Part shown: one piece after another, positions 1 to 64,000 of the stretch
Numbering within the stretch: position 1 is the stretch's first letter
How the letters are laid out: each line of letters opens with the position of its first letter
From: an uncultured delta proteobacterium
GTDB taxonomy: Bacteria > Myxococcota_A > Polyangia > Polyangiales > B10-G4
Direction of reading: 5' to 3'
Assembly (NCBI GenBank): GCA_963727445.1
Contig: CAVSGI010000014.1
Coordinates: 384,001 to 448,000 of the forward strand
Length of the DNA: 64,000 nt
Made by a program: the position numbers and the translations under genes
The notes under the pieces: generated by a model
What the model saw: only the letters and a program-made list of their open reading frames with translations
What the model was told of the DNA's origin: nothing
The model's database searches: none

Positions 1-742
1 AGGCGAGCCGTCGAACTTCACGCCGGGCGTATCGGCGCGCGCCCGCTCCACGCCGTCGACGTAGAGGATCGACTCCGAGCCGTTCCAGACGCCGACGGCG
101 AAGTGCCAGGCGTCGATCTCCACCCCGTCCGACCACTTGGCGAAGGTCTCGGAGGGGCAGTCGACGGTGCAGACCTTCCAGACGACGTCGTAGGTGCCGA
201 CGAGATCCGAGATCCTCGAAGGAGAGCTGAAAGGAGATGTCGCCCCCCGCAGTGCTCTGCGCGTAGACGACCTGCTGCGCGGGCCCGCGGCTGCGGGTCT
301 TGTACCAGGCGGTCACCGAGAAGGGCTGCCCCGACGCCCCGAAGTCGAGGACCGACGAGGTGTCGAAGAGGAGGTAGTCGTCGACCCCGTCGAACTCGTA
401 CGCGCCGCCGACCACGCCCGGCGCCGGGACCGGGCAGCGCCCGGGGTCACAGCGCGCGTTCTGGACCACCCCCAGCACGTCCATGGGAGGGTCGCCCGCG
501 GCTTCGTCGAGAGGCAGCCAGACGACGAGATCGGGGTCGCGGCCCGCGTCCACCGCGCCATCGCCGGCCGCGTCCGAAGCCATCCCGTCCGAGCTGGTCC
601 CGTCCATGGCTGCGTCCATAGCCCCGTCCATCGTCGCGTCCATGGGGCTGCCCGAATCGGCGGAGGACAGCGGCCCGAAGCCGATTCGACCACAGCCCAC
701 GAGGGCGAAACCCAGGCAGATCGCGCTGGACCGATGAGACAT
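1..742 (-). CDS. Lipoprotein with LamG-like/concanavalin A jellyroll domain (runs off the left edge; frameshift near 201-214)
   Basis: Manual translation from ATG at 742: MSHRSSAICLGFALVGCGRIGF (lipobox-like), DPDLVVWLPLDE, GAYEFDGVDDYL, FSVTAWYK; after the frame change, WHFAVGVWNGSESILYVDG. Absent from the ORF track because no stop lies in the window. Confidence 0.7.
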   Translation of the reverse strand, partial: MSHRSSAICLGFALVGCGRIGFGPLSSADSGSPMDATMDGAMDAAMDGTSSDGMASDAAGDGAVDAGRDPDLVVWLPLDEAAGDPPMDVLGVVQNARCDPGRCPVPAPGVVGGAYEFDGVDDYLLFDTSSVLDFGASGQPFSVTAWYKTRSRGPAQQVVYAQSTAGGDISFQLSFEDLGSRRHLRRRLEGLHRRLPLRDLRQVVGRGGDRRLALRRRRLERLGVDPLRRRRGAGARRYARREVRRLA

Positions 743-794
743 CCGCCTGGTCATCTTCACTGATCGCGCTCGGGCACGCTACCCTTGTCGGTGG

Positions 795-1793
795 ATGTAT
801 GCCTCGCTCGAGCTCGGGATCCTCTGTGCCCTCGTGGCCGCGTCCCTTCCGTCGAGCGCCCAGGCTCAACGCGACAGCCACGAACGGGTCGAGGCGGCGG
901 AGAACGCCTATGACGAGGGCGTCCACCTCTATGAGGCCGGCGACTACATCGCCGCAGGGCAGGCCTTCGAACGCGCGGACGCGCTGTTGCCGGCGCGCGT
1001 GGCGATGGAGAACGCCATCCGGGCCTACCGCGAAGGCGGCGACGACCGGCGCGCGGCGACGGTGGCGACCGCGCTGGTGGAGCGCGATCTCTCCGCGCGG
1101 CGGCAGGCACGCTTCGTGCCCGGGGTCGCAAACGATTCCTTCAAGGTCATCGTGACCTGCGACGCCTCCTGCACCCTCGCCGTGGACGGTCAAGAGACGC
1201 GCTATCGCACCTTCTTCTTCGCGCCGAACGAGCCCCACTTCTTCCGGGCCACCTTCGACGTGGGCGTGCGCGAGACCGCATCGACGGGTGAGGCCGGCGA
1301 GGTGCGGGAGCTGGTGCTCGAGGCGCCGGCGCCGGGCGAGGAAGGACACGGCGAGGGCCTGACGAGCGCGGGCGACGAGGAAGAGGAGGAAGACGAAGGG
1401 GGCGGGGACGAAGACACCCTCGGCGGGACGGGCAGCGACGATGCAGGCGGCGGCATCGGGGTGATCCCGCTCTGGGCGACCCTCGCCGCGGCCGCGGTGA
1501 CCGTCGGGCTGGTGGGCGTCACCATCTGGTCCGGCATCGACACCACGAACGCGCGCACCGATTACGACGCCTCCCGCACCCTGGACAAGCTCGATGCGGG
1601 GCAGGCCAGGGAGACGCGCACCAACGTGCTGCTCGGCGCCGCGATCGGCCTGGGCGTGATCACCGCGGCGATGGCGATCTTCACGGATTGGGGCGGCGGC
1701 GACGAGAGCGACGAGGCAGACAGCAGCGTGCGTTTCGGCGTGGGCCCAATGGACGGGGGCGCCCTCGCGTCCATATCCGGGAGGATTCCGTGA
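795..1793 (+). CDS. Exported TPR-like/PEGA-associated membrane protein (myxobacterial type)
   Basis: Signal peptide, TPR-like helix pair ([23 protein letters not shown]), acidic linker, two C-terminal hydrophobic segments; stop overlaps the kinase start (GTGA). Confidence 0.6.
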
Positions 1794-3901
1794 CCGCCCG
1801 GGTGCCCAAGGAGAAACCGCGCAAGAAGAAGCGCCGCGACGACCTCGTCGGTCGGGTCGTCGGTGGGCGTTATCAGCTGCTCTTGCGCCTGGCCTCGGGC
1901 GGGATGGGCTCGGTCTACGCGGGGCGCGCGGTGGGCGCGGGCGGCTTCGAGCGCCGGCTGGCGATCAAGCTGCTGCACGAGCACCTCGCCGAGCGCGAGA
2001 AGTTCGTCGCGATGTTCCTCGACGAGGCGCGCCTGGCGGCGAAGATCCATCACCCGAACGTCGTGTCCACCATCGACGTCTTCGAGTGGGACGAGCGCTA
2101 CTACCTGGTCATGGAGTACGTGGAGGGCCTCGAGCTCGGGCGCCTTCTGCACTCCGCGCTCCAGCAGCGGGACAAGCTGCCGGTGCGGGTGGTGCTGCGC
2201 ATCATCCTCGACGCCCTGTCCGGCCTGGTGGCGGCGCACGAGCTCACGGACAAGGACGGAAAGCCCCTCAACCTCGTCCATCGCGACATCTCTCCGCAGA
2301 ACATCCTCGTCGGCGCCGACGGCATCTCGCGCCTCACGGATTTCGGCGTCGCCAAGGCCGAAGACCGCATCCACGTGACCCAGGGCGCCGAGTTCAAGGG
2401 CAAGGTCGCTTACGCCGCGCCCGAGCAGCTCGAGCACTCGCTGGTGGAGCAGCGCTCGGACGTCTTCGCGATGGGGATCATCCTGTGGGAGACGCTCACC
2501 CAGAAGCGGCTCTTCAAGGCGAAGGACAAGCACGGCATCCGGCGGATGGTGCTCGCAGGGGACTACCCGCCGCCATCGAGCATCGACCCGTCGCTCCTGC
2601 CCTTCGACCACATCATCGAAAAGGCGATGGCGCGCGAGCTCGCCAATCGGACGCCCAGCGCTGCGGCGCTGATGCTGGAGGTCGAGGAGATCGCAGCGAC
2701 GATCGGCGGCCCCGCGAGCCCCAACGACGTGCGCAACTGGGTGCGAAGCCTGGCCGGCGAGCATCTCAAGGAGCGCGCTGACGAGCTGCGCGAAGCGGAG
2801 ACGCAGGTGCCCTACCCCTCGGAGGTGGTGAGCGTGCCGCCCTCCGCGCCGGGCAGCGGCAGGGGCGCGCCCCCGGCGGTGCCGGACCAGAGCGAGGTCG
2901 TGCCCTCGATGGGCGGCGGCGCGGCCCTCGCCGACGAGGCCGGTCCGACGCTCAGGGATCCACCCCAGCGCGGCGACGCCGTCACGCAGACGAGCAAACC
3001 TCAGCGCTCCGATCCGGCGGACGACGCACCGACCCGCCTCGCCGACCGTTCCCAGGTGGGGCTCGGCGCGGACGCGCGCGCCGACGCCGACTCCTTCGAC
3101 AACAGCGCCACGCGAAAGTACGAGCGCCCCGACTCCGGCCAGAGCGACGACGACCTGCCCCCGCTTCATCAGCTCCGAACCGACCCCAGCGACATCAGCG
3201 TCGAGCTGCTCGAGAGCGAGCCCCGCCTCGAGTCGGGGGTGGAGCGGACGGGCGGCCACTCCCGCGCCCTCGGCCAGGACCCCTTCGGCGAAGAGGACCG
3301 CAAGGCCACGACCAGCGTCATCGACGAGGTCGCCGCCCGCCACCAGCGCCTGCTGTGGGCCGGCGCGGTGGTGATGCTGCTCCTCGCCGCGGGCATCGTG
3401 GGCACGGTGATCGCGATGGCGGTCTCGGACGACGAGGCGGCGCCGGCGCCGGCGAGGATGCAGGTGGTGGAGCCGGAAGGGGGAGGGGGAACGGGAACGG
3501 AAACGGGAACGGGAGCGGGAACGGGAACGGGAACGGGAACGGGAGCGGGAACGGGAACGGGAACGGGAACGGGAGCGGGAACGGGAACGGGAACGGGAGC
3601 GGGAGCGGGAACGGGAACGGGAACGGGAACGGGAACGGGAACGGGAACGGGAGCGGGAACGGGAACGGGAACGGGAACGGGGACGGGGACGGGGACGGGA
3701 GCGGGAGTGGAGGCGGGGGCCGCGGTTACCGAACCACTTATCGAAGTGTCGATGCGGCGGCGGGCGGGGATGCGGCGAGCGACGATGCGCGTCGAGGCGA
3801 TGACGACCACGACGACGACCACCACTGAGCCCACGCCGCCGCCCACGATGGAGGCCGAGACGGCGATGGGGATGCCGGACAACCCCTACCGCGACCTCTG
3901 A
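1790..3901 (+). CDS. Membrane-anchored Ser/Thr protein kinase
   Basis: [23 protein letters not shown] and YAAPE motifs; TM segment [25 protein letters not shown]; Gly-Thr repeat tail. Confidence 0.92.
3487..3710 (+). repeat. (GGGAAC/GGGAGC/GGGGAC)n hexamer tandem array inside the kinase gene, encoding Gly-Thr/Gly-Ala repeats
   Basis: About 37 tandem hexamer units read directly. Confidence 0.95.
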
Positions 3902-3940
3902 ACCGTGCCGCCACGCCGGAAAGGCGGCATACTCCCCCGC

Positions 3941-4798
3941 ATGATGCGCGGTCCTCTCGCGACGCTCGGCGCCCTCGCCATCGGGGGTTTGGCCGTCGTG
4001 CTCGCGGGATGCGACACCTTCCCTGACACCTTCGACTGCACAGCCGACAGCCAATGTCGAAGGGGCTCCGCCCGCGGGCTCTGCGTCGGCGGCGCCTACT
4101 GCGCCTTCGACGACTCGAGCTGCTCGGCCACCGGGCTCCGCTACGACCGAACGGCCGGCGGCGGCAACGCGGGCCAGTGCGTGCCCCCCGGCGGCACCCG
4201 CGACACCGGCACCTTCCCCGACGAGGGCCTCCTCAACGACTGCGGCGGCACGGGAACCCTGCCCGCCCGCGTGCTCGACCCCTGCGGCAACTGCCTGCTC
4301 GGCCGCTATCAATGCGATGGTCAGAACGCGCTTCGCTGCGAGGGCGACCCGACCAACGAGGTGGACATCACGAGCGAGGGCTACGTGAGCGCGTCGAGCA
4401 CCTACAACGCGAGCTTCATGGCCGCCAACGCCGTCGACGGCAGCCGGATGACCTCCTGGTTCTCGGCCGGCCCGGAGGGCGACGGTTCACCCACGACCTT
4501 CGACTGGGAAGTCCGCGACGACGAGTGCATCGTCGGCATCGACTTCTACGGCAACGGCGACAACGCCGACGCGATGTACCGCACCGACTACGGCTTCGGC
4601 TCGATGACGGTGCAGATCCTCGACGCCGCCGACGGGGTCCAGGCCTCGGACAGCCGCATGCTCGCGGGCACGCCCGACCCGGAGCAGCACATCGACATCC
4701 AGGGCTACGGGCGCACGGTGCGGCTGCTCTTCACCGGCCACGAGTCGCCGGACTGCGGCGGCTTCAGCGAGCTGGTGGTCACCGCCGCACGACCTTAG
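3941..4798 (+). CDS. Cys-rich lipoprotein with C-terminal discoidin (F5/8 type C)-like domain
   Basis: Lipobox LAGC, Cys-rich N-terminal region, SASSTY...ANAVDGSRMTSWFS...FSELVV. Confidence 0.65.
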   Translation: MMRGPLATLGALAIGGLAVVLAGCDTFPDTFDCTADSQCRRGSARGLCVGGAYCAFDDSSCSATGLRYDRTAGGGNAGQCVPPGGTRDTGTFPDEGLLNDCGGTGTLPARVLDPCGNCLLGRYQCDGQNALRCEGDPTNEVDITSEGYVSASSTYNASFMAANAVDGSRMTSWFSAGPEGDGSPTTFDWEVRDDECIVGIDFYGNGDNADAMYRTDYGFGSMTVQILDAADGVQASDSRMLAGTPDPEQHIDIQGYGRTVRLLFTGHESPDCGGFSELVVTAARP

Positions 4799-5504
4799 AG
4801 AGCTTCTCGATCTCGCGCGCGCGCAGCGGACGGTACTCGCCGGGCCTCAGGCCGTCGATGCTCACCCCGGCGAAGGAGGTGCGCGACAGGCGCATCACCC
4901 GCCGCCCGAGGGCGTCACCCATCCGCCGGATCTGCCGGTTCTTGCCTTCCTTGAGGGTCAGCTGGATCCAGGTGTGCCCCTTCTCCTGCCTGAGAACGAA
5001 GCACTCGGCGGGCTTGGTGACGTAGCCGTCGTCGAGCTTGACGCCGTTTCGGATCCGATCGAGCTCGGGCACGTCGAGGTGGCCCTTGAGCTTGACCACG
5101 TAGACCTTGGGCACGTCGCGGGCGGGCCTGAGCAGCGCCTCGCTCATCTCACCGTCGTTGGTGAGCAGGAGCGCGCCGCTGGTGTGGTAGTCGAGGCGAC
5201 CGACGGGAAAGACCCGCTCGGGGATCCCCTTCAGGTAGTCCTGGACGGTCTCGCGCCCCTCGGGATCGGACAGCGTGCTCACCACCGCGCGCGGCTTGTT
5301 GAGGACGTAATAAGCCGGCTTCTCGCGCACGATGCGCCGTCCGTCGACCTCGATCTTGTCGCGGCGCGCGTCGGCCTTCGTGCCCAGCTCGCTCACCACG
5401 CGACCGTTCACGCGCACCCGGCCCTCGGTGATCAGCTTCTCCGAGGCGCGGCGCGAGGCGACCCCGGCCGCAGCCAGGATCTTCTGAAGGCGTTCCTTGG
5501 CCAT
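4779..5504 (-). CDS. rluB: rRNA pseudouridine synthase (RluB/RsuA family)
   Basis: S4 domain ERLQKILAAAGVASRR, GRLD catalytic motif, EGKNRQIRRM. Confidence 0.9.
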   Translation of the reverse strand: MAKERLQKILAAAGVASRRASEKLITEGRVRVNGRVVSELGTKADARRDKIEVDGRRIVREKPAYYVLNKPRAVVSTLSDPEGRETVQDYLKGIPERVFPVGRLDYHTSGALLLTNDGEMSEALLRPARDVPKVYVVKLKGHLDVPELDRIRNGVKLDDGYVTKPAECFVLRQEKGHTWIQLTLKEGKNRQIRRMGDALGRRVMRLSRTSFAGVSIDGLRPGEYRPLRAREIEKLSKVVRR

Positions 5505-6263
5505 TCAGACGGCGTCGGGGTCTTGTCCGCCCTCGTCGTCCGTGGCGCCTTCCACGTCTTCGGCGTCTTCCTGCGCCGCTTCCTGCGCCCGGCGCTCCTC
5601 TTGCTCGCGCCGGAACTCCTCGTCGCGATCCCAGCGGTCGACGCGTCCGTCGCCGTCGAGGTCCTCGCCCATGCGGATCATCCGGCCGTCTTCGTAGTAC
5701 TCCCAGCGGTCTGGCTGCCAGTTGGTGGCGGTGCTGCGCCCCGCCATGTCGCGCTCGGCGCGCACCGGGTGGCCGTCCTCGTAGTAGATCTTGGTGTCGA
5801 CCCGGCCGTTGCCCGCCGTGTCCTGCTCGATGCGGACGATGCGACCATCTTCGAAGAAGATGATCTCGTCCATCTGGCCGTCGAGGTTGCGGTCGGCCTC
5901 TTCGCGCAGGGGCCGCCCTTCGTCGGTGTAGTAGCGCACGACGTCCTTGACGCCGTCGCCGTTGAGGTCGGCCTCGCGACAGACGAGGACCAAACGGATC
6001 GCCGGGGGATCCCCGACCCGGAGAAAGACCTTGCGGACGTCGGGCCATTCGTCGCCCGTGGTGTCGTATTCGCTGACCTCGTGCCGCTGGTCCTCGCCCT
6101 GACAGCGGCTCGCGTCGTCCGGCCGCTGCGAGCCGCCGCTCATGGAGCGCGAGCGTCCTTCGCCCTCGGCGAGCCCTTCGGGTCGGTCCGCCGAGCGCTG
6201 GTCACCACCGCAAGCGGCGGCGAGCGCGGCACAGAGGAGCGCGAGGGAAAGCGCGCGATTCAT
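5505..6263 (-). CDS. Lipoprotein with repeated DxN/DxDG (EF-hand-like) beta-hairpin units
   Basis: Lipobox LAAAC; repeats DLNGDGVKD, DRNLDGQMD, DTAGNGRVD, DLDGDGRVD. Confidence 0.7.
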   Translation of the reverse strand: MNRALSLALLCAALAAACGGDQRSADRPEGLAEGEGRSRSMSGGSQRPDDASRCQGEDQRHEVSEYDTTGDEWPDVRKVFLRVGDPPAIRLVLVCREADLNGDGVKDVVRYYTDEGRPLREEADRNLDGQMDEIIFFEDGRIVRIEQDTAGNGRVDTKIYYEDGHPVRAERDMAGRSTATNWQPDRWEYYEDGRMIRMGEDLDGDGRVDRWDRDEEFRREQEERRAQEAAQEDAEDVEGATDDEGGQDPDAV

Positions 6264-7147
6264 TGCTCGACCTCCACCTCGTCGAAGTCGCTCGGCACGT
6301 CGGCGGCCGAGCTCGCGTCGCCATCTTCGGGATCGCCAGACTCGGTGTCGTCGGTGCTGGCGTCATCTCCCTCGCCCTCGCCCTCGCCCTCGCCTTCCCC
6401 TTCGCCGCCTTCGCCCTCAGCGGGCTGATCGGCGGCAGCGGCGGCCTGCTCGGCCTGCTCGGCCAGCGGTCGCCCATCGCAGCTCACGGCTTCGTCGGGC
6501 GGGCCCGCTTCGCTCGCCGCGATCTCCTCCGACCGGTCCGGACGCCCGTCACCATCGGTGTCGTAGCGGACCTCGACCAGGCGACCGTTGTTGAAGACCT
6601 CCCACTTCTCGGGGCGGCCGTCGTTGTTGTCGTCGTAGCGCGCCTGGGAGAGGATCCCACGCTCGTACTCCTCCCAGGTGTCCGGCTCACCGGCGTGCTG
6701 CCGGTCGCGCTCTGCCCGCGCCACCATCCCGTCCTCGCACCACATCCAGGTGTCGATGACGTTGTCGAAGTTGGTGTCGAGCTCCTTGCGGACGAGCTTG
6801 CCGCCCTCGTAGTAGCTGATCTGATCGATGCGGCCGTCGAAGTCGAAATCGTGCTCTTCGCGGATGGGGTGCTCCCCGTCCTGGGCGTAGAAGCGCGTGA
6901 TGTCGACCTGGCCGTCGAAGTTCATGTCGATCTCGGAGCAAACGCGCCGCGAGCCATCGAAGTGATGCCGGATGTCCGGGACGCCGTCGTTGTTCACGTC
7001 CACCGCCTGGACGTTGCCGGTGCACTGCTGCCGGACGGACTCGTCCCCCCGGGACCCCCGGAGGCCTTCCTCGTTCTCCAGATTCTCGTCGCCTCCGCCA
7101 CAGGCCGAGAAGCCGAGGACGAGGGCGAGAGCCAAAAAGACCTTCAT
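6260..7147 (-). CDS. Lipoprotein with repeated DxN/DxDG units, paralog of the neighbour
   Basis: Start MKVFLALALVLGFSAC with GAGGTG RBS; repeats DVNNDGVPD, DMNFDGQVD, DFDFDGRID, DDNNDGRPE, DTDGDGRPD; acidic tail. Confidence 0.7.
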   Translation of the reverse strand: MKVFLALALVLGFSACGGGDENLENEEGLRGSRGDESVRQQCTGNVQAVDVNNDGVPDIRHHFDGSRRVCSEIDMNFDGQVDITRFYAQDGEHPIREEHDFDFDGRIDQISYYEGGKLVRKELDTNFDNVIDTWMWCEDGMVARAERDRQHAGEPDTWEEYERGILSQARYDDNNDGRPEKWEVFNNGRLVEVRYDTDGDGRPDRSEEIAASEAGPPDEAVSCDGRPLAEQAEQAAAAADQPAEGEGGEGEGEGEGEGEGDDASTDDTESGDPEDGDASSAADVPSDFDEVEVEQ

Positions 7148-7236
7148 TTTCACCTCGATAGACGCTGGAGCATACGCTGGGGGGAAAGGGGCGACAAGCA
7201 GGGGAAAAAGGTCCTCAAATTGAGCCCCTGCGCCGT

Positions 7237-7265
7237 TTGACAGTATGTGTGTGGCCATGTACCTT
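7237..7265 (+). promoter_or_regulatory. Sigma70-type promoter for the RHH gene and lepA
   Basis: TTGACA (7237-7242), 17-nt spacer, TACCTT (7260-7265). Confidence 0.65.
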
Positions 7266-7286
7266 CACGCGAATTCGGGACGACCC

Positions 7287-7499
7287 ATGGCTCGCAAGAA
7301 GATCTCGACGACGATCTACATCACGCCGGAGCAGAACGAGAAGCTGAAGCTCCTGCACCAGCGGACGAAGGTCCCGGTGGCGGTCTACATCCGCGAAGGG
7401 ATCGACCTGGTCCTCGAACGACACGAGGAACAGCTCCCCGGTCAGCTTTCGCTGGACACGACGGCCGCGGCGAAGAAGAAGAAGCGCTCCAGCGGCTGA
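7287..7499 (+). CDS. Ribbon-helix-helix DNA-binding protein
   Basis: MARKKISTTIYITPEQNEKLKLLHQRTKVPVAVYIREGIDLVL fits the RHH pattern. Confidence 0.8.
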   Translation: MARKKISTTIYITPEQNEKLKLLHQRTKVPVAVYIREGIDLVLERHEEQLPGQLSLDTTAAAKKKKRSSG

Positions 7500-7532
7500 T
7501 CGACATCATCGTCGATACACGACCGACGTTGT

Positions 7533-9342
7533 ATGGCCTACGACATCTCCCGGATCCGCAACTTCTCCATCATCGCGCACATCGACCACGGCAAGAGCAC
7601 GCTGGCCGATCGCATCCTCGACGTGACGGGCGCGCTGACCGAGCGCGAAGCCAAGGAGCAGTTCCTCGACAAGATGGACCTCGAGCGCGAGCGAGGGATC
7701 ACCATCAAGGCGCAAACGGTGCGCCTCCGCTACAAGGCGGAGGACGGCGTCGAGTACCAGCTCAGCTCATCGACACGCCGGGGCACGTCGACTTCAGCTA
7801 CGAGGTGAGCCGCGTCTCTGCAGGCCTGCGAAGGAGCGCTCCTGGTGGTGGACGCGACCCAGGGCGTCGAAGCGCAGACCCTCGCCAACGTCTACCTCGC
7901 CATCGAGAACGACCTCGAGATCATCCCGGTCTTCAACAAGATCGATCTGCCGAGCGCGGACGTGGACCGAACGACGCAGGAGGTCGAGCAGGTGATCGGC
8001 CTCGACTGCGAACGAGGTCTTCCCGGTCAGCGCGAAGACCGGTGAGGGCGTCAAGGAGGTCCTCGAGGCGATTTGTCGCCGCGTGCCGCCGCCCAGGACG
8101 AACGAGGATCCGGAGGCGCCCCTGCGCGCGCTCCTCTTCGACAGCTGGTACGACCCCTACCGCGGCGCGATGATGATGGTGCGCGTGGTCGACGGCACCC
8201 TGAAGAAGGGCGACAAGGTTCGGATGATGGCCGCCAAGGCGGACTACGATGTCACCGAGCTGGGCGTGTTTGCGCCTTTTCCCGTCGCGGTGGACGAGCT
8301 CGGGCCGGGCGAGGTCGGCTTCGTGTCAGCGTCGATCAAGAGCATCCACGACACCAAGGTCGGCGACACCCTGACCCACGCGCGCAAGCCCGCCACCGCG
8401 CCGCTTCCGGGCTTCAAAGACGTCAAGCCGATGGTGTTCTGCGGGATCTTCCCCACCGACAGCGACCAGTACCCGGAGCTCCGCGACGCCCTCGACAAGC
8501 TGCACCTCAACGACGCAGCCTTCGTCTTCGAGCCGGACACCTCCGAGGCGCTGGGCTTCGGCTTTCGCTGCGGCTTCCTCGGACTGCTCCACATGGACGT
8601 GATCCAGGAGCGCCTCGAGCGCGAGTACGACCTGGACCTGATCACCACCGCGCCGAGCGTCGTGTACAAGGTGCACAAGATCGACGGCGAGGTGCTCGAG
8701 GTCGAGAACCCTTCGAAGCTCCCCGATCCGCAGTACATCCAGCACATCGAAGAGCCCTACTTCCGGGTGAGCATCCACGTCCCGGCGCAGTTCGTCGGCG
8801 CGGTGCTCAAGCTCTGCGAGGACCGCCGCGGCGAGCAGCAGGGCATCAACTACGTCACGCCCGAGCGCGTGATCATCACCTACGACCTGCCGCTGGCCGA
8901 GGTGCTCTTCGACTTCTTCGACAAGCTCAAGAGCGCGACCAAGGGCTACGCCTCGATGGACTACGAGCTGGTCGGCTACCGGCCCAACAAGCTGGTGCGC
9001 GTCGACATGCTGCTGAACGGCGACAAGGTCGACGCGCTCAGCGCCATCGTCCACAAGGACAAGGCGTACTATCTCGGGCGCGGGCTCGCGGAGAAGCTCA
9101 AGAAGATCGTTCCGCGCCAGCAGTACGAGGTCGCGATCCAGGCGGCCATCGGCAACAAGGTCATCGCCCGCGAGACGGTGCGGGCGCTCCGCAAGGACGT
9201 CACGGCGAAGTGCTACGGCGGCGACATCAGCCGAAAGCGCAAGCTCCTCGAGAAGCAGAAAGAGGGCAAGAAGCGCATGAAGAACGTGGGCAGCGTGGAG
9301 ATCCCGCAGGAAGCGTTCCACGCCATCCTCACGGTGGATTGA
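7533..9342 (+). CDS. lepA: Elongation factor 4 (LepA); split by several frameshifts at ~7765-8075
   Basis: [77 protein letters not shown], spread across frames. Confidence 0.95.
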
Positions 9343-9362
9343 TTCGAGCTATCTTTTCCGCG

Positions 9363-11906
9363 ATGCGCCGTCTCGGCACCTGCCTTTTGGTCCTGCTCTG
9401 CCTCGCGAGCCTCGGGTTCGAGTGGGAAGGCCGGCTGGGACGTCTGAGACGCGACCTGGCGAACGGGGACGCGGCGCGGCGGCGCGAGGTGGTGCGCCTG
9501 CTCGGGAGCTACCCGGCCAGCGAGGTGGGCGACGCCATCATCGACGCCCTCGACGATCCCGACGCTGGCGTGCGCGCCGAGGCGGCCGACGCCGCCGGAC
9601 GGGTGCGCCTGCGCGAAGCGGTGCCGCGGCTCCTCGACTGGCTGGACGATTCGGACGCCGACGTGCGCACCAGCGCGGCGCGCGCCCTCGGTCGCATCGG
9701 CGACGCGCGCACGGTGACGCCGCTGGTGCGCGTCCTCGGCGATTCCAATGCGGACGTGCGTCGCGCGGCGGTGCAGGCGCTGGCGAGCATCGGCACGCCC
9801 GCGGTGGTGGTGCCGCTCCTCGGTCGCCTCGACGACACCAGCGCGACCGTGCGCATCGAAGCGGCGGAGGTGCTCGGCGCCCTCGGCGACCCGCGCGCGG
9901 TGGTGCCGCTCGTGGGGCGGGCGCGGGACGACGCGCCCGAGGTGCGAAACGCTGTCTACGCGGCCCTGGGCGAGATCGGCGACAGCCGTGGGCTCGCCGC
10001 GCTCCTGATGGGCCTTCGCGATCCGGTCGGTGACTCGCAGCTGGTGGCCATCGGCGCGCTGGGGCGTCTCGGCGCAGAGTCGGCTGTGGAGCCGCTGGTG
10101 GCGGCCCTCGCGGATCCGGATCCGCGCCACGGGCGCGCGGTGGTCGCGGCGCTCGGCTCCATCGAGGGCGAGGCCGCGACGCGCGCCGTCGTCCAGGCGC
10201 TCGCGCCGCCGCGCACCCGTGCGCTGGCCGCCGACGTGCTGGTGAGCCGCGCGCGGCGCCTCAGGCGCGAGCGCCCCGCGGAGCGCGACGCCTTCGTGAT
10301 GACGTTGGCGGAGTCGCTCTCGGCCGCCGAAAATCGCGGTGAGGCCACGGCCATCGCCAGCGTGCTGTCGCGCATCCTCGCCGACGCGCCGGTCGCGGCC
10401 GCCGCCGCGCCGCTCCTCGCGGCCCTCGACAGCGACCTCGGCAACGAGGGACAGCTCCTCACCGCGGCCGCCGCCACCGGCGCCCCCGAGGTGCTGGTCC
10501 CCATCCTCGCCCGCCTTCGCTCGGACGACGAGGGCGCGCTCGAGGCGAGCCTCGACGCCCTCGACCGCTACTTCGAGCGCGCGCCCCCGGACGGGCGCGC
10601 GGCCGACCCGCTCCTCTCCGCTTTGGGCCGCGTCCCGCACGCCCTGCGGGCGCGCGTGGTCCGCCTCCTCGGGGTGGTGGGCGCGCGACGCGCCCTGCCC
10701 GAGCTCCGCCCCCTCCTCAATCACCCCGACCCGCGCCTGCGCCGCGTGGCGGTCGAAGCGATCGGTGCCATCGGCGATCCCGAAGGCGCCGAAGCCATCC
10801 TCGCGCTCCTCGACGACCGCGACGGCCGCACGCGCTTCGAGGCCGCGCGCGCCCTCGGCGCCGCGGCCGGCCCCGACACGGTGAGCGCGCTGATCGATGC
10901 GCTCGGGCAGAGCGAGCCGACGGACCGCCACGCGGTGATCGAGGCGCTGGGCGCGGCGCTCGCGCGCCTCGCGGCGGCGGGCGCGCTCGAGGAGAGCGTC
11001 GGGGCGCGCGCGCGCGAAGCGCTCGCGGCTGCGGCGCGCGGGGATGACGATCAGCTCGCGGCGCGCGCCATCGACGCGCTCGGGCGCTGGGGCGCGCCCG
11101 AGGGCGCGGCCGACCTCGCTGCGTTGATGACGCATCCGGACCCGCCGCGGCGCCGCGCAGCGGCGCACGCGCTCGGGGGCATCGACGTGGACGCGAGCCG
11201 CGAGGCGCTGCGCGGTGCGCTCGACGGCGACGACGAGGCGCTGCGCGCGGCTGCGGCGGTCGCGCTCGGGACCATCGGCACGCGTCAGGACGTGGCGCCG
11301 ATGATCGCGCTCGCCGAGCGCTCGCGCTGGCCGACGCAGGGAGCGGCCTCTTTCGCGCTCGCGCGCCTCGCGCGGCGCGGAGTCGCCGAAGCACAGACGC
11401 TCGGGCCGGCGCTCTGCGCGCTCTCTGCGAAGCGGGGACCCTATGTGCGCGCCAACGTCGCGACCGCGCTCGCGGCGCTGGGCCTGGGCGCATGCCCGGA
11501 AGGGCCGGCGCCCACCGACTGGCTCGACAACCGGCGCGCAGCGCCGGTGCAGGCGGCGGCGGCGCGCTGGCTGGCGGCGGCAGCCGCGGCTGGAAACGCC
11601 GATCCCGAAGAGGCGCGACGTGCGCTCGACGCGTGTATGGACCGCGCGCTCTCCGACGAGGTCTCGGCCACCTGCGCCGCTCCCGAGCTCCGCCCCCTGG
11701 ACGCCGAGGCCGACATCTACGCCTGGTCGGCCGACGGGACCCGGCTGCTGCGCGATCGGCTGGTGGCCCTCCGGCTCTCCGACGGATCGGTGATGCTGGG
11801 GCGCACCGACGACAACGGCCACGTGCGCCTGTCGCGCGTGCCAGCCGGGCGCCTGGTCCTCGACGACCCGGCCGCGACCCCCCTCGAGCCAGCCCTGCAC
11901 GACTGA
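9363..11906 (+). CDS. HEAT/PBS-lyase repeat protein with N-terminal signal/anchor
   Basis: Many LxDxDxxVRxxAAxALG repeats; hydrophobic N-terminus MRRLGTCLLVLLCLASLG. Confidence 0.85.
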   Translation: MRRLGTCLLVLLCLASLGFEWEGRLGRLRRDLANGDAARRREVVRLLGSYPASEVGDAIIDALDDPDAGVRAEAADAAGRVRLREAVPRLLDWLDDSDADVRTSAARALGRIGDARTVTPLVRVLGDSNADVRRAAVQALASIGTPAVVVPLLGRLDDTSATVRIEAAEVLGALGDPRAVVPLVGRARDDAPEVRNAVYAALGEIGDSRGLAALLMGLRDPVGDSQLVAIGALGRLGAESAVEPLVAALADPDPRHGRAVVAALGSIEGEAATRAVVQALAPPRTRALAADVLVSRARRLRRERPAERDAFVMTLAESLSAAENRGEATAIASVLSRILADAPVAAAAAPLLAALDSDLGNEGQLLTAAAATGAPEVLVPILARLRSDDEGALEASLDALDRYFERAPPDGRAADPLLSALGRVPHALRARVVRLLGVVGARRALPELRPLLNHPDPRLRRVAVEAIGAIGDPEGAEAILALLDDRDGRTRFEAARALGAAAGPDTVSALIDALGQSEPTDRHAVIEALGAALARLAAAGALEESVGARAREALAAAARGDDDQLAARAIDALGRWGAPEGAADLAALMTHPDPPRRRAAAHALGGIDVDASREALRGALDGDDEALRAAAAVALGTIGTRQDVAPMIALAERSRWPTQGAASFALARLARRGVAEAQTLGPALCALSAKRGPYVRANVATALAALGLGACPEGPAPTDWLDNRRAAPVQAAAARWLAAAAAAGNADPEEARRALDACMDRALSDEVSATCAAPELRPLDAEADIYAWSADGTRLLRDRLVALRLSDGSVMLGRTDDNGHVRLSRVPAGRLVLDDPAATPLEPALHD

Positions 11907-12205
11907 ACGGGAACGGGAACGGGAACGGGAACGGGAACGGGAACGGGAACGGGACTGGGAACGGGACTGGGAACGGGAATGGGAACGGGAACGGGAACGG
12001 GAACGGGAACGGGAACGGGAACGGGAACGGGAGCGGGAACGGGAATGGGAACGGGAACGGGAACGGGAACGGGACTGGGAACGGGACTGGGACTGGGAAC
12101 GGGACTGGGAACGGGACTGGGAACGGGAACGGGAACGGGAACGGGAACGGGAACGGGAACGGGAACGGGAACGGGAACGGGAACGGGAACGGGAACGGGA
12201 ACGGG
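11905..12205 (+). repeat. (GGGAAC)n tandem array, ~50 units, with GGGACT/GGGAAT/GGGAGC variants
   Basis: Read directly; begins at the HEAT gene stop codon. Confidence 0.97.
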
Positions 12206-12221
12206 TTGAATCCGTTTGATC

Positions 12222-12290
12222 GTGTTTCTTGGTCATCGCTGAGACCCCTTCTTGGGTGGGAAAGGGGTCTCAGCGATGACCAAGAAACAC
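12222..12290. repeat. Perfect 29-bp inverted repeat covering the RBS and ATG of four-helix-bundle gene 1
   Basis: GTGTTTCTTGGTCATCGCTGAGACCCCTT, 11-nt loop, AAGGGGTCTCAGCGATGACCAAGAAACAC. Confidence 0.95.
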
Positions 12291-12617
12291 TCTGATCGGA
12301 TGATTCATCACAACTTGCGGGTCTGGCAGCGCGCACATTCGCTCGTGGGGCTCGTGTACGCGAACTTGCCGAAGGATGCGGAGCTTCGATCGCAAGTGAA
12401 GCGAGCTTCGACCTCTGTCGGCGCGAACATCGCCGAAGGGTGCACGCAAAGCTCGAGAGCGATGCGCCGCAAGCATTACGAGATCGCCCGCGGGTCGGCT
12501 GTGGAGACGGTTGCTTGCTTCGAACTGGCCGAAGCCACCGGCGATCGCCTCCCCGTCGAGGAGGTCCGGAGCCACGGCGCCGCCATCGCGGCGATGCTCA
12601 CGAAGATGCTGCGGTGA
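12276..12617 (+). CDS. Four helix bundle protein (23S rRNA IVS-protein/Avd-like family)
   Basis: LRVWQRA...LRSQVKRASTSVGANIAEG...IARGSAVE family signature; alternative start at 12300. Confidence 0.9.
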   Translation: MTKKHSDRMIHHNLRVWQRAHSLVGLVYANLPKDAELRSQVKRASTSVGANIAEGCTQSSRAMRRKHYEIARGSAVETVACFELAEATGDRLPVEEVRSHGAAIAAMLTKMLR

Positions 12618-12622
12618 ACATA

Positions 12623-12658
12623 CGAGAGCCCGGAGGGTTTTCGCCCTCCGGGCTCTCG
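12623..12658. terminator. 15-bp perfect hairpin between the convergent four-helix genes (possible bidirectional terminator or processing site)
   Basis: CGAGAGCCCGGAGGG-TTTTCG-CCCTCCGGGCTCTCG; no U-tract on either side. Confidence 0.6.
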
Positions 12659-12661
12659 CGC

Positions 12662-12988
12662 TCAGCCGTGGATCATCCGCCAGAGCGAAGCGGCGGCATG
12701 GTCGAAGCGGTCGTCGGCTGACGCGCTCTCCATCGCGGTGATGTAGCCCCAGGCGACCGCGATGCGGAGTGCCTGCTTGGCTTCGCGCGCCGAGTTCATG
12801 GCGACCGAGAGGTGCTCCGCTCGGTGCCCCTTGCGTGCCCACTCCCCTTCGGCTGCATTGAGCGCCGCGGAGCTCGCCGCGCGCCTCAGCTGCGAGGCGA
12901 GGTCGCGATCTTGGGGTTGGAATCTTTCGGCCAGAGGTCGGGTGACCTCGATGGCTTGGAGGAGGATGTCGTGGACCAGCTTGCTCAT
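12662..12988 (-). CDS. Four helix bundle protein (23S rRNA IVS-protein/Avd-like family)
   Basis: DRDLASQLRRAASSAALNAAEG...AMNSARE...AVAWGY; AAAGGAG RBS upstream. Confidence 0.9.
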   Translation of the reverse strand: MSKLVHDILLQAIEVTRPLAERFQPQDRDLASQLRRAASSAALNAAEGEWARKGHRAEHLSVAMNSAREAKQALRIAVAWGYITAMESASADDRFDHAAASLWRMIHG

Positions 12989-12990
12989 GA

Positions 12991-13068
12991 GGTGTCGCTC
13001 CTTTCGCCCGCGTCAGGGGGCTTTGCCCGCCCGAAGGGCCCCCTGACGCGGGCGAAAGGAGCGGCACC
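12991..13068. repeat. 31-bp inverted repeat (1 mismatch) covering the RBS of four-helix-bundle gene 2
   Basis: GGTGTCGCTCCTTTCGCCCGCGTCAGGGGGC, 16-nt loop, GCCCCCTGACGCGGGCGAAAGGAGCGGCACC. Confidence 0.95.
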
Positions 13069-13116
13069 GACAGCCCATGAAACAGACCCGAGCGCAGCGA
13101 AGGGGGCCGAGACGAC

Positions 13117-13230
13117 GGGAACGGGAACGGGAACGGGAACGGGAATGGGAGCGGGAACGGGAGCGGGAGCGGGAATGGGAGTGGGAATGGGAGCGGGAGC
13201 GGGAGCGGGAACGGGAATGGGAATGGGAGT
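13117..13230 (+). repeat. (GGGAAC/GGGAGC/GGGAAT/GGGAGT)n tandem array, ~19 units
   Basis: Read directly; same orientation as the 11905-12205 array. Confidence 0.95.
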
Positions 13231-13296
13231 GGAATTCACGGCCTCCTCGACACTCCCCGGCCGGCGCGTTAAGTAAGCCGCCCACTCGGTCCCGCC

Positions 13297-14746
13297 ATGC
13301 GCTACGTCGTCCAGACCTTCGGTTGTCAGATGAACGTGCACGACTCTCGTCGCATGGAGGAGGTGCTGCGCGGCGAGGGGCATGCGCCCGCCGAGGACGG
13401 CTCGGTGGCCGACCTGGTCATCGTCAACACCTGCTCGATCCGCGAAAAGGCCGAGCACAAGCTGATGAGCCTCCTCGGGACGCTCCGCCCGTGGAAGGAG
13501 TCCAAGCGGGGCGCGGTGCTCGCCGTCGCCGGCTGCGTGGCGCAGCAGGAGGGCGAGCGGCTGCTGACGAAGGCGCCCTACGTCGACGTGGTGATCGGGC
13601 CGGACAACATCCCCGAGCTCCCGCGGCTGATCCGCGCGGCGCGGAACGGCGCGCCGCCGGTGGCCCGCACCGTCTTCGACGACGACGATCCGCGCTTCCT
13701 GGTCGCGCGCCCGCGCGCCGAGGAGCCCGAGGTCACCGCCTTCGTGACCGTCATGAAGGGCTGCGACGAGCGCTGCACCTATTGCATCGTCCCCCACACG
13801 CGCGGCGACGAGCGCTACCGGCCGGCTGGCGAGATCGTCGACGAGATCGCGCGCCTCGTCGAAGGCGGCGTGCGCGAGGTGACGCTCCTCGGGCAGACGG
13901 TGAACTCCTGGCATCCGCCCGACGAACAGGTGCCCTCCGAATCCGCCGGACGCCGAAGCCGAGCTCCCCTCGCGCTTCGCCTCGACGAGCCGCTTCGCGG
14001 AGCTGCTTCACCGAATCGCCAGCGAGGTGCCGGCGCTGGCGCGGCTTCGCTACACCTCGCCGCATCCGCGGCACGTGACGCCCGCGCTTCTTCGCGCCCA
14101 CGCAGAGCTCGAGGTGATGCCCGCCCACGTGCACCTGCCCGTGCAGTCGGGCTCGGACCGGGTGCTGAGGCGCATGCTCCGCCGCTACACGCGCTCGCTC
14201 TACGTCGATCGCGCCCGCGCGCTGATGGACGCGCGCCCCGGCCTCACCCTCGCCACCGACATCATCGTGGGCTTCCCCGGTGAGACCGAAGAGGACTTCC
14301 GCGAGACGCTGAGCCTGGTGGAGGAGGTGGGCTTCGTCTCGGCCTTCTGCTTCAAGTACTCGCCGCGCCCGTATACCCCGGCCCTCAAGCTCGGCGACGA
14401 CATCCCCGAAGAGGTCAAGGCCGAGCGCCTCGCCCGCCTCTTCGAAGCGGTGGAGAAGATCCAGCGCCGCCACCTGGACGCGCTGGTCGGCACCCGACAG
14501 CACGTGCTCGTCGAAGGGCTCACGCCGCACGACAAGAACGGCGACGGGCGCTTCACCGGTCGCACCACGCGGAACGAGATCGTGCATCTGCTCGCGCCGG
14601 CGGAGCTCGACCCGACGGGAACCATCGTCGAAGTGAACGTCGACGCTGCCAACAAGCACAGCCTCCTCGGCTCGATGGACGGTGGCGTCCCGACGCGGCG
14701 CTCGCGGAAGACGCGCGCCTCCCTGCCGATCCTGGCGGGGGCGTGA
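13297..14746 (+). CDS. miaB: tRNA-2-methylthio-N6-dimethylallyladenosine synthase MiaB (frameshift at ~13950-13995)
   Basis: TFGCQMNVHDS, NTCSIREKAE, radical SAM CDERCTYC, HLPVQSGS, DIIVGFPGETEEDF, TRAM tail. Confidence 0.93.
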
Positions 14747-15159
14747 GCACGATGTCGGCGCGCGCGTCGCGTCTCGCCCTGGCGTGGGCGCCGGCGCTCG
14801 CCTACATGGCGCTCATCTGGGGTCTGTCGTCGATCCAGATCGACGTGGTGCGCGTGTCGGCATTCCCCCTCAAGGACAAGGGCGTGCACTTCTGCGAGTA
14901 CGGCGCCCTCGGCTTCCTCTCGGCGCACGCGGTGCGCACCACCTGGGCCAACCGCCGCCTGTGGCGCGTGTACGCCACCGCCGTGCTCATCACCTTTGCC
15001 TGGGGGATCTTGGACGAGTTCCACCAGGCCTTCGTCCCGGGGCGCTTCGCCGAGGTCTACGACGCCCTCGCCGACCTCCTCGGCGCGATGACCGGCGCCG
15101 CGGCGTACCTCTTCTTCTTCAACCTGCGCGCGCGACGACGCGCCCGGAGACGCGCATGA
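14743..15159 (+). CDS. VanZ family membrane protein
   Basis: YMALIWGLSS, DKGVHFCEYG, GILDEFHQAFVPGR. Confidence 0.85.
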   Translation: MSTMSARASRLALAWAPALAYMALIWGLSSIQIDVVRVSAFPLKDKGVHFCEYGALGFLSAHAVRTTWANRRLWRVYATAVLITFAWGILDEFHQAFVPGRFAEVYDALADLLGAMTGAAAYLFFFNLRARRRARRRA

Positions 15160-15683
15160 GTCACGAGCCCACCATCGTCAGCTACCGCGGCACGCTCCCG
15201 CGCTTCGACGAGCGGGTGTACGTCGCGCCCACCGCCTCGGTTATCGGCGACGTCCACGTCGGTGAGGACGCGAGCCTGTGGTTCGGCGCCGTGCTGCGGG
15301 GCGACGTTCAGCCGATCACCATCGGGCCGCGCACATCGATCCAGGACAACTCGGTCATCCACGCCACCGATGGTTGGGTGCCGACGGTGGTGGGCGCCGA
15401 CGTGACCGTCGGACACATGGTCATCCTTCACGGCTGCACCATCGAGGAGCGCGTCCTGGTCGGCATGGGCTCGATCATCATGGACGAGGCGACGGTCGGC
15501 TCCGACACCATCGTGGGCGCGGGCTCGCTGATCACCGCCAAGCAGAAGATCCCCTCGGGCGTCTTGGCCCTGGGGCGACCCGCGAAGGTGATTCGAGAGC
15601 TGACTCCGGCCGAGCTAAAGCAGATCCGCGACTCCGCAGCGCACTACGTGAACAAGGGGCACGAATACCTGAACGTGCTATGA
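15156..15683 (+). CDS. Gamma carbonic anhydrase family protein (YrdA/PaaY-like)
   Basis: Hexapeptide repeats; WFGAVLRGD, IQDNSVIH, TVGHMVILHGC, GRPAKVIR. Confidence 0.9.
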   Translation: MSHEPTIVSYRGTLPRFDERVYVAPTASVIGDVHVGEDASLWFGAVLRGDVQPITIGPRTSIQDNSVIHATDGWVPTVVGADVTVGHMVILHGCTIEERVLVGMGSIIMDEATVGSDTIVGAGSLITAKQKIPSGVLALGRPAKVIRELTPAELKQIRDSAAHYVNKGHEYLNVL

Positions 15684-15690
15684 TCGGAGT

Positions 15691-16269
15691 GTGCGACTCC
15701 CCCGCACGTCGTTCGTCGCTTTCGCGGTCACGCTGATCGTCGCCACCGTCGCCCTCGCTGCGCCGCCAGGTCTACGCCAAGCGCCCGATCCGACGCCGCC
15801 TGCGTCGGGTGGCTCATCGACCACTCAGCTGGGCGCCTCCGTCGGCGTCTCGGCGCCCGATCTGACGGTCTCGAAGCTCAGCGGCGACGACCCGGCGGAT
15901 CTGGGGCAGCTCGCGGGCCGCGTGGTGATCCTCGAGTTCTGGGCGACGTGGTGCGGGGCCTGCCAGGCGCTCTCGGGCGTGCTTCGCGCGCTGCACCACG
16001 ACCGCCACGACGACGGTCTCACCGTGCTCGCCGTGAGCAACGAGCCCGAGGATCGGATCCGCGCCCACATCGCGCGACAGCCGCTCGGCTTCACCGTCGC
16101 CCGCGACCTCGGCCCCACCTCCGCCCGCTACCGCGTCCGCTCCCTGCCCACCGTCGTGCTCATCGGGCGCGATGGCAAGGTGCGCCACCTGATGGTGGGG
16201 GCGAGCGGTCGGGGAGTGATGGACCTGGTCACCAAGGTCGAACGGGAGCTGGACGAGCCCGCGCCCTGA
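15691..16269 (+). CDS. TlpA-family thiol:disulfide oxidoreductase
   Basis: Signal peptide; EFWATWCGAC; YRVRSLPTVVLIGRDG. Confidence 0.85.
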   Translation: MRLPRTSFVAFAVTLIVATVALAAPPGLRQAPDPTPPASGGSSTTQLGASVGVSAPDLTVSKLSGDDPADLGQLAGRVVILEFWATWCGACQALSGVLRALHHDRHDDGLTVLAVSNEPEDRIRAHIARQPLGFTVARDLGPTSARYRVRSLPTVVLIGRDGKVRHLMVGASGRGVMDLVTKVERELDEPAP

Positions 16270-16282
16270 GTGACCCACCGCG

Positions 16283-17692
16283 ATGGACCAGGTCCTCTCT
16301 GACTTCGTGGAGGTGTGCCGGCGCAGCGGTCTGCCCGCCTCGCCGATCCAGAGCATCGATCTGAGGCGCGCGGCGATGGCGGTCGGTCTGGGCGACGCCG
16401 AGACGACCAGGGCGGCCTTCCGCGCGGTCATGGTGGAAGACCCGTCGCAGGTCACGCTCTTCGACCGCGCCTTCGACGCGTTCTTCCGCGTGGGGCCGGG
16501 CGCGGGCGCGGGCGTGGTGGCGCGCGGCGCGGGCGCGCTCGAGGAGGGTGAGCTCGAGGCGATGCTCGACGCCATCGACGCGGCGATGCGGGCCACCGAA
16601 GGGGCGAACGCCACCGACGCGATGATCGCCGTGGCGACAGGGGGCGCGGCCCTCGACCGCGTGCTCCGAAACGCCGCCGACGCGGCCGGCGTGGGATCGA
16701 TGCGCGGGCCCATGCAGATCGGCTACTTCACGCAGCGCACCCTCGAGACGCTCGGGGTCGAGACCCTGCGCGAGGCGCTCCCCGACGTGGAATCTGCGCT
16801 CGAGGCGCGGGTTGGGGCCGAGCGCGCGGCGGCGCTCCTCTCCGTTCTGCGGGACGAGCTCGACGGCCTGAGGTCTGCCGCGCGCGCCGTGGTCGACGCG
16901 GAGTTCCTGCGGCGAAACGCGAACCTGCGCGAGTCCTTCAGGCGCCGCATCCTCGCCGAAAAGCGCTTCACCCAGCTTCGTCCCGACGAGGTGGAGGCCG
17001 TGTCCCGGGAGGTCGAGCGCCTCGCCGAACGGCTCCGGGGGCGGCTCGCCGTGCGACGCAAGCGCCAGCGACGCGGGCGCATCGACGTGCGCAAGACCAT
17101 CCGCGCTTCGTACCGGACGGGCGGGGTCCCGATCGCGCCGGTCTTCGTGAAGAAGCCCCCCAAGCGCCCGCGCCTGACTGTGCTCTGCGACGTGAGCGAC
17201 TCGGTGCGCTTCGCGGCGCGCTTCCTGCTCACGTTGACCTGGGCGATGCAGGAGTCTTTCACCCGCACCCGCACCTTCGCCTTCGTGTCGGACCTGGGCG
17301 AGACGACGCACCTGATGGACCGCCACCGGGTCGAGGAAGCGATCGAGCTTGTCTACGCCGGCGCCGCGGTGAGCGTCGCCAGCGGCAGCGACTACGGCAA
17401 GGCGCTCGGGGTCTTCGAATCGCGCTTCATGAGCGCGGTCGATCCGCGGACGACGGTGGTGATCGTCGGCGACGGGCGGACGAACTACCTCGACCCCAAC
17501 GTCGACGCGCTCCGCACGATCGCGCGCCGGGCCGCCCGGGTCCTGTGGCTCAACCCCGAGCCGCGGGCGAGCTGGGGCTTCGGGGACAGCGCCATGGAGC
17601 GCTATCTACCGCTCGTCGACGAGGCCCTGCCGGTCGCGGATCTCGCGTCACTCCAGGTCGCGGTGGACGCCATCCTGGCCAGCACCGACTGA
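16283..17692 (+). CDS. CoxE-like VWA domain protein
   Basis: IDVRKTIRAS, LCDVSDS MIDAS motif, SDYGKAL, IVGDGRTNY, WLNPEP...WGFGDS. Confidence 0.85.
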   Translation: MDQVLSDFVEVCRRSGLPASPIQSIDLRRAAMAVGLGDAETTRAAFRAVMVEDPSQVTLFDRAFDAFFRVGPGAGAGVVARGAGALEEGELEAMLDAIDAAMRATEGANATDAMIAVATGGAALDRVLRNAADAAGVGSMRGPMQIGYFTQRTLETLGVETLREALPDVESALEARVGAERAAALLSVLRDELDGLRSAARAVVDAEFLRRNANLRESFRRRILAEKRFTQLRPDEVEAVSREVERLAERLRGRLAVRRKRQRRGRIDVRKTIRASYRTGGVPIAPVFVKKPPKRPRLTVLCDVSDSVRFAARFLLTLTWAMQESFTRTRTFAFVSDLGETTHLMDRHRVEEAIELVYAGAAVSVASGSDYGKALGVFESRFMSAVDPRTTVVIVGDGRTNYLDPNVDALRTIARRAARVLWLNPEPRASWGFGDSAMERYLPLVDEALPVADLASLQVAVDAILASTD

Positions 17693-17694
17693 GC

Positions 17695-17735
17695 CTTCAC
17701 ACTTCTTCACAGCCGAGCGCGCCCTCCCTTCACAC
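17695..17735 (+). promoter_or_regulatory. CTTCACA direct repeats; candidate OmpR-family regulator binding site
   Basis: CTTCACACTT CTTCACAG with 10-bp period, plus CTTCACAC at 17728, upstream of an operon encoding an OmpR-type regulator. Confidence 0.5.
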
Positions 17736-17777
17736 CGGGCCCCAATCCTGTTCTTCGACACAGGAGGACCCCAGGAA

Positions 17778-18305
17778 ATGATCGGATTCGCAATCGGTTT
17801 GTCGTGCCTCATCGGGCTCGTCTTCGTACTTCGACGAGGACGACGCGCCTACTGGGGCCACCACGGGCATCATCACCACCACGGCTGCGGCTACCGCGGC
17901 CACCACCATCATCATGGACGTCATGGCTGGGGCCCTCGCGGCGACGGCCGGATGGGCATGCTCTGGCACCTCTTCGAGCGCCTCGACACCACCCCCGGTC
18001 AGGAGAAGGTGATCCGCGAGGCCGTCGAAGAGCTCCGCGAGACCGCCCGCGGCATGCGCCGCGAGATGCGGGCGAGCGGCGACGACGTCTCCCGCGCCAT
18101 GCGAGGCGAGAGCTTCGACGAGACCGTCATGGGCGACATGTTCGCGCGCCACGACGACCGCATCCGCGAGCTCCAGAAGGCCTTCGTGGGCGCGATGGCG
18201 AAGATCCACGACGCCCTCGACGAGCGGCAGCGCGCCCGCCTCGCCGACTTTCTCGAGTCGGGGCCCCGCATGGGCTTCGGCGGTCCCTACCGTGGCTGGG
18301 TCTGA
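17778..18305 (+). CDS. His-rich Spy/CpxP-like (periplasmic heavy-metal sensor-like) protein
   Basis: N-terminal TM, HHGHHHHHGCGYRGHHHHH tract, LDTTPGQEKVIR...IHDALDERQRARLA. Confidence 0.7.
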   Translation: MIGFAIGLSCLIGLVFVLRRGRRAYWGHHGHHHHHGCGYRGHHHHHGRHGWGPRGDGRMGMLWHLFERLDTTPGQEKVIREAVEELRETARGMRREMRASGDDVSRAMRGESFDETVMGDMFARHDDRIRELQKAFVGAMAKIHDALDERQRARLADFLESGPRMGFGGPYRGWV

Positions 18306-18317
18306 AGGAGGCGTCGG

Positions 18318-18604
18318 ATGAAGAACATCAAGCGAAGATCCTCATCGGCGTCCTCGCCGTGGGCACCGTCCTCGGCTTCGGCAGCGGTTTCGCCAGCCTC
18401 CGCTGGCACAGCTGCCACCGTCAGGAGATGGCCCGGCACCTGAGCCAGGTCTGCGTCGACGCCGCCATGGCAGCCCGCGACGGCGAGGACCGGGTGGCCA
18501 TCGACGAAGCGGACTGGCATCGGCACCGGCACATGCGCCGCGTCGAGCGCGAGGTGCGCCATCTCTGTGCCGATCAGGGGCGCCGGCACCGGCAGCAGCA
18601 GTAG
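18318..18604 (+). CDS. Small membrane protein (frameshift near its start)
   Basis: AAGGAGG RBS, ATG at 18318, then in another frame KILIGVLAVGTVLGFGSGFASL...VCVDAA. Confidence 0.55.
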
Positions 18605-18619
18605 CGGTATAGTCCCCGC

Positions 18620-19303
18620 GTGATCCGCGTCCTGCTCATCGACGACGACCGTCGCCTCTTCGAGCTTCTCGACACCTACCTGTCGCAGAACGGGGTGAGC
18701 CTCGCCCACAGCCTCGACGGGCGCGGCGGTCTCGACGCGCTGAGCCAGAGCGCCTTCGACGCCGTCCTCCTCGACGTGATGATGCCGGGGATGGACGGCC
18801 TCGAGACGCTGCGGCGGATCCGCGACAAGACCCGCATCCCGGTCATCATGCTCACCGCGCGGGGCGACGAAGCCGACCGGGTGGTGGGCCTCGAGCTCGG
18901 CGCGGACGACTACGTCGCCAAGCCCTTCAGCCCGCGCGAGCTCCTCGCGCGCATCCGCGCGGTGCTCCGGCGCGCGCAGCCGGAAGCACAGGCCGAGCGG
19001 CTCTCGGCGGGCGGCGTCGAGGTGGACGTGCCCTCGCGGGCGGTGAGCGTGGACGGCGGCGAGGTGGAGCTCACGGGCATCGAGTTCGACATCCTGGTGG
19101 CGCTCCTCAGGCGCGCCGGGCGGGTCGTCCCGCGCACCGCGCTCCTCGAGGAGGCGGGCCGCGACGACGTCGTGGTGGGCGAGCGCACGGTGGACGTGCA
19201 CATCTCGAAGCTGCGCAAGAAGCTCGGCGACGATCCGCGCAGCCCCAAGCGCATCCGCACGGTGCGCGGCGTGGGGTACGTGCTCGCCAAGGACGCCCCC
19301 TAG
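18620..19303 (+). CDS. OmpR/CpxR-family response regulator
   Basis: LLIDDD, LLDVMMPGMDG, GADDYVAKPF, ERTVDVHISKLR, TVRGVGY. Confidence 0.95.
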   Translation: MIRVLLIDDDRRLFELLDTYLSQNGVSLAHSLDGRGGLDALSQSAFDAVLLDVMMPGMDGLETLRRIRDKTRIPVIMLTARGDEADRVVGLELGADDYVAKPFSPRELLARIRAVLRRAQPEAQAERLSAGGVEVDVPSRAVSVDGGEVELTGIEFDILVALLRRAGRVVPRTALLEEAGRDDVVVGERTVDVHISKLRKKLGDDPRSPKRIRTVRGVGYVLAKDAP

Positions 19304-20649
19304 TGCACGGGCACGGGCAGGGGCACGGGCACGTGCATGGACCGCATTGCGAGCACGTTCGCCATCGGCGCCGGCGGCGCGGGCCCCGGGGGTGGACGAG
19401 CTACTTCCGGATGCGGCTGCGCCGGCGGCTCTTCGCGTGGTTCGGGGTGGTGATCGTGATGTCCGGCGCCGCGATGGGCGCGATCGTCTGGACCACCTCC
19501 GATGCGCCGAGCTGGCGCGAGGAGATGATGCGCTGGCGCGCCTTCACCGGGCGCCGTTTCGGGGAGATGTGGGACGAGCCCGAGCGGCGCGACGCCCTCG
19601 CCGGCGCCATCGCCTCCGAGCTGGGTGCGCGGGTCACCCTCGCCGACGCGTCGGGGACCGTGGTCGAGAGCTTCGGCGGCGAGTGCGCCGATGGTCACTT
19701 CACCGCCGACGTGGTGCGCGACGGCACGCTCCTCGGAGAGGTGCGCATCTGCCCCGAGCGCGGTCACCACCACGGGAGCGTCCCCTTCCTCTTCGGCCTG
19801 CTCGGCGCAGGCGCGGTTCTTTGGATGGCAGCCGGCTTCCTGGCGCGGCGGCTCACCAAGCCCGTCGACCTCATCGTTCACGCCGCCCGCGACATCGGCG
19901 AGGGCAAGCTCGACAGCCGCATGAAGCTCGGCCGCCACCACACGGGTGACCTCCGCGAGCTCGCCGAGACCTTCAACCACATGGCCGCGCGCATTCAGAA
20001 GCAGCTCACCGATCAGAAGGAGCTCCTGGCCGCGGTGTCCCACGAGATCCGGACGCCCCTCGGACACATGCGCATTCTCCTCGACCTCGCGCGGGACGCG
20101 GACACCAATCCCAAGATCGTCGCCGAGCTCGAAAAGGAGCTGCTCGAAGTGGACTCCCTCGTGGATCAGCTCCTCGCGAGCTCGCGCCTCGAGTTCGAGA
20201 GCCTCGAGCGTCGCAAGCTCGACGCGACCGACGTGGCGAAGCGCGCCCTCGGTCGCTTCGACCTCGACGCGTCGCTCCTCGACGCGCCGGGCGGCGAGGC
20301 CCTCGAGGTCGACGCCGATCCCATGCTCCTCGGCCGCGCCCTCGCGAACCTCCTCGTCAACGCCCAGAAGCACGGAGGCGGCGTGGTGCGGCTCGAGATC
20401 CGCGCCGACGCAGACGAGATCGTCTTCGCGGTGGAGGACGACGGTCCGGGGCTCCCCGAAGAGGACCGCGACCGCGTCTTCGATTCCTTCTATCGGGGCG
20501 ACCGACGGGCCGGAGCCCACCACGGATCTCTGGGCCTGGGGCTGTCGTTGGTGCGCCGGATCGCCAAAGCGCACGGAGGCCGGGCCTTTGCCGAGAACCG
20601 CGAGGCGGGCGGGGCCCGGGTCGGGATCACGATCCCGCGCGAGGCTTGA
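19303..20649 (+). CDS. HAMP-domain sensor histidine kinase
   Basis: Two TMs, HAMP, VSHEIRTPL H-box, NLLVNA, DDGPG, GLGLSLV. Confidence 0.93.
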   Translation: MHGHGQGHGHVHGPHCEHVRHRRRRRGPRGWTSYFRMRLRRRLFAWFGVVIVMSGAAMGAIVWTTSDAPSWREEMMRWRAFTGRRFGEMWDEPERRDALAGAIASELGARVTLADASGTVVESFGGECADGHFTADVVRDGTLLGEVRICPERGHHHGSVPFLFGLLGAGAVLWMAAGFLARRLTKPVDLIVHAARDIGEGKLDSRMKLGRHHTGDLRELAETFNHMAARIQKQLTDQKELLAAVSHEIRTPLGHMRILLDLARDADTNPKIVAELEKELLEVDSLVDQLLASSRLEFESLERRKLDATDVAKRALGRFDLDASLLDAPGGEALEVDADPMLLGRALANLLVNAQKHGGGVVRLEIRADADEIVFAVEDDGPGLPEEDRDRVFDSFYRGDRRAGAHHGSLGLGLSLVRRIAKAHGGRAFAENREAGGARVGITIPREA

Positions 20650-20699
20650 ACGCGGGGCGAAGGCGTGGAAGATTCGCGCCGCTCAAGGAGACCCCCCGA

Positions 20700-21077
20700 A
20701 TGAAGACCCTCATCAGCTTCGCCACGCTCTGTCTCGCGATCACGATCACCGGCTGCGGCGGCGGTGGCGGTGAGGAAGGCGGTGAGGGCGGCGGCGGTTC
20801 GACCAGCGGCGGCGAAGTCCCCGCCGAGTACCAGGGCCCCATCGCCGACACCGCGGACGCCGCGGCGGGCGCGGAGTCCTATGACCAGGTCTGTGCGGCG
20901 TGCCATCCGACCGACGCACCGGATCTCGCCGGCATCGCTTGGAGCGCGGGCGCCGTGCGCCGGCAGGTGCGCGAGGGTGCAGACGGGATGCCGCCCTTCT
21001 CCGCCAGCCGCCTCAGCGACGCGGACCTCGAGAACATCCTCGCCCACATGAAGACCATCGGCGCCATCGCCGACTGA
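20700..21077 (+). CDS. Monoheme cytochrome c lipoprotein
   Basis: Lipobox ITGC, CAACH, distal Met in GMPPF. Confidence 0.85.
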   Translation: MKTLISFATLCLAITITGCGGGGGEEGGEGGGGSTSGGEVPAEYQGPIADTADAAAGAESYDQVCAACHPTDAPDLAGIAWSAGAVRRQVREGADGMPPFSASRLSDADLENILAHMKTIGAIAD

Positions 21078-21083
21078 TCGTCC

Positions 21084-22838
21084 TCAGTCTTCTTCGTCGT
21101 CCTCGGGCGGCTGCACTTCGAAGTCGATCGCTTCGAAGCGCTGAAGGCGCAGGTACGCCGTGACCATGCGGATGTCGTGGTCGCTGAGCTGCTCGGCGAA
21201 GGCCGGCATGTCGTTGAGCTCGCCGTAGTTGGCGAGCTCCCCCGGCGAGTGGATCTGCTCGTAGATCCACGTGCGCGAGCCGTAGTGCGCGAGGTTCGGC
21301 GCGCCGAGGCCGAGGAAATCCCCGTCGTCACCGTAGGTGTGGCAGTTCATGCACTTGGACTCGAACTGGGTCCGGCCGGTGGCGACGAGGTCCTGATCGA
21401 TGTCGTCCGGATCCTGCGGCTCGCGGCCCAGTGAGAAGAGGAACTCGGCGGTGGCGCGGAGCTGATCCTGGCCCAGGCGCGCCTGACTCGGCATCTTCTC
21501 GTCCAGCTCGGTGGTGCCGAAGAAGTGGTCGTCCTGCGGCGCGTTCATCAGCGCCACCAACCACTGCCGCGAAGCAAAGCCCGTGTGGTCCGGCGCCTCG
21601 CGGTCGCCCTTGCCGTTTAGCACGTGACAGCTCGAGCAGTACTGCCCGTAGACCTCGCGCCCGCGGGTCATCGGGTCGTTTTCGAGCATGAAGAGCGGCC
21701 CCTCGGGAGGGATGCCCCAGCCCGCGATCTCGAGGGCGCGTGCGCCGCGCAGGTCCGCCGCGGCGCGCGCCTCCTGGAAGTCCTCGTCGGCCGCGTCGTG
21801 CGACTTGCTGCTGTAGATGAGCGCAAAGAGCGACGCGCCGATCAGAGCGAGGGGCACGAGCCAGGGGACGCGGCGCAGGGGACCAGCGCTGTCGCGACGA
21901 TCGATGAAGGGCAGCGAGAAGAGGAACCCGATCAACAGGCCGGGGATCACCGCAGTCGCCACCAGCTCCATCGAGGCCGGCAGGAGCTTTCGCAGCTCGT
22001 AGAGCGGCAACAGGAACCACTCGGGCCGCGCCGGATAGTCGTGCGAGGGATCGGCGGGCGCGTCCAGATGCGCGCCGCCGTGCATGGCCGTGGTCACGCC
22101 GACCACCGCCGCGAGCACCAACACCACGAAGCCGAGGTCGCGGACCCACTGGGCCGGCCACGCGCGGACCTCGCCCTCCGGCTTCGCCCACCGCGGCACG
22201 TCCGGCCCGTGCTTGCGGCGCACCCACCACATGCCGATCGCCACCAGCGTGATCAGCGCCGGCAGGAGGATCACGTGGATGGCGTAGAGGCGCGTGAGCG
22301 TCGCCTGGCCGAGGGTCGGCCCGCCGGCGATCAGCTCGTACATCGGCTGGCCCACCACCGGCATGGAGCCTGCGATGTTGAGCTCGACCCACAGGGCCCA
22401 GTAGCTCATCTGGTCCCACGGCAGGCGCAGGCCGCTGATGAGCGCGCCCAGGATCAGGTGGAGCAGGATCAAGAGGAGCCAGAAGCCCCCCTCCCGCGGC
22501 TTCCGGTAGGCGCCGTAGTACACGACCGTGATCAAATGGAGCGCGACGACGATCAGCATCGCCTGGCCGCCCCAGGAGTGAAGCCCGCGCACGAACCAGC
22601 CGTTCGTGACGCGATGGCCGATGTAGAAGACGCTCGACCAGGCGCTGTCGACGTCGGGGACGTAGGTGAGCATCAGCAACAGGCCGGTGAAGGCCTGCAC
22701 CGCGAAGATCACCATCAGCGCGTTCAAGAAGACGTATCCCCAGCGCGGGCCGCCCCGAACCTGCTCGTCGAGCGCGCCCTTCAGCAGCGCGCCGAAACCG
22801 AATCGCTCGGCGAAGAATCCGCGGACCTTGGCGAGCAT
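21084..22838 (-). CDS. Cytochrome b of a bc complex fused to a diheme cytochrome c domain
   Basis: GWFVRGLHSWG, LPWDQMSYW, TLTRLYAIH, PEWF motif, then CSSCH and CMNCH. Confidence 0.9.
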   Translation of the reverse strand: MLAKVRGFFAERFGFGALLKGALDEQVRGGPRWGYVFLNALMVIFAVQAFTGLLLMLTYVPDVDSAWSSVFYIGHRVTNGWFVRGLHSWGGQAMLIVVALHLITVVYYGAYRKPREGGFWLLLILLHLILGALISGLRLPWDQMSYWALWVELNIAGSMPVVGQPMYELIAGGPTLGQATLTRLYAIHVILLPALITLVAIGMWWVRRKHGPDVPRWAKPEGEVRAWPAQWVRDLGFVVLVLAAVVGVTTAMHGGAHLDAPADPSHDYPARPEWFLLPLYELRKLLPASMELVATAVIPGLLIGFLFSLPFIDRRDSAGPLRRVPWLVPLALIGASLFALIYSSKSHDAADEDFQEARAAADLRGARALEIAGWGIPPEGPLFMLENDPMTRGREVYGQYCSSCHVLNGKGDREAPDHTGFASRQWLVALMNAPQDDHFFGTTELDEKMPSQARLGQDQLRATAEFLFSLGREPQDPDDIDQDLVATGRTQFESKCMNCHTYGDDGDFLGLGAPNLAHYGSRTWIYEQIHSPGELANYGELNDMPAFAEQLSDHDIRMVTAYLRLQRFEAIDFEVQPPEDDEED

Positions 22839-22842
22839 CGCG

Positions 22843-23364
22843 TCAGCCGATCTCCACCTGGTCTTCGCTCTGGGTGCGGAAGCGCTTGAACTGCACCTCG
22901 ATCACCCCGTCGCGCACCTCCGCCGTGAGTCGATCCATGGCACGGGGCGAGGGCCCCTCCTTGACCGACCCGTCGAGGCCGAAGGAGCTGTCGTGACACG
23001 GGCAGACGAACTGGTCGTGCTCGCGGTCGAAGTCGATCTTGCAGCCGAGATGGGGGCACTCGGCGCTCATGGCGATGATCTCGTCGCCCTCCCCCTTCTG
23101 GAGCCAGACCGTACCCAGCTGGACATGAGGCGCCCGGGTCCACTCGTCGACCTTCTCACCGATCACCGGCAGGGAGACGGGATGGTCCGCGAGGACCGAC
23201 GCGTCGCCGATGGGTAGAAAGTCGTCGGCCGATCCCCGCCGGCGCAAGAGCGGATCGAGGATCACGCTGAAACCCGGGATCGCGGCCAGGGCGGCCACCG
23301 CGGTACCCGCGAGCGCCGCGGCCATCGTGAGGAAGCGGCGGCGGCCTTTGGAGTCCTCGCTCAT
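22843..23364 (-). CDS. Rieske 2Fe-2S subunit of a cytochrome bc complex
   Basis: Tat motif GRRRFL, CPHLGC and CPCHDS boxes. Confidence 0.92.
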   Translation of the reverse strand: MSEDSKGRRRFLTMAAALAGTAVAALAAIPGFSVILDPLLRRRGSADDFLPIGDASVLADHPVSLPVIGEKVDEWTRAPHVQLGTVWLQKGEGDEIIAMSAECPHLGCKIDFDREHDQFVCPCHDSSFGLDGSVKEGPSPRAMDRLTAEVRDGVIEVQFKRFRTQSEDQVEIG

Positions 23365-23497
23365 ACCCTCTCTCCCAGCAAAGCGCCTCGTGAACAGCCG
23401 CGCGAGCGTAACATTCGCCCCCGTTCGCGGCTTACTAAACGGCGTACCAAGGACGCGGCTGGTAAGTTACCTTTTCGCCCGAGAAAACGAGGAGACG

Positions 23498-24118
23498 ATG
23501 ATGAAGCGCAGGGGAATCGCATACCTGACCATGGCCCTCATGCTGGCGAGCTGTGGCGGCGCGGCCGACGAGACCACCGACGAGAGCGGCGGGGCGGACA
23601 CCTCCGGCGGCGAGACGGTGGAAAACGAGGGCACTACGGACTCCCTCGACCCCTGCGCCGAGAGCGAGGCGCCCTGTGAGGGCAGCGCTGGCACGGAGGA
23701 CGGCGGCACGGGCGACGAAGGGGCCACCGAAGGCGAAGCCGCCGGAGGCGAAGGCGAAGGCGCCGAGGGGACCACCGAAGGCGAAGGCGGCGCCGCCGAA
23801 GGCGAGGGCCAGGCGCGCGGAACCGAAGGCGGCGAGGAAGGGCCGACGCCCCAGCAGCAGTGGCGCGCCCAGGTACGGCTGGGGCGGCAGTGGTTCAACC
23901 GGCGCTGCGACACCTGCCACCCCGGCGGCGAGGAGGACATCGGTCCGGACATCCGCCGCATCCACTGGCCGGTGGCGCGGATGCGGCACCAGATTCGCCA
24001 GGGCTCCGGCCGAATGCGCCCGATCCCCCCCTCCCGCCTGTCCAACGCGCAGATGGAAGCCCTCATGGCATATCTTTCCACCATGGGAACCGTCCGAGGC
24101 GTGTCGCGTCCTGAGTAA
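23498..24118 (+). CDS. Monoheme cytochrome c lipoprotein with long acidic linker
   Basis: GAGGAG RBS, lipobox LASC, CDTCH, GRMRP. Confidence 0.8.
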   Translation: MMKRRGIAYLTMALMLASCGGAADETTDESGGADTSGGETVENEGTTDSLDPCAESEAPCEGSAGTEDGGTGDEGATEGEAAGGEGEGAEGTTEGEGGAAEGEGQARGTEGGEEGPTPQQQWRAQVRLGRQWFNRRCDTCHPGGEEDIGPDIRRIHWPVARMRHQIRQGSGRMRPIPPSRLSNAQMEALMAYLSTMGTVRGVSRPE

Positions 24119-24147
24119 TTCGGCGTCAATCCGGTAGGATCCGGCCC

Positions 24148-26310
24148 GTGTCGGGCCGCAGGGATCAGGCGTTCCTCGTCGCCACTTGCGGGCTCCTGCT
24201 CCTCTCCGCCTGCGCCACGATTCCCGATGGTCGCTACGGCGTCTCCTCCCTCGACATCGAGGGCGCCGAGCAGATGGACGACCGCGCCGTCGAGAGCTGT
24301 CTGGCGACCTACGAGCGCCCGGCCTTTCGGCTGGATCTCGGCGCGAATCCCGACCCCGAGTGCGGCGTCCCGCCCTTCGACAGCAATCGGCTGTCGCTGC
24401 GCTTCTGGCGCTGGCCGTGGACCGACTGGCCCGTCTTCGACCGGAGCACCTTCGAGCGCGACACCGAGCGTATCCAGCGGTGGTATCGCGCGCGTGGTTT
24501 CTACGATGCCCGTGTGCTGAGCACGACCGTCGACCCTCCCGAAGCGATGATGAGCAGCTTCGAGCTCGATCAGAACGATCTCGAGCCCTGCGAGGAGGAC
24601 TGCGAGGTCGACATCACGGTGCGGGTCTTCGAGGGCGAGCCCGTGCTCATTCGCAGCGTCAAGGTAGAGGGACACCACTCTCTACCGGAGGACGTGCGCG
24701 AAGCCGTGGAATCCGTGATCGAGCTCGAGGTCGGCGACCGCTTCGACGAGGCGATCTACGACCAGGCGAAACGGGACGTGGCCGATCGTCTCGCGGACGC
24801 TTCGTATGCACACGGGCAGGTGCGCGGCGAGGTCGATATCGACCCTCTCAGCCACACCGCCGACATCCGCCTGCAGATCGATCCCGGGCCGCCGTGTGTC
24901 TTCGGCGAGCTCGATGTCATCGACAACGGCGACCTCGACGCGGACGTGATCAAGGCGGTCGCCCTCATCGAGCCCGGCGAGGCGTACAGCAACCAGGCCA
25001 TCGCCGAAGCGCAGCGCGCCATCTACGTGCTCGGCGCTTTCGCGTCGGTGGCGGTGCGCCCCAAGGTGCCGGAGGACCGGACGGACCGCGTCATCCCGAT
25101 CGAGGTGAGCGCGGTGCCCGGGCGCGTGACCCGCTGGGGTCTCGGCGCCGGGATCCAGGCGGGCGTGCTCAACCTGCTCAACAGCGAGCAACAGTCGATC
25201 CCCCAGTGGGACGTCCACCTCCTCCTGCCCCTCGCGGAGTTCCGGAACTTCCTCGGGGGCCTGAGGCGTTTGCGCCTGGAGGAGCGCCCGCGTTTGGTCT
25301 TCCAGGAGCAGTTCCCCGCGGTCGACATTCCGCGCCCCGGCAACAACCTCAAGCTCGAGTTCCGGCAACCCTCTTTCATCGAAGGGCGAACGTGGCTCGT
25401 CGCCGGCGCGGAATGGGACCTCGGCCCCGATCCCTATCAGGGCTTCTTTCGTCACGACGTGAACGCGGAGCTGGGCCCCGAGCGCTTCTTCTTCGACCAG
25501 CGCCTGTTCCTGGCCCTGAGGCTTCGCTACAACTTCTACTATCCGCTCGATTCGGAGCGCGCGCGGGCCGCCGACAAGCCGATGCTCTTTCCGGGGCAGA
25601 TCCCCTCCAACTACCAGCTCCCTTTCCTCGAGCTCTTCGGCAAGCTGGACCTCCGTGACGTTCCCCGCCAGCCCCACCAGGGCTTCTATTTTCAGGCGGG
25701 AATCCACGGCGCCGGGCCCCTCGCGAGCTGGACCTATTTTCGAGTGACTCCGGAGGTGCGCGGCTACGTCCCATTGCCATTCGGCGTCGTCCTGGCGCTG
25801 CGTTTCGCGATCGGAGCCGTGTTCATCCTGCAGGCAGATCCCAATCTCGACGAGACCAGCCAGCGCCTGGGACCGAACCGCTACCGCCTGCGCGGCGGTG
25901 GCGCGACGAGCGTGCGCGGCTATCTGCCCGGTCAACTGGGTGACAGCATCAACGGCGGCACGCGGAGGTGGGAGGCGTCCGTCGAGCTACGCATCCCCCT
26001 CTCCCCAGACTTTTCGACGGTGCTCTTCGCGGACGCCGGAGACGTGCACGCCGGACGCGACTCGACCAGCCCCCTCGGGCCCGAGGACCCGCGCTTCCGT
26101 TTCGACTACTGGCACCTCAGCGCAGGTCTCGGGCTCCGCTATCTCACCATCGTCGGCCCGCTGCGCCTCGACATCGGCTTCCAGATCCCGAACGCCCAGG
26201 TGCTCGGCCAGGACGATCAGACCGCCATCGGCATCCCCAAGTCGAAGATCAACTTCCTGTTCGCCCAGGTACCCGGCGCCATTCATCTCACGATCGGTGA
26301 AGCCTTCTGA
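24148..26310 (+). CDS. tamA: Omp85 family TamA/BamA-like outer-membrane protein
   Basis: Lipobox LSAC, POTRA-like YRARGFYDARV, SVRGY motif, GLGLRYLTIVGPLRLDIG, C-terminal Phe. Confidence 0.85.
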   Translation: MSGRRDQAFLVATCGLLLLSACATIPDGRYGVSSLDIEGAEQMDDRAVESCLATYERPAFRLDLGANPDPECGVPPFDSNRLSLRFWRWPWTDWPVFDRSTFERDTERIQRWYRARGFYDARVLSTTVDPPEAMMSSFELDQNDLEPCEEDCEVDITVRVFEGEPVLIRSVKVEGHHSLPEDVREAVESVIELEVGDRFDEAIYDQAKRDVADRLADASYAHGQVRGEVDIDPLSHTADIRLQIDPGPPCVFGELDVIDNGDLDADVIKAVALIEPGEAYSNQAIAEAQRAIYVLGAFASVAVRPKVPEDRTDRVIPIEVSAVPGRVTRWGLGAGIQAGVLNLLNSEQQSIPQWDVHLLLPLAEFRNFLGGLRRLRLEERPRLVFQEQFPAVDIPRPGNNLKLEFRQPSFIEGRTWLVAGAEWDLGPDPYQGFFRHDVNAELGPERFFFDQRLFLALRLRYNFYYPLDSERARAADKPMLFPGQIPSNYQLPFLELFGKLDLRDVPRQPHQGFYFQAGIHGAGPLASWTYFRVTPEVRGYVPLPFGVVLALRFAIGAVFILQADPNLDETSQRLGPNRYRLRGGGATSVRGYLPGQLGDSINGGTRRWEASVELRIPLSPDFSTVLFADAGDVHAGRDSTSPLGPEDPRFRFDYWHLSAGLGLRYLTIVGPLRLDIGFQIPNAQVLGQDDQTAIGIPKSKINFLFAQVPGAIHLTIGEAF

Positions 26311-29300
26311 TGCCGTCGCCGATCGACAGGCTGCCTAGACGAGTCATTCGCTTGGTCCGGGCAGTCATCGCGCCGGCGTGGTGGGCTCTGCTCATTCTCT
26401 CCTGCCTGCTGGTCAGTGTGGCCTATCACGTCGAACATCCGCTCACGCGCATCGTGGCGCGCGACCTCACCAACCACTACGTGAGCCAGCTGATCATCGG
26501 TCGCCTGGAGATCGGTAGCGTCGCGGTCCTCGACTTCGAGCACGTGGAGGCGCACGACGTGTCGTTCTACGACGGCGAAGGGCGAGAGGTGATCCACGCC
26601 GACGAGGTGGAGCTCGGCTTCGATCTCGCGGCGGGCCTCGTCGGAACGCTGCACTTTTCCTACGCGGACCTGCGTCACGGCGACGTGAACCTTCTCGAAG
26701 GTGAGACCGCGCTCCCGTCGGTGATCGAAGCCTTCAGCCCGCCCGAGCCCAGCACCAGCGAAGGGCCGTCGCTTCATGCGGTCGTCGACGACATTCACCT
26801 CGATGACGTGCACATGCACGGAGAGCTGCTCGGACTCGAAGGGATCGAGGTGCCGGATCTCGACGCCACCGGACGACTCGAAGCCCACACCGACGGCGTC
26901 CTCGAGATCCTGGTGACGGGAGGGACGGGAACGCTCACCGAGCCCTACCCCTTCGTCGGGCGGGCCCAGCGTCTCACGGCGCGCATCAGCACCGACCCGC
27001 GTCAGGGCGTCCTGCTGCGCACCGGTGGCCTCATCGAACGCCCCGGAACGGATGGCGCCCCCGACGGTCCAACCGATCACATCGCGGTGCGCCTCACCTA
27101 CAAGCTCCCCGAGGGTGCGGCGGACGACGACCCGCAGGAGCTCGACATCCTGGTCCACGCCGATCCCGCCGAAGCGCAGGTCTTGAGCGAGCTCGGTTAC
27201 GAGTGGGCCGACCTCTTCGACTCGCAGGTCACGGGCTGGTTTCGCCTGAGCGGCGACCCGGAAGGCGCGCTCGCCATGCACGTGAATGGGGAAACAGAAG
27301 GCGGACCGATTCACATTCGAGGAACCCTCGGCCCGAACGGAAACGTGTCGATCCACGGGCGCACCGAAGGGCTCGACCTCTCCCGCGCGGTGCGAGGGGC
27401 GCCCGAGATCGAGGTGGCCGGCAGCGGCAGTCTCGAGATCGACGGAAGCGACCCCGACGCCCCGCCGCGGATCGCGGCGACCCTCGAGCCGCTCCTCTAC
27501 GATGGTTGGGCGGTGCCCGCGCTGCGCGGTGAAGGCGTGCTCCTCGAAGACCGGGTGCGCATCGATCGGGTGAGCGCTCCCTATGCCGGCGGCACGATCC
27601 GCGGCAGCGGCGAGATCGGCTTCGACGGCTCCACCGATCTGCGCGTTCGCGGAACCATCCCCAACCTCGCCCGCGACCGCAACGTCCGCAGGGTCATGCC
27701 CGATCTGAGCGGTTCGGCCACTGTGGACGCGCGCATCCAGACCTTCGGCGAGGATCGACCGGACCTCGATTTCGCCGGCACCATCATTCTCAGGGACGTT
27801 CACTACGGCGAGCTCAGCGCCCGCTACCTCCGCCTCGAAGGCTCGGCGCGCGGCGACCTCGCCCACCCGAGGCTCCAGATCGACGCCGACGGTGAAGGAG
27901 TGTTCCTCGCCGGATACGAGCTCGGTACCGCAGACCTCTCGGTCCACGGCGGCCCCCGCACCTACGGCGGCAATGGGCGCTTTCGCTCGAGCGACGGCCG
28001 CTCCCTCGAGCTCGCCGCCAACGTGACCCGCAACGGCCGAACCTGGACCCTCGACGCGAACGACTTCGTCTACCACTACGCGGGAGGCACCTGGGCGGGC
28101 AACGCGCGCGACGTGGTCTTCGATGCCGACCACTTCATCCAGGTCGGTCGCGCCACCCTCGCGAGCAACGGCCAACGTCTCGAGGGTTGGGGCACGTACC
28201 GCTTCCACGGGCCGGACGAGCTCTCCGCGCTCCTCACCGATTTCGATCTGGCCGCGCTTCGCGCCCTGATCGGTGACGCGGTGCCCGACGTGGGCGGGCG
28301 TGCCGACGCCCTGGTGGAGCTGACAGGCGACGTGATGACGCCGGTGCTGCACATCGAAGGAGCGCTGCGCGACGGGCACGTGAAGGACCTGAACGAGGTC
28401 AACGCCAGTTACCGAATCGATTACGAAGAAGGTGACCTCAACTTCGACGCGGACATGGACCTCGGCGCCCGCGGCAGCCTCCACGCCGTCGGTTCGGGGC
28501 TCCTCAATCCCGGCACCCCCAATCCCTTCGACGCGCTCGGAGGCGGCACCTACGAGATGGATATCGGCATCCACGGGGTGGACCTCGAGGTGGTGCACGA
28601 GCTCGCTGACACCGCTCTACCCGAGGGCATGACCGGGCGGATGCAGGGCCAGATCCACGCTTCGGGCCCCCTCCTCGCTCCGAACCTGGACGTGCAGCTC
28701 GGGGTCTACCGTCTTCAGATGCCCGGGATGAGCCCACTCAACGTGACTGCGAACTTCAGCTACGAGACCGGTGCGCTGGTCGGCAACATCGCCGCCGCCG
28801 ACGAACGAGGACCGCTCGCCCGAATGGAAACCAGCCTGCTCATCGACCTCGTCAACCTGCTGCTCAACCCGGCGGAGACGATGGAGTCGATGACCACCCT
28901 GCCCTGGACCGTCGACCTGACGGTGCCGCCGCGACGGCTCGCCGACTTCCCACCGGAGCTCCGCGCCTCGATCCCTTCCGATCTCTATCCGTTCCAGGTC
29001 GACCTCTCCGGGCGAATCTCGGGCGGTGGTTTCGAGACCCAGGGCGATCTGACGCTGAACGCCGAGTGGACCGGGGCGGCGGTCCATCCGATCTGCGAGG
29101 CCGCGGCGCAGACGCACCTGACGGCCCACGCGTCTCTGAGCAACGCCGAGAGCACCATCGAGACGACGTTCTTCGATGGCGACCAGGAGCTGGCGAGCGT
29201 GACGATCGCGGCCAACACGCCTTTCGAAGAGTGGGTGACCCACCCGAACGACTTCGCGATGCCGGCAACCCGATTGAGCGCCCTGTTGTCGGATGCGCCC

Positions 29301-30953
29301 ATCGAAAAGCTGCCCTACCTCTGCGAGTACGCGACCGGTCCGATGTCGGCCACTCTCGAAGCGAGCGACCTCTTCACCGATCAGCCCACGTTGCACGTCG
29401 AGGCCGCCAGCAACGGCGCACAGGTGATGGAGACCGACCCGGTGCGGGCGACGTTCGAGGTCAACGCCGACGCCGAGAGCAGCCACGTCCTCGCCGACTT
29501 CGCGTGGTGGTCGGGAGAGAGCGCACGCTTCGAAGTCCGGGCGCCGATCGTCTGGGACGCGGCGCATCCCGTGGCCGAGAGCACCGACGGAGACCTGCTG
29601 GTCCGCGCCGTCTTCGACTCGGCCCCACTCGGCCCCTTCGTCACCTGGTTGCCGCAGATCGCGTTCGCGCACGGGTATCTCTCCGGAAGCTTCGAGGCGA
29701 CCGGCCCCCTCGACGACCTCGACATGCAGGGCGACCTGAGCATTCACGACGGGTACGTCGAGCTGGTGGGCCTCGGCCAGCACCTTCACGACGTCCAGGG
29801 CGACTTCGATTTCCGCGGCAACTGGGCGCGGATCACACGGCTGCGCGCCTACGATGGCGACGGTTTCATTCAGGTCGACGGGAGCGTGGGGTTCGACGGG
29901 TGGTTCCCCGCGCGCGCGCGGGTCTCTCTGAACAGCCGTGAGTTCCCCGTCCGCTCCGAGGGGAGTGTGTTGGCTACGCTGACCGGCAGCGCGGGGATCG
30001 ACGCCGACATCAGCGGCGACGAGACCGACATGGACATCGAGGTTCGTAGCCTCAACGTTCAGCTGCCCGAGGACTCCACCCGAACGGTACAGGACCTCGA
30101 TCCACACCCCGACGTGCGCATCATCGGCGTCGCTTCGCGTACGCTCGACGAAGAGGAGCCGTACCCGTTCCGCATTCACGTGAACGCGGCGCGACCTTTC
30201 TGGGTTCGCCGCAGCGACTTCGCCGCGATGATCGCCGCCGACCTGGTGGCGACGTATCGCGATCCGGATCTCTTCCTCTCTGGCTACGCGGACCTCCGGC
30301 GCGGCTTCTTCGAGGTCTTCGGCAAGCGCTTCGATATCGAACGTGGGTCGATGAACTTCGACGGAAGCAGCGACATCGACCCCGAGGTCAACCTCGTCGC
30401 GACCCATGACATGCGCACGCCGCCCAACACCCAGGTGACCGTCGTGGTCAGCGGCCAGCTCTCGAACCCGACGATCGAGTTCAGCAGCAACCATCGCGAC
30501 TGCAACGAGCGCGCCTCGATCATCTCCATGCTGGTCAGCGGTCGCTGCGGCGCGCCCTCCGGCAACACCAGCAACCTCCAGTTCAACGCGTACGAGCAGG
30601 CCTCCGACTTCCTGGCCGGTGTGGCGGCGGGCCTTCTGACCCTCACCGCGCGCAAGGAGTTCGGCGACGTGCTGCCGGTCATCGTGATCGAGAGCGGCAA
30701 CCAGGCCTTCCAGAGCGCGCGCGTCCGCGCCGGCTTTCAAGCGAACGACATCATCCCGGGCTTCCTGAAGGACGTGGTGCAGGGCGCTTACATCGAAGGC
30801 ATCTTCACCGCGGGCAACAACAGCAACGGCAGCGGCAGCTCGGGCCTCTTGCCGGGTGTGCTGATCGAGCTCTCCTTCCCCTACTCGCTCGTGACCACTG
30901 GGCAGTACACGCCGCCGAACAACTGGTCGGTGGACATCCTGTGGCAGCCGTGA
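26310..30953 (+). CDS. tamB: Translocation and assembly module TamB
   Basis: 1547 aa beta-rich AsmA-like protein with N-terminal TM; C-terminal [10 protein letters not shown]...DPEVNL; coupled to tamA. Confidence 0.8.
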
Positions 30954-31044
30954 GGAGCGGAGTGGGGGGATCCTGTTCCCGATCCGGATTCGGAGCAGGA
31001 GCAGGTCCAGGAACAGGCGCAGGGCCAACGGCCTCTCCGCTCCT
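30953..31044. terminator. Structured intergenic element between convergent tamB and glmM
   Basis: Outer 10-bp IR AGGAGCGGAG/CTCCGCTCCT enclosing degenerate hexamer repeats in inverted arrangement. Confidence 0.45.
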
Positions 31045-31050
31045 TCGCCC

Positions 31051-32417
<1,367 letters not shown>

Positions 32418-32445
32418 GCCCGCCGTTGATAGCACAGCCGGGCCG

Positions 32446-33444
32446 TCAGGGCTCGGGCTCGGGTGCGTGGCGACGCGGCGCGGGAGGCGGGGTCGGGGTG
32501 CTCCCGGGCACTCGCGTCACCAGGACCTCGGCCGGCTCGACCTGGAGCACCTCGACGTTCTGTGGCAGCCCCCGCACCTGTACGCCGAGGGGACGGGTCC
32601 CCCCGAGCGCCAGCTCCTCCGAGCTCGAGTCGACCCAGGGGACCACCCGATCACCCGTCAGCTCGGCGATGAGCTCGGGCGCGCCTCGGATCTGCACGTC
32701 CACGGTGGACGGACGCACCCGGGCCGCCGGCCCCACCGGGACCACCTCGAGATCCGAGAGCGTCCGCTCGTCGCGCTCCGGGATGACCTCGAAGCGAACG
32801 GTGACCGAGGAGCCGTTCGGATAGGAGGTGTGCGCCCGAGGTGGATCGAGGCGCACGATCCGCTCGTAGGTGCCCGCGCCGAGACCACGCACGCTCACGG
32901 CTTCGGTCCGGATCGACGACATGGCGTCGATCTCGCTCAACGCCCCTTCGACCAACACCTGGTTCGGCTCGACCTCGGGATCGGAGAGGCTGAGCCCCTC
33001 TCCCGGCTGTCCGCTCAGGATGGGCTCGACGGGGACCTCTTCCTGGCCGCGGTCGTCCCAGGTCAGCGGGATCGAGTCCGGCGCGAGTTGGACGATCTGC
33101 ACGCCCACCGGGAGCTCGAAGACCTCCGGCTCGAAGTAGAAGTAGCGCAACTCGGGATCGGTGAGGTCGACCTGCACCGCGTCCATCTCTTCGCGACGCA
33201 CCGAGTTGAGGAGCGAACGCGAGCCACTGAGCGTGACGCGCACACGGTCCGGCAGCTCGCTCACCAGGATCTTGCCCGAGTCCGCGGGCGGCAGAATCGC
33301 CACCACGTCGACGAAAATGGAGCGCTGCGCGTCCTCGGCGCCGTGCACCAGCGAGAAGAGGATGATGGCGGCGGCCAGGCTGAAGAGCTTGAGGCCGATG
33401 TTCTCGGTGAAGAGCGCGCGCAGCGTTTCGAGCACCCAGCTCAC
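32446..33444 (-). CDS. cdaR: CdaR/YbbR-like domain protein
   Basis: [17 protein letters not shown]-terminal TM, YbbR-like repeats, position between cdaA and glmM. Confidence 0.8.
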
Positions 33445-34367
33445 GTATCGGCCTTCTTACCGTCGGGCACCGAAGAAGAGCGCTTCGGGGAGGGGATCGA
33501 CTTGCGCTCGGGCGCGAGGGACTTGCGCTCTGCGTCGCCGGTCGCGATCTTCTTCGACACGTCGCGAGACTTCTTGGGCGCGCGGAAGAAGAGGCCGAGG
33601 AGCGCGTCGCGGAGCGCGTTGACGTCGAGGTCGCGGATGATGTTGCCGCCGATGCAGAGGCTGATGGAGCCACGCTCCTCCGAAACCACGACCACGACGG
33701 CGTCGGTCTCTTCGGTGATGCCGATCGCCGCGCGATGCCGTGTGCCGAGGGTACGGTCGATCTTGGGGCTGACCGTCAACGGCAGGAACGCGCCCGCTTG
33801 AGCCACACGACCGCCGCGGATCACCACCGCGCCGTCGTGCATGGGGTTTTCGAAGCTCGGGATGAAGATGCTGTAGAGCAGCTCCTTGGTCACCGCGGCG
33901 TCGAGCTCGGTCCCGGGCTCGAGGAACTCGTCGAGCGACGCGCCACGCTCGAAGACGATGAGGGCGCCGACGCGCTTCTGCGCGAGCTGGGCGCTCGCCT
34001 TGATGACCTCCTCGAAGACGTGGGTGTCGCGAGCGGTCGTGGTGGCGCGCCAGATCGGCCCCTGTCCCACGCGCATGAGCGCGCGCCGGATGTCGGCCTG
34101 GAAGATGACGACGACGATCAGCACGAGATAGGTGACGACCGAGTCGAGGAGCGACCAGACCGTGACCAGACCGAGCCGCCGCGCCAGCTCGTAGACGAGG
34201 AAGACGAAGGCCAGGCCGATGCCCATCTGCATCGCGCGCGTGCCGCGCACCAGCACGAGGACGCGATAGATGACGAAGGTGACGAGGCCGATGTCGGCGA
34301 GGTCGAGGAGGATCGCGAGCGCGTCGCGGTTGAAGAAGTCACGCAGGTTGGTGAGGAAGTCCCACAT
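33441..34367 (-). CDS. cdaA: Diadenylate cyclase CdaA (DisA_N domain)
   Basis: Three TMs, GALIVFER, HDGAVVI and GTRHRAAIG catalytic motifs, VSEERG. Confidence 0.93.
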   Translation of the reverse strand: MWDFLTNLRDFFNRDALAILLDLADIGLVTFVIYRVLVLVRGTRAMQMGIGLAFVFLVYELARRLGLVTVWSLLDSVVTYLVLIVVVIFQADIRRALMRVGQGPIWRATTTARDTHVFEEVIKASAQLAQKRVGALIVFERGASLDEFLEPGTELDAAVTKELLYSIFIPSFENPMHDGAVVIRGGRVAQAGAFLPLTVSPKIDRTLGTRHRAAIGITEETDAVVVVVSEERGSISLCIGGNIIRDLDVNALRDALLGLFFRAPKKSRDVSKKIATGDAERKSLAPERKSIPSPKRSSSVPDGKKADT

Positions 34368-35230
34368 CAGGTGGCCCCCCGCATGGCCTGCCCGAGGAGC
34401 ACTGCCTGACGCATGGTGGCGACGTCGTGGACGCGCACCGCGTGAGCGCCGCCCATCACCGCCGCGGTCACCGTCGCCGCGGTTCCGCCGATGCGCGCTT
34501 CGGGCGGTGGACGCTCGCCGCTCGCCGTCGGCGCGGTCTCGGCGATGAAGGACTTGCGGCTCGTGCCCACCAGCACCTTGTACCCGGTGGCGACCAGCGT
34601 CCTTGGTGTGCGCGACGAGGGTGATGCTCTGCCGAGCGGTCTTCGCGAAGCCGATGCCGGGATCGATCCGAATCCGTTCGCGCGAGACCCCGGCGCGAAT
34701 CGCGCGCGAGGCTTTCTCCTCGAGCTCCCGGATGACATCGGCCACGACGTCAACGATACGCCGTGTTCGGTCCTGAAATCTCCCCCCGACCGCGATTGTG
34801 CATCAAGACCAGCTCGGCCCCGGTCTCGGCCACGGCCGTCAGAAGGTCGGGGTCCTCTCCGCCGGAGACGTCGTTGACGATGGCGGCGCCGGCCAAGAGG
34901 GCGCGACGGGCGACCTTCCCCTTCACCGTGTCGACCGAGACCCGGGCCCCGTGGTCTGCCACCAGACGCTCGATCACCGGCACCACCCGGCGGATCTCCT
35001 CCTCGGCGGGGACCCTCTCGGCGCCGGAGCCATAGGCCCGACCGGCAGGCCGTGAGGACTCCGCCACCGACGTCGATCACGTCGGCGCCGTCCGCGAGCA
35101 TGGACGAAGCGTGCCGAGCCGCGCGCTCCGGGTCCAGAAAGCGCCCCCCATCACTGAAGGAGTCGGGGGTCACGTTCAGGACGCCCCAGACCTCGCAACG
35201 GCTAGCGAAGCGTGACTCCCCCCCTTGCAC
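34367..35230 (-). CDS. folP: Dihydropteroate synthase (frameshifted)
   Basis: [53 protein letters not shown], spread over frames. Confidence 0.9.
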
Positions 35231-35240
35231 TCCCTCCCCC

Positions 35241-37183
<1,943 letters not shown>

Positions 37184-37333
37184 GGGGAGAAACCTTCGAT
37201 CACGAGGGATCTAGCTAGCATATGCCCTTTGGGCGGGGCAATCCGGCGGCAGTGACATCGAGGGGCTGGGAGCTTCCTCGGTGCCCTCATTCCCCTTCGA
37301 TTTGGGGATCCTGGGCCCTGTCGTCCAGGCTTT

Positions 37334-38284
37334 TCATGCTTCTTCATAAATCACGATCAGGGCCTCGGCCTCTCGGCGAAGGGTCTGGCGCTCGGAGAGC
37401 CGGACCTCGGCTTCGGGTCCGACCAGGCCCCGCACCATCTCATCGACGGCGACGAGGTGGCTCCTCTTGGGTGATCGACCGGTGACGTCTTCGAGAAATT
37501 GGCGGATCGCGGCCCGGCGGGGGGCCGGCTCGGCGCGGGCGAGCGGCGCGATCGCCAATCTCCCCTCCCGTTCGGCTTCGGCCCGCAGGCGCGCGCCCGC
37601 GGCGCGGACCAGCAGCTCCGTGGCCCGGGCGTCGTCGGCGAGGTCGGCCAGGTGGTCCACGATCCGCGGATCCTCGGCCTCGAGCGCGGGCAGGATCGAC
37701 GTGCGGATCCGCACCCGACGATAGCGCGGGTCCTCGTTGCTCGGGTCGGCGGCGAAGTCGAGGTGGTGATGCGCGAGGTGCGCCCGCACCTCCGCCCGGC
37801 GCACGTCGATCAGCGGCCGGATCACGCCGTCCTCGCGGCTCGCCGCGATGCCGCCCAGACCCGTGACCGAGGCGCCGCGAAAGAGGCGCTCGAGCACCGT
37901 CTCGGCCTGGTCGTCCCGGGTATGTCCCACCGCGACGTGGCTGGCGCCACGCGTCTCGGCCAGACGGAAGAGCGCCTCGTAGCGAGCGTCGCGTGCCTCC
38001 GCCTGAAGGGAGCCGCTCTTCGGCACCTCGACCTTCGCCATGGCGAGAGGCAGCGCGAGGCGCTCGGCCAGCGCCTTCACCAAGGCGATCTCCGCCGACA
38101 CCTCGCGCAGGCCGTGATCGACCACGGCGAGGGTCAGGGAGAGCCGCAGGGGCTCGGCCAGGCGGCTCAGGACGTGGGCCATCGCCACCGAATCGGGACC
38201 GCCCGAGCAGGCCACGATCACCCGCTCGTCACCGCGGAGGAGCCCCCGCCGCTGGATGGTCTGTCGGACGCGGCTGACGATCAC
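37334..38284 (-). CDS. tilS: tRNA(Ile)-lysidine synthase
   Basis: ACSGGPDS, VDHGLR, ARDARY, GHTRDDQAET, IRPL, DPSN; start approximate. Confidence 0.92.
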   Translation of the reverse strand: MIVSRVRQTIQRRGLLRGDERVIVACSGGPDSVAMAHVLSRLAEPLRLSLTLAVVDHGLREVSAEIALVKALAERLALPLAMAKVEVPKSGSLQAEARDARYEALFRLAETRGASHVAVGHTRDDQAETVLERLFRGASVTGLGGIAASREDGVIRPLIDVRRAEVRAHLAHHHLDFAADPSNEDPRYRRVRIRTSILPALEAEDPRIVDHLADLADDARATELLVRAAGARLRAEAEREGRLAIAPLARAEPAPRRAAIRQFLEDVTGRSPKRSHLVAVDEMVRGLVGPEAEVRLSERQTLRREAEALIVIYEEA

Positions 38285-38353
38285 GGAGCAAAGGTGTCCG
38301 AGGCCGATGGAGGGCGCCACAAGGGATTGCCCGCCCTCTGATATGCTTCGCCC

Positions 38354-39712
38354 GTGCCGCGCGGGCTCCTTCGCTTCTGCCTCTTCATGCTTCTCGTTCC
38401 GCTCCTCGCCGGGGCGGGCCCGGACTACGTGGGTTGCGGTGGTGGGCCCGAGAGCGTTCCGAGCGGTGGCGCGCCGCTGCCCGAGGCCACGGACGCGTGC
38501 ACGGTCGACGCCGATTGTCCCGCGGACGCCTGCGCCCAGCTGCGCTGCATCGCCGGCGTGTGCACCGAGGTCGCACCGATGATCGACGAGGACGGCGATG
38601 GCGACGCGCCGCCCCCTTGCGGCACCGACTGCGACGACACCCGCCCCGAAGTGGGGGGCGGCTTCGGTGAGGTGTGCGACGGACTCGACAACGACTGCAA
38701 CATGCTGGTGGACGACGGGGCGTCCCGCGTCGACCGCGTCTTCCCCGTCCCGAACGCAGACCCCACCTCCATCGTCGTCCCCTGGGGTGACCGCTTCCTG
38801 TTGACCGATACCACCCGCGTCGCGGTCTTCGGCAGCACTGTCACCCTGGGAGGCGAGGTCTCGCGGCCCTTCGAGCTCCAGCGCCTGGTGCGCGGCGCTG
38901 CGTTTCGTGCCATCGCCGGCGCAGCCGCCGCGGACGGGCGCGTGCTCTTCGTGACCCTCACCGACGATTCGCTTCTGCGCTATCTGGTGGTGCAACCCGA
39001 CGGCGAGGGCATCACGGTGGTCGATGGGCCGGCGGATCTCGACAGTGGCCTGGTGGACATCCAGGCGATCGACGTCATCCCCTTCGGAGCGGACTGGGCC
39101 ATCGGCATCTCGGGACGGTCCGACATCACCGCCCAGCGCGTGGTGATGACAGCGCTCGACGCGCCGCCGCCCATCGTCCTCGACGTCGCCGCGACCGGCA
39201 CCCTCTCCTTCGCGGTTGCGACCGACGGGACGCACCTCGTCGTGCCCGACACCGAGGATGGTCTGCACTTCTTCCTGCCCACCGGCGAAGAGGATGTGGG
39301 CTTCACCCTCCCAGGCCTCGGCATGGCGCGACACCCGCTCGCCTCCTGGTCGGGCGCGGTGGTCGCGGTCGTGGCGGACGCCTTCGACTACAACATCGGC
39401 TTCGTCGATTCGGTCATCGGCCTCGGCGGCGTCGAGCCCGCGCCCTTCGGCGACATGAGCGACGACATCTACGTCCACAGCGCGGGCGAGCGGGTGCTGG
39501 TCTCGCGCCACTCGACCGTGGGCTCACAGACGCGCGTGCAGGCGATCCAGAGCGACCTGTCGACCTACGACGGAGAGGCGCTGCTGTTGACCGACGCCAT
39601 GGGCGCGGCGACCCAGAGCGTGAGCGTGGCCATGTCGGACCTCGCCATCGGCGTGGGCGGCGGCAACACCAGCGGCGGCGCGGTGGGCGTGCTCCGCGCT
39701 TGCGCGCCCTGA
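38354..39712 (+). CDS. Exported protein with putative metal-binding (MopE-like) Cys/Asp motif
   Basis: DEDGDGD...DCDD...EVCDGLDNDCNMLVDDG; N-terminal hydrophobic segment. Confidence 0.7.
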   Translation: MPRGLLRFCLFMLLVPLLAGAGPDYVGCGGGPESVPSGGAPLPEATDACTVDADCPADACAQLRCIAGVCTEVAPMIDEDGDGDAPPPCGTDCDDTRPEVGGGFGEVCDGLDNDCNMLVDDGASRVDRVFPVPNADPTSIVVPWGDRFLLTDTTRVAVFGSTVTLGGEVSRPFELQRLVRGAAFRAIAGAAAADGRVLFVTLTDDSLLRYLVVQPDGEGITVVDGPADLDSGLVDIQAIDVIPFGADWAIGISGRSDITAQRVVMTALDAPPPIVLDVAATGTLSFAVATDGTHLVVPDTEDGLHFFLPTGEEDVGFTLPGLGMARHPLASWSGAVVAVVADAFDYNIGFVDSVIGLGGVEPAPFGDMSDDIYVHSAGERVLVSRHSTVGSQTRVQAIQSDLSTYDGEALLLTDAMGAATQSVSVAMSDLAIGVGGGNTSGGAVGVLRACAP

Positions 39713-39715
39713 CGC

Positions 39716-41908
39716 TCAGCCGCCCTCGGCGGGCGCGTCGTCTTCCGCATCACCATCGCCTGCGGCGGCGTCGTCGACCACCACCAGCCGGCCCGCCTCG
39801 CCGTCCCACTGGAAGAACTCGCGCCGTCCGTCGGCGTGACGGATGCGGATCGGGAAGTATCCCGCCTCCCCTTCGGCGTCGTGTTGGAGTCGCACGGCGA
39901 AGGACGCGCGCCGGCCCCGCGGCAGCTCCTGGCTCGAAGGCACGGTGGCCTCGAAGATCGGGCGGTCGTGGCCAACGCGATAGCCGGTCCAGGTCTCCAG
40001 CCCCTCGCGATGGGGCGCTGGTCCCTGCTGCCAAGCGATGAAGACGAGGGTGTCGCCTCCCGTATCCTCGGTCTCGGTGGTGAGCACGTCCACCACCCAG
40101 CCGGAGATGGGAACCACGAGCTCGGGCGTGAGCGCGCAACCGGCGTCCCGGCGAAAGACGCCCACGATCGATCGCGAATGGCCGGGATCGCGGGAGACGC
40201 CGAGGAAGCCGTCCTGACCGAGGCCGTCGCGGCGTAGCCTCAGTCGCGCGAGCACCGTGTCCCCGTAGAACGCCTGAGGATCGGTCGCGGACAGGTCGGA
40301 GACCACCTGCTCCGTCTCGGGGAGGCATCCGGAGTCGCGCTCGAGGAAGCGCGAAGCCGACCAGCCGAGGTGATGCTGCGACGGGATGACGTACATCCAC
40401 GACCCGCTCGCGCCGAGCTTCGACTCCTGTCCCTCCACATGCCCGGTGAGGCCCACCACCACGGTGCCGCGCGGCAGGGTGCGGATCAGCTCGGCGCGCG
40501 GGTCGGGCGCGCTACGCACGTTGAGCGAGACCGAGGTTCGATAGATCTCGGGCGCGAGGGCGTACTCGATGGATCCGTCCCAGTCGATCGCCGCCGACCC
40601 CATGCGGGCGGCCATCGTTCTCGCCGCCGAAGCGCTCACGTAGGCGAGCGAGATCGCGATCCACCCGCCCTCCCCGGCCTCCTCGATGAAGCGGACGCCT
40701 TCGCGGGTCGGGCCCTCGGGCACGTTGCGGAAGCGTGCGGCGAGCTGCGGAAGGTCGTCCGGCCCGGCGATGCGATGCATGCCGCCGACGACCTCGTTCG
40801 CAGCGTCCCCGCCATCGAGAGGCACGACCGTCAGGCCGGCGTCCACCGGATCGCCCGAGGGCGGGGGCCACATGAAGAAGGCGGCCGCACCGGCGGCCAG
40901 GACCAGCGCCGCAAAGAGGGTGATCATCCCGCCGAAGCGCAGGGAGGACGACTTGCGCTTGGTCACGGGCGTCGCCAGGGGCGGCCGACGCGGGCTGTCG
41001 TCGAACGCGGTCGGCGCGGTCGCCGATACGTCGCGCGGCGTGACGCGCAGGCTCTCGCCGCCAGCGACGGAAGCCATGAGCGCCCGACGCATCTCGCTCG
41101 CGTCGGCGAATCGGTCGTCGGGCAGACGCGAGAGCGCCCTTCGCACGACGTCGACGAGCGGGCGCGGAACATCGGGGCGGAGCTCTCCCAAATCGATGGG
41201 CTCGTCCGCGACGATCGACGCGATCACCGCCGACGCGCTCGGACCTTCGAAGGGACGCCGGCCAGCGATGGCCTCGTAGAGGATCACGCCCACGCTGAAG
41301 AGGTCCGCGCGATGGTCGATGTGCTTCGCGCTCCGTACCTGCTCCGGCGACATGTAGTAAGGCGTGCCGAGGAACTGATGCGTCTGGGTCAGACTCGGCA
41401 GCGGCTTGCCGTCCGCGTCCTGCGTGATGCTGCGCGCGAGCCCGAAGTCGAGGACCTTCACCACGGTCTTGTTGCCGAGGCGCGCCAGGAAGAGATTTCC
41501 GGGTTTGAGGTCGCGATGGATGATCCCCGCCTCGTGCACGACGGCGAGGCCGTCGAGGGCTTCGGCGAGCCACCCGACGACCTCCTCGAGGGTCGGCGGC
41601 GGCAGGATCTCCAGGCGCTCCTCCAGGCTCATCCCGTCGAGGAGCTCCATCACCAGGTAGAGCTCCCCTTCGGGGCTCACGCCCGAGTCGAGCACCTCCA
41701 CCACGTTCGGATGTCGCACGCTCGCTGTGTGCTGCGCCTCGCGCTTGAAGCGCTCGGCGCCGGTCTCGCTCGAGACCTCGGGGCGAATGACCTTGACCGC
41801 GACGTCGGTGCCGTCACGGGTGTCGGTGGCACGATAGACCGCACCCATGCCGCCGGCGCCGATGCGCTCGCGAAGCTCGTACCGGCCGCCTATGGGAGCC
41901 GCTCCCAT
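39716..41908 (-). CDS. Ser/Thr protein kinase with TM and C-terminal SH3b-like domain
   Basis: IGAGGMGAVY, VAVK, HRDLKPGN, DFG, YMSPEQ; TM; LNVRSAP...LPRGT...GWSASRFL. Confidence 0.9.
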   Translation of the reverse strand: MGAAPIGGRYELRERIGAGGMGAVYRATDTRDGTDVAVKVIRPEVSSETGAERFKREAQHTASVRHPNVVEVLDSGVSPEGELYLVMELLDGMSLEERLEILPPPTLEEVVGWLAEALDGLAVVHEAGIIHRDLKPGNLFLARLGNKTVVKVLDFGLARSITQDADGKPLPSLTQTHQFLGTPYYMSPEQVRSAKHIDHRADLFSVGVILYEAIAGRRPFEGPSASAVIASIVADEPIDLGELRPDVPRPLVDVVRRALSRLPDDRFADASEMRRALMASVAGGESLRVTPRDVSATAPTAFDDSPRRPPLATPVTKRKSSSLRFGGMITLFAALVLAAGAAAFFMWPPPSGDPVDAGLTVVPLDGGDAANEVVGGMHRIAGPDDLPQLAARFRNVPEGPTREGVRFIEEAGEGGWIAISLAYVSASAARTMAARMGSAAIDWDGSIEYALAPEIYRTSVSLNVRSAPDPRAELIRTLPRGTVVVGLTGHVEGQESKLGASGSWMYVIPSQHHLGWSASRFLERDSGCLPETEQVVSDLSATDPQAFYGDTVLARLRLRRDGLGQDGFLGVSRDPGHSRSIVGVFRRDAGCALTPELVVPISGWVVDVLTTETEDTGGDTLVFIAWQQGPAPHREGLETWTGYRVGHDRPIFEATVPSSQELPRGRRASFAVRLQHDAEGEAGYFPIRIRHADGRREFFQWDGEAGRLVVVDDAAAGDGDAEDDAPAEGG

Positions 41909-41938
41909 CGCCGGCTACGGTATCACCGACGGCTCGGT

Positions 41939-42589
41939 TCAGAACGCGCCGGTGACGACCGGGACGTGGACCTCGGTCGTCTGTCCACCGCCGTAGCGGG
42001 CAGCTTCCTGGGCGGTGATGTTGGGGCGCACCGAGACGGCCGGGACGCCCAAGCTCACCTCTTCGCTGCCGAGGTGGAGCAGGCCCCCACCCGCGAGCGC
42101 GCGCTCGTGCGCGCGTCTGCGCGCGGATTCATCGGAAGTCTCGGCGTCCTGGAACTCGTCCGAGTAATCGCCGTCCTCACCGCCGCCCTCGTCCGCTTCG
42201 TCTCCGGGGTCGTAGCTCGTGAAGGCGAGGGTCAGCACCAGCGAGGGAATGATCAGGGCGATCCCGACGGCGAGCATCGCGACGCCGGCCTCGGGGCTGT
42301 TGGGCTGGTCGAAGGCGAAGTAGCCACCGACGGCGCCGCCACCGCCGAGCACCAGGGGGAAGACGACGAAGGCCCACGCATCATGGAGACCGATCACCGC
42401 GGGCAGCACGAAGCCCAGCTCGGCGCCGATGAGGCCGAGGCCGACGGCGCCTTTCGGCGTCGATTGCACCTGCGTGCAGGGATCGGCGCCGCACATCTGG
42501 GCATGGGCGACCTGTTGGGTGAAGGTGGCGCTCCCGATGAGGAGCGCTGCCGCGAGACCTGCGGCAAATCCAATCTGTTTGAAGGCCAA
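41939..42589 (-). CDS. Hypothetical membrane protein
   Basis: GAGGAGG RBS before a TTG start; signal peptide plus three TM segments. Confidence 0.6.
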   Translation of the reverse strand: MAFKQIGFAAGLAAALLIGSATFTQQVAHAQMCGADPCTQVQSTPKGAVGLGLIGAELGFVLPAVIGLHDAWAFVVFPLVLGGGGAVGGYFAFDQPNSPEAGVAMLAVGIALIIPSLVLTLAFTSYDPGDEADEGGGEDGDYSDEFQDAETSDESARRRAHERALAGGGLLHLGSEEVSLGVPAVSVRPNITAQEAARYGGGQTTEVHVPVVTGAF

Positions 42590-42694
42590 AGCCCCCTCCT
42601 CGTGTGCGCTGACGCCATCGGACCCTACACGGGGGTCAGGTGGGCGGCAACACGTTCGGTGCCATCTCGCCTGCGAAGATTCACCACAAACGGC

Positions 42695-42736
42695 TTGACC
42701 CGGCCCGGAGCCGAGATTTATTTAGCGTGCGAAATA
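42695..42736 (+). promoter_or_regulatory. Promoter with overlapping candidate MarR operator
   Basis: TTGACC at 42695; imperfect palindrome TATTTAGCGTGCGAAATA (42719-42736) over the -10 region. Confidence 0.5.
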
Positions 42737-42745
42737 TCTTCACCC

Positions 42746-43222
42746 ATGGGACCCAGCAAGAAAGACACGGACCGCATCGTCGAGGCGATTCTGTACCTGT
42801 ATACAGAGGGTCGCCGGGTGACGAAGGAGATCGCGCGCCACTATGGGCTCACCGGGCCACAGGTCACGGCGGTGAAGATGCTGGAGAGCCTGGGCGACCT
42901 CTCGCTGTCGGCGCTCTCCGAGCGGATGAGCGCGAAGAACTCGACTGTCACCGGCATCGTCGACCGGATGGAGCGCGACGGCCTGGTGCAGCGGGTGCGG
43001 AGCGAGAGCGACCGGCGGGTGGTGCTCATCCGCCTGACCGAGGAGGGGGCGGCGCTGGCGGCGAAGATCCCCCTCGAGTCGATGCAGATCTTCACGACCG
43101 CGCTCGCGTCGCTCACGGCGGGCGAACGGGAAGAGCTCACCAGATTGCTCCTCAAGGTCACCGACCGGGTGGCCATAGAGGTCGAGGCCGCGGAGGCGCG
43201 GGTCCTCGGAGAGGGAGGCTGA
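42746..43222 (+). CDS. MarR family transcriptional regulator
   Basis: GLTGPQ...STVTGIVDRMERDGLVQR...DRRVVLIRLTEEG. Confidence 0.9.
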   Translation: MGPSKKDTDRIVEAILYLYTEGRRVTKEIARHYGLTGPQVTAVKMLESLGDLSLSALSERMSAKNSTVTGIVDRMERDGLVQRVRSESDRRVVLIRLTEEGAALAAKIPLESMQIFTTALASLTAGEREELTRLLLKVTDRVAIEVEAAEARVLGEGG

Positions 43223-43223
43223 G

Positions 43224-44153
43224 ATGGCGTACGACGACAAGGTGGTGCTGACCTGCGCGCTGAGCGGCGTCCTGGCGACCCGCAAGCAATGCCCGGGCAT
43301 CCCCTACACGCCCGAAGAGATCGCCGAGGAGGCGAAGCGCGCGTACGACGCGGGCGCCTCGGTGGTGCACATCCACGCGCGTAACGACGACGGCTCACCG
43401 ACCTTCGAGCCCGCCGTCTTCGCGAAGATCAAGGACGAGATCCGCAAGCGCTGCCCGATCATCCTGAACTTCTCGACGGGCACCATCGTCGACGACGTCA
43501 GTCAGCAGATCGAATACATCAAGGCGTCGAAGCCCGAGATCGCGGCCCTCAACATGGGCACGATGAACTACTCGAAGTACTCCAGGAGCCGAAAGCAGTT
43601 CGTCTTCGACATGGTCTTTCCGAACACCTACGCGAAGATCACCAAGCTGCTCGAGGTGATGAACGAAGTGGGGGTCAAGCCCGAGCTCGAGTGCTTCGAC
43701 ACGGGGCACACCCAGGGCACCTGGCCGCTCTACGACATGGGCCTGTTGAAGGCGCCCGTGCAGTACAGCTTCATCGTGAACGTGCTCGGCGGCGTGCCCG
43801 CCGAGGTGGAGTCGTTGCAGCTCCAGCGTCAGATCGCGGGGCAGGTGGCGCCGGCGGGCGGCTGGGACTGGGAGGTGATCGGGATCAGCCACTGCCATTG
43901 GCGGATGCTGGCGAGCGCGCTGGTGCTGGGGGGCAACATCCGGACGGGTCTCGAGGACCACTTGTATCTGCCCAGCGGCGAGATGGCGTCGTCGAACGGT
44001 GAGATGTGCGAAGCGGCGGCGACGCTGATCCGCCACACGGGGCGAGAGCCGGCGACGGTCGAGGAGGCGCGCAAGCTCCTGCATCTCGATCAGGTCGAGG
44101 CGGGCCGGCAGGCCGCCATCGACGTGGGCCACGCATCCGCCGGGCAGGCCTGA
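43224..44153 (+). CDS. Beta-keto acid cleavage enzyme (BKACE/Kce/DUF849)
   Basis: LTCALSG, PYTPEEIAEEA, VHIHAR, KPELECFD, RTGLED. Confidence 0.9.
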   Translation: MAYDDKVVLTCALSGVLATRKQCPGIPYTPEEIAEEAKRAYDAGASVVHIHARNDDGSPTFEPAVFAKIKDEIRKRCPIILNFSTGTIVDDVSQQIEYIKASKPEIAALNMGTMNYSKYSRSRKQFVFDMVFPNTYAKITKLLEVMNEVGVKPELECFDTGHTQGTWPLYDMGLLKAPVQYSFIVNVLGGVPAEVESLQLQRQIAGQVAPAGGWDWEVIGISHCHWRMLASALVLGGNIRTGLEDHLYLPSGEMASSNGEMCEAAATLIRHTGREPATVEEARKLLHLDQVEAGRQAAIDVGHASAGQA

Positions 44154-44935
44154 TGGAGGACCGCGGCTATCACACGATCACGGCAGCCGGGGACGGGCCG
44201 GTCGCGACGATCACGCTGAACGTGCCGGAGCGGAAGAACCCGCTTGGGCCGCTGATGGTCAACGAGCTGCTCTGGGCCTTCGACGACGCCAAGGAGGACG
44301 ACGGGGTCCGGGTGGTGGTGCTCACCGGCGCGGGCGAGGCCTTCAGCGCGGGCGGAGACCTGAAGCAGATGGGCGGGGGCGACGGGCCGACGCTCGAGCC
44401 GAAGGGCGACTACGTCGACTTATTGAAGCGCTTCACGAAGCTCGGCAAGCCCACCATCGCGCGCATCCCTGGCTACGCGATGGGCGGTGGGCTCGGGCTG
44501 GTGGCGGCGTGTGACTTCGCCGTGGCCTGTGAGAGCGCAGTGATGGGGACGCCCGAGGTGAGGCGGGGGCTGTGGCCGATGATGATCATGGCGGTGCTCA
44601 GGCGCGTGGTACCGCGGCGCAAGCTCCTGAACATGATGCTCCTCGGCGAAAAGCTGAGCGCGCACGAAGCGCTCGCGTGCGACCTCGTGAGCCACGTCGT
44701 GCCCGACGCGGAGCTGGACGCCGCGGTGTCGGAGCTCGCGGCCAAGCTCGCGGCGCAGAGCCCGACGGCGATGCGCATGGGCTTGCTCGCGTATCACCGC
44801 ATGTGCGACCAGACGCTCGAAGACGCGCTACCCGAGCTTCGCGATCAGCTCTTCCAGCTCCTCGGCACCGAGGACGCGCAGGAGGGGCTCCGCGCGTTCT
44901 TCGAAAAGCGCGAGCCCGTCTGGACCGGGAAGTGA
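44153..44935 (+). CDS. Enoyl-CoA hydratase/isomerase
   Basis: FSAGGDL, GYAMGGGLGL, PEV, EGLRAFFEKREPVW. Confidence 0.9.
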   Translation: MEDRGYHTITAAGDGPVATITLNVPERKNPLGPLMVNELLWAFDDAKEDDGVRVVVLTGAGEAFSAGGDLKQMGGGDGPTLEPKGDYVDLLKRFTKLGKPTIARIPGYAMGGGLGLVAACDFAVACESAVMGTPEVRRGLWPMMIMAVLRRVVPRRKLLNMMLLGEKLSAHEALACDLVSHVVPDAELDAAVSELAAKLAAQSPTAMRMGLLAYHRMCDQTLEDALPELRDQLFQLLGTEDAQEGLRAFFEKREPVWTGK

Positions 44936-44939
44936 GAGC

Positions 44940-45875
44940 TCAGTCCCAGCCCTGCATCCAGGGCTGGGCGCGGTAGCGGTCCCAGCTGTCGCACATCACG
45001 GTGACGACGGGTCCGTCGAGGCCGCCGCGGGCGGCGACCCGGAGGGCGGCGACCAGGTTGGTGCCCGACGAGCCACCGACGAAGAGGCCCTCCTCGCGCA
45101 CCAGGCGCTTCACCATCGCGAAGCTCTCGTCGTCGCTCACACTTTCGGCCGCATCGATGACCGATCCGTCGAGGTTGCCGGGCACCTTGCTCGAGCCGAT
45201 GCCTTCCACGGCGTAGGCACCGTCGGGTCCGAGCTCGCCGTTTTGAACCCAGTACGCGAGGCCCGAGCCGACGGGATCGGCGAGGACGATCTGCACGTTC
45301 GCAAAGGCGCGCTTGAGGCGGCGCCCGACGCCGGTGATCGTGCCGCCCGTGCCCGAGCCTGCAACGAAGGCGCCGATGGGGCCGTCCACCTGAGCGAGAA
45401 GCTCGCCGGCGGTTTCTTCTTCGTGCACGCGTGGGTTCGCGGGGTTTTCGAATTGGTCGGTGAGAAACCAACCGTTCTCCTCCGCCATGCGCCGGGCGAC
45501 GTTCTGGAAGTTGTCGGGGTGGGACGGCGGCGCGTTGGGCGTGACCACCACGCGCGCGCCCATCGCGCGGAGCGCCTCGCGCTTGTCCGCGCTCATCTTC
45601 TCGGGCATCACGCAGACGAGCCCGTAGCCCCGCGCAGCCGCGACGAGCGCGAGCCCTACCCCGGTGTTGCCCGCCGTCGCTTCGATGAGCGTCGCCCCCG
45701 GCTGAAGCACGCCACGCGCCTCGGCGTCGTCGACGATGGCGAGGGCGATGCGATCCTTGATCGAGCCGCCCGGATTCATGTGCTCGCACTTGACCAGGAC
45801 GGGCGAAGGCAGGTCCCGCCCGATGTGCGTGAGCGGCACGAGCGGCGTCTTTCCGACGTGAGAGAGGATGGTCAT
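44940..45875 (-). CDS. PLP-dependent cysteine synthase/cystathionine beta-synthase family protein
   Basis: KCEHMNPGGSIKDR, EATAGNTG, GSGTGGT, EGIG. Confidence 0.9.
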   Translation of the reverse strand: MTILSHVGKTPLVPLTHIGRDLPSPVLVKCEHMNPGGSIKDRIALAIVDDAEARGVLQPGATLIEATAGNTGVGLALVAAARGYGLVCVMPEKMSADKREALRAMGARVVVTPNAPPSHPDNFQNVARRMAEENGWFLTDQFENPANPRVHEEETAGELLAQVDGPIGAFVAGSGTGGTITGVGRRLKRAFANVQIVLADPVGSGLAYWVQNGELGPDGAYAVEGIGSSKVPGNLDGSVIDAAESVSDDESFAMVKRLVREEGLFVGGSSGTNLVAALRVAARGGLDGPVVTVMCDSWDRYRAQPWMQGWD

Positions 45876-45924
45876 CGGTCAGACAGCATACGTGAGGCGG
45901 CCGATGCAGGGGTGGGGCGTCGGG

Positions 45925-46231
45925 AAGCGCGTCTCGCTGCGCTCGCGCGCTCGCTTGCGCGGGTCTTGGTGAGGCGGTGGCCGGCGGGCGCGAAGCGCGT
46001 TTCGCTTCGCTCACTCAGAGCGGTTTGGGGGGAGCCGTGCGCGCGTTTCGCTGCGCTCATGGGCAATGATCTGATGGGCTGCGGGCAGCGTTCGGCCCCC
46101 CCTCGGCGCCTACGGCGCCGGGTCGCGGCCTGGCAGCCGCTCCGCTCCTGCCCCGGCAACCTGGACAGAGTGGAGCGTTGCGAGGCAACGCGATTTGGGC
46201 GGCGGGCGCAAAGCTCGTTTCGCTGCGCTCA
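45925..46231. repeat. Four dispersed copies of a (AAG)CGCGTTTCGCTGCGCTCA-like motif plus a nested hairpin
   Basis: Copies at 45925, 45993, 46041 and 46211; branched stem at 46083-46153. Confidence 0.65.
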
Positions 46232-46250
46232 TACACCTCAGCGGGGGCTA

Positions 46251-46434
46251 ACGGGGACGGTCTACACTTTTCAACTTTCGCCACGCAGCCCGGGTTTCAT
46301 CCACATGCGCGCGGCCCAGCCGAAAGTTGAAAAGTGTAGACCGTCCCCGTCAAGCGAGCCGAAAGTTGAAAAGTGTAGACCGTCCCCGTCAAGCGAGCCG
46401 AAAGTTGAAAAGTGTAGACCGTCCCCATCAAGCG
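46251..46434. repeat. REP-like cluster: three tandem 39-bp units plus one inverted 30-bp copy
   Basis: AGCCGAAAGTTGAAAAGTGTAGACCGTCCCCGTCAAGCG at 46318, 46357 and 46396 (last with 1 change); reverse-complement copy at 46251-46280. Confidence 0.9.
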
Positions 46435-46471
46435 TTTGCAACGCATCGAGCTGGCGATCTACCCTCTCGTG

Positions 46472-46792
46472 GTGCGCCTCTCCTTGAGACTCCTTTCACT
46501 CCTGCTCGCGGTGAGCATGAGCCCCGGTTTCGTGGAGCTGATCGAGGACGCCGCGCACCTGGTCGTCGTGGGGCAGTCCGAGCACGCTGACCCGGGCCAT
46601 GGATGCCCCGAACACGGCTGCACCCCGGCGTCGCACCACTGTGGCTGCTGCGCGTCGCTGCCGATGGTGCCCCCCTCGATGACCGCCGACCTCGGCGCAC
46701 CAGCCGAGCTCGGCACCCCGTGGCTGCAAGACTCGGAGCGCGGAGGGCCGCAGGGCTTCCGCACCCAGCTCGAGCGCCCGCCGATCGCCTGA
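46472..46792 (+). CDS. Small His/Cys-rich leader-like protein ending in an RPP motif (CzcI/DUF2946-like)
   Basis: Hydrophobic N-terminus, HADPGHGCPEHGCTPASHHCGCC, C-terminal LERPPIA*; lies directly before czcC. Confidence 0.65.
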   Translation: MRLSLRLLSLLLAVSMSPGFVELIEDAAHLVVVGQSEHADPGHGCPEHGCTPASHHCGCCASLPMVPPSMTADLGAPAELGTPWLQDSERGGPQGFRTQLERPPIA

Positions 46793-46906
46793 GCCTCGGC
46801 GCGCCAGGAGTCGTCCGTCCGCTTTTTGGCGGCAGGTCGCGCGCCGACACGCGCGGGTGAGCGTCTTCGCTCGCCCCTTCCCTCTGTACCGCGTGGGGTG
46901 ATTCGG

Positions 46907-48299
46907 ATGCGAACGACGTTCGCGGCCATCGTGGCCGCATGGGTTTTCTTTGGCGCTGCGCCTGCAGCAGCACAAGACGAGACACCGCCAGCTGGTGGGC
47001 TCGAGGCCGAGGTTCCAGGTGACAGGCTCCAAGCCGACGTCCCCGCAGGCGGCGGGCTCGAAGCCGAGGTGCCACCGGTCAGCCTGGGCGGCGAGTCCAT
47101 CGGGCTGCCCGCGCTGCTCTCCTTCGCCGAACGACACGCGCCTCGGCTCGCCGTCGCGAAGGCCGAGGTCGAGCTGAGCGACGCGGACTTCGGCGTGGCC
47201 GCCCCGGTCCTGCCCGACAACGCCATGTTGCGTGTGGGCGTGGGCGCACGCGTGGCGAGTCAGGGGGGCGCCTCGGATCTGAACGCGATGGTGCTGCTCC
47301 TTCAGCCCTTCGAGATCGCGGGCCAACGGCCGCTCCGCTTCGAGGTCGCGCGCGCAGCCCGGACCACGCGCACGCGCCACCTCGAGCAAGCGCGCTGGGA
47401 GGTGCACCAGCTGATCCACGCCGGCTATCGCGGCGCCCTGGCCGCGCGACGACGCGCCGAGCTCACCCGACACCTCGCCGCCTTCGCCGCGCAGCTCGTG
47501 ACGATCGCTTCCGAGCGCGTCCGCGCCGGTGACGCCGCGCCGCTCATCGAGCGCCTGGCCGAAGCGGACGAGGCTCAGGCCGAGCAGCGCGCGGTGGCCG
47601 CGCTTCAAGATTATCGCGACGCCTGCCTCGCCCTGGCGGAGGTGGCGGGATGGCCCGCCTCGAGGCCACCGGAGCCCATCGGCGAGCTCACCCCACCGCG
47701 CCACGCCCCGGCGCTCGGCGAGCTCACCGAGCTCGCCCTCGCCCACAACCCGGAGCTCCTCCAACGCCGCGCCGCCTCCCAGGAAGCCGCGCTCCGCGTC
47801 GACCTCGCCCATCGCGACGCCTGGCCCGACCCGCGCCTCGGCGCCCAATACGTCTACGAGGGCGCGCCGGGGGGCGGGATCCCGGAGCACGTGCTCATGG
47901 GGATTCTGCAGCTCGACATCCCCTCTTTCGCGCTGAACCAGGCGGCGATCGCGCGCACCACCGCCGAGCGAGAGGTCGCCGACGCGCGCCGCGACGTCCT
48001 CGCCTCGCTCCTCGAGGTGCGACTCGAGCGGTTGCGGAGCGCGGTGAACGCCGCCGCGGAGCGAGTGCGGAGCTACGGCTCGGACATCCTGCCGCGCTTC
48101 GCCGAGAACCTCACGATGCTGCGGCGCGCTTTCGAGCTGGGCGAGATTGATCTGCTCCGAGTCTCGGTCGCCCTCGAGCGCTTCTTGAGCGTGCAGCAAC
48201 AGGCCCTCGGCGCGCACGTCGACTACTTCGCAGCCGTCGCGGCTCTCGAAGCCGAGGTCGGAGAAGAGATTCTGGGAAGACGAAGGAGATGCACGATGA
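46907..48299 (+). CDS. czcC: TolC/CzcC-family outer-membrane efflux protein (stop apparently lost through a 1-nt indel)
   Basis: Signal peptide, LLQPFEIAGQR, ALAHNPEL, RRAFELGEIDLL. Confidence 0.8.
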
Positions 48300-49429
48300 A
48301 CGCGCGCGATGCTTTCGCGAGCCTGCTCTTGATCATGGCGCTCTGCGCCTGCGGCTCCGAAGAGGGAGCGCATCACGAAGAGGCGCACGAGGCCCCACGC
48401 CCGGCAGGCGAGGTCCACCTCTCGCCCGAAGCGATCGCCGCGAGCGGGATCGAGGTCGGCGAGGTCGAGCGACGCGCGCTGACCGGGGGCGCCGGGCTCC
48501 CGGCGGAGCTGAGCTTCGACCCCTTGAGCACCGCGCACGTCTCGCCTCTCGCCAGCGGCCGCTTCACCCGCGTCGCCGTCGCACTGGGTGACACCGTCGA
48601 AGAAGGTCAGCTCCTCGGCACGGTCCTGTCAGGCGACGCGTCGGAGGCCAGCTCTCAGCTCGCCCAGGCAAGGGCGCGCCTCTCCGCCGCAGAGAACGCC
48701 CTCGACCGACACCGGCAGCTCGTCGGCGAAGGGATCGGCGCGCAGCGCGCCCTCGTCGAGGCAGAGGCCGAAGTGGCGGGGCTCCGCGCCGAGGTGCAGG
48801 GCCTCGCCAATCAGCTCGGCGTCCTCGGCTCGGCGCGCGGCGGCATCCTTCGCCTCGAGGCGCCGATCGCCGGCGTCGTCGTCCAGATGCACGCGACGCC
48901 GGGCGAGACGGCGAGCCCCGACGAGCCCGCCTTCACCATCGCCGACCCGACGAAGATCAGCGCCTACGGGCAGGTGCCCGAGCTCGCCATCTCGCGCGTC
49001 GAGGAAGGCCTGTCGACCCTCTTCCGGCCGCATGCCTTCCCCGAGCTCGCCCTGCCAGGCACCATTCAGTACGTCGCGCCAGCGATCGATCCCGAGACCC
49101 GCACCCTGAGCGTCCGCGTCTCCCTCGACGCGCTGGACCCGCGCCTGCGCAGCGGGATGTTCGGCACCCTCGAGATCATCGGTGACGACGCGCGCTCCCT
49201 GGCGGTGCCCACCAACGCCGTCGTCACCCTCGAAGGCACCCCTTCGGTGTTCGTGCCGGGCGATGAGGAGGGGAGCTTCCGACCGGTCCCCGTCCGCATC
49301 GGCCGTCGCGCCGGGAGCTACTACGAGCTCCTGGACGGCCTCGCCGAGGGCGACGCGCTCGTCGTCGCGGGCGCGTTCACCCTGAAGAGCGCCGCGTCCG
49401 CCGACGAGCTCACCGAGCACCATGACTGA
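48296..49429 (+). CDS. czcB: CzcB/CusB-family RND periplasmic adaptor (lipoprotein)
   Basis: AAGGAG RBS, lipobox LCAC, His-rich N-terminus, LEAPIAGVV, IDPETRT, LRSGMF. Confidence 0.85.
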   Translation: MNARDAFASLLLIMALCACGSEEGAHHEEAHEAPRPAGEVHLSPEAIAASGIEVGEVERRALTGGAGLPAELSFDPLSTAHVSPLASGRFTRVAVALGDTVEEGQLLGTVLSGDASEASSQLAQARARLSAAENALDRHRQLVGEGIGAQRALVEAEAEVAGLRAEVQGLANQLGVLGSARGGILRLEAPIAGVVVQMHATPGETASPDEPAFTIADPTKISAYGQVPELAISRVEEGLSTLFRPHAFPELALPGTIQYVAPAIDPETRTLSVRVSLDALDPRLRSGMFGTLEIIGDDARSLAVPTNAVVTLEGTPSVFVPGDEEGSFRPVPVRIGRRAGSYYELLDGLAEGDALVVAGAFTLKSAASADELTEHHD

Positions 49430-49441
49430 GCGGGGCGAGCG

Positions 49442-52400
49442 ATGAAGAAGCTCCTCGAGCTCTGCCTCAAATGGCGCCTGCTGGTCTTCGTCGGCGTCGC
49501 CCTCGTGGTCGTGCTGGGCGTGCGCAGCGCGGAGCAGCTGCCCATCGACGCCGTCCCGGACATCACCAACGTCCAGGTCCAGGTGCTCACCAACGTCCCC
49601 GCCCTCGGGCCGGTCGACGTCGAACGAACCGTCACCTTCCCCATCGAGTCCGCGATGAGCGGCATCCCGAACGTCGAGGAGATCCGCAGCATCTCCCGCT
49701 TCGGCCTCTCCGCGGTGACCATCGTCTTCGAAGAGGGAACCGACCTCCTGCGCGCTCGGCAACTCGTCTCGGAGCGCCTGGTGCAGGCGAAGGAGGCCCT
49801 TCCGCCCGGGGCGCAGCCCGAGATGGGCCCGCTCTCCACCGGCCTCGGCGAGGTGCTGCAGTTCGAGGTGAAGAGCGATCGCATGTGCCCGAGTCCCGAA
49901 GAGGACACGCCCGATTGCTACACGCCGATGGAGCTTCGCTCGCTCCTCGACTGGTTCATCGCCGTGGAGCTCCGAAGCGTTCCCGGCGTCGTCGAGGTCA
50001 ACAGCTTCGGTGGCGAGCTCAAGACCTACGAGGTGGAGGTCCTGCCCAACCGCCTCCGCGCTCTCAACGTCTCGCTGTCGCAGCTCTATGACGCCCTCGA
50101 GCGCAACAACGGCACCGCCGGTGGCGGCTACCTGGTCCGCGCCGGCGAACAGCTCCTCGTCCGCGGTGAGGGGCGCGTCCAGACCCTCGACGACATCGAG
50201 GAAGTGATCATCGACACCCGCGAGCCGGACGGCGTCCCGGTGTTGGTTCGCGACGTCGCGCGCGTGCACTTCGCGCCGATGCTGCGTCAGGGCGCCGTCA
50301 CCCGCGACGGGCGCGGCGAGGTGGTCACCGGCATCGTGATGATGTTGATCGGAGCCAACGGGCGGGAGGTGGTCGACGCGGCCAAAGAGCGCCTCGAACG
50401 CCTCGCGCCGTCGCTCCCCGAGGGCGTCGAGATCGACGTCTTCTACGACCGCTCGGCCCTGGTGAACCGAACGATTCGCACGGTGGCGACCAATCTCGCC
50501 GAGGGCGCCCTCTTCGTCGTCGGCGTGCTCTTTCTGCTCCTCGGGAGCCTGCGCGGCGGCCTCATCGTCGCCTCCGCCATCCCCTTCGCCATGCTCGTCG
50601 CCTTCAGCGCGATGAAGGCCCTCGGCCTGAGCGGCAACCTGATGAGCCTCGGCGCCATCGACTTCGGGATCGTGGTCGACGGCTCGATCATCGTTGTCGA
50701 AAACGCCGTCGTTCACCTCGCAGCGGCCGCGCGAGGACGCGACAGGGCGCTCGGATATCGCGAGGCGGCCGAGATCGTCCTCGGCTCGACCCTCGACGTG
50801 CGTCGCGCTGCCCTCTACGGCGAAGCGATCATCGTCCTGGTCTACGTCCCCATCCTCACCCTCGCCGGCATCGAGGGGAAGATGTTCAAGCCGATGGCGC
50901 TCACTGTCCTCTTCGCGCTCGCGGGCGCCTTCATCGCCTCACTGACCTTCGTCCCGGTCCTCGTGGCGACCTTCATGCGTCAGCACACGGAGGAGAGGCA
51001 GCCATTTTTGGTGCGCCTCCTGCACCGCGTCTATCCGCGCCTGCTCGGCGGAGCCATGCGCCACCCGCGCTACATCGCGACCGCCTCCATAGTGGCCCTC
51101 GTGCTCACCGGCATCCTGGGATCGACGATGGGCGCCGAGTTCATCCCGCGCCTGGACGAGGGCGCGCTCGCCATCCAGATCATGCGCCTGCCGAGCGTGT
51201 CGCTCGAGGAGAGCGTCGCGAGCAGCACGCGCTTCGAACGGGTGATCCGGGAGTTCCCCGAGGTGACCACGGTGATCGCCAAGACGGGACGCGCGGAGAT
51301 CGCGACCGACCCCATGGGCGTCGAGATGTCCGACGTCATCGTCATGCTGAAACCGCCCGATCAGTGGGTGACGGCGCACACGCGCGAGGGCCTGGTCGAG
51401 GCGATGGCGACGCGACTTCGCGAGCGGCTTCCGGGCCAGGGATACTCCTTCTCCCAGCCCATCGAGCTGCGCATGGCCGAGCTCATCAGCGGCAGTCGCT
51501 CCGACGTCGCCATCACCATCTACGGCGACGACCTCTCGGACCTCGAGCGAATGAGCCGCGAGGTGCAGGCGGTCGTTCGAACGGTTCCCGGCGCGGCGGA
51601 CGTGCGCGGCGAGCAGCTCGCTGGGCTTCCGACCCTCGAGGTGACCGTCGATCGCGCCGCCGCCGCCCGCTACGGCGTGCAGGTGCGCGACGCCCTCGAC
51701 GCGATCGAGGCCATCGGCGGGCGCGGCGTGGGCGAGGTCTACGAGGGCCAGGTGCGCTATCGGATGCAGGTGCGCTTGCCGGCGGAGCTCCGCGACGACA
51801 TCGACCAGCTTCGCCTGCTGCCGGTGAGCGGCGCCCGCGGCGTGCTGGTGCCTCTCGGCCAGATCGCCACCCTCGAGATCGTCGACTCGCCGGCGAGCGT
51901 GAGCCGCGAAGCGGTGCGGCGTCGGACCATCGTCGAGGTCAACGTCCGCGGCCGCGACCTCGCGGGCTTCGTCGCCGATGCGCAAGGGCGCGTCGAAGAA
52001 GAGGTCGACCTCTCCCCCGGCACCGTCGTCGATTGGGGCGGGCAGTTCGAGAACCTCGAGGCTGCGACCGAACGCCTGGCGCTCGCCGTCCCGCTCGCCC
52101 TGACCTTGATCTTCGTGCTGCTCTACATGGCCTTCGGCGAGCTCGGGACCTCGCTTCTGATCTACCTGAACGTCCCCTTCGCGGCGGTCGGCGGCGTGGT
52201 CGCGCTCGCCCTCCGGGGCATGCCCTTTTCCATCAGCGCCGCGGTCGGCTTCATCGCCCTCTTCGGCATCGCCGTGCTCAACGGCGTGGTGCTGCTGACG
52301 ACCATCAAAGCGGCCAGAGCGGAGGGCAAGAGCGCCGCGCAGGCGGCGCGCGAAGGGGCGGAGAGCCGGCTGCGCGCGGTGGTGATGACGGCGAGCGTAG

Positions 52401-52594
52401 CCGCCCTGGGCTTTTTGCCGATGGCGCTCTCCACCGGCGCGGGGGCGGAGGTCCAGCGTCCCCTCGCGACGGTGGTGATCGGAGGGCTCACCAGCGCCAC
52501 CTTCCTGACCCTCTTCGTCCTGCCCTCGCTCTACGCCTGGCTCTTCCGCGACCCCGAGCACTTGCCGGAGAAGGAGCCGGACTTAGCTGAATGA
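49442..52594 (+). CDS. czcA: CzcA/CusA heavy-metal RND efflux transporter
   Basis: LPIDAVPDITNVQVQV, NLMSLGAIDFGIVVDG, GIAVLNG, GAEVQRPLATVVIGG. Confidence 0.95.
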   Translation: MKKLLELCLKWRLLVFVGVALVVVLGVRSAEQLPIDAVPDITNVQVQVLTNVPALGPVDVERTVTFPIESAMSGIPNVEEIRSISRFGLSAVTIVFEEGTDLLRARQLVSERLVQAKEALPPGAQPEMGPLSTGLGEVLQFEVKSDRMCPSPEEDTPDCYTPMELRSLLDWFIAVELRSVPGVVEVNSFGGELKTYEVEVLPNRLRALNVSLSQLYDALERNNGTAGGGYLVRAGEQLLVRGEGRVQTLDDIEEVIIDTREPDGVPVLVRDVARVHFAPMLRQGAVTRDGRGEVVTGIVMMLIGANGREVVDAAKERLERLAPSLPEGVEIDVFYDRSALVNRTIRTVATNLAEGALFVVGVLFLLLGSLRGGLIVASAIPFAMLVAFSAMKALGLSGNLMSLGAIDFGIVVDGSIIVVENAVVHLAAAARGRDRALGYREAAEIVLGSTLDVRRAALYGEAIIVLVYVPILTLAGIEGKMFKPMALTVLFALAGAFIASLTFVPVLVATFMRQHTEERQPFLVRLLHRVYPRLLGGAMRHPRYIATASIVALVLTGILGSTMGAEFIPRLDEGALAIQIMRLPSVSLEESVASSTRFERVIREFPEVTTVIAKTGRAEIATDPMGVEMSDVIVMLKPPDQWVTAHTREGLVEAMATRLRERLPGQGYSFSQPIELRMAELISGSRSDVAITIYGDDLSDLERMSREVQAVVRTVPGAADVRGEQLAGLPTLEVTVDRAAAARYGVQVRDALDAIEAIGGRGVGEVYEGQVRYRMQVRLPAELRDDIDQLRLLPVSGARGVLVPLGQIATLEIVDSPASVSREAVRRRTIVEVNVRGRDLAGFVADAQGRVEEEVDLSPGTVVDWGGQFENLEAATERLALAVPLALTLIFVLLYMAFGELGTSLLIYLNVPFAAVGGVVALALRGMPFSISAAVGFIALFGIAVLNGVVLLTTIKAARAEGKSAAQAAREGAESRLRAVVMTASVAALGFLPMALSTGAGAEVQRPLATVVIGGLTSATFLTLFVLPSLYAWLFRDPEHLPEKEPDLAE

Positions 52595-53307
52595 CCAGGT
52601 ACGACGTGAAACTCGAGGACGTGCGCAGGAACTACGATCGCGTCGCCGGAAGCTACGACTTCTGGACGGACGCGATCCTCGGCCGCGTCCTCGGGCTGGA
52701 CCGCGTCCGCGAGCACGCGCTCGATCAACTGGGTGACCTTCGCAAGAAGACGGTGCTCGACATCGGCTGCGGCACCGGCCGCAACCTGCCCGGCCTCGAG
52801 TCCCGTGTCGGGCCCTCCGGCCACGTCATCGGCATCGACTACTCGGCGGGGATGCTGGAAGAGGCGCGCAGCCTCGTCGCCGAACGCGGGTGGCGCAACG
52901 TCACTTTGCTCCACGACGACGCGACGCAGCTCCGTCATGTCGTCGCGCCAGTGGATGCGGTGGTCAGCGTCTGGTGCATGGGGATCGTCTACGACCTCGA
53001 AGCCGCGCTGGACCGCGCGGTCGACCTGCTCCGGCCGGGCGGCCGCATGGTCATCATGGACTTCGCGCGCGCCCGTCCCGACCACGGCCCCCTTCACTAC
53101 CTCTACCCGGCCTACAGCCGCGTTCTGCGCTGGGCCGGCATCGACTCCGAGGAAGACCTCGACGACGCGCGGCTCCGGGCCAAGTGGGCGCGGGGGCAGG
53201 CCCTGCTGCACGAACGACTCGAAAACGTCGAGGAAGAGCGCTACCTCAGCGGGGGTGGGCTGATCATCACGGGCACTGCGCCGGCGAGGATCCCAGCCGC
53301 CGCCTGA
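52591..53307 (+). CDS. Class I SAM-dependent methyltransferase
   Basis: VLDIGCGTG, GIDYSAGML, LRPGGR. Confidence 0.88.
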   Translation: MTRYDVKLEDVRRNYDRVAGSYDFWTDAILGRVLGLDRVREHALDQLGDLRKKTVLDIGCGTGRNLPGLESRVGPSGHVIGIDYSAGMLEEARSLVAERGWRNVTLLHDDATQLRHVVAPVDAVVSVWCMGIVYDLEAALDRAVDLLRPGGRMVIMDFARARPDHGPLHYLYPAYSRVLRWAGIDSEEDLDDARLRAKWARGQALLHERLENVEEERYLSGGGLIITGTAPARIPAAA

Positions 53308-53348
53308 GTGTGATTGACACACTGTGACGAAGGACTCAGCTTCCCGAG

Positions 53349-54302
53349 ATGACCCTCGCCCGCCTTCCGCTCTTCGAGCGCCTCGCCCCCGCCCGCCGTG
53401 TGCTCGTCGCCGGAGCGGGGGGCGGCTTCGACGTCTACGCCGGCCTGCCCCTGGTCTTCGCCCTCGAGGACGCGGGCAAGGAGGTGCACCTCGCGAATCT
53501 ATCCTTTGCGGACCTCAGCGGGATCGCGGAGCGGCCGATTCATCCGTCGATCGCGCCCGTGACGGCGGACGCCGATGGCTCCGAGGTCTACTTCCCCGAA
53601 AAGCACCTCTGTGAGTGGTTTCGCGCCGAGGACGGGCGCGAGGTGGTCATCCACGCCTTGTCCAAGGTGGGCGTCAAACCCTCGAGCGAGGCCTACCGCG
53701 CTCTCGTCGCTCGCCTCGGGGTCGACGCGCTGGTCCTCGTCGACGGAGGCACGGACAGCTTGATGCGCGGCGACGAAGCCGGGCTCGGCACCCCCGTCGA
53801 GGACGCGGCCTCCCTCGCTGCCGCCGCGGCGACCGAGGTGCCCATCAAGCTCCTCACTTGCCTCGGCTTCGGCATCGATCACTTCCACGGCGTCGCGCAT
53901 CGGGACGTCCTCGAAGCCACAGCCGAGCTATCCCGCGCCGGCGCCTTCCTCGGCGCCTTCAGCGTGCTTTCGTCGATGCCCGAAGCCGCCCGCTACCTCG
54001 CCGCCCTCGACTGGGTCCATCAGCGCGCACCCGCGCGCCCCAGCATCGTGAACGGCTCCATCGCCTCGGCGATCCGCGGCTTCTTCGGCGACCACCACTT
54101 CACGGAGCGAACCGCCGGAAGCGAGCTCTTCATCAACCCGCTCATGGCGCTCTACTTCGCCTTCGAGCTCGAACCCGTCGCGGAGCGGGTCTTGTACCGA
54201 AAGGCCATCGCCCACACGGAGACCGCCTTCGAGATGATGGCGATCATCGAGGCCTTCCGCGCCGAGCTCACCCCCAAGCGCCGCGCGCCGATCCCGCTTT
54301 GA
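53349..54302 (+). CDS. DUF1152 family protein
   Basis: VAGAGGGFDV, LVDGGTDSLMRGDEAGLGTP, LFINPLM. Confidence 0.8.
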   Translation: MTLARLPLFERLAPARRVLVAGAGGGFDVYAGLPLVFALEDAGKEVHLANLSFADLSGIAERPIHPSIAPVTADADGSEVYFPEKHLCEWFRAEDGREVVIHALSKVGVKPSSEAYRALVARLGVDALVLVDGGTDSLMRGDEAGLGTPVEDAASLAAAAATEVPIKLLTCLGFGIDHFHGVAHRDVLEATAELSRAGAFLGAFSVLSSMPEAARYLAALDWVHQRAPARPSIVNGSIASAIRGFFGDHHFTERTAGSELFINPLMALYFAFELEPVAERVLYRKAIAHTETAFEMMAIIEAFRAELTPKRRAPIPL

Positions 54303-54434
54303 CATCGAGCCCGGATCGTTCCGATCGGGAGCTGGGAGCGCTCTGGGCTCCGCCTTCGGGTGCAGCTTTCCGCTGGATCACGGCGCCCCCGAGGTGGTGC
54401 GCGGAATGCATACATCGTCCCACCGGAGGTGAAT

Positions 54435-55064
54435 GTGAGGGGACGATTCGTAGCAACGCTCTTCGTGGCGCTCTTGGCAGCGATGGGCTGCAGCGCCCAG
54501 GTGGACTCGGTCGGAGGTGATCTGGTGACCCGCCAGACCCGCTTCGACTTCACGGTCAAGGCGGACCGGGACCTCTTCGCGGAGGATGGGGTGGAATTCA
54601 CGGGCAGCGTGGGTCCCTACGCGGTCTACAACGTGACCAGCGAAAACCCGCGACTCGTGGGCCCGAGGGTCACGCATGACCGGGTCCGCGACGGGATGGT
54701 GATGCTCTGCGGCGCGAGCAACTACTTCGCGCCGATCCGCGACGCCGCGGATACCGACATCACGGTCCTTGGAGGCGCCACGGGCGAAGACGAGATCGTC
54801 AGCGCGCGAACCGAAGCGCTGATGTTCGACGATTGCTCCGAAGCGGATGACTCGTTCTCGACGCGGCCCGACACCGAGCCGTCGGAGGCCGAGCTCTTCC
54901 TGGTGGACGGGGAGCAGATCGTGATCGATTGGCTCCCGGCGCCAGAGATCGGCTCGCAGGTGCTGATCCGCATCGCCTCGCTCTCCGAAGCTGCGCGCGA
55001 TCACAACGACTCCCACGTCATTCCGACGGTCTGCTGCGACGGCAGCTTCTGCACCCTCGAGTGA
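54435..55064 (+). CDS. Hypothetical lipoprotein
   Basis: GGAGGT RBS, GTG start, lipobox AMGC, Cys-rich C-terminus. Confidence 0.6.
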   Translation: MRGRFVATLFVALLAAMGCSAQVDSVGGDLVTRQTRFDFTVKADRDLFAEDGVEFTGSVGPYAVYNVTSENPRLVGPRVTHDRVRDGMVMLCGASNYFAPIRDAADTDITVLGGATGEDEIVSARTEALMFDDCSEADDSFSTRPDTEPSEAELFLVDGEQIVIDWLPAPEIGSQVLIRIASLSEAARDHNDSHVIPTVCCDGSFCTLE

Positions 55065-55107
55065 GACGATGAACGCCGGGATCCCCCGCTCGGCGACGCA
55101 GCGTCTG

Positions 55108-56145
55108 ATGAGGCCACTGCTCGCTCTTCACCTTCCCCTCTTCGTCCTCGCCGGATGCGCCGGCGTGGGCACGACCGAGCAGGCCCAGGTCGCGACTCAA
55201 CCCGGCGCGGAGATGGTGCGCCTCGCGCCCCTCGACGGCTGCTGCTCCATCGTGATCGGCAGCCCCATCCGCGGCCAGCTCGACGTGTTCAATCCGCGCG
55301 CGATCGAGATCGGCTCCTTCCTCTCCGGTCAGCGCGGCGCCTCGGACCTCGAGCTCGGCAGCGTCGGCGGCCGGCCGGTGATCTTCGTCAACGGTGAGGG
55401 CTCCGAGATCAGCATGATCACCAACGACCTGTCGGATGCCCAGCGGCTGCGCCGACCCAATCAGATCATGGAAGGGGACGAGATCGGGGCCATGGCCGCC
55501 GGTGACCTCGACCTCGACGGGATGGACGAGCTGGTGGTGGCGCGCGGCGACGGCCTGCGCGTGATCGACCGCCTGGAGATCGCGCTCTTCGCCGACCCGG
55601 AGAACGTGCCGGACCTCGAGCGAGATGGCCTGCCCGATGGATTTCGAGCGACGGACGTCGCGGTCGCCGAGCTCAACGGAGATGCCGCACCCGAAGTCGT
55701 CGCCCTGAGGGCGGACGGATCGGACGCGCGGATCTGGGAGAGTCCCGGCTTCGACCGCGAGGGCGGCCCGCCGCACCAGGACGTCTCCCTCGGGGCGCGC
55801 GGCCTCGAGCTCGCCACCACCGGTTGCGAGACGGGGCCCAACACCTTCGCGCGGCTCGAGACCGGCGAGGTGGTCGTCGTGACGATGGACGGCGCGAGCC
55901 CCCTGCCCACGGCACCGGACGCGGTCGACATCGTGTCCTCTTCGGACGCTTTGGTGGTCGTCTACGGCGACGGAAGCGCGACGCTTCACGACGGGTGCGG
56001 CGGCGGCGGGATGGACCTCGGCATCGATCTGACCAACGCGGTCGACCTCCACCTCACGCGTCGCCTCCTCGACGGACGGCGCCTCGCCGTGGTGCGGGAC
56101 GACGGACAGAGCGTCGAGCTCTACCAGGTCCAGAGCGGCTTCTAA
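55108..56145 (+). CDS. Lipoprotein with FG-GAP/VCBS-like repeats
   Basis: Lipobox LAGC; AGDLDLDGMDELVV and AELNGDAAPEVV. Confidence 0.65.
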   Translation: MRPLLALHLPLFVLAGCAGVGTTEQAQVATQPGAEMVRLAPLDGCCSIVIGSPIRGQLDVFNPRAIEIGSFLSGQRGASDLELGSVGGRPVIFVNGEGSEISMITNDLSDAQRLRRPNQIMEGDEIGAMAAGDLDLDGMDELVVARGDGLRVIDRLEIALFADPENVPDLERDGLPDGFRATDVAVAELNGDAAPEVVALRADGSDARIWESPGFDREGGPPHQDVSLGARGLELATTGCETGPNTFARLETGEVVVVTMDGASPLPTAPDAVDIVSSSDALVVVYGDGSATLHDGCGGGGMDLGIDLTNAVDLHLTRRLLDGRRLAVVRDDGQSVELYQVQSGF

Positions 56146-57879
56146 CCGACGTCGGTGACGCGGAGCTCGACGGCGCCACCACCGACCCACGAGTCGAGGC
56201 GCACGTGCCCGGCGACGTCGACGCGTTTGCCGATCGCTTCCGCGCGATGGCCGAGCTGATAGCCGAAGCCGCGGAGCGTCTGCGGCCCGACCCGAAGCCG
56301 CAGCTTGAGGTGCGCGCCCTCGTCTCCCACCGCTTGAACCGACAGGACCTGGGCGTCGGGGATCAGATAGAGGGGTTCGGGATTCTTCTCGCCCACGGGC
56401 TCGAGCATCAGCACGTCGTCGGCCGTCGGGACGCGGTACACGCTTCCGTCGAGCGCGACGTCGGCCCGCCGGGGCGCTGCCGGAGGTAGATCGGCGAAGA
56501 GGCGGCGGGTCGCGTCGGCGAAATCGGCGCGAAACGCTTCGACGCGTGAGGCGGAGAGCGTCAGGCCCGCCGCGGCCTGATGACCGCCGAACTTGTCGAG
56601 GGACGCGCGCGCCGCGAAGACCGCATCGTAGAGTGGGAAGCCATCGGGCGCGCGGCAGCTGCCGTGCCCTACCCCGTCGCCCGTACCGATGACCACCACT
56701 GGCACGCCGAAGCGGTCCACCAGGCGCGCAGCGCTGATGCCCACCACGCCGCGATGCCACCCCTGCCCCGCGACCACCACGCCGGTTTCGGGTGCGTCGC
56801 CGTAGACGTCGAGGACCTGCTGGATCGCCTCTCTCGGTGACGCGTCGCTCCACTTCCTTGCGCTCGTCGTTGACGCGCTCGATCGCCTCGGCGTGGCGCG
56901 CCGCTTCCTCGGGGCTCTTCGCGCGCAGGAGCGCGAGGGTGACCGTGGGATCGGCGAGGCGGCCCGCCGCGTTCAGGCGCGGCGCGAGGCGAAAGGCGAC
57001 GTCCGTCGCGCCCATGGTGCCGACGACCTTGGCGACATCGCGAAGCGCGACGACGCCCGGGCGACCCGTGGGCTCCGAGAGCAGACGCAATCCCGCGCGC
57101 GTGAGGCGGCGATTGTCGCCGTCGAGGGGCGCGACGTCGGCGATGGTGCCCATCGCCACCAGATCCATCCAAGGTCTGCAGATCGAGCTTCGCCCCGACC
57201 TCGGCGCGCACCGCCGCGCCCACCGAGAGCGCGAGCCCGGCGCTGCAGAGCCCCTTGTAGGCGAAGCCGCACTCCGGCCGGTGCGGGTTCAAGAAGGCGA
57301 AGGCCGGCAGCGGCTCGGCGGGGACGAGGTGGTGGTCGACGACGATCACGTCCACGCCGCGCTTCTTCGCTTCGGCGATGCGGGCGTGATCGCTCGAGCC
57401 GCAATCGCAGGTGACGATCAGCGTCGCCCCCGAGTCGAGGCAGCGCGCGAGAGCCTGGTCGCTGAACCCGTATCCGCCCTGAAACCGATTCGCCACGAAG
57501 CCGGCGACGTCACCCCCGAGCGCTTCGAGGACGTCGCAGGTGATGGCGGCGCTGGTGGTCCCGTCGACGTCGTAGTCGCCGAAGACCGCGATGCGCTCTT
57601 TGCTCTCGATGGCGCGGCCCAGGCGCTCGGCCGCCGCGCCACGGTCCGCCATCTCGTCGGGTCGGGTGAGGCCGGAGAGGCGGGGCGAGAGGAAGTCCTT
57701 GGCGAGGGCCTCCTCCCCGAGCCCGCGGCTCAACAGGATCTGCCCGAGCGCGGCTCCCACCCCGACCGCGCGCCGAGCTCCCGTGCGGCATCGGGATCCT
57801 GCGGGAGGACCCCGATGTCGCTGGCCCGACCGCCCTCGTGCGGGGCTTTTGGGACGCGACTGACCCGGACAGGCTCCAC
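56142..57879 (-). CDS. recJ: Single-stranded-DNA exonuclease RecJ (frameshifted)
   Basis: GDYDVDG, NRFQGGYG, TCDCG, VDHH, GTIADVAPL, PRLNAAGR, WHRGVVGI, GGHQAAAG; start approximate. Confidence 0.92.
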
Positions 57880-57889
57880 CCGATTCGCT

Positions 57890-59023
57890 TCAGCGCTTGC
57901 CGCGGCTGAAGAACTGCTGGTCCATCCACTCGGTCGCGGCGCGGCGACGTAGATGGAGGAGTAGGTCCCGATCAGGATGCCGATGAAGAGCGCGAAGGAG
58001 ATGTCGCGGATGACCGTCGTGCCCCAGATGAAGAACGCCGACACCGACAGGAGCGTCGTGCCCGAGGTGACGATGGTGCGCGAGAGCATCTGCGAGGTGC
58101 TGATGTTGATCACCTCGTGGAGGCTCTTGTCGCTGAGCGCCCCATGTTCTCGCGGATCCGGTCGTAGACGACGATCGTGTCGTTGATCGAGTAACCTGAT
58201 GATCGTCAAGCAGGGCCGCGATGGTCGTCAGGTTGAACTCCTTCTGAAGCAGGACGAAGATGCCGACGGTGATGATCGCGTCGTGCATCATCGCCATCAC
58301 GCCGCCCGGCGCGAAGCGCAGGTCGAAGCGGAAGGCGACGTACACCATGATGAAGGCGATGGCGTAGAGCAGGGACTTGATGGCCGCGTCGCGGAGCTGC
58401 TGGCCCGCCTTGGGGCCGACCCACTCCACGCGGCGGGGCTCTTCGGGGCCGCGCTCGCCCGAGATCCTCGTCGAGCTGGCGGACGACCTCGTCGCCCACG
58501 CCGACCAGCTGCGCCTCGTAGCGATGGTCCTCGGACTGGCCGAACTGGTTCACACCGCGAACGCGGACGCCCGCGCTGGCGAGCGCCTTCGAGGAGCTGC
58601 GGGTCGACGTTGTCGCCGAGGCGGAAGCGAGATCTTGTCGCCGCCGGGCGAGACGTCCATGTCGTCGAGGGAGACGTCGCCGAGGGCCGCCGAGACGGCC
58701 GACTGGATCGACTCGCATCTGCTCGTCGGGGAGCGCCGAGACCTCCTGGACGCGGACGATGTACTCGTCGGCTCGAACCCGGACGCTGACCACGTCCGGG
58801 CGGTGGTAGCCGCGCTCCTCGAGGGTCTGACGAACCTCGCTCGCGGGGACGTCGCCGCGGAAGACGACCTGCAGCTCGGTGCCGCCCAGGAAGTCGGTGC
58901 CGTAGTTCGGGCCGGGGAAGAAGAGGGACACGAGGCTCGCGACCACCAGCAGCAAGGAAACGCCGATGACGGCTTTCCGGTGGCGCATGAAGTCGATGTA
59001 AGGCCGGGCTTGACGAACTCCAT
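57890..59023 (-). CDS. secF: Protein translocase subunit SecF (frameshifted)
   Basis: NYGTDFLGGT, WVGPKAG, YVAFRF, HDAII, SRTIVTSGTT, GTYSSIYVA. Confidence 0.92.
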
Positions 59024-59027
59024 GGCT

Positions 59028-60858
59028 TCACCCGACCCTCAGGCGCGAGACCCGGAGGCCACGGACCAGCCAGTCGAACATCACCTTCGAGCAGAACACC
59101 CCCGTGAAGAGCGACGTCACGATGCCGATCATCAGCGTCACCGCGAAGCCCTTGATGGGCCCGGTGCCGTACTGGAAGAGGACCACGCCCGCGATGAACG
59201 TCGTGAGCTGGCTGTCGAAGATCGACCAGAAGGCTCTGCCGAAGCCCTGATCGACCGCCGCGCGCGGTGACTTGCCGAGGCGCAGCTCCTCGCGGATGCG
59301 CTCGGTGATCAGCACGTTCGCGTCCACCGCCATACCGACCGTGAGCGCGATCCCCGCGATGCCCGGCAACGTCAGTGTCGCCTCGAAGGCCGCCATGATG
59401 GCGAACAGGAAGAGCAGGTTCAGCACCACCATCACGTCCGCGACGATGCCCGCGACCTGGTAGTAGACGAGCATGAAGAGCAGCACGAGACAGACGCCGA
59501 TGACGGCGCCCTGGGCGCCCTGCCTGACCGAGTCGCGGCCGAGCGTCGGGCCGATGAGCTGCTCGTTCGCGGGATGATCGGCGCGGGCAGCGCGCCCGCC
59601 CGGAGCACGATGACCAGGTCGTTCGCCTCGTTGAGCAGCTGTTGTAGTCGCGGAAGCCGCCGAGTGTGATCTGGCCGCGACCGCCGCCGATGCGGCCGTG
59701 GATGACCGGCGCGACTCGACGCGTTGTCGAGGACGATGGCCATGCGCCGCTTGACGTTCTCGCCGGTCATGCGGCCGAAGGATCGGCGCCCTCGCCGTTG
59801 AACTGGAGCTGCACCACCGGGCGGCTGCTGATCCTGCGAGTCGTAGCCGACGTAGGCGTCGTCGACGTCCTCACCCGTGACCTCGGTCGTGTCGAAGACG
59901 TAGTACGTGCGCCACGCCTCTCGTTCTGCTCGCCCGGCTCGCTCTTTTCGTAGGAGCCGATCATCAGCTCGCGGCCGTCCGGCACATCGAGGGTCTCGAT
60001 GAAATCCTGGAGCTTCTGCCGTGAGTCGGGCCCGGTCGCGACGAGGAAGGTGCCGACCACGCTCGGCCGGCTCTCGCCCGCCGACACGGTCTCGCGCTCC
60101 TTCTCGATCCCTCCGGAAGATCCGTCAGGTCGGCCACGAAGGTCGACTCGTCGTCGACACCTTGAACTCGAGGCGCGCGGTCTGGCTGATGACCTCGCGG
60201 ATGCGGTCGAAGCTCTCCTGGATCGGCGCCCGGGACCTCGACGATGATGTCCTCGCCCCGGCCGATGACCGTCATCTCGCGGACCTGCATCTCGTCGACG
60301 CGGTTCTTGATCGTCTCCTGACCGCCTGCTCGACGGCGACGTCGCGAAGCGCGTCGATGCGCTCCTCGCGGATCACGAGGTCGATGCTGATCGCCCTGGG
60401 CCGAGCCCATCGCGCAGATCGCGGGAAGTACTCCTGGACCCGGTCGCGATCGACGAGCTCGACGTCCGCGGCGTCGCTGAAGGTCAGCCGAATCCCCGAG
60501 TTGCCGACGCGATGCGCCTGCACGTGCTGGCGGATCTCCGTCGAGCTGCTCGCGGGAGACCTCGTCCCACTCGTCCTCTTCGATCGATCGAGGAGCACAC
60601 CGACGCGGCGAAGGAGGCGATCCGCCTCCCGATCACGACGGTCGCGCACCGCTTCGTCGACCTCGACCTCGTACATCAGCCGCAGGCCGCCCTGGATGTC
60701 GAGCCCGGGGCTGATGCGGCCCGAGAACGTGTCCCTCACCCACGGCGGTGCCGCGGGAAATCCTTCGAATGCCAAGTCGAGGCTCGGCCAGAGCGCCAGA
60801 AACGCGGCGACGACCAGAGTCACGACGACCTGAAGCGTACGTACCAGCCTCTATCCAT
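59028..60858 (-). CDS. secD: Protein translocase subunit SecD (multiply frameshifted)
   Basis: GLDIQGG, IKNRVD, IIVEVPG, AIVLD, LRAGALPAP, TLPGIAG, GMAVDANVLI, GPIKGFAVTL. Confidence 0.92.
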
Positions 60859-60871
60859 GACTCACGGGCCC

Positions 60872-61308
60872 TCAGCCCTCGTCCTCCTCGGTCTTCTTCT
60901 TGTCGTCGCCCTTGCCCTTCTTGTCCTGGGCCTCTTTCAAGGCCGCGGGGTCGGGCTCGGGTCCCGCGATGTTCGCGCGGAGCACGTTGATCTTCGTCTT
61001 GTTGTCGGGGATCAGCAGCACCGCCTCGCGCTCGTCGATCGAAAGATCTCGCCGAGGATGCCGCCCGTGGTGCGCACCTTCACGCCTTTGCGCAAGGCTT
61101 TGAGCATGGAGTCCTGCTCCCGCTGCCTCTTCTGCTGAGGGCGGATGAGCATGAAGTAGAAGATGAGCATCATCACGAGGATCATGCCCATCTGACCCTC
61201 GCAGCCCATGCCGCCGCCGGGCGCCGCGCCGGCCCCTCCCCCGCCGCCACCACCGCCGGTGGCTTCGGGCTGAAAGAGCTCGAGGAGTGAGAAGAGGAAG
61301 GCGTGCAC
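60872..61308 (-). CDS. yajC: Preprotein translocase subunit YajC (frameshift at ~61045)
   Basis: IFYFMLIRPQQKRQ...LRKGVKVRTTGGILG. Confidence 0.9.
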
Positions 61309-61429
61309 CGGAAACCCTTGGAAGTTCCTAGGCAAAAGGGGCGCTCGTGCGCCCCGGAAAAAGGCCCGCTTTACTAGCCCATGGCCCCCCCTCCGTCAAC
61401 CGTGGCAGGATCGCCGCGATCTGGAGCCC

Positions 61430-64000
61430 ATGGGAGAGGTAGACGCGGTACTGAGGGCCCTCGAGGCGCTGCCGTCGTCTCCCCCTCGGGCGGAGGCGGA
61501 GAGGCTGGTTCGCGCCCTCTTCGAAGAGGCCCCCGGCTTGTGGCCGCTCCTGGCCCGTGACCCCACCCTGGCTGCGGAGATCCTGCAGATTCCGCTCTCT
61601 CGCGACCGCGAGCGCGCCGATCTCAGACGGGCGCTGAGCGCGTGGACCGAGGGGCGAGGAGACAGCCCGGAGCTGCTCGCGGCGCTCCGGCGCTTCCGTC
61701 ACCGGGAAGTGCTGCGCATCGGCGCGCGGGGAGATCCTCGGTCTCGCCGACGTCGATCAGACCAGCGCCGAGATGGCGTTCCTCGCGTCGGAGTCCATCG
61801 AGGCGGCCCTGCGAGAGGTGACCCGGACCGTGCGCGAGGAGCAGGGGAGCGCGCGAAGCGCAGAGGGCGCGCTCATCCCTCAGGTCGTCCTCGGGATGGG
61901 CAAGCTCGGGGGCGGCGAGCTGAACGTCGACTCCGACGTCGACCTCTGCTTCTTCTACGAGACCGACGAAGGGCGCGTGGGCGACGCCGACGACGTCACC
62001 GTGCACGAGCACTTCTCGAAGATCGCGTCGCGCACGGCCAAGGCGCTGTCGGAGGTGACGGAGGCCGGCTTCGCCTTCCGCGTCGACCTGCGCCTGAGGC
62101 CCGAGGGGAGCCGCGGGCCGCTCGTCAACTCCCTCGCCAGCGCCGAGCGCTACTACACGACTTACGGGCGCACCTGGGAGCGCGCAGCGCTCTTGCGCGC
62201 GCGACCGGTCGCCGGCGACCCGACCTTCGGCGACGAGCTCTTGCTGACGATTCGCCCTTTCATCTTTCGGCGCGACGGTCGATCCACGGGTCGCCGCGGC
62301 GATGGGAGACATGCTCGCGAAGTCGCGCAGAGAGCTGAAGGTCGACCCGGAGCGCGACGTGAAGCTCGGCCACGGCGGCATCCGCGAGGCGGAGTTCTTC
62401 ATCCAGGGCCTGCAGCTGGTCTGGGGCGGTCGTCACCCCGAGCTTCAAGTACCGGGAACCATCGAAGCTGCGCGAAGGCTCCTCGCCCTCGGCCTGTTGA
62501 CGGAGCGCGAGGAGCGCTCCCTCGAGTCGGCCTGGGCGCTCCTTCGTCGCGTCGAGCATCGCGTCCACATCCAGAGCGCGTATCAGACCCACGCGATCCC
62601 CGAGCGCGGGCCGCCGCGCGATCGATTCGCCCGCTCTCTCGGATACGAAGACGAGGCCGCCTTCGAGCGTGCTCTCGGCGCCGCGCGCTCCGACGTGAGT
62701 GTGCTCTTCGCATCGCTCACCGAGGAGGAGAGCGATGCGTCTCCGGCGCTGGCGGCGCTCTGTGACCGCGTGGCTGCGGGTCGCGACCGCGGCGGAGATC
62801 GCCGAAGAGGTCTCCGCCGTGCTGCCCACCGCGGATCCGGACGAGGCCGCGGCGCACCTGCTCCGGCTCGGGCGCCGATCGCAGAGTCCCGCTCGGTCCG
62901 CTCGCGCGCAAGGAGCGTCCCGATCTCGGTCCGTCGATCCTCGCCGAAGCGGCGGAGAGCGCAGACCCCGACGCCGCGCTGCGTTACCTCGCCGAGCTCT
63001 TCTCGCGTCTCGGCGAATCGTCGGGGCTGGCTCGCTTTCTCCAAGCGGACCCGCGGATGACGCGCCGGCTGATCTTTCTCTTCGGCGCGAGCGGAAGCCT
63101 CTCGGAGTCGTTGGTGCAGCGGCCGGAGCTGATCCACGAGCTCCTGCTCCGGCGAGGCGCGCCCGACCTCGCCGAGATCGCGGCAGTGCACGGCGCGCCA
63201 CCTCTGCACTGGCTCGCCGAACGCCCGGATCCCGAGAGCTTCGTCGAAGCGCTCCGCACCGCGCGCGCGAGCCTCGAGGTGTCGATCGGGATCGTGACCG
63301 TCGCGGGCGACCTCGCACAGAGCGAAGCGGAGGCGCTGCTCACCGCGACCGCCGAAGCGCAGGTGAACGCCGCTCTCTCATTCGCGCTCGCGGAGCAGCA
63401 AGCGCGGTTCGGAGCGCCCGAATCCTCCGACGCGGGGCTGTTGGTGCTGGGCCTCGGCAAGCTCGGCGGCAAAGAGCTCGGCTTCGGCGGCGACCTCGAC
63501 CTGGTCTTCGTCTTTCGCGGTGAGGGGGAGACGGTGCCCCCCGAGGGCGGGCGCTCTGTGAGCGTGGGCGAGCTCTACACCCGCGCCGCGCAGCGCACAC
63601 TGAGGCTCCTCGAAGAGCCGAGCGCCTTCGGGCGCGGCTATCGCACCGACGCGCGCCTCAGGCCGAGCGGCGCACAGGGAATGCTGGTGGTCTCCCTCGA
63701 GGCCTTCGATCGCTACCAGCGCGAAGAGGCCGCGCCCTGGGAGCGCCAGGCGCTGACCCGCGCGCGGCCCATCGCGGGCCACACGGCGCTCGCGGAGCAG
63801 GCCCGCGCCATCGTCGAGCGCCACGCTTTCCTTTCCGGCGCGCCCCCCGGCGAGCAGGTCGCCGAGATGCGACGGCGGATGGAGGTCGAGCTTGCTGGGG
63901 AAGGGCCCGGTCGATACCATCCAAAGCTCGGCTACGGCGGGCTGGTCGACGTCGAGTTCGTCGTGCAGTGGCTCTCGATGCGTCATGGTGACGACCCCAC
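61430..64000 (+). CDS. glnE: Glutamine synthetase adenylyltransferase GlnE (frameshifted; runs off the right edge)
   Basis: GMGKLGGGELNVDSDVDL, RVDLRLRPEG, WERAAL, KLGHGGIREAEF; second domain GLGKLGGKELGFGGDLDL, KLGYGGLVDVEF. Confidence 0.92.

Follow-up and report, generated by a model that had tools for sequence, protein, structure and literature searches.

The cassette described here lies between two host genes in a 64-kb window (the whole stretch of 64,000 nucleotides that was analysed), and consists of two small convergent genes, each preceded by a long hairpin and an array of hexamers (Table 1). The original prediction gave the order of elements as array, 29-bp hairpin, gene 1, 15-bp hairpin, gene 2, 31-bp hairpin and array, and its coordinates, copy numbers and stems were all recovered; genes 1 and 2 are termed A and B below. 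The flanking genes lepA and miaB were identified by Pfam, while the HEAT-repeat label of the gene at the left junction is a reading of its translation. Both lepA and miaB are broken into two frames, apparently by indel errors of the assembly.

Table 1. Features of the cassette and its junctions, in positions of the 64-kb window
Feature	Position	Strand	Details
Stop codon of host HEAT-repeat gene, left junction	11904..11906	+	overlaps first array unit
Left hexamer array, ~50 units (50.2 copies)	11905..12205	+	
Hairpin A, perfect stem of 29 bp (100%), loop 11 nt	12222..12290		arms 12222-12250/12262-12290
Gene A, four-helix-bundle protein of 113 aa, pI 10.0	12276..12617	+	PF05635, TIGR02436
Middle hairpin, 15 bp, without U-tract, between both stop codons	12623..12658		arms 12623-12637/12644-12658
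Gene B, four-helix-bundle protein of 108 aa, other subfamily than gene A, pI 8.3	12662..12988	-	
Hairpin B, stem of 31 bp (97%), loop 16 nt	12991..13068		arms 12991-13021/13038-13068
CCGAAGG (C-GAA-G triloop) in hairpin B loop, template strand of gene B	13031..13037	+	
Conserved leader motif ending GCGCAGC (C-GCA-G triloop)	13085..13098	+	adjoins right array
Right hexamer array, 19 units (19.0 copies), oriented as left array	13115..13228	+	repeat span 13115-13228
Native miaB leader, intact; right junction	13230..13296	+	aligns with G001 empty site

Read in register, the left array holds 39 GGGAAC, 7 GGGACT, 2 GGGAAT and 1 GGGAGC units. On the + strand each of the two arrays reads GGGAAC; the repeats are therefore direct and a mirror image is excluded, against the symmetry that had been proposed. 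Nor was a shared 5' architecture confirmed, since the upstream array in the sense of the gene itself is (GGGAAC)n for gene A and (GTTCCC)n for gene B. The 3' arm of hairpin A contains the purine-rich ribosome-binding site of gene A (12262-12267), its ATG (12276) and first five codons, and for gene B the ribosome-binding site (12998-13003) is covered by hairpin B, which stops 2 nt short of the ATG. Stem z-scores against shuffles were -10.6 for hairpin A and -6.2 for both the middle hairpin and hairpin B. The middle hairpin did not score as a terminator, and a scan for sigma-70 promoters found none. At gathering score Rfam gave zero matches in the 64-kb window, which is thus without rRNA, as predicted; below that score there were generic hairpin matches only, and Gut-1 was absent. 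The single reverse transcriptase of the genome (one RVT_1 match, on contig C1) and its four Y1 transposases (PF01797 matches, on contigs C9 and C10) lie on other contigs, with no Y1 match inside a cassette. No long inverted pair spans both genes, no attC site was recognised at the cassette by eye, and, unlike an insertion sequence or MITE, the cassette has no terminal inverted repeats.

To our knowledge no function is assigned to PF05635, a large family in which structures have been solved. Both ORFs belong to it, as anticipated, scoring above the curated cut-offs of PF05635 (74.6 and 44.1 bits; cut-off 33.8) and TIGR02436 (70.9 and 48.3 bits; cut-off 24). The divergence claimed between the two proteins holds, at 36% identity over 58 aligned residues. 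The predicted structure of gene B (pLDDT 96.7) has four helices, with a TM of 0.88 to Xcc0516 (2GSC), which is a homopentamer, and to 2RLD. A match of gene B to AnkD (NCBIfam) was noise (E 0.073, 12 bits against a cut-off of 500). The four-helix fold is common to Avd of DGRs (TM 0.83-0.85; PDB 4DWL, 8UB7; excerpts of PMC10053308), and protein A is also basic; unlike the DGR, however, the cassette has no adjoining reverse transcriptase, and identity to Avd is 11-12%.

Copies, pairs and empty sites

The gene-pair cassette occurs at 5 unrelated sites of this genome, with cores 81-88% identical. At the level of sequence, the dispersed copies are shown to keep functional proteins: dN/dS between diverged copies is 0.03-0.09 for gene A and 0.08-0.15 for gene B, and 30/30 within-genome paralogue groups gave values of 0.02-0.37. 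The arms of hairpin A are identical among the window, C6 and C27 copies, and a stem like the middle hairpin is found in 5/5 copies. Hairpin B is deleted in the second C14 copy, and CCGAAGG is retained in the loop in 4/4 copies that still have this hairpin. The 13085-13098 motif is present in 5/5 cassettes, its two other matches in the genome lying inside unrelated coding sequence. Because lepA and miaB are split too, assembly errors may account for the frameshifts in the second C14 copy and the C11 gene and for the single bases missing from hairpin A in two copies, none of which was therefore counted as decay. Such apparent indel errors are what might be expected if the whole cassette were an artefact of assembling a repeat-rich draft genome. 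This has a negligible probability, given that the diverged copies are under selective constraint, that short variant fragments of gene B, and of gene A together with hairpin A, occur in an independent DNA sequencing run, and that the paired design is present in 22 genomes or contigs; these independent genomes rule an artefact out.

Across the order, neighbouring family genes are convergent in 57/64 pairs, in loci that were the top hits rather than a random sample. Where a pair has two arrays, these are direct in 28/31 cases and inverted in 0; a middle array is present in 8 pairs and has the direction of the flanks in 7, with units read by eye. Outside the order we found one divergent and one convergent pair, both with direct arrays by eye. 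Array polarity is largely constant for each gene lineage, whether solo or paired, and in the G111 pairs the array units differ between the two ends. When pair orientation was set against host transcription, a crude coding test assigned only the minority of pairs and left both ends unassigned in 22/57; among those that it assigned all combinations occur. In a tree of the family (93 rows, 109 columns; only well-supported shallow groups were used), the subfamilies that supply the two partners differ from genome to genome, and relatives of paired genes also stand alone. These data show that opposed pairs, bounded by arrays of the same direction, arose many times by the joining of two units from different subfamilies, and then spread as one piece. 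Because pairs arose repeatedly from different subfamilies, the unit is array, structured leader and gene, in agreement with the proposal that two such units were assembled here tail to tail. Among more distant loci, single family genes lie inside inverted heptamer arms in 84/157, against 9 with direct ones, and the classic solo genes of this order have inverted heptamer arms at 10/13. These single four-helix-bundle genes resemble the cassette in belonging to the same family, in being bounded by repeats and in coming and going between host genes. The cassette differs in its long, hexameric and direct arrays, in a leader with a perfect stem of its own or with GNA triloops, and in its opposed pairs, and this paired form with direct arrays was not found in the literature searched. 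Viral contigs hold 7 distant relatives, of which 0 are convergent.

The predicted mobility is borne out by empty orthologous sites. In the only congener, G001, the miaB leader comes straight after the stop codon of the HEAT-repeat gene, with no array and only a single unit-like word, and a family gene was present at 0/29 other miaB loci. For a target-site duplication G001 is too distant a comparison (flank protein 71% identical); one 8-letter word of its empty site resembles both junctions, at 6/8 and 5/8 positions. In G001 the rplQ site is empty as well, and so are the 126 bp visible of a third site; no orthologous site was found there for either the purM or the C25 copy. Among 30 congeners of genus g9, one and the same site holds a pair in 1, a single gene in 2, a gap of at most 43 bp in 9, and other short inserts in the rest. 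Arrays without a gene have the cassette polarity in 9/24 congeners and the opposite polarity in 0 at one g9 site where upstream synteny was confirmed in only 6/24 genomes, with 0/192 in control windows. At two other g9 sites such arrays occur in either polarity, with 5 opposite and 1 same among 29, and 2 and 3, respectively, among 29. Units located between host genes, in many cases directly after a host stop, are thus gained and lost at orthologous sites.

Arrays, leader stems and loops

This genome contains 128 hexamer arrays of at least 8 copies, 67 inside called genes and 109 away from family genes, and arrays also occur beside two Y1 transposase genes and within proteins of these genomes. 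The dipeptide repeats Gly-Thr and Thr-Glu are common in proteins of these bacteria. Hexamer arrays alone are not special in this genome; their position upstream of family genes is, with an array within 400 nt upstream of 14/16 family genes, as the original prediction required of other members, compared to 51/7101 called genes. Tandem cassettes with one common array occur. Left and right arrays of a cassette are no more alike than arrays taken from two cassettes (the own partner was best in 2/25; mean 0.140, compared to 0.143 between cassettes), so that neither array duplication nor circle integration has left a trace.

The abundance of arrays away from family genes would fit ordinary microsatellites, at repeat-rich intergenic hot spots where accessory genes useful to the host in defence, stress or addiction are passively shuffled. 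Purifying selection is compatible with such host benefit, and the same hot spots gather other palindromic inserts. We consider this explanation rather improbable in view of the upstream enrichment, the array polarity that is mostly fixed for each lineage in solo and paired genes, the mostly direct, never inverted arrays of pairs, and a family gene number that is patchy between genomes, from 0 to >30 matches per genome.

Stems scoring at least 17 are found upstream of 79/223 family genes and 0/300 control genes. Across 7 homologues of hairpin A, 15/31 consensus pairs are compensated, and G-U is absent from the 28-pair main stem. Template switching is able to keep stems perfect without selection. 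At unique positions the mRNA strand shows 19 A-C and 9 G-U mismatches (6 vs 2 lineages), compared to 20 and 4 in an earlier count, so that this strand bias is weak. Template-strand C-GNA-G triloops, counted with a stem of at least 4, number 37 in 76 lineage windows, compared to 3.5 in shuffled, 5.1 in gene-upstream and 7.0 in intergenic sequence. They are found in 24/40 derived and 2/36 other lineages, the split between derived and classic being made by hand, and the lineage of gene A itself is mostly without them. Neither the RNA-type UNCG tetraloops, of which there was 1, nor GNRA loops were enriched in the leaders.

These features bear on whether the cassette is an RNA-level element, resembling an rRNA intervening sequence that has come to lie in mRNA, in which RNase III would cut the stems of read-through RNA, an Avd-like protein would bind its own RNA and spread would depend on a reverse transcriptase in trans. 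Stems of 29-31 bp over ribosome-binding sites and the fold shared with Avd of DGR ribonucleoproteins speak for it, as does the start of 69/143 arrays within 120 nt behind a same-strand host stop. A precedent is the ORF-bearing 23S rRNA intervening sequence of Coxiella (helix 45, S23p), which according to excerpts of PMC4990558 is a sporadic, selfish-looking insert with a PF05635 gene and a long, near-perfect stem of 28 bp cut by RNase III. In contrast to that insert, whose stem encloses an ORF reported there as decaying, the cassette lies outside rRNA and between protein genes, its stems cover gene starts and do not enclose the gene, its proteins are under purifying selection, and it has two genes, direct hexamer arrays and many copies per genome. 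Moreover, an RVT_1 match is absent from G119 (99% complete; 4 pairs fetched), inspection by eye showed neither an array nor a hairpin at the one reverse transcriptase of the present genome, and no reverse transcriptase or HUH transposase is common to every cassette-rich genome tested. C-GNA-G is a DNA-type mini-hairpin, and the lack of G-U covariation, mRNA-strand mismatches that do not favour G-U, and DNA-type triloops on the template strand weaken an RNA-level reading, which we regard as unlikely. As such, of the alternatives "mobile or RNA-regulated" first put forward, mobility stands while RNA regulation is weakened.

GNA mini-hairpins are known as marks of single-stranded DNA signals, with phage G4, ssiA and N4 promoters as examples (excerpts of PMC13037366). 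Like the phage G4 origin, ssiA and the N4 virion polymerase promoter, as far as those excerpts describe them, the cassette has CCGAAGG/GCGNAGC words on one strand, upstream and on the template strand, but it carries no primase, Rep or polymerase gene, and its words are candidate signals read from sequence alone. Hairpins of DNA type would also suit a HUH transposase (RAYT or IS200-type) that recognises single-stranded hairpins and carries the cassette as a non-autonomous passenger, and two RAYT-like genes of this genome adjoin hexamer arrays. REPIN/RAYT and IS200/IS605 elements share with the cassette an intergenic location, often behind stop codons, possible single-stranded DNA hairpins and gene-less remnants. 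They differ in that the cassette encodes no protein with the HUH motif, has no Y1 partner common to all carriers and ends in tandem hexamer arrays. As candidates for subterminal hairpins read as single-stranded DNA, the cassette has hairpins and DNA-type loops, on opposite strands at its two ends. A passenger of this kind is quite improbable. That Y1 subfamily occurs in 27/201 genomes and has upstream arrays at only 4/28 loci, the Y1 query is unmatched in the pair-rich G009, G022, G111, G119, G089, G109, G141 and G045, and a PF01797 match is absent from 3/5 cassette-rich genomes, in a family search that a distant HUH protein may escape. On these grounds a RAYT-like partner was rejected as a general one.

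A possible mode of mobility and its implications

The explanation we favour, to which we give about an even chance, is a small mobile gene cassette without transposase, for which recombination at the arrays brings about both joining and loss, and whose protein would act on the single-stranded DNA of the cassette itself, this last step being speculative. It is likely that the arrays are substrates for joining and deletion by host recombination or slippage, which would explain their direct orientation, the middle arrays, the tandem cassettes sharing an array, and the gene-less arrays. It is also likely that the long stem masks the ribosome-binding site in read-through transcripts from host genes, so that the gene is kept quiet. 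In IS200 a hairpin likewise hides the ribosome-binding site from read-through. More speculatively, the protein, which its homologues Xcc0516 and Avd suggest to be a pentamer, may bind the leader as single-stranded DNA through the template-strand C-GNA-G mini-hairpins; the strand and register of the loops predict DNA of the template strand as the target of the protein. Such binding might help the copy that encodes the protein to survive or recombine when DNA is taken up or transferred. A self-serving factor would be expected to show the strong selection seen on the protein among dispersed copies. With one gene per strand, either strand and either insertion direction could conceivably work.

A bolder and more tentative reading is that the cassette represents a new class of transposase-less element, an ambisense cassette whose pentameric protein would recognise its own single-stranded DNA hairpins and promote insertion via hexamer arrays, and whose gene-less footprints would seed the Gly-Thr and Thr-Glu dipeptide repeats. 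If this were true, the whole PF05635 family, and perhaps also the ancestor of DGR Avd, would gain a function. PF05635 gains a testable setting, in which leader stem, GNA triloops and arrays form the cis element and both empty and filled alleles are available. If the protein does help its own DNA to move, this would be a principle of mobility that needs neither nuclease nor polymerase, with a bearing on the spread of rRNA intervening sequences, the origin of DGR Avd and the origin of hexamer repeats in these genomes and proteins.

Structure of the cassette

Re-checking of the sequence bore out the arrays, stems and genes of the original prediction, with proteins A and B both passing the PF05635 and TIGR02436 models, and the cassette is real and exceeds chance. 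The three window stems fold with z of -6 to -11 relative to shuffled sequence, and hairpins A and B contain the ribosome-binding sites of genes A and B, respectively, with hairpin A additionally spanning the ATG and five codons of gene A. The structure model of protein B has four helices, with TM up to 0.88 to Xcc0516 and BT_0352 and 0.83-0.85 to Avd. The proposed mirror symmetry of the ends did not hold: GGGAAC is on the + strand in both arrays, and the cassette ends are therefore direct.

Components of the cassette in the window
Feature	Position	Strand	Family models
Left hexamer array, 50 units	11905-12205	+ (GGGAAC)	
Hairpin A, perfect 29-bp stem	between left array and gene A		
Gene A	12276-12617	+	PF05635, TIGR02436
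Middle stem, 15 bp	between gene A and gene B		
Gene B	12662-12988	-	PF05635, TIGR02436
Hairpin B, 31-bp stem	between gene B and right array		
Right hexamer array, 19 units	13115-13228	+ (GGGAAC)	

Other repeats are present. An array of 37 GGGAAC units at window 3487-3706 falls within a protein-coding gene, where it encodes Gly-Thr repeats, and 21 of 21 pure runs inside called genes are on the coding strand; cassette footprints may possibly have seeded such arrays. In another genus of the order (g9), some gene-less arrays continue on from where an ORF ends. A 51-bp unit bearing two small palindromes forms tandem arrays (G000:C6:406060-406410, C27:290410-291010, C4:23180-23550, C10:249890-250500); two cassettes have one inserted between their hairpin B and right array, and others stand free. 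Window 46251-46434 belongs to an abundant palindromic repeat family (genome-wide exact matches: 154 for one 19-mer, 51 for a related 22-mer); both palindromic families also border a gene for a Y1 transposase (on C9 at about 567 kb and on C10 at about 487.6 kb), much as REPINs flank RAYTs. The lepA and miaB genes (window 7533-9342 and 13297-14746) are each broken across two frames, most likely by assembly indels.

Insertion, loss and pairing

The source genome has 16 family matches, the pair at five sites and six single genes, and the cores of the other copies share 81-88% identity with that in the window. With crude gene calls, an array lies within 400 nt upstream of 14/16 family genes versus 51/7101 called genes, and of the remaining two at 526 and 775 nt, beyond an extra 51-bp array. 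Long upstream stems accompany 79 of 223 family genes (17/77 lineages) and none of 300 control genes. One remnant unit (G000:C8:368203-368430, L420) consists of a hexamer array, a 23-bp stem over the ATG and about nine four-helix-bundle codons, with nothing further.

The proteins are under selection: dN/dS among diverged genome copies is 0.03-0.09 for gene A and 0.08-0.15 for gene B (dS 0.5-1.4), and 0.02-0.37 in 30/30 within-genome paralogue groups across the order. That these are useful genes, passively shuffled, is an explanation we consider unlikely. The empty site sought in relatives was found in G001, the one congener of the source genome, where the HEAT stop is followed immediately by a leader aligning with window 13230-13296; HEAT-miaB order is kept in G001 only, and 0 of 29 other miaB loci held a family gene. 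The cassette is also absent from the G001 rplQ site and, over its visible 126 bp, from the C27 site, while counterparts of two further cassette sites were not located. At one intergenic site in 30 genomes of g9, the pair is present in one, a single gene in two, and a gap of at most 43 bp in nine.

The family occurs in 106/201 genomes of the order. Among the top-scoring loci (249 genes, 62 genomes or contigs), 64 neighbouring pairs within 700 bp comprise 57 convergent (22 genomes or contigs), four divergent and three tandem. Arrays at both ends of 31 convergent pairs are direct in 28 (12 genomes), inverted in none and of unrelated units in three (G111); the other 26 pairs, many sitting at contig ends, have no array at one or both ends. 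In the tree, partners come from different subfamilies: kin of gene A are paired with the MSKLV group in the source genome and the MQNFQ group in G001, kin of the latter partner are single genes in the source genome, and G009, G022, G023 and G031 have their own pairs. Array polarity is largely constant per gene lineage, whether solo or paired, and partners' arrays are complementary. Two pairs from beyond the order, one divergent and one convergent, also have direct arrays as read by eye. Distant relatives show a different pattern. In a survey of 166 loci (161 distant, mostly Acidobacteriota where named, and five close), paired genes occurred only among the close relatives, and 157 measurable flanks favoured inverted pairing in 84 and direct in nine. 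Classic single genes of the order are inverted in 10 cases, direct in none and unclear in three; derived single genes are direct in 12, inverted in eight and unclear in four. The original suggestion of mobile units joined tail to tail thus accords with the insertion, loss and repeated pairing observed, and we consider it highly probable that the cassette is mobile.

DNA-type hairpins and a possible mechanism

On the question of DNA or RNA, short hairpins tell more than long stems. Hairpin A covaries at 15/31 pairs, its main stem having no G-U, and stem mismatches on the mRNA strand are A-C in 19 cases and G-U in nine, a weak indication that G-U is not favoured. C-GNA-G triloops (stem of at least 4, one 260-nt window for each of 76 lineages) number 37 on the template strand of the downstream family gene and 12 on its sense strand; the corresponding template/sense figures are 3.5/2.7 for shuffles, 5.1/3.8 upstream of control genes and 7.0/8.3 in intergenic sequence. 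In the same windows there was one UNCG tetraloop, and GNRA loops were not above expectation. By a hand-made split, template-strand triloops occur in 24/40 derived lineages and 2/36 others, the latter including that of gene A. The template strand of gene B carries CCGAAGG at 13031 and GCGCAGC at 13092, both retained in other cassette copies wherever those parts survive. GNA mini-hairpins are described as very stable in DNA and present in phage G4, ssiA and N4 signals (PMC13037366). As judged from sequence, these mini-hairpins suggest a single-stranded DNA stage of the cassette; an element acting at the RNA level appears fairly unlikely.

Both arrays of the C27 cassette contain, in direct orientation, a unit of roughly 90 bp that carries GNA mini-hairpins (G000:C27:289150-289400, 291180-291270); the left array of the C6 cassette has this unit too (G000:C6:404860-404960). 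Another recurrent element, seen in g9, is a palindromic insert about 100 bp long that lacks a gene and has many GNA triloops (L381, L392, L402, L406, L495, L497, L500); it is found at the intergenic sites that cassettes occupy and at the edges of some cassettes, and is perhaps a non-autonomous partner.

The reported absence of a nearby reverse transcriptase (RT) or transposase was upheld: in the source genome, neither the single RT nor any of the four Y1 transposases is linked to a cassette. In five cassette-rich genomes searched, RT was not found in one and Y1 not found in three, and we regard carriage as an HUH passenger as very unlikely. A RAYT-like Y1 subfamily, which adjoins arrays in the source genome, was found in 27/201 genomes (including the unpublished G106, which enters no other count); it was not found in most pair-rich genomes and has upstream arrays at 4/28 loci, and is unlikely to be a general partner. 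Two of its genes are edged by hexamer arrays (G000:C10:985537-986232, C9:168556-169239), and several genomes of the order have at least 14 copies, mostly without arrays. The sole RT of the source genome (G000:C1:31930-32544, L379), presumably retron-like from its appearance, has no array nearby.

The arrays probably serve as substrates for joining and deletion. In favour of this, a middle array is retained in eight pairs, one array is common to two pairs in G023, and at one g9 site 9/24 congeners have an array of the cassette's polarity but no gene, versus 0/192 control windows. Against this reading, gene-less arrays at two other sites are of mixed polarity, the two arrays of a cassette show no extra likeness (own pair best in 2/25), the G111 ends are unrelated, and the window's empty site has no array. 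The long stem would block translation of read-through RNA and, more speculatively, the protein would bind its own single-stranded leader, favouring survival or recombination of that copy. We give this DNA-level mechanism as a whole an even chance of being correct.

Relation to known systems

Earlier work reports PF05635 proteins in rRNA intervening sequences (PMC4990558; bioRxiv 10.1101/2024.02.27.582315) and as Avd-like (PMC10053308), and the family appears in a figure legend on CRISPR-linked domains (PMC10910872). Repeat-bounded cassettes of the family were not found in the literature searched, which covered few subscription papers. By the membership tests of each, the window cassette does not qualify as an rRNA intervening sequence, a DGR, an IS or a REPIN-RAYT system. 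It is possible, though doubtful, that it represents a new class of mobile element; we class it among selfish inserts that carry a PF05635 protein.
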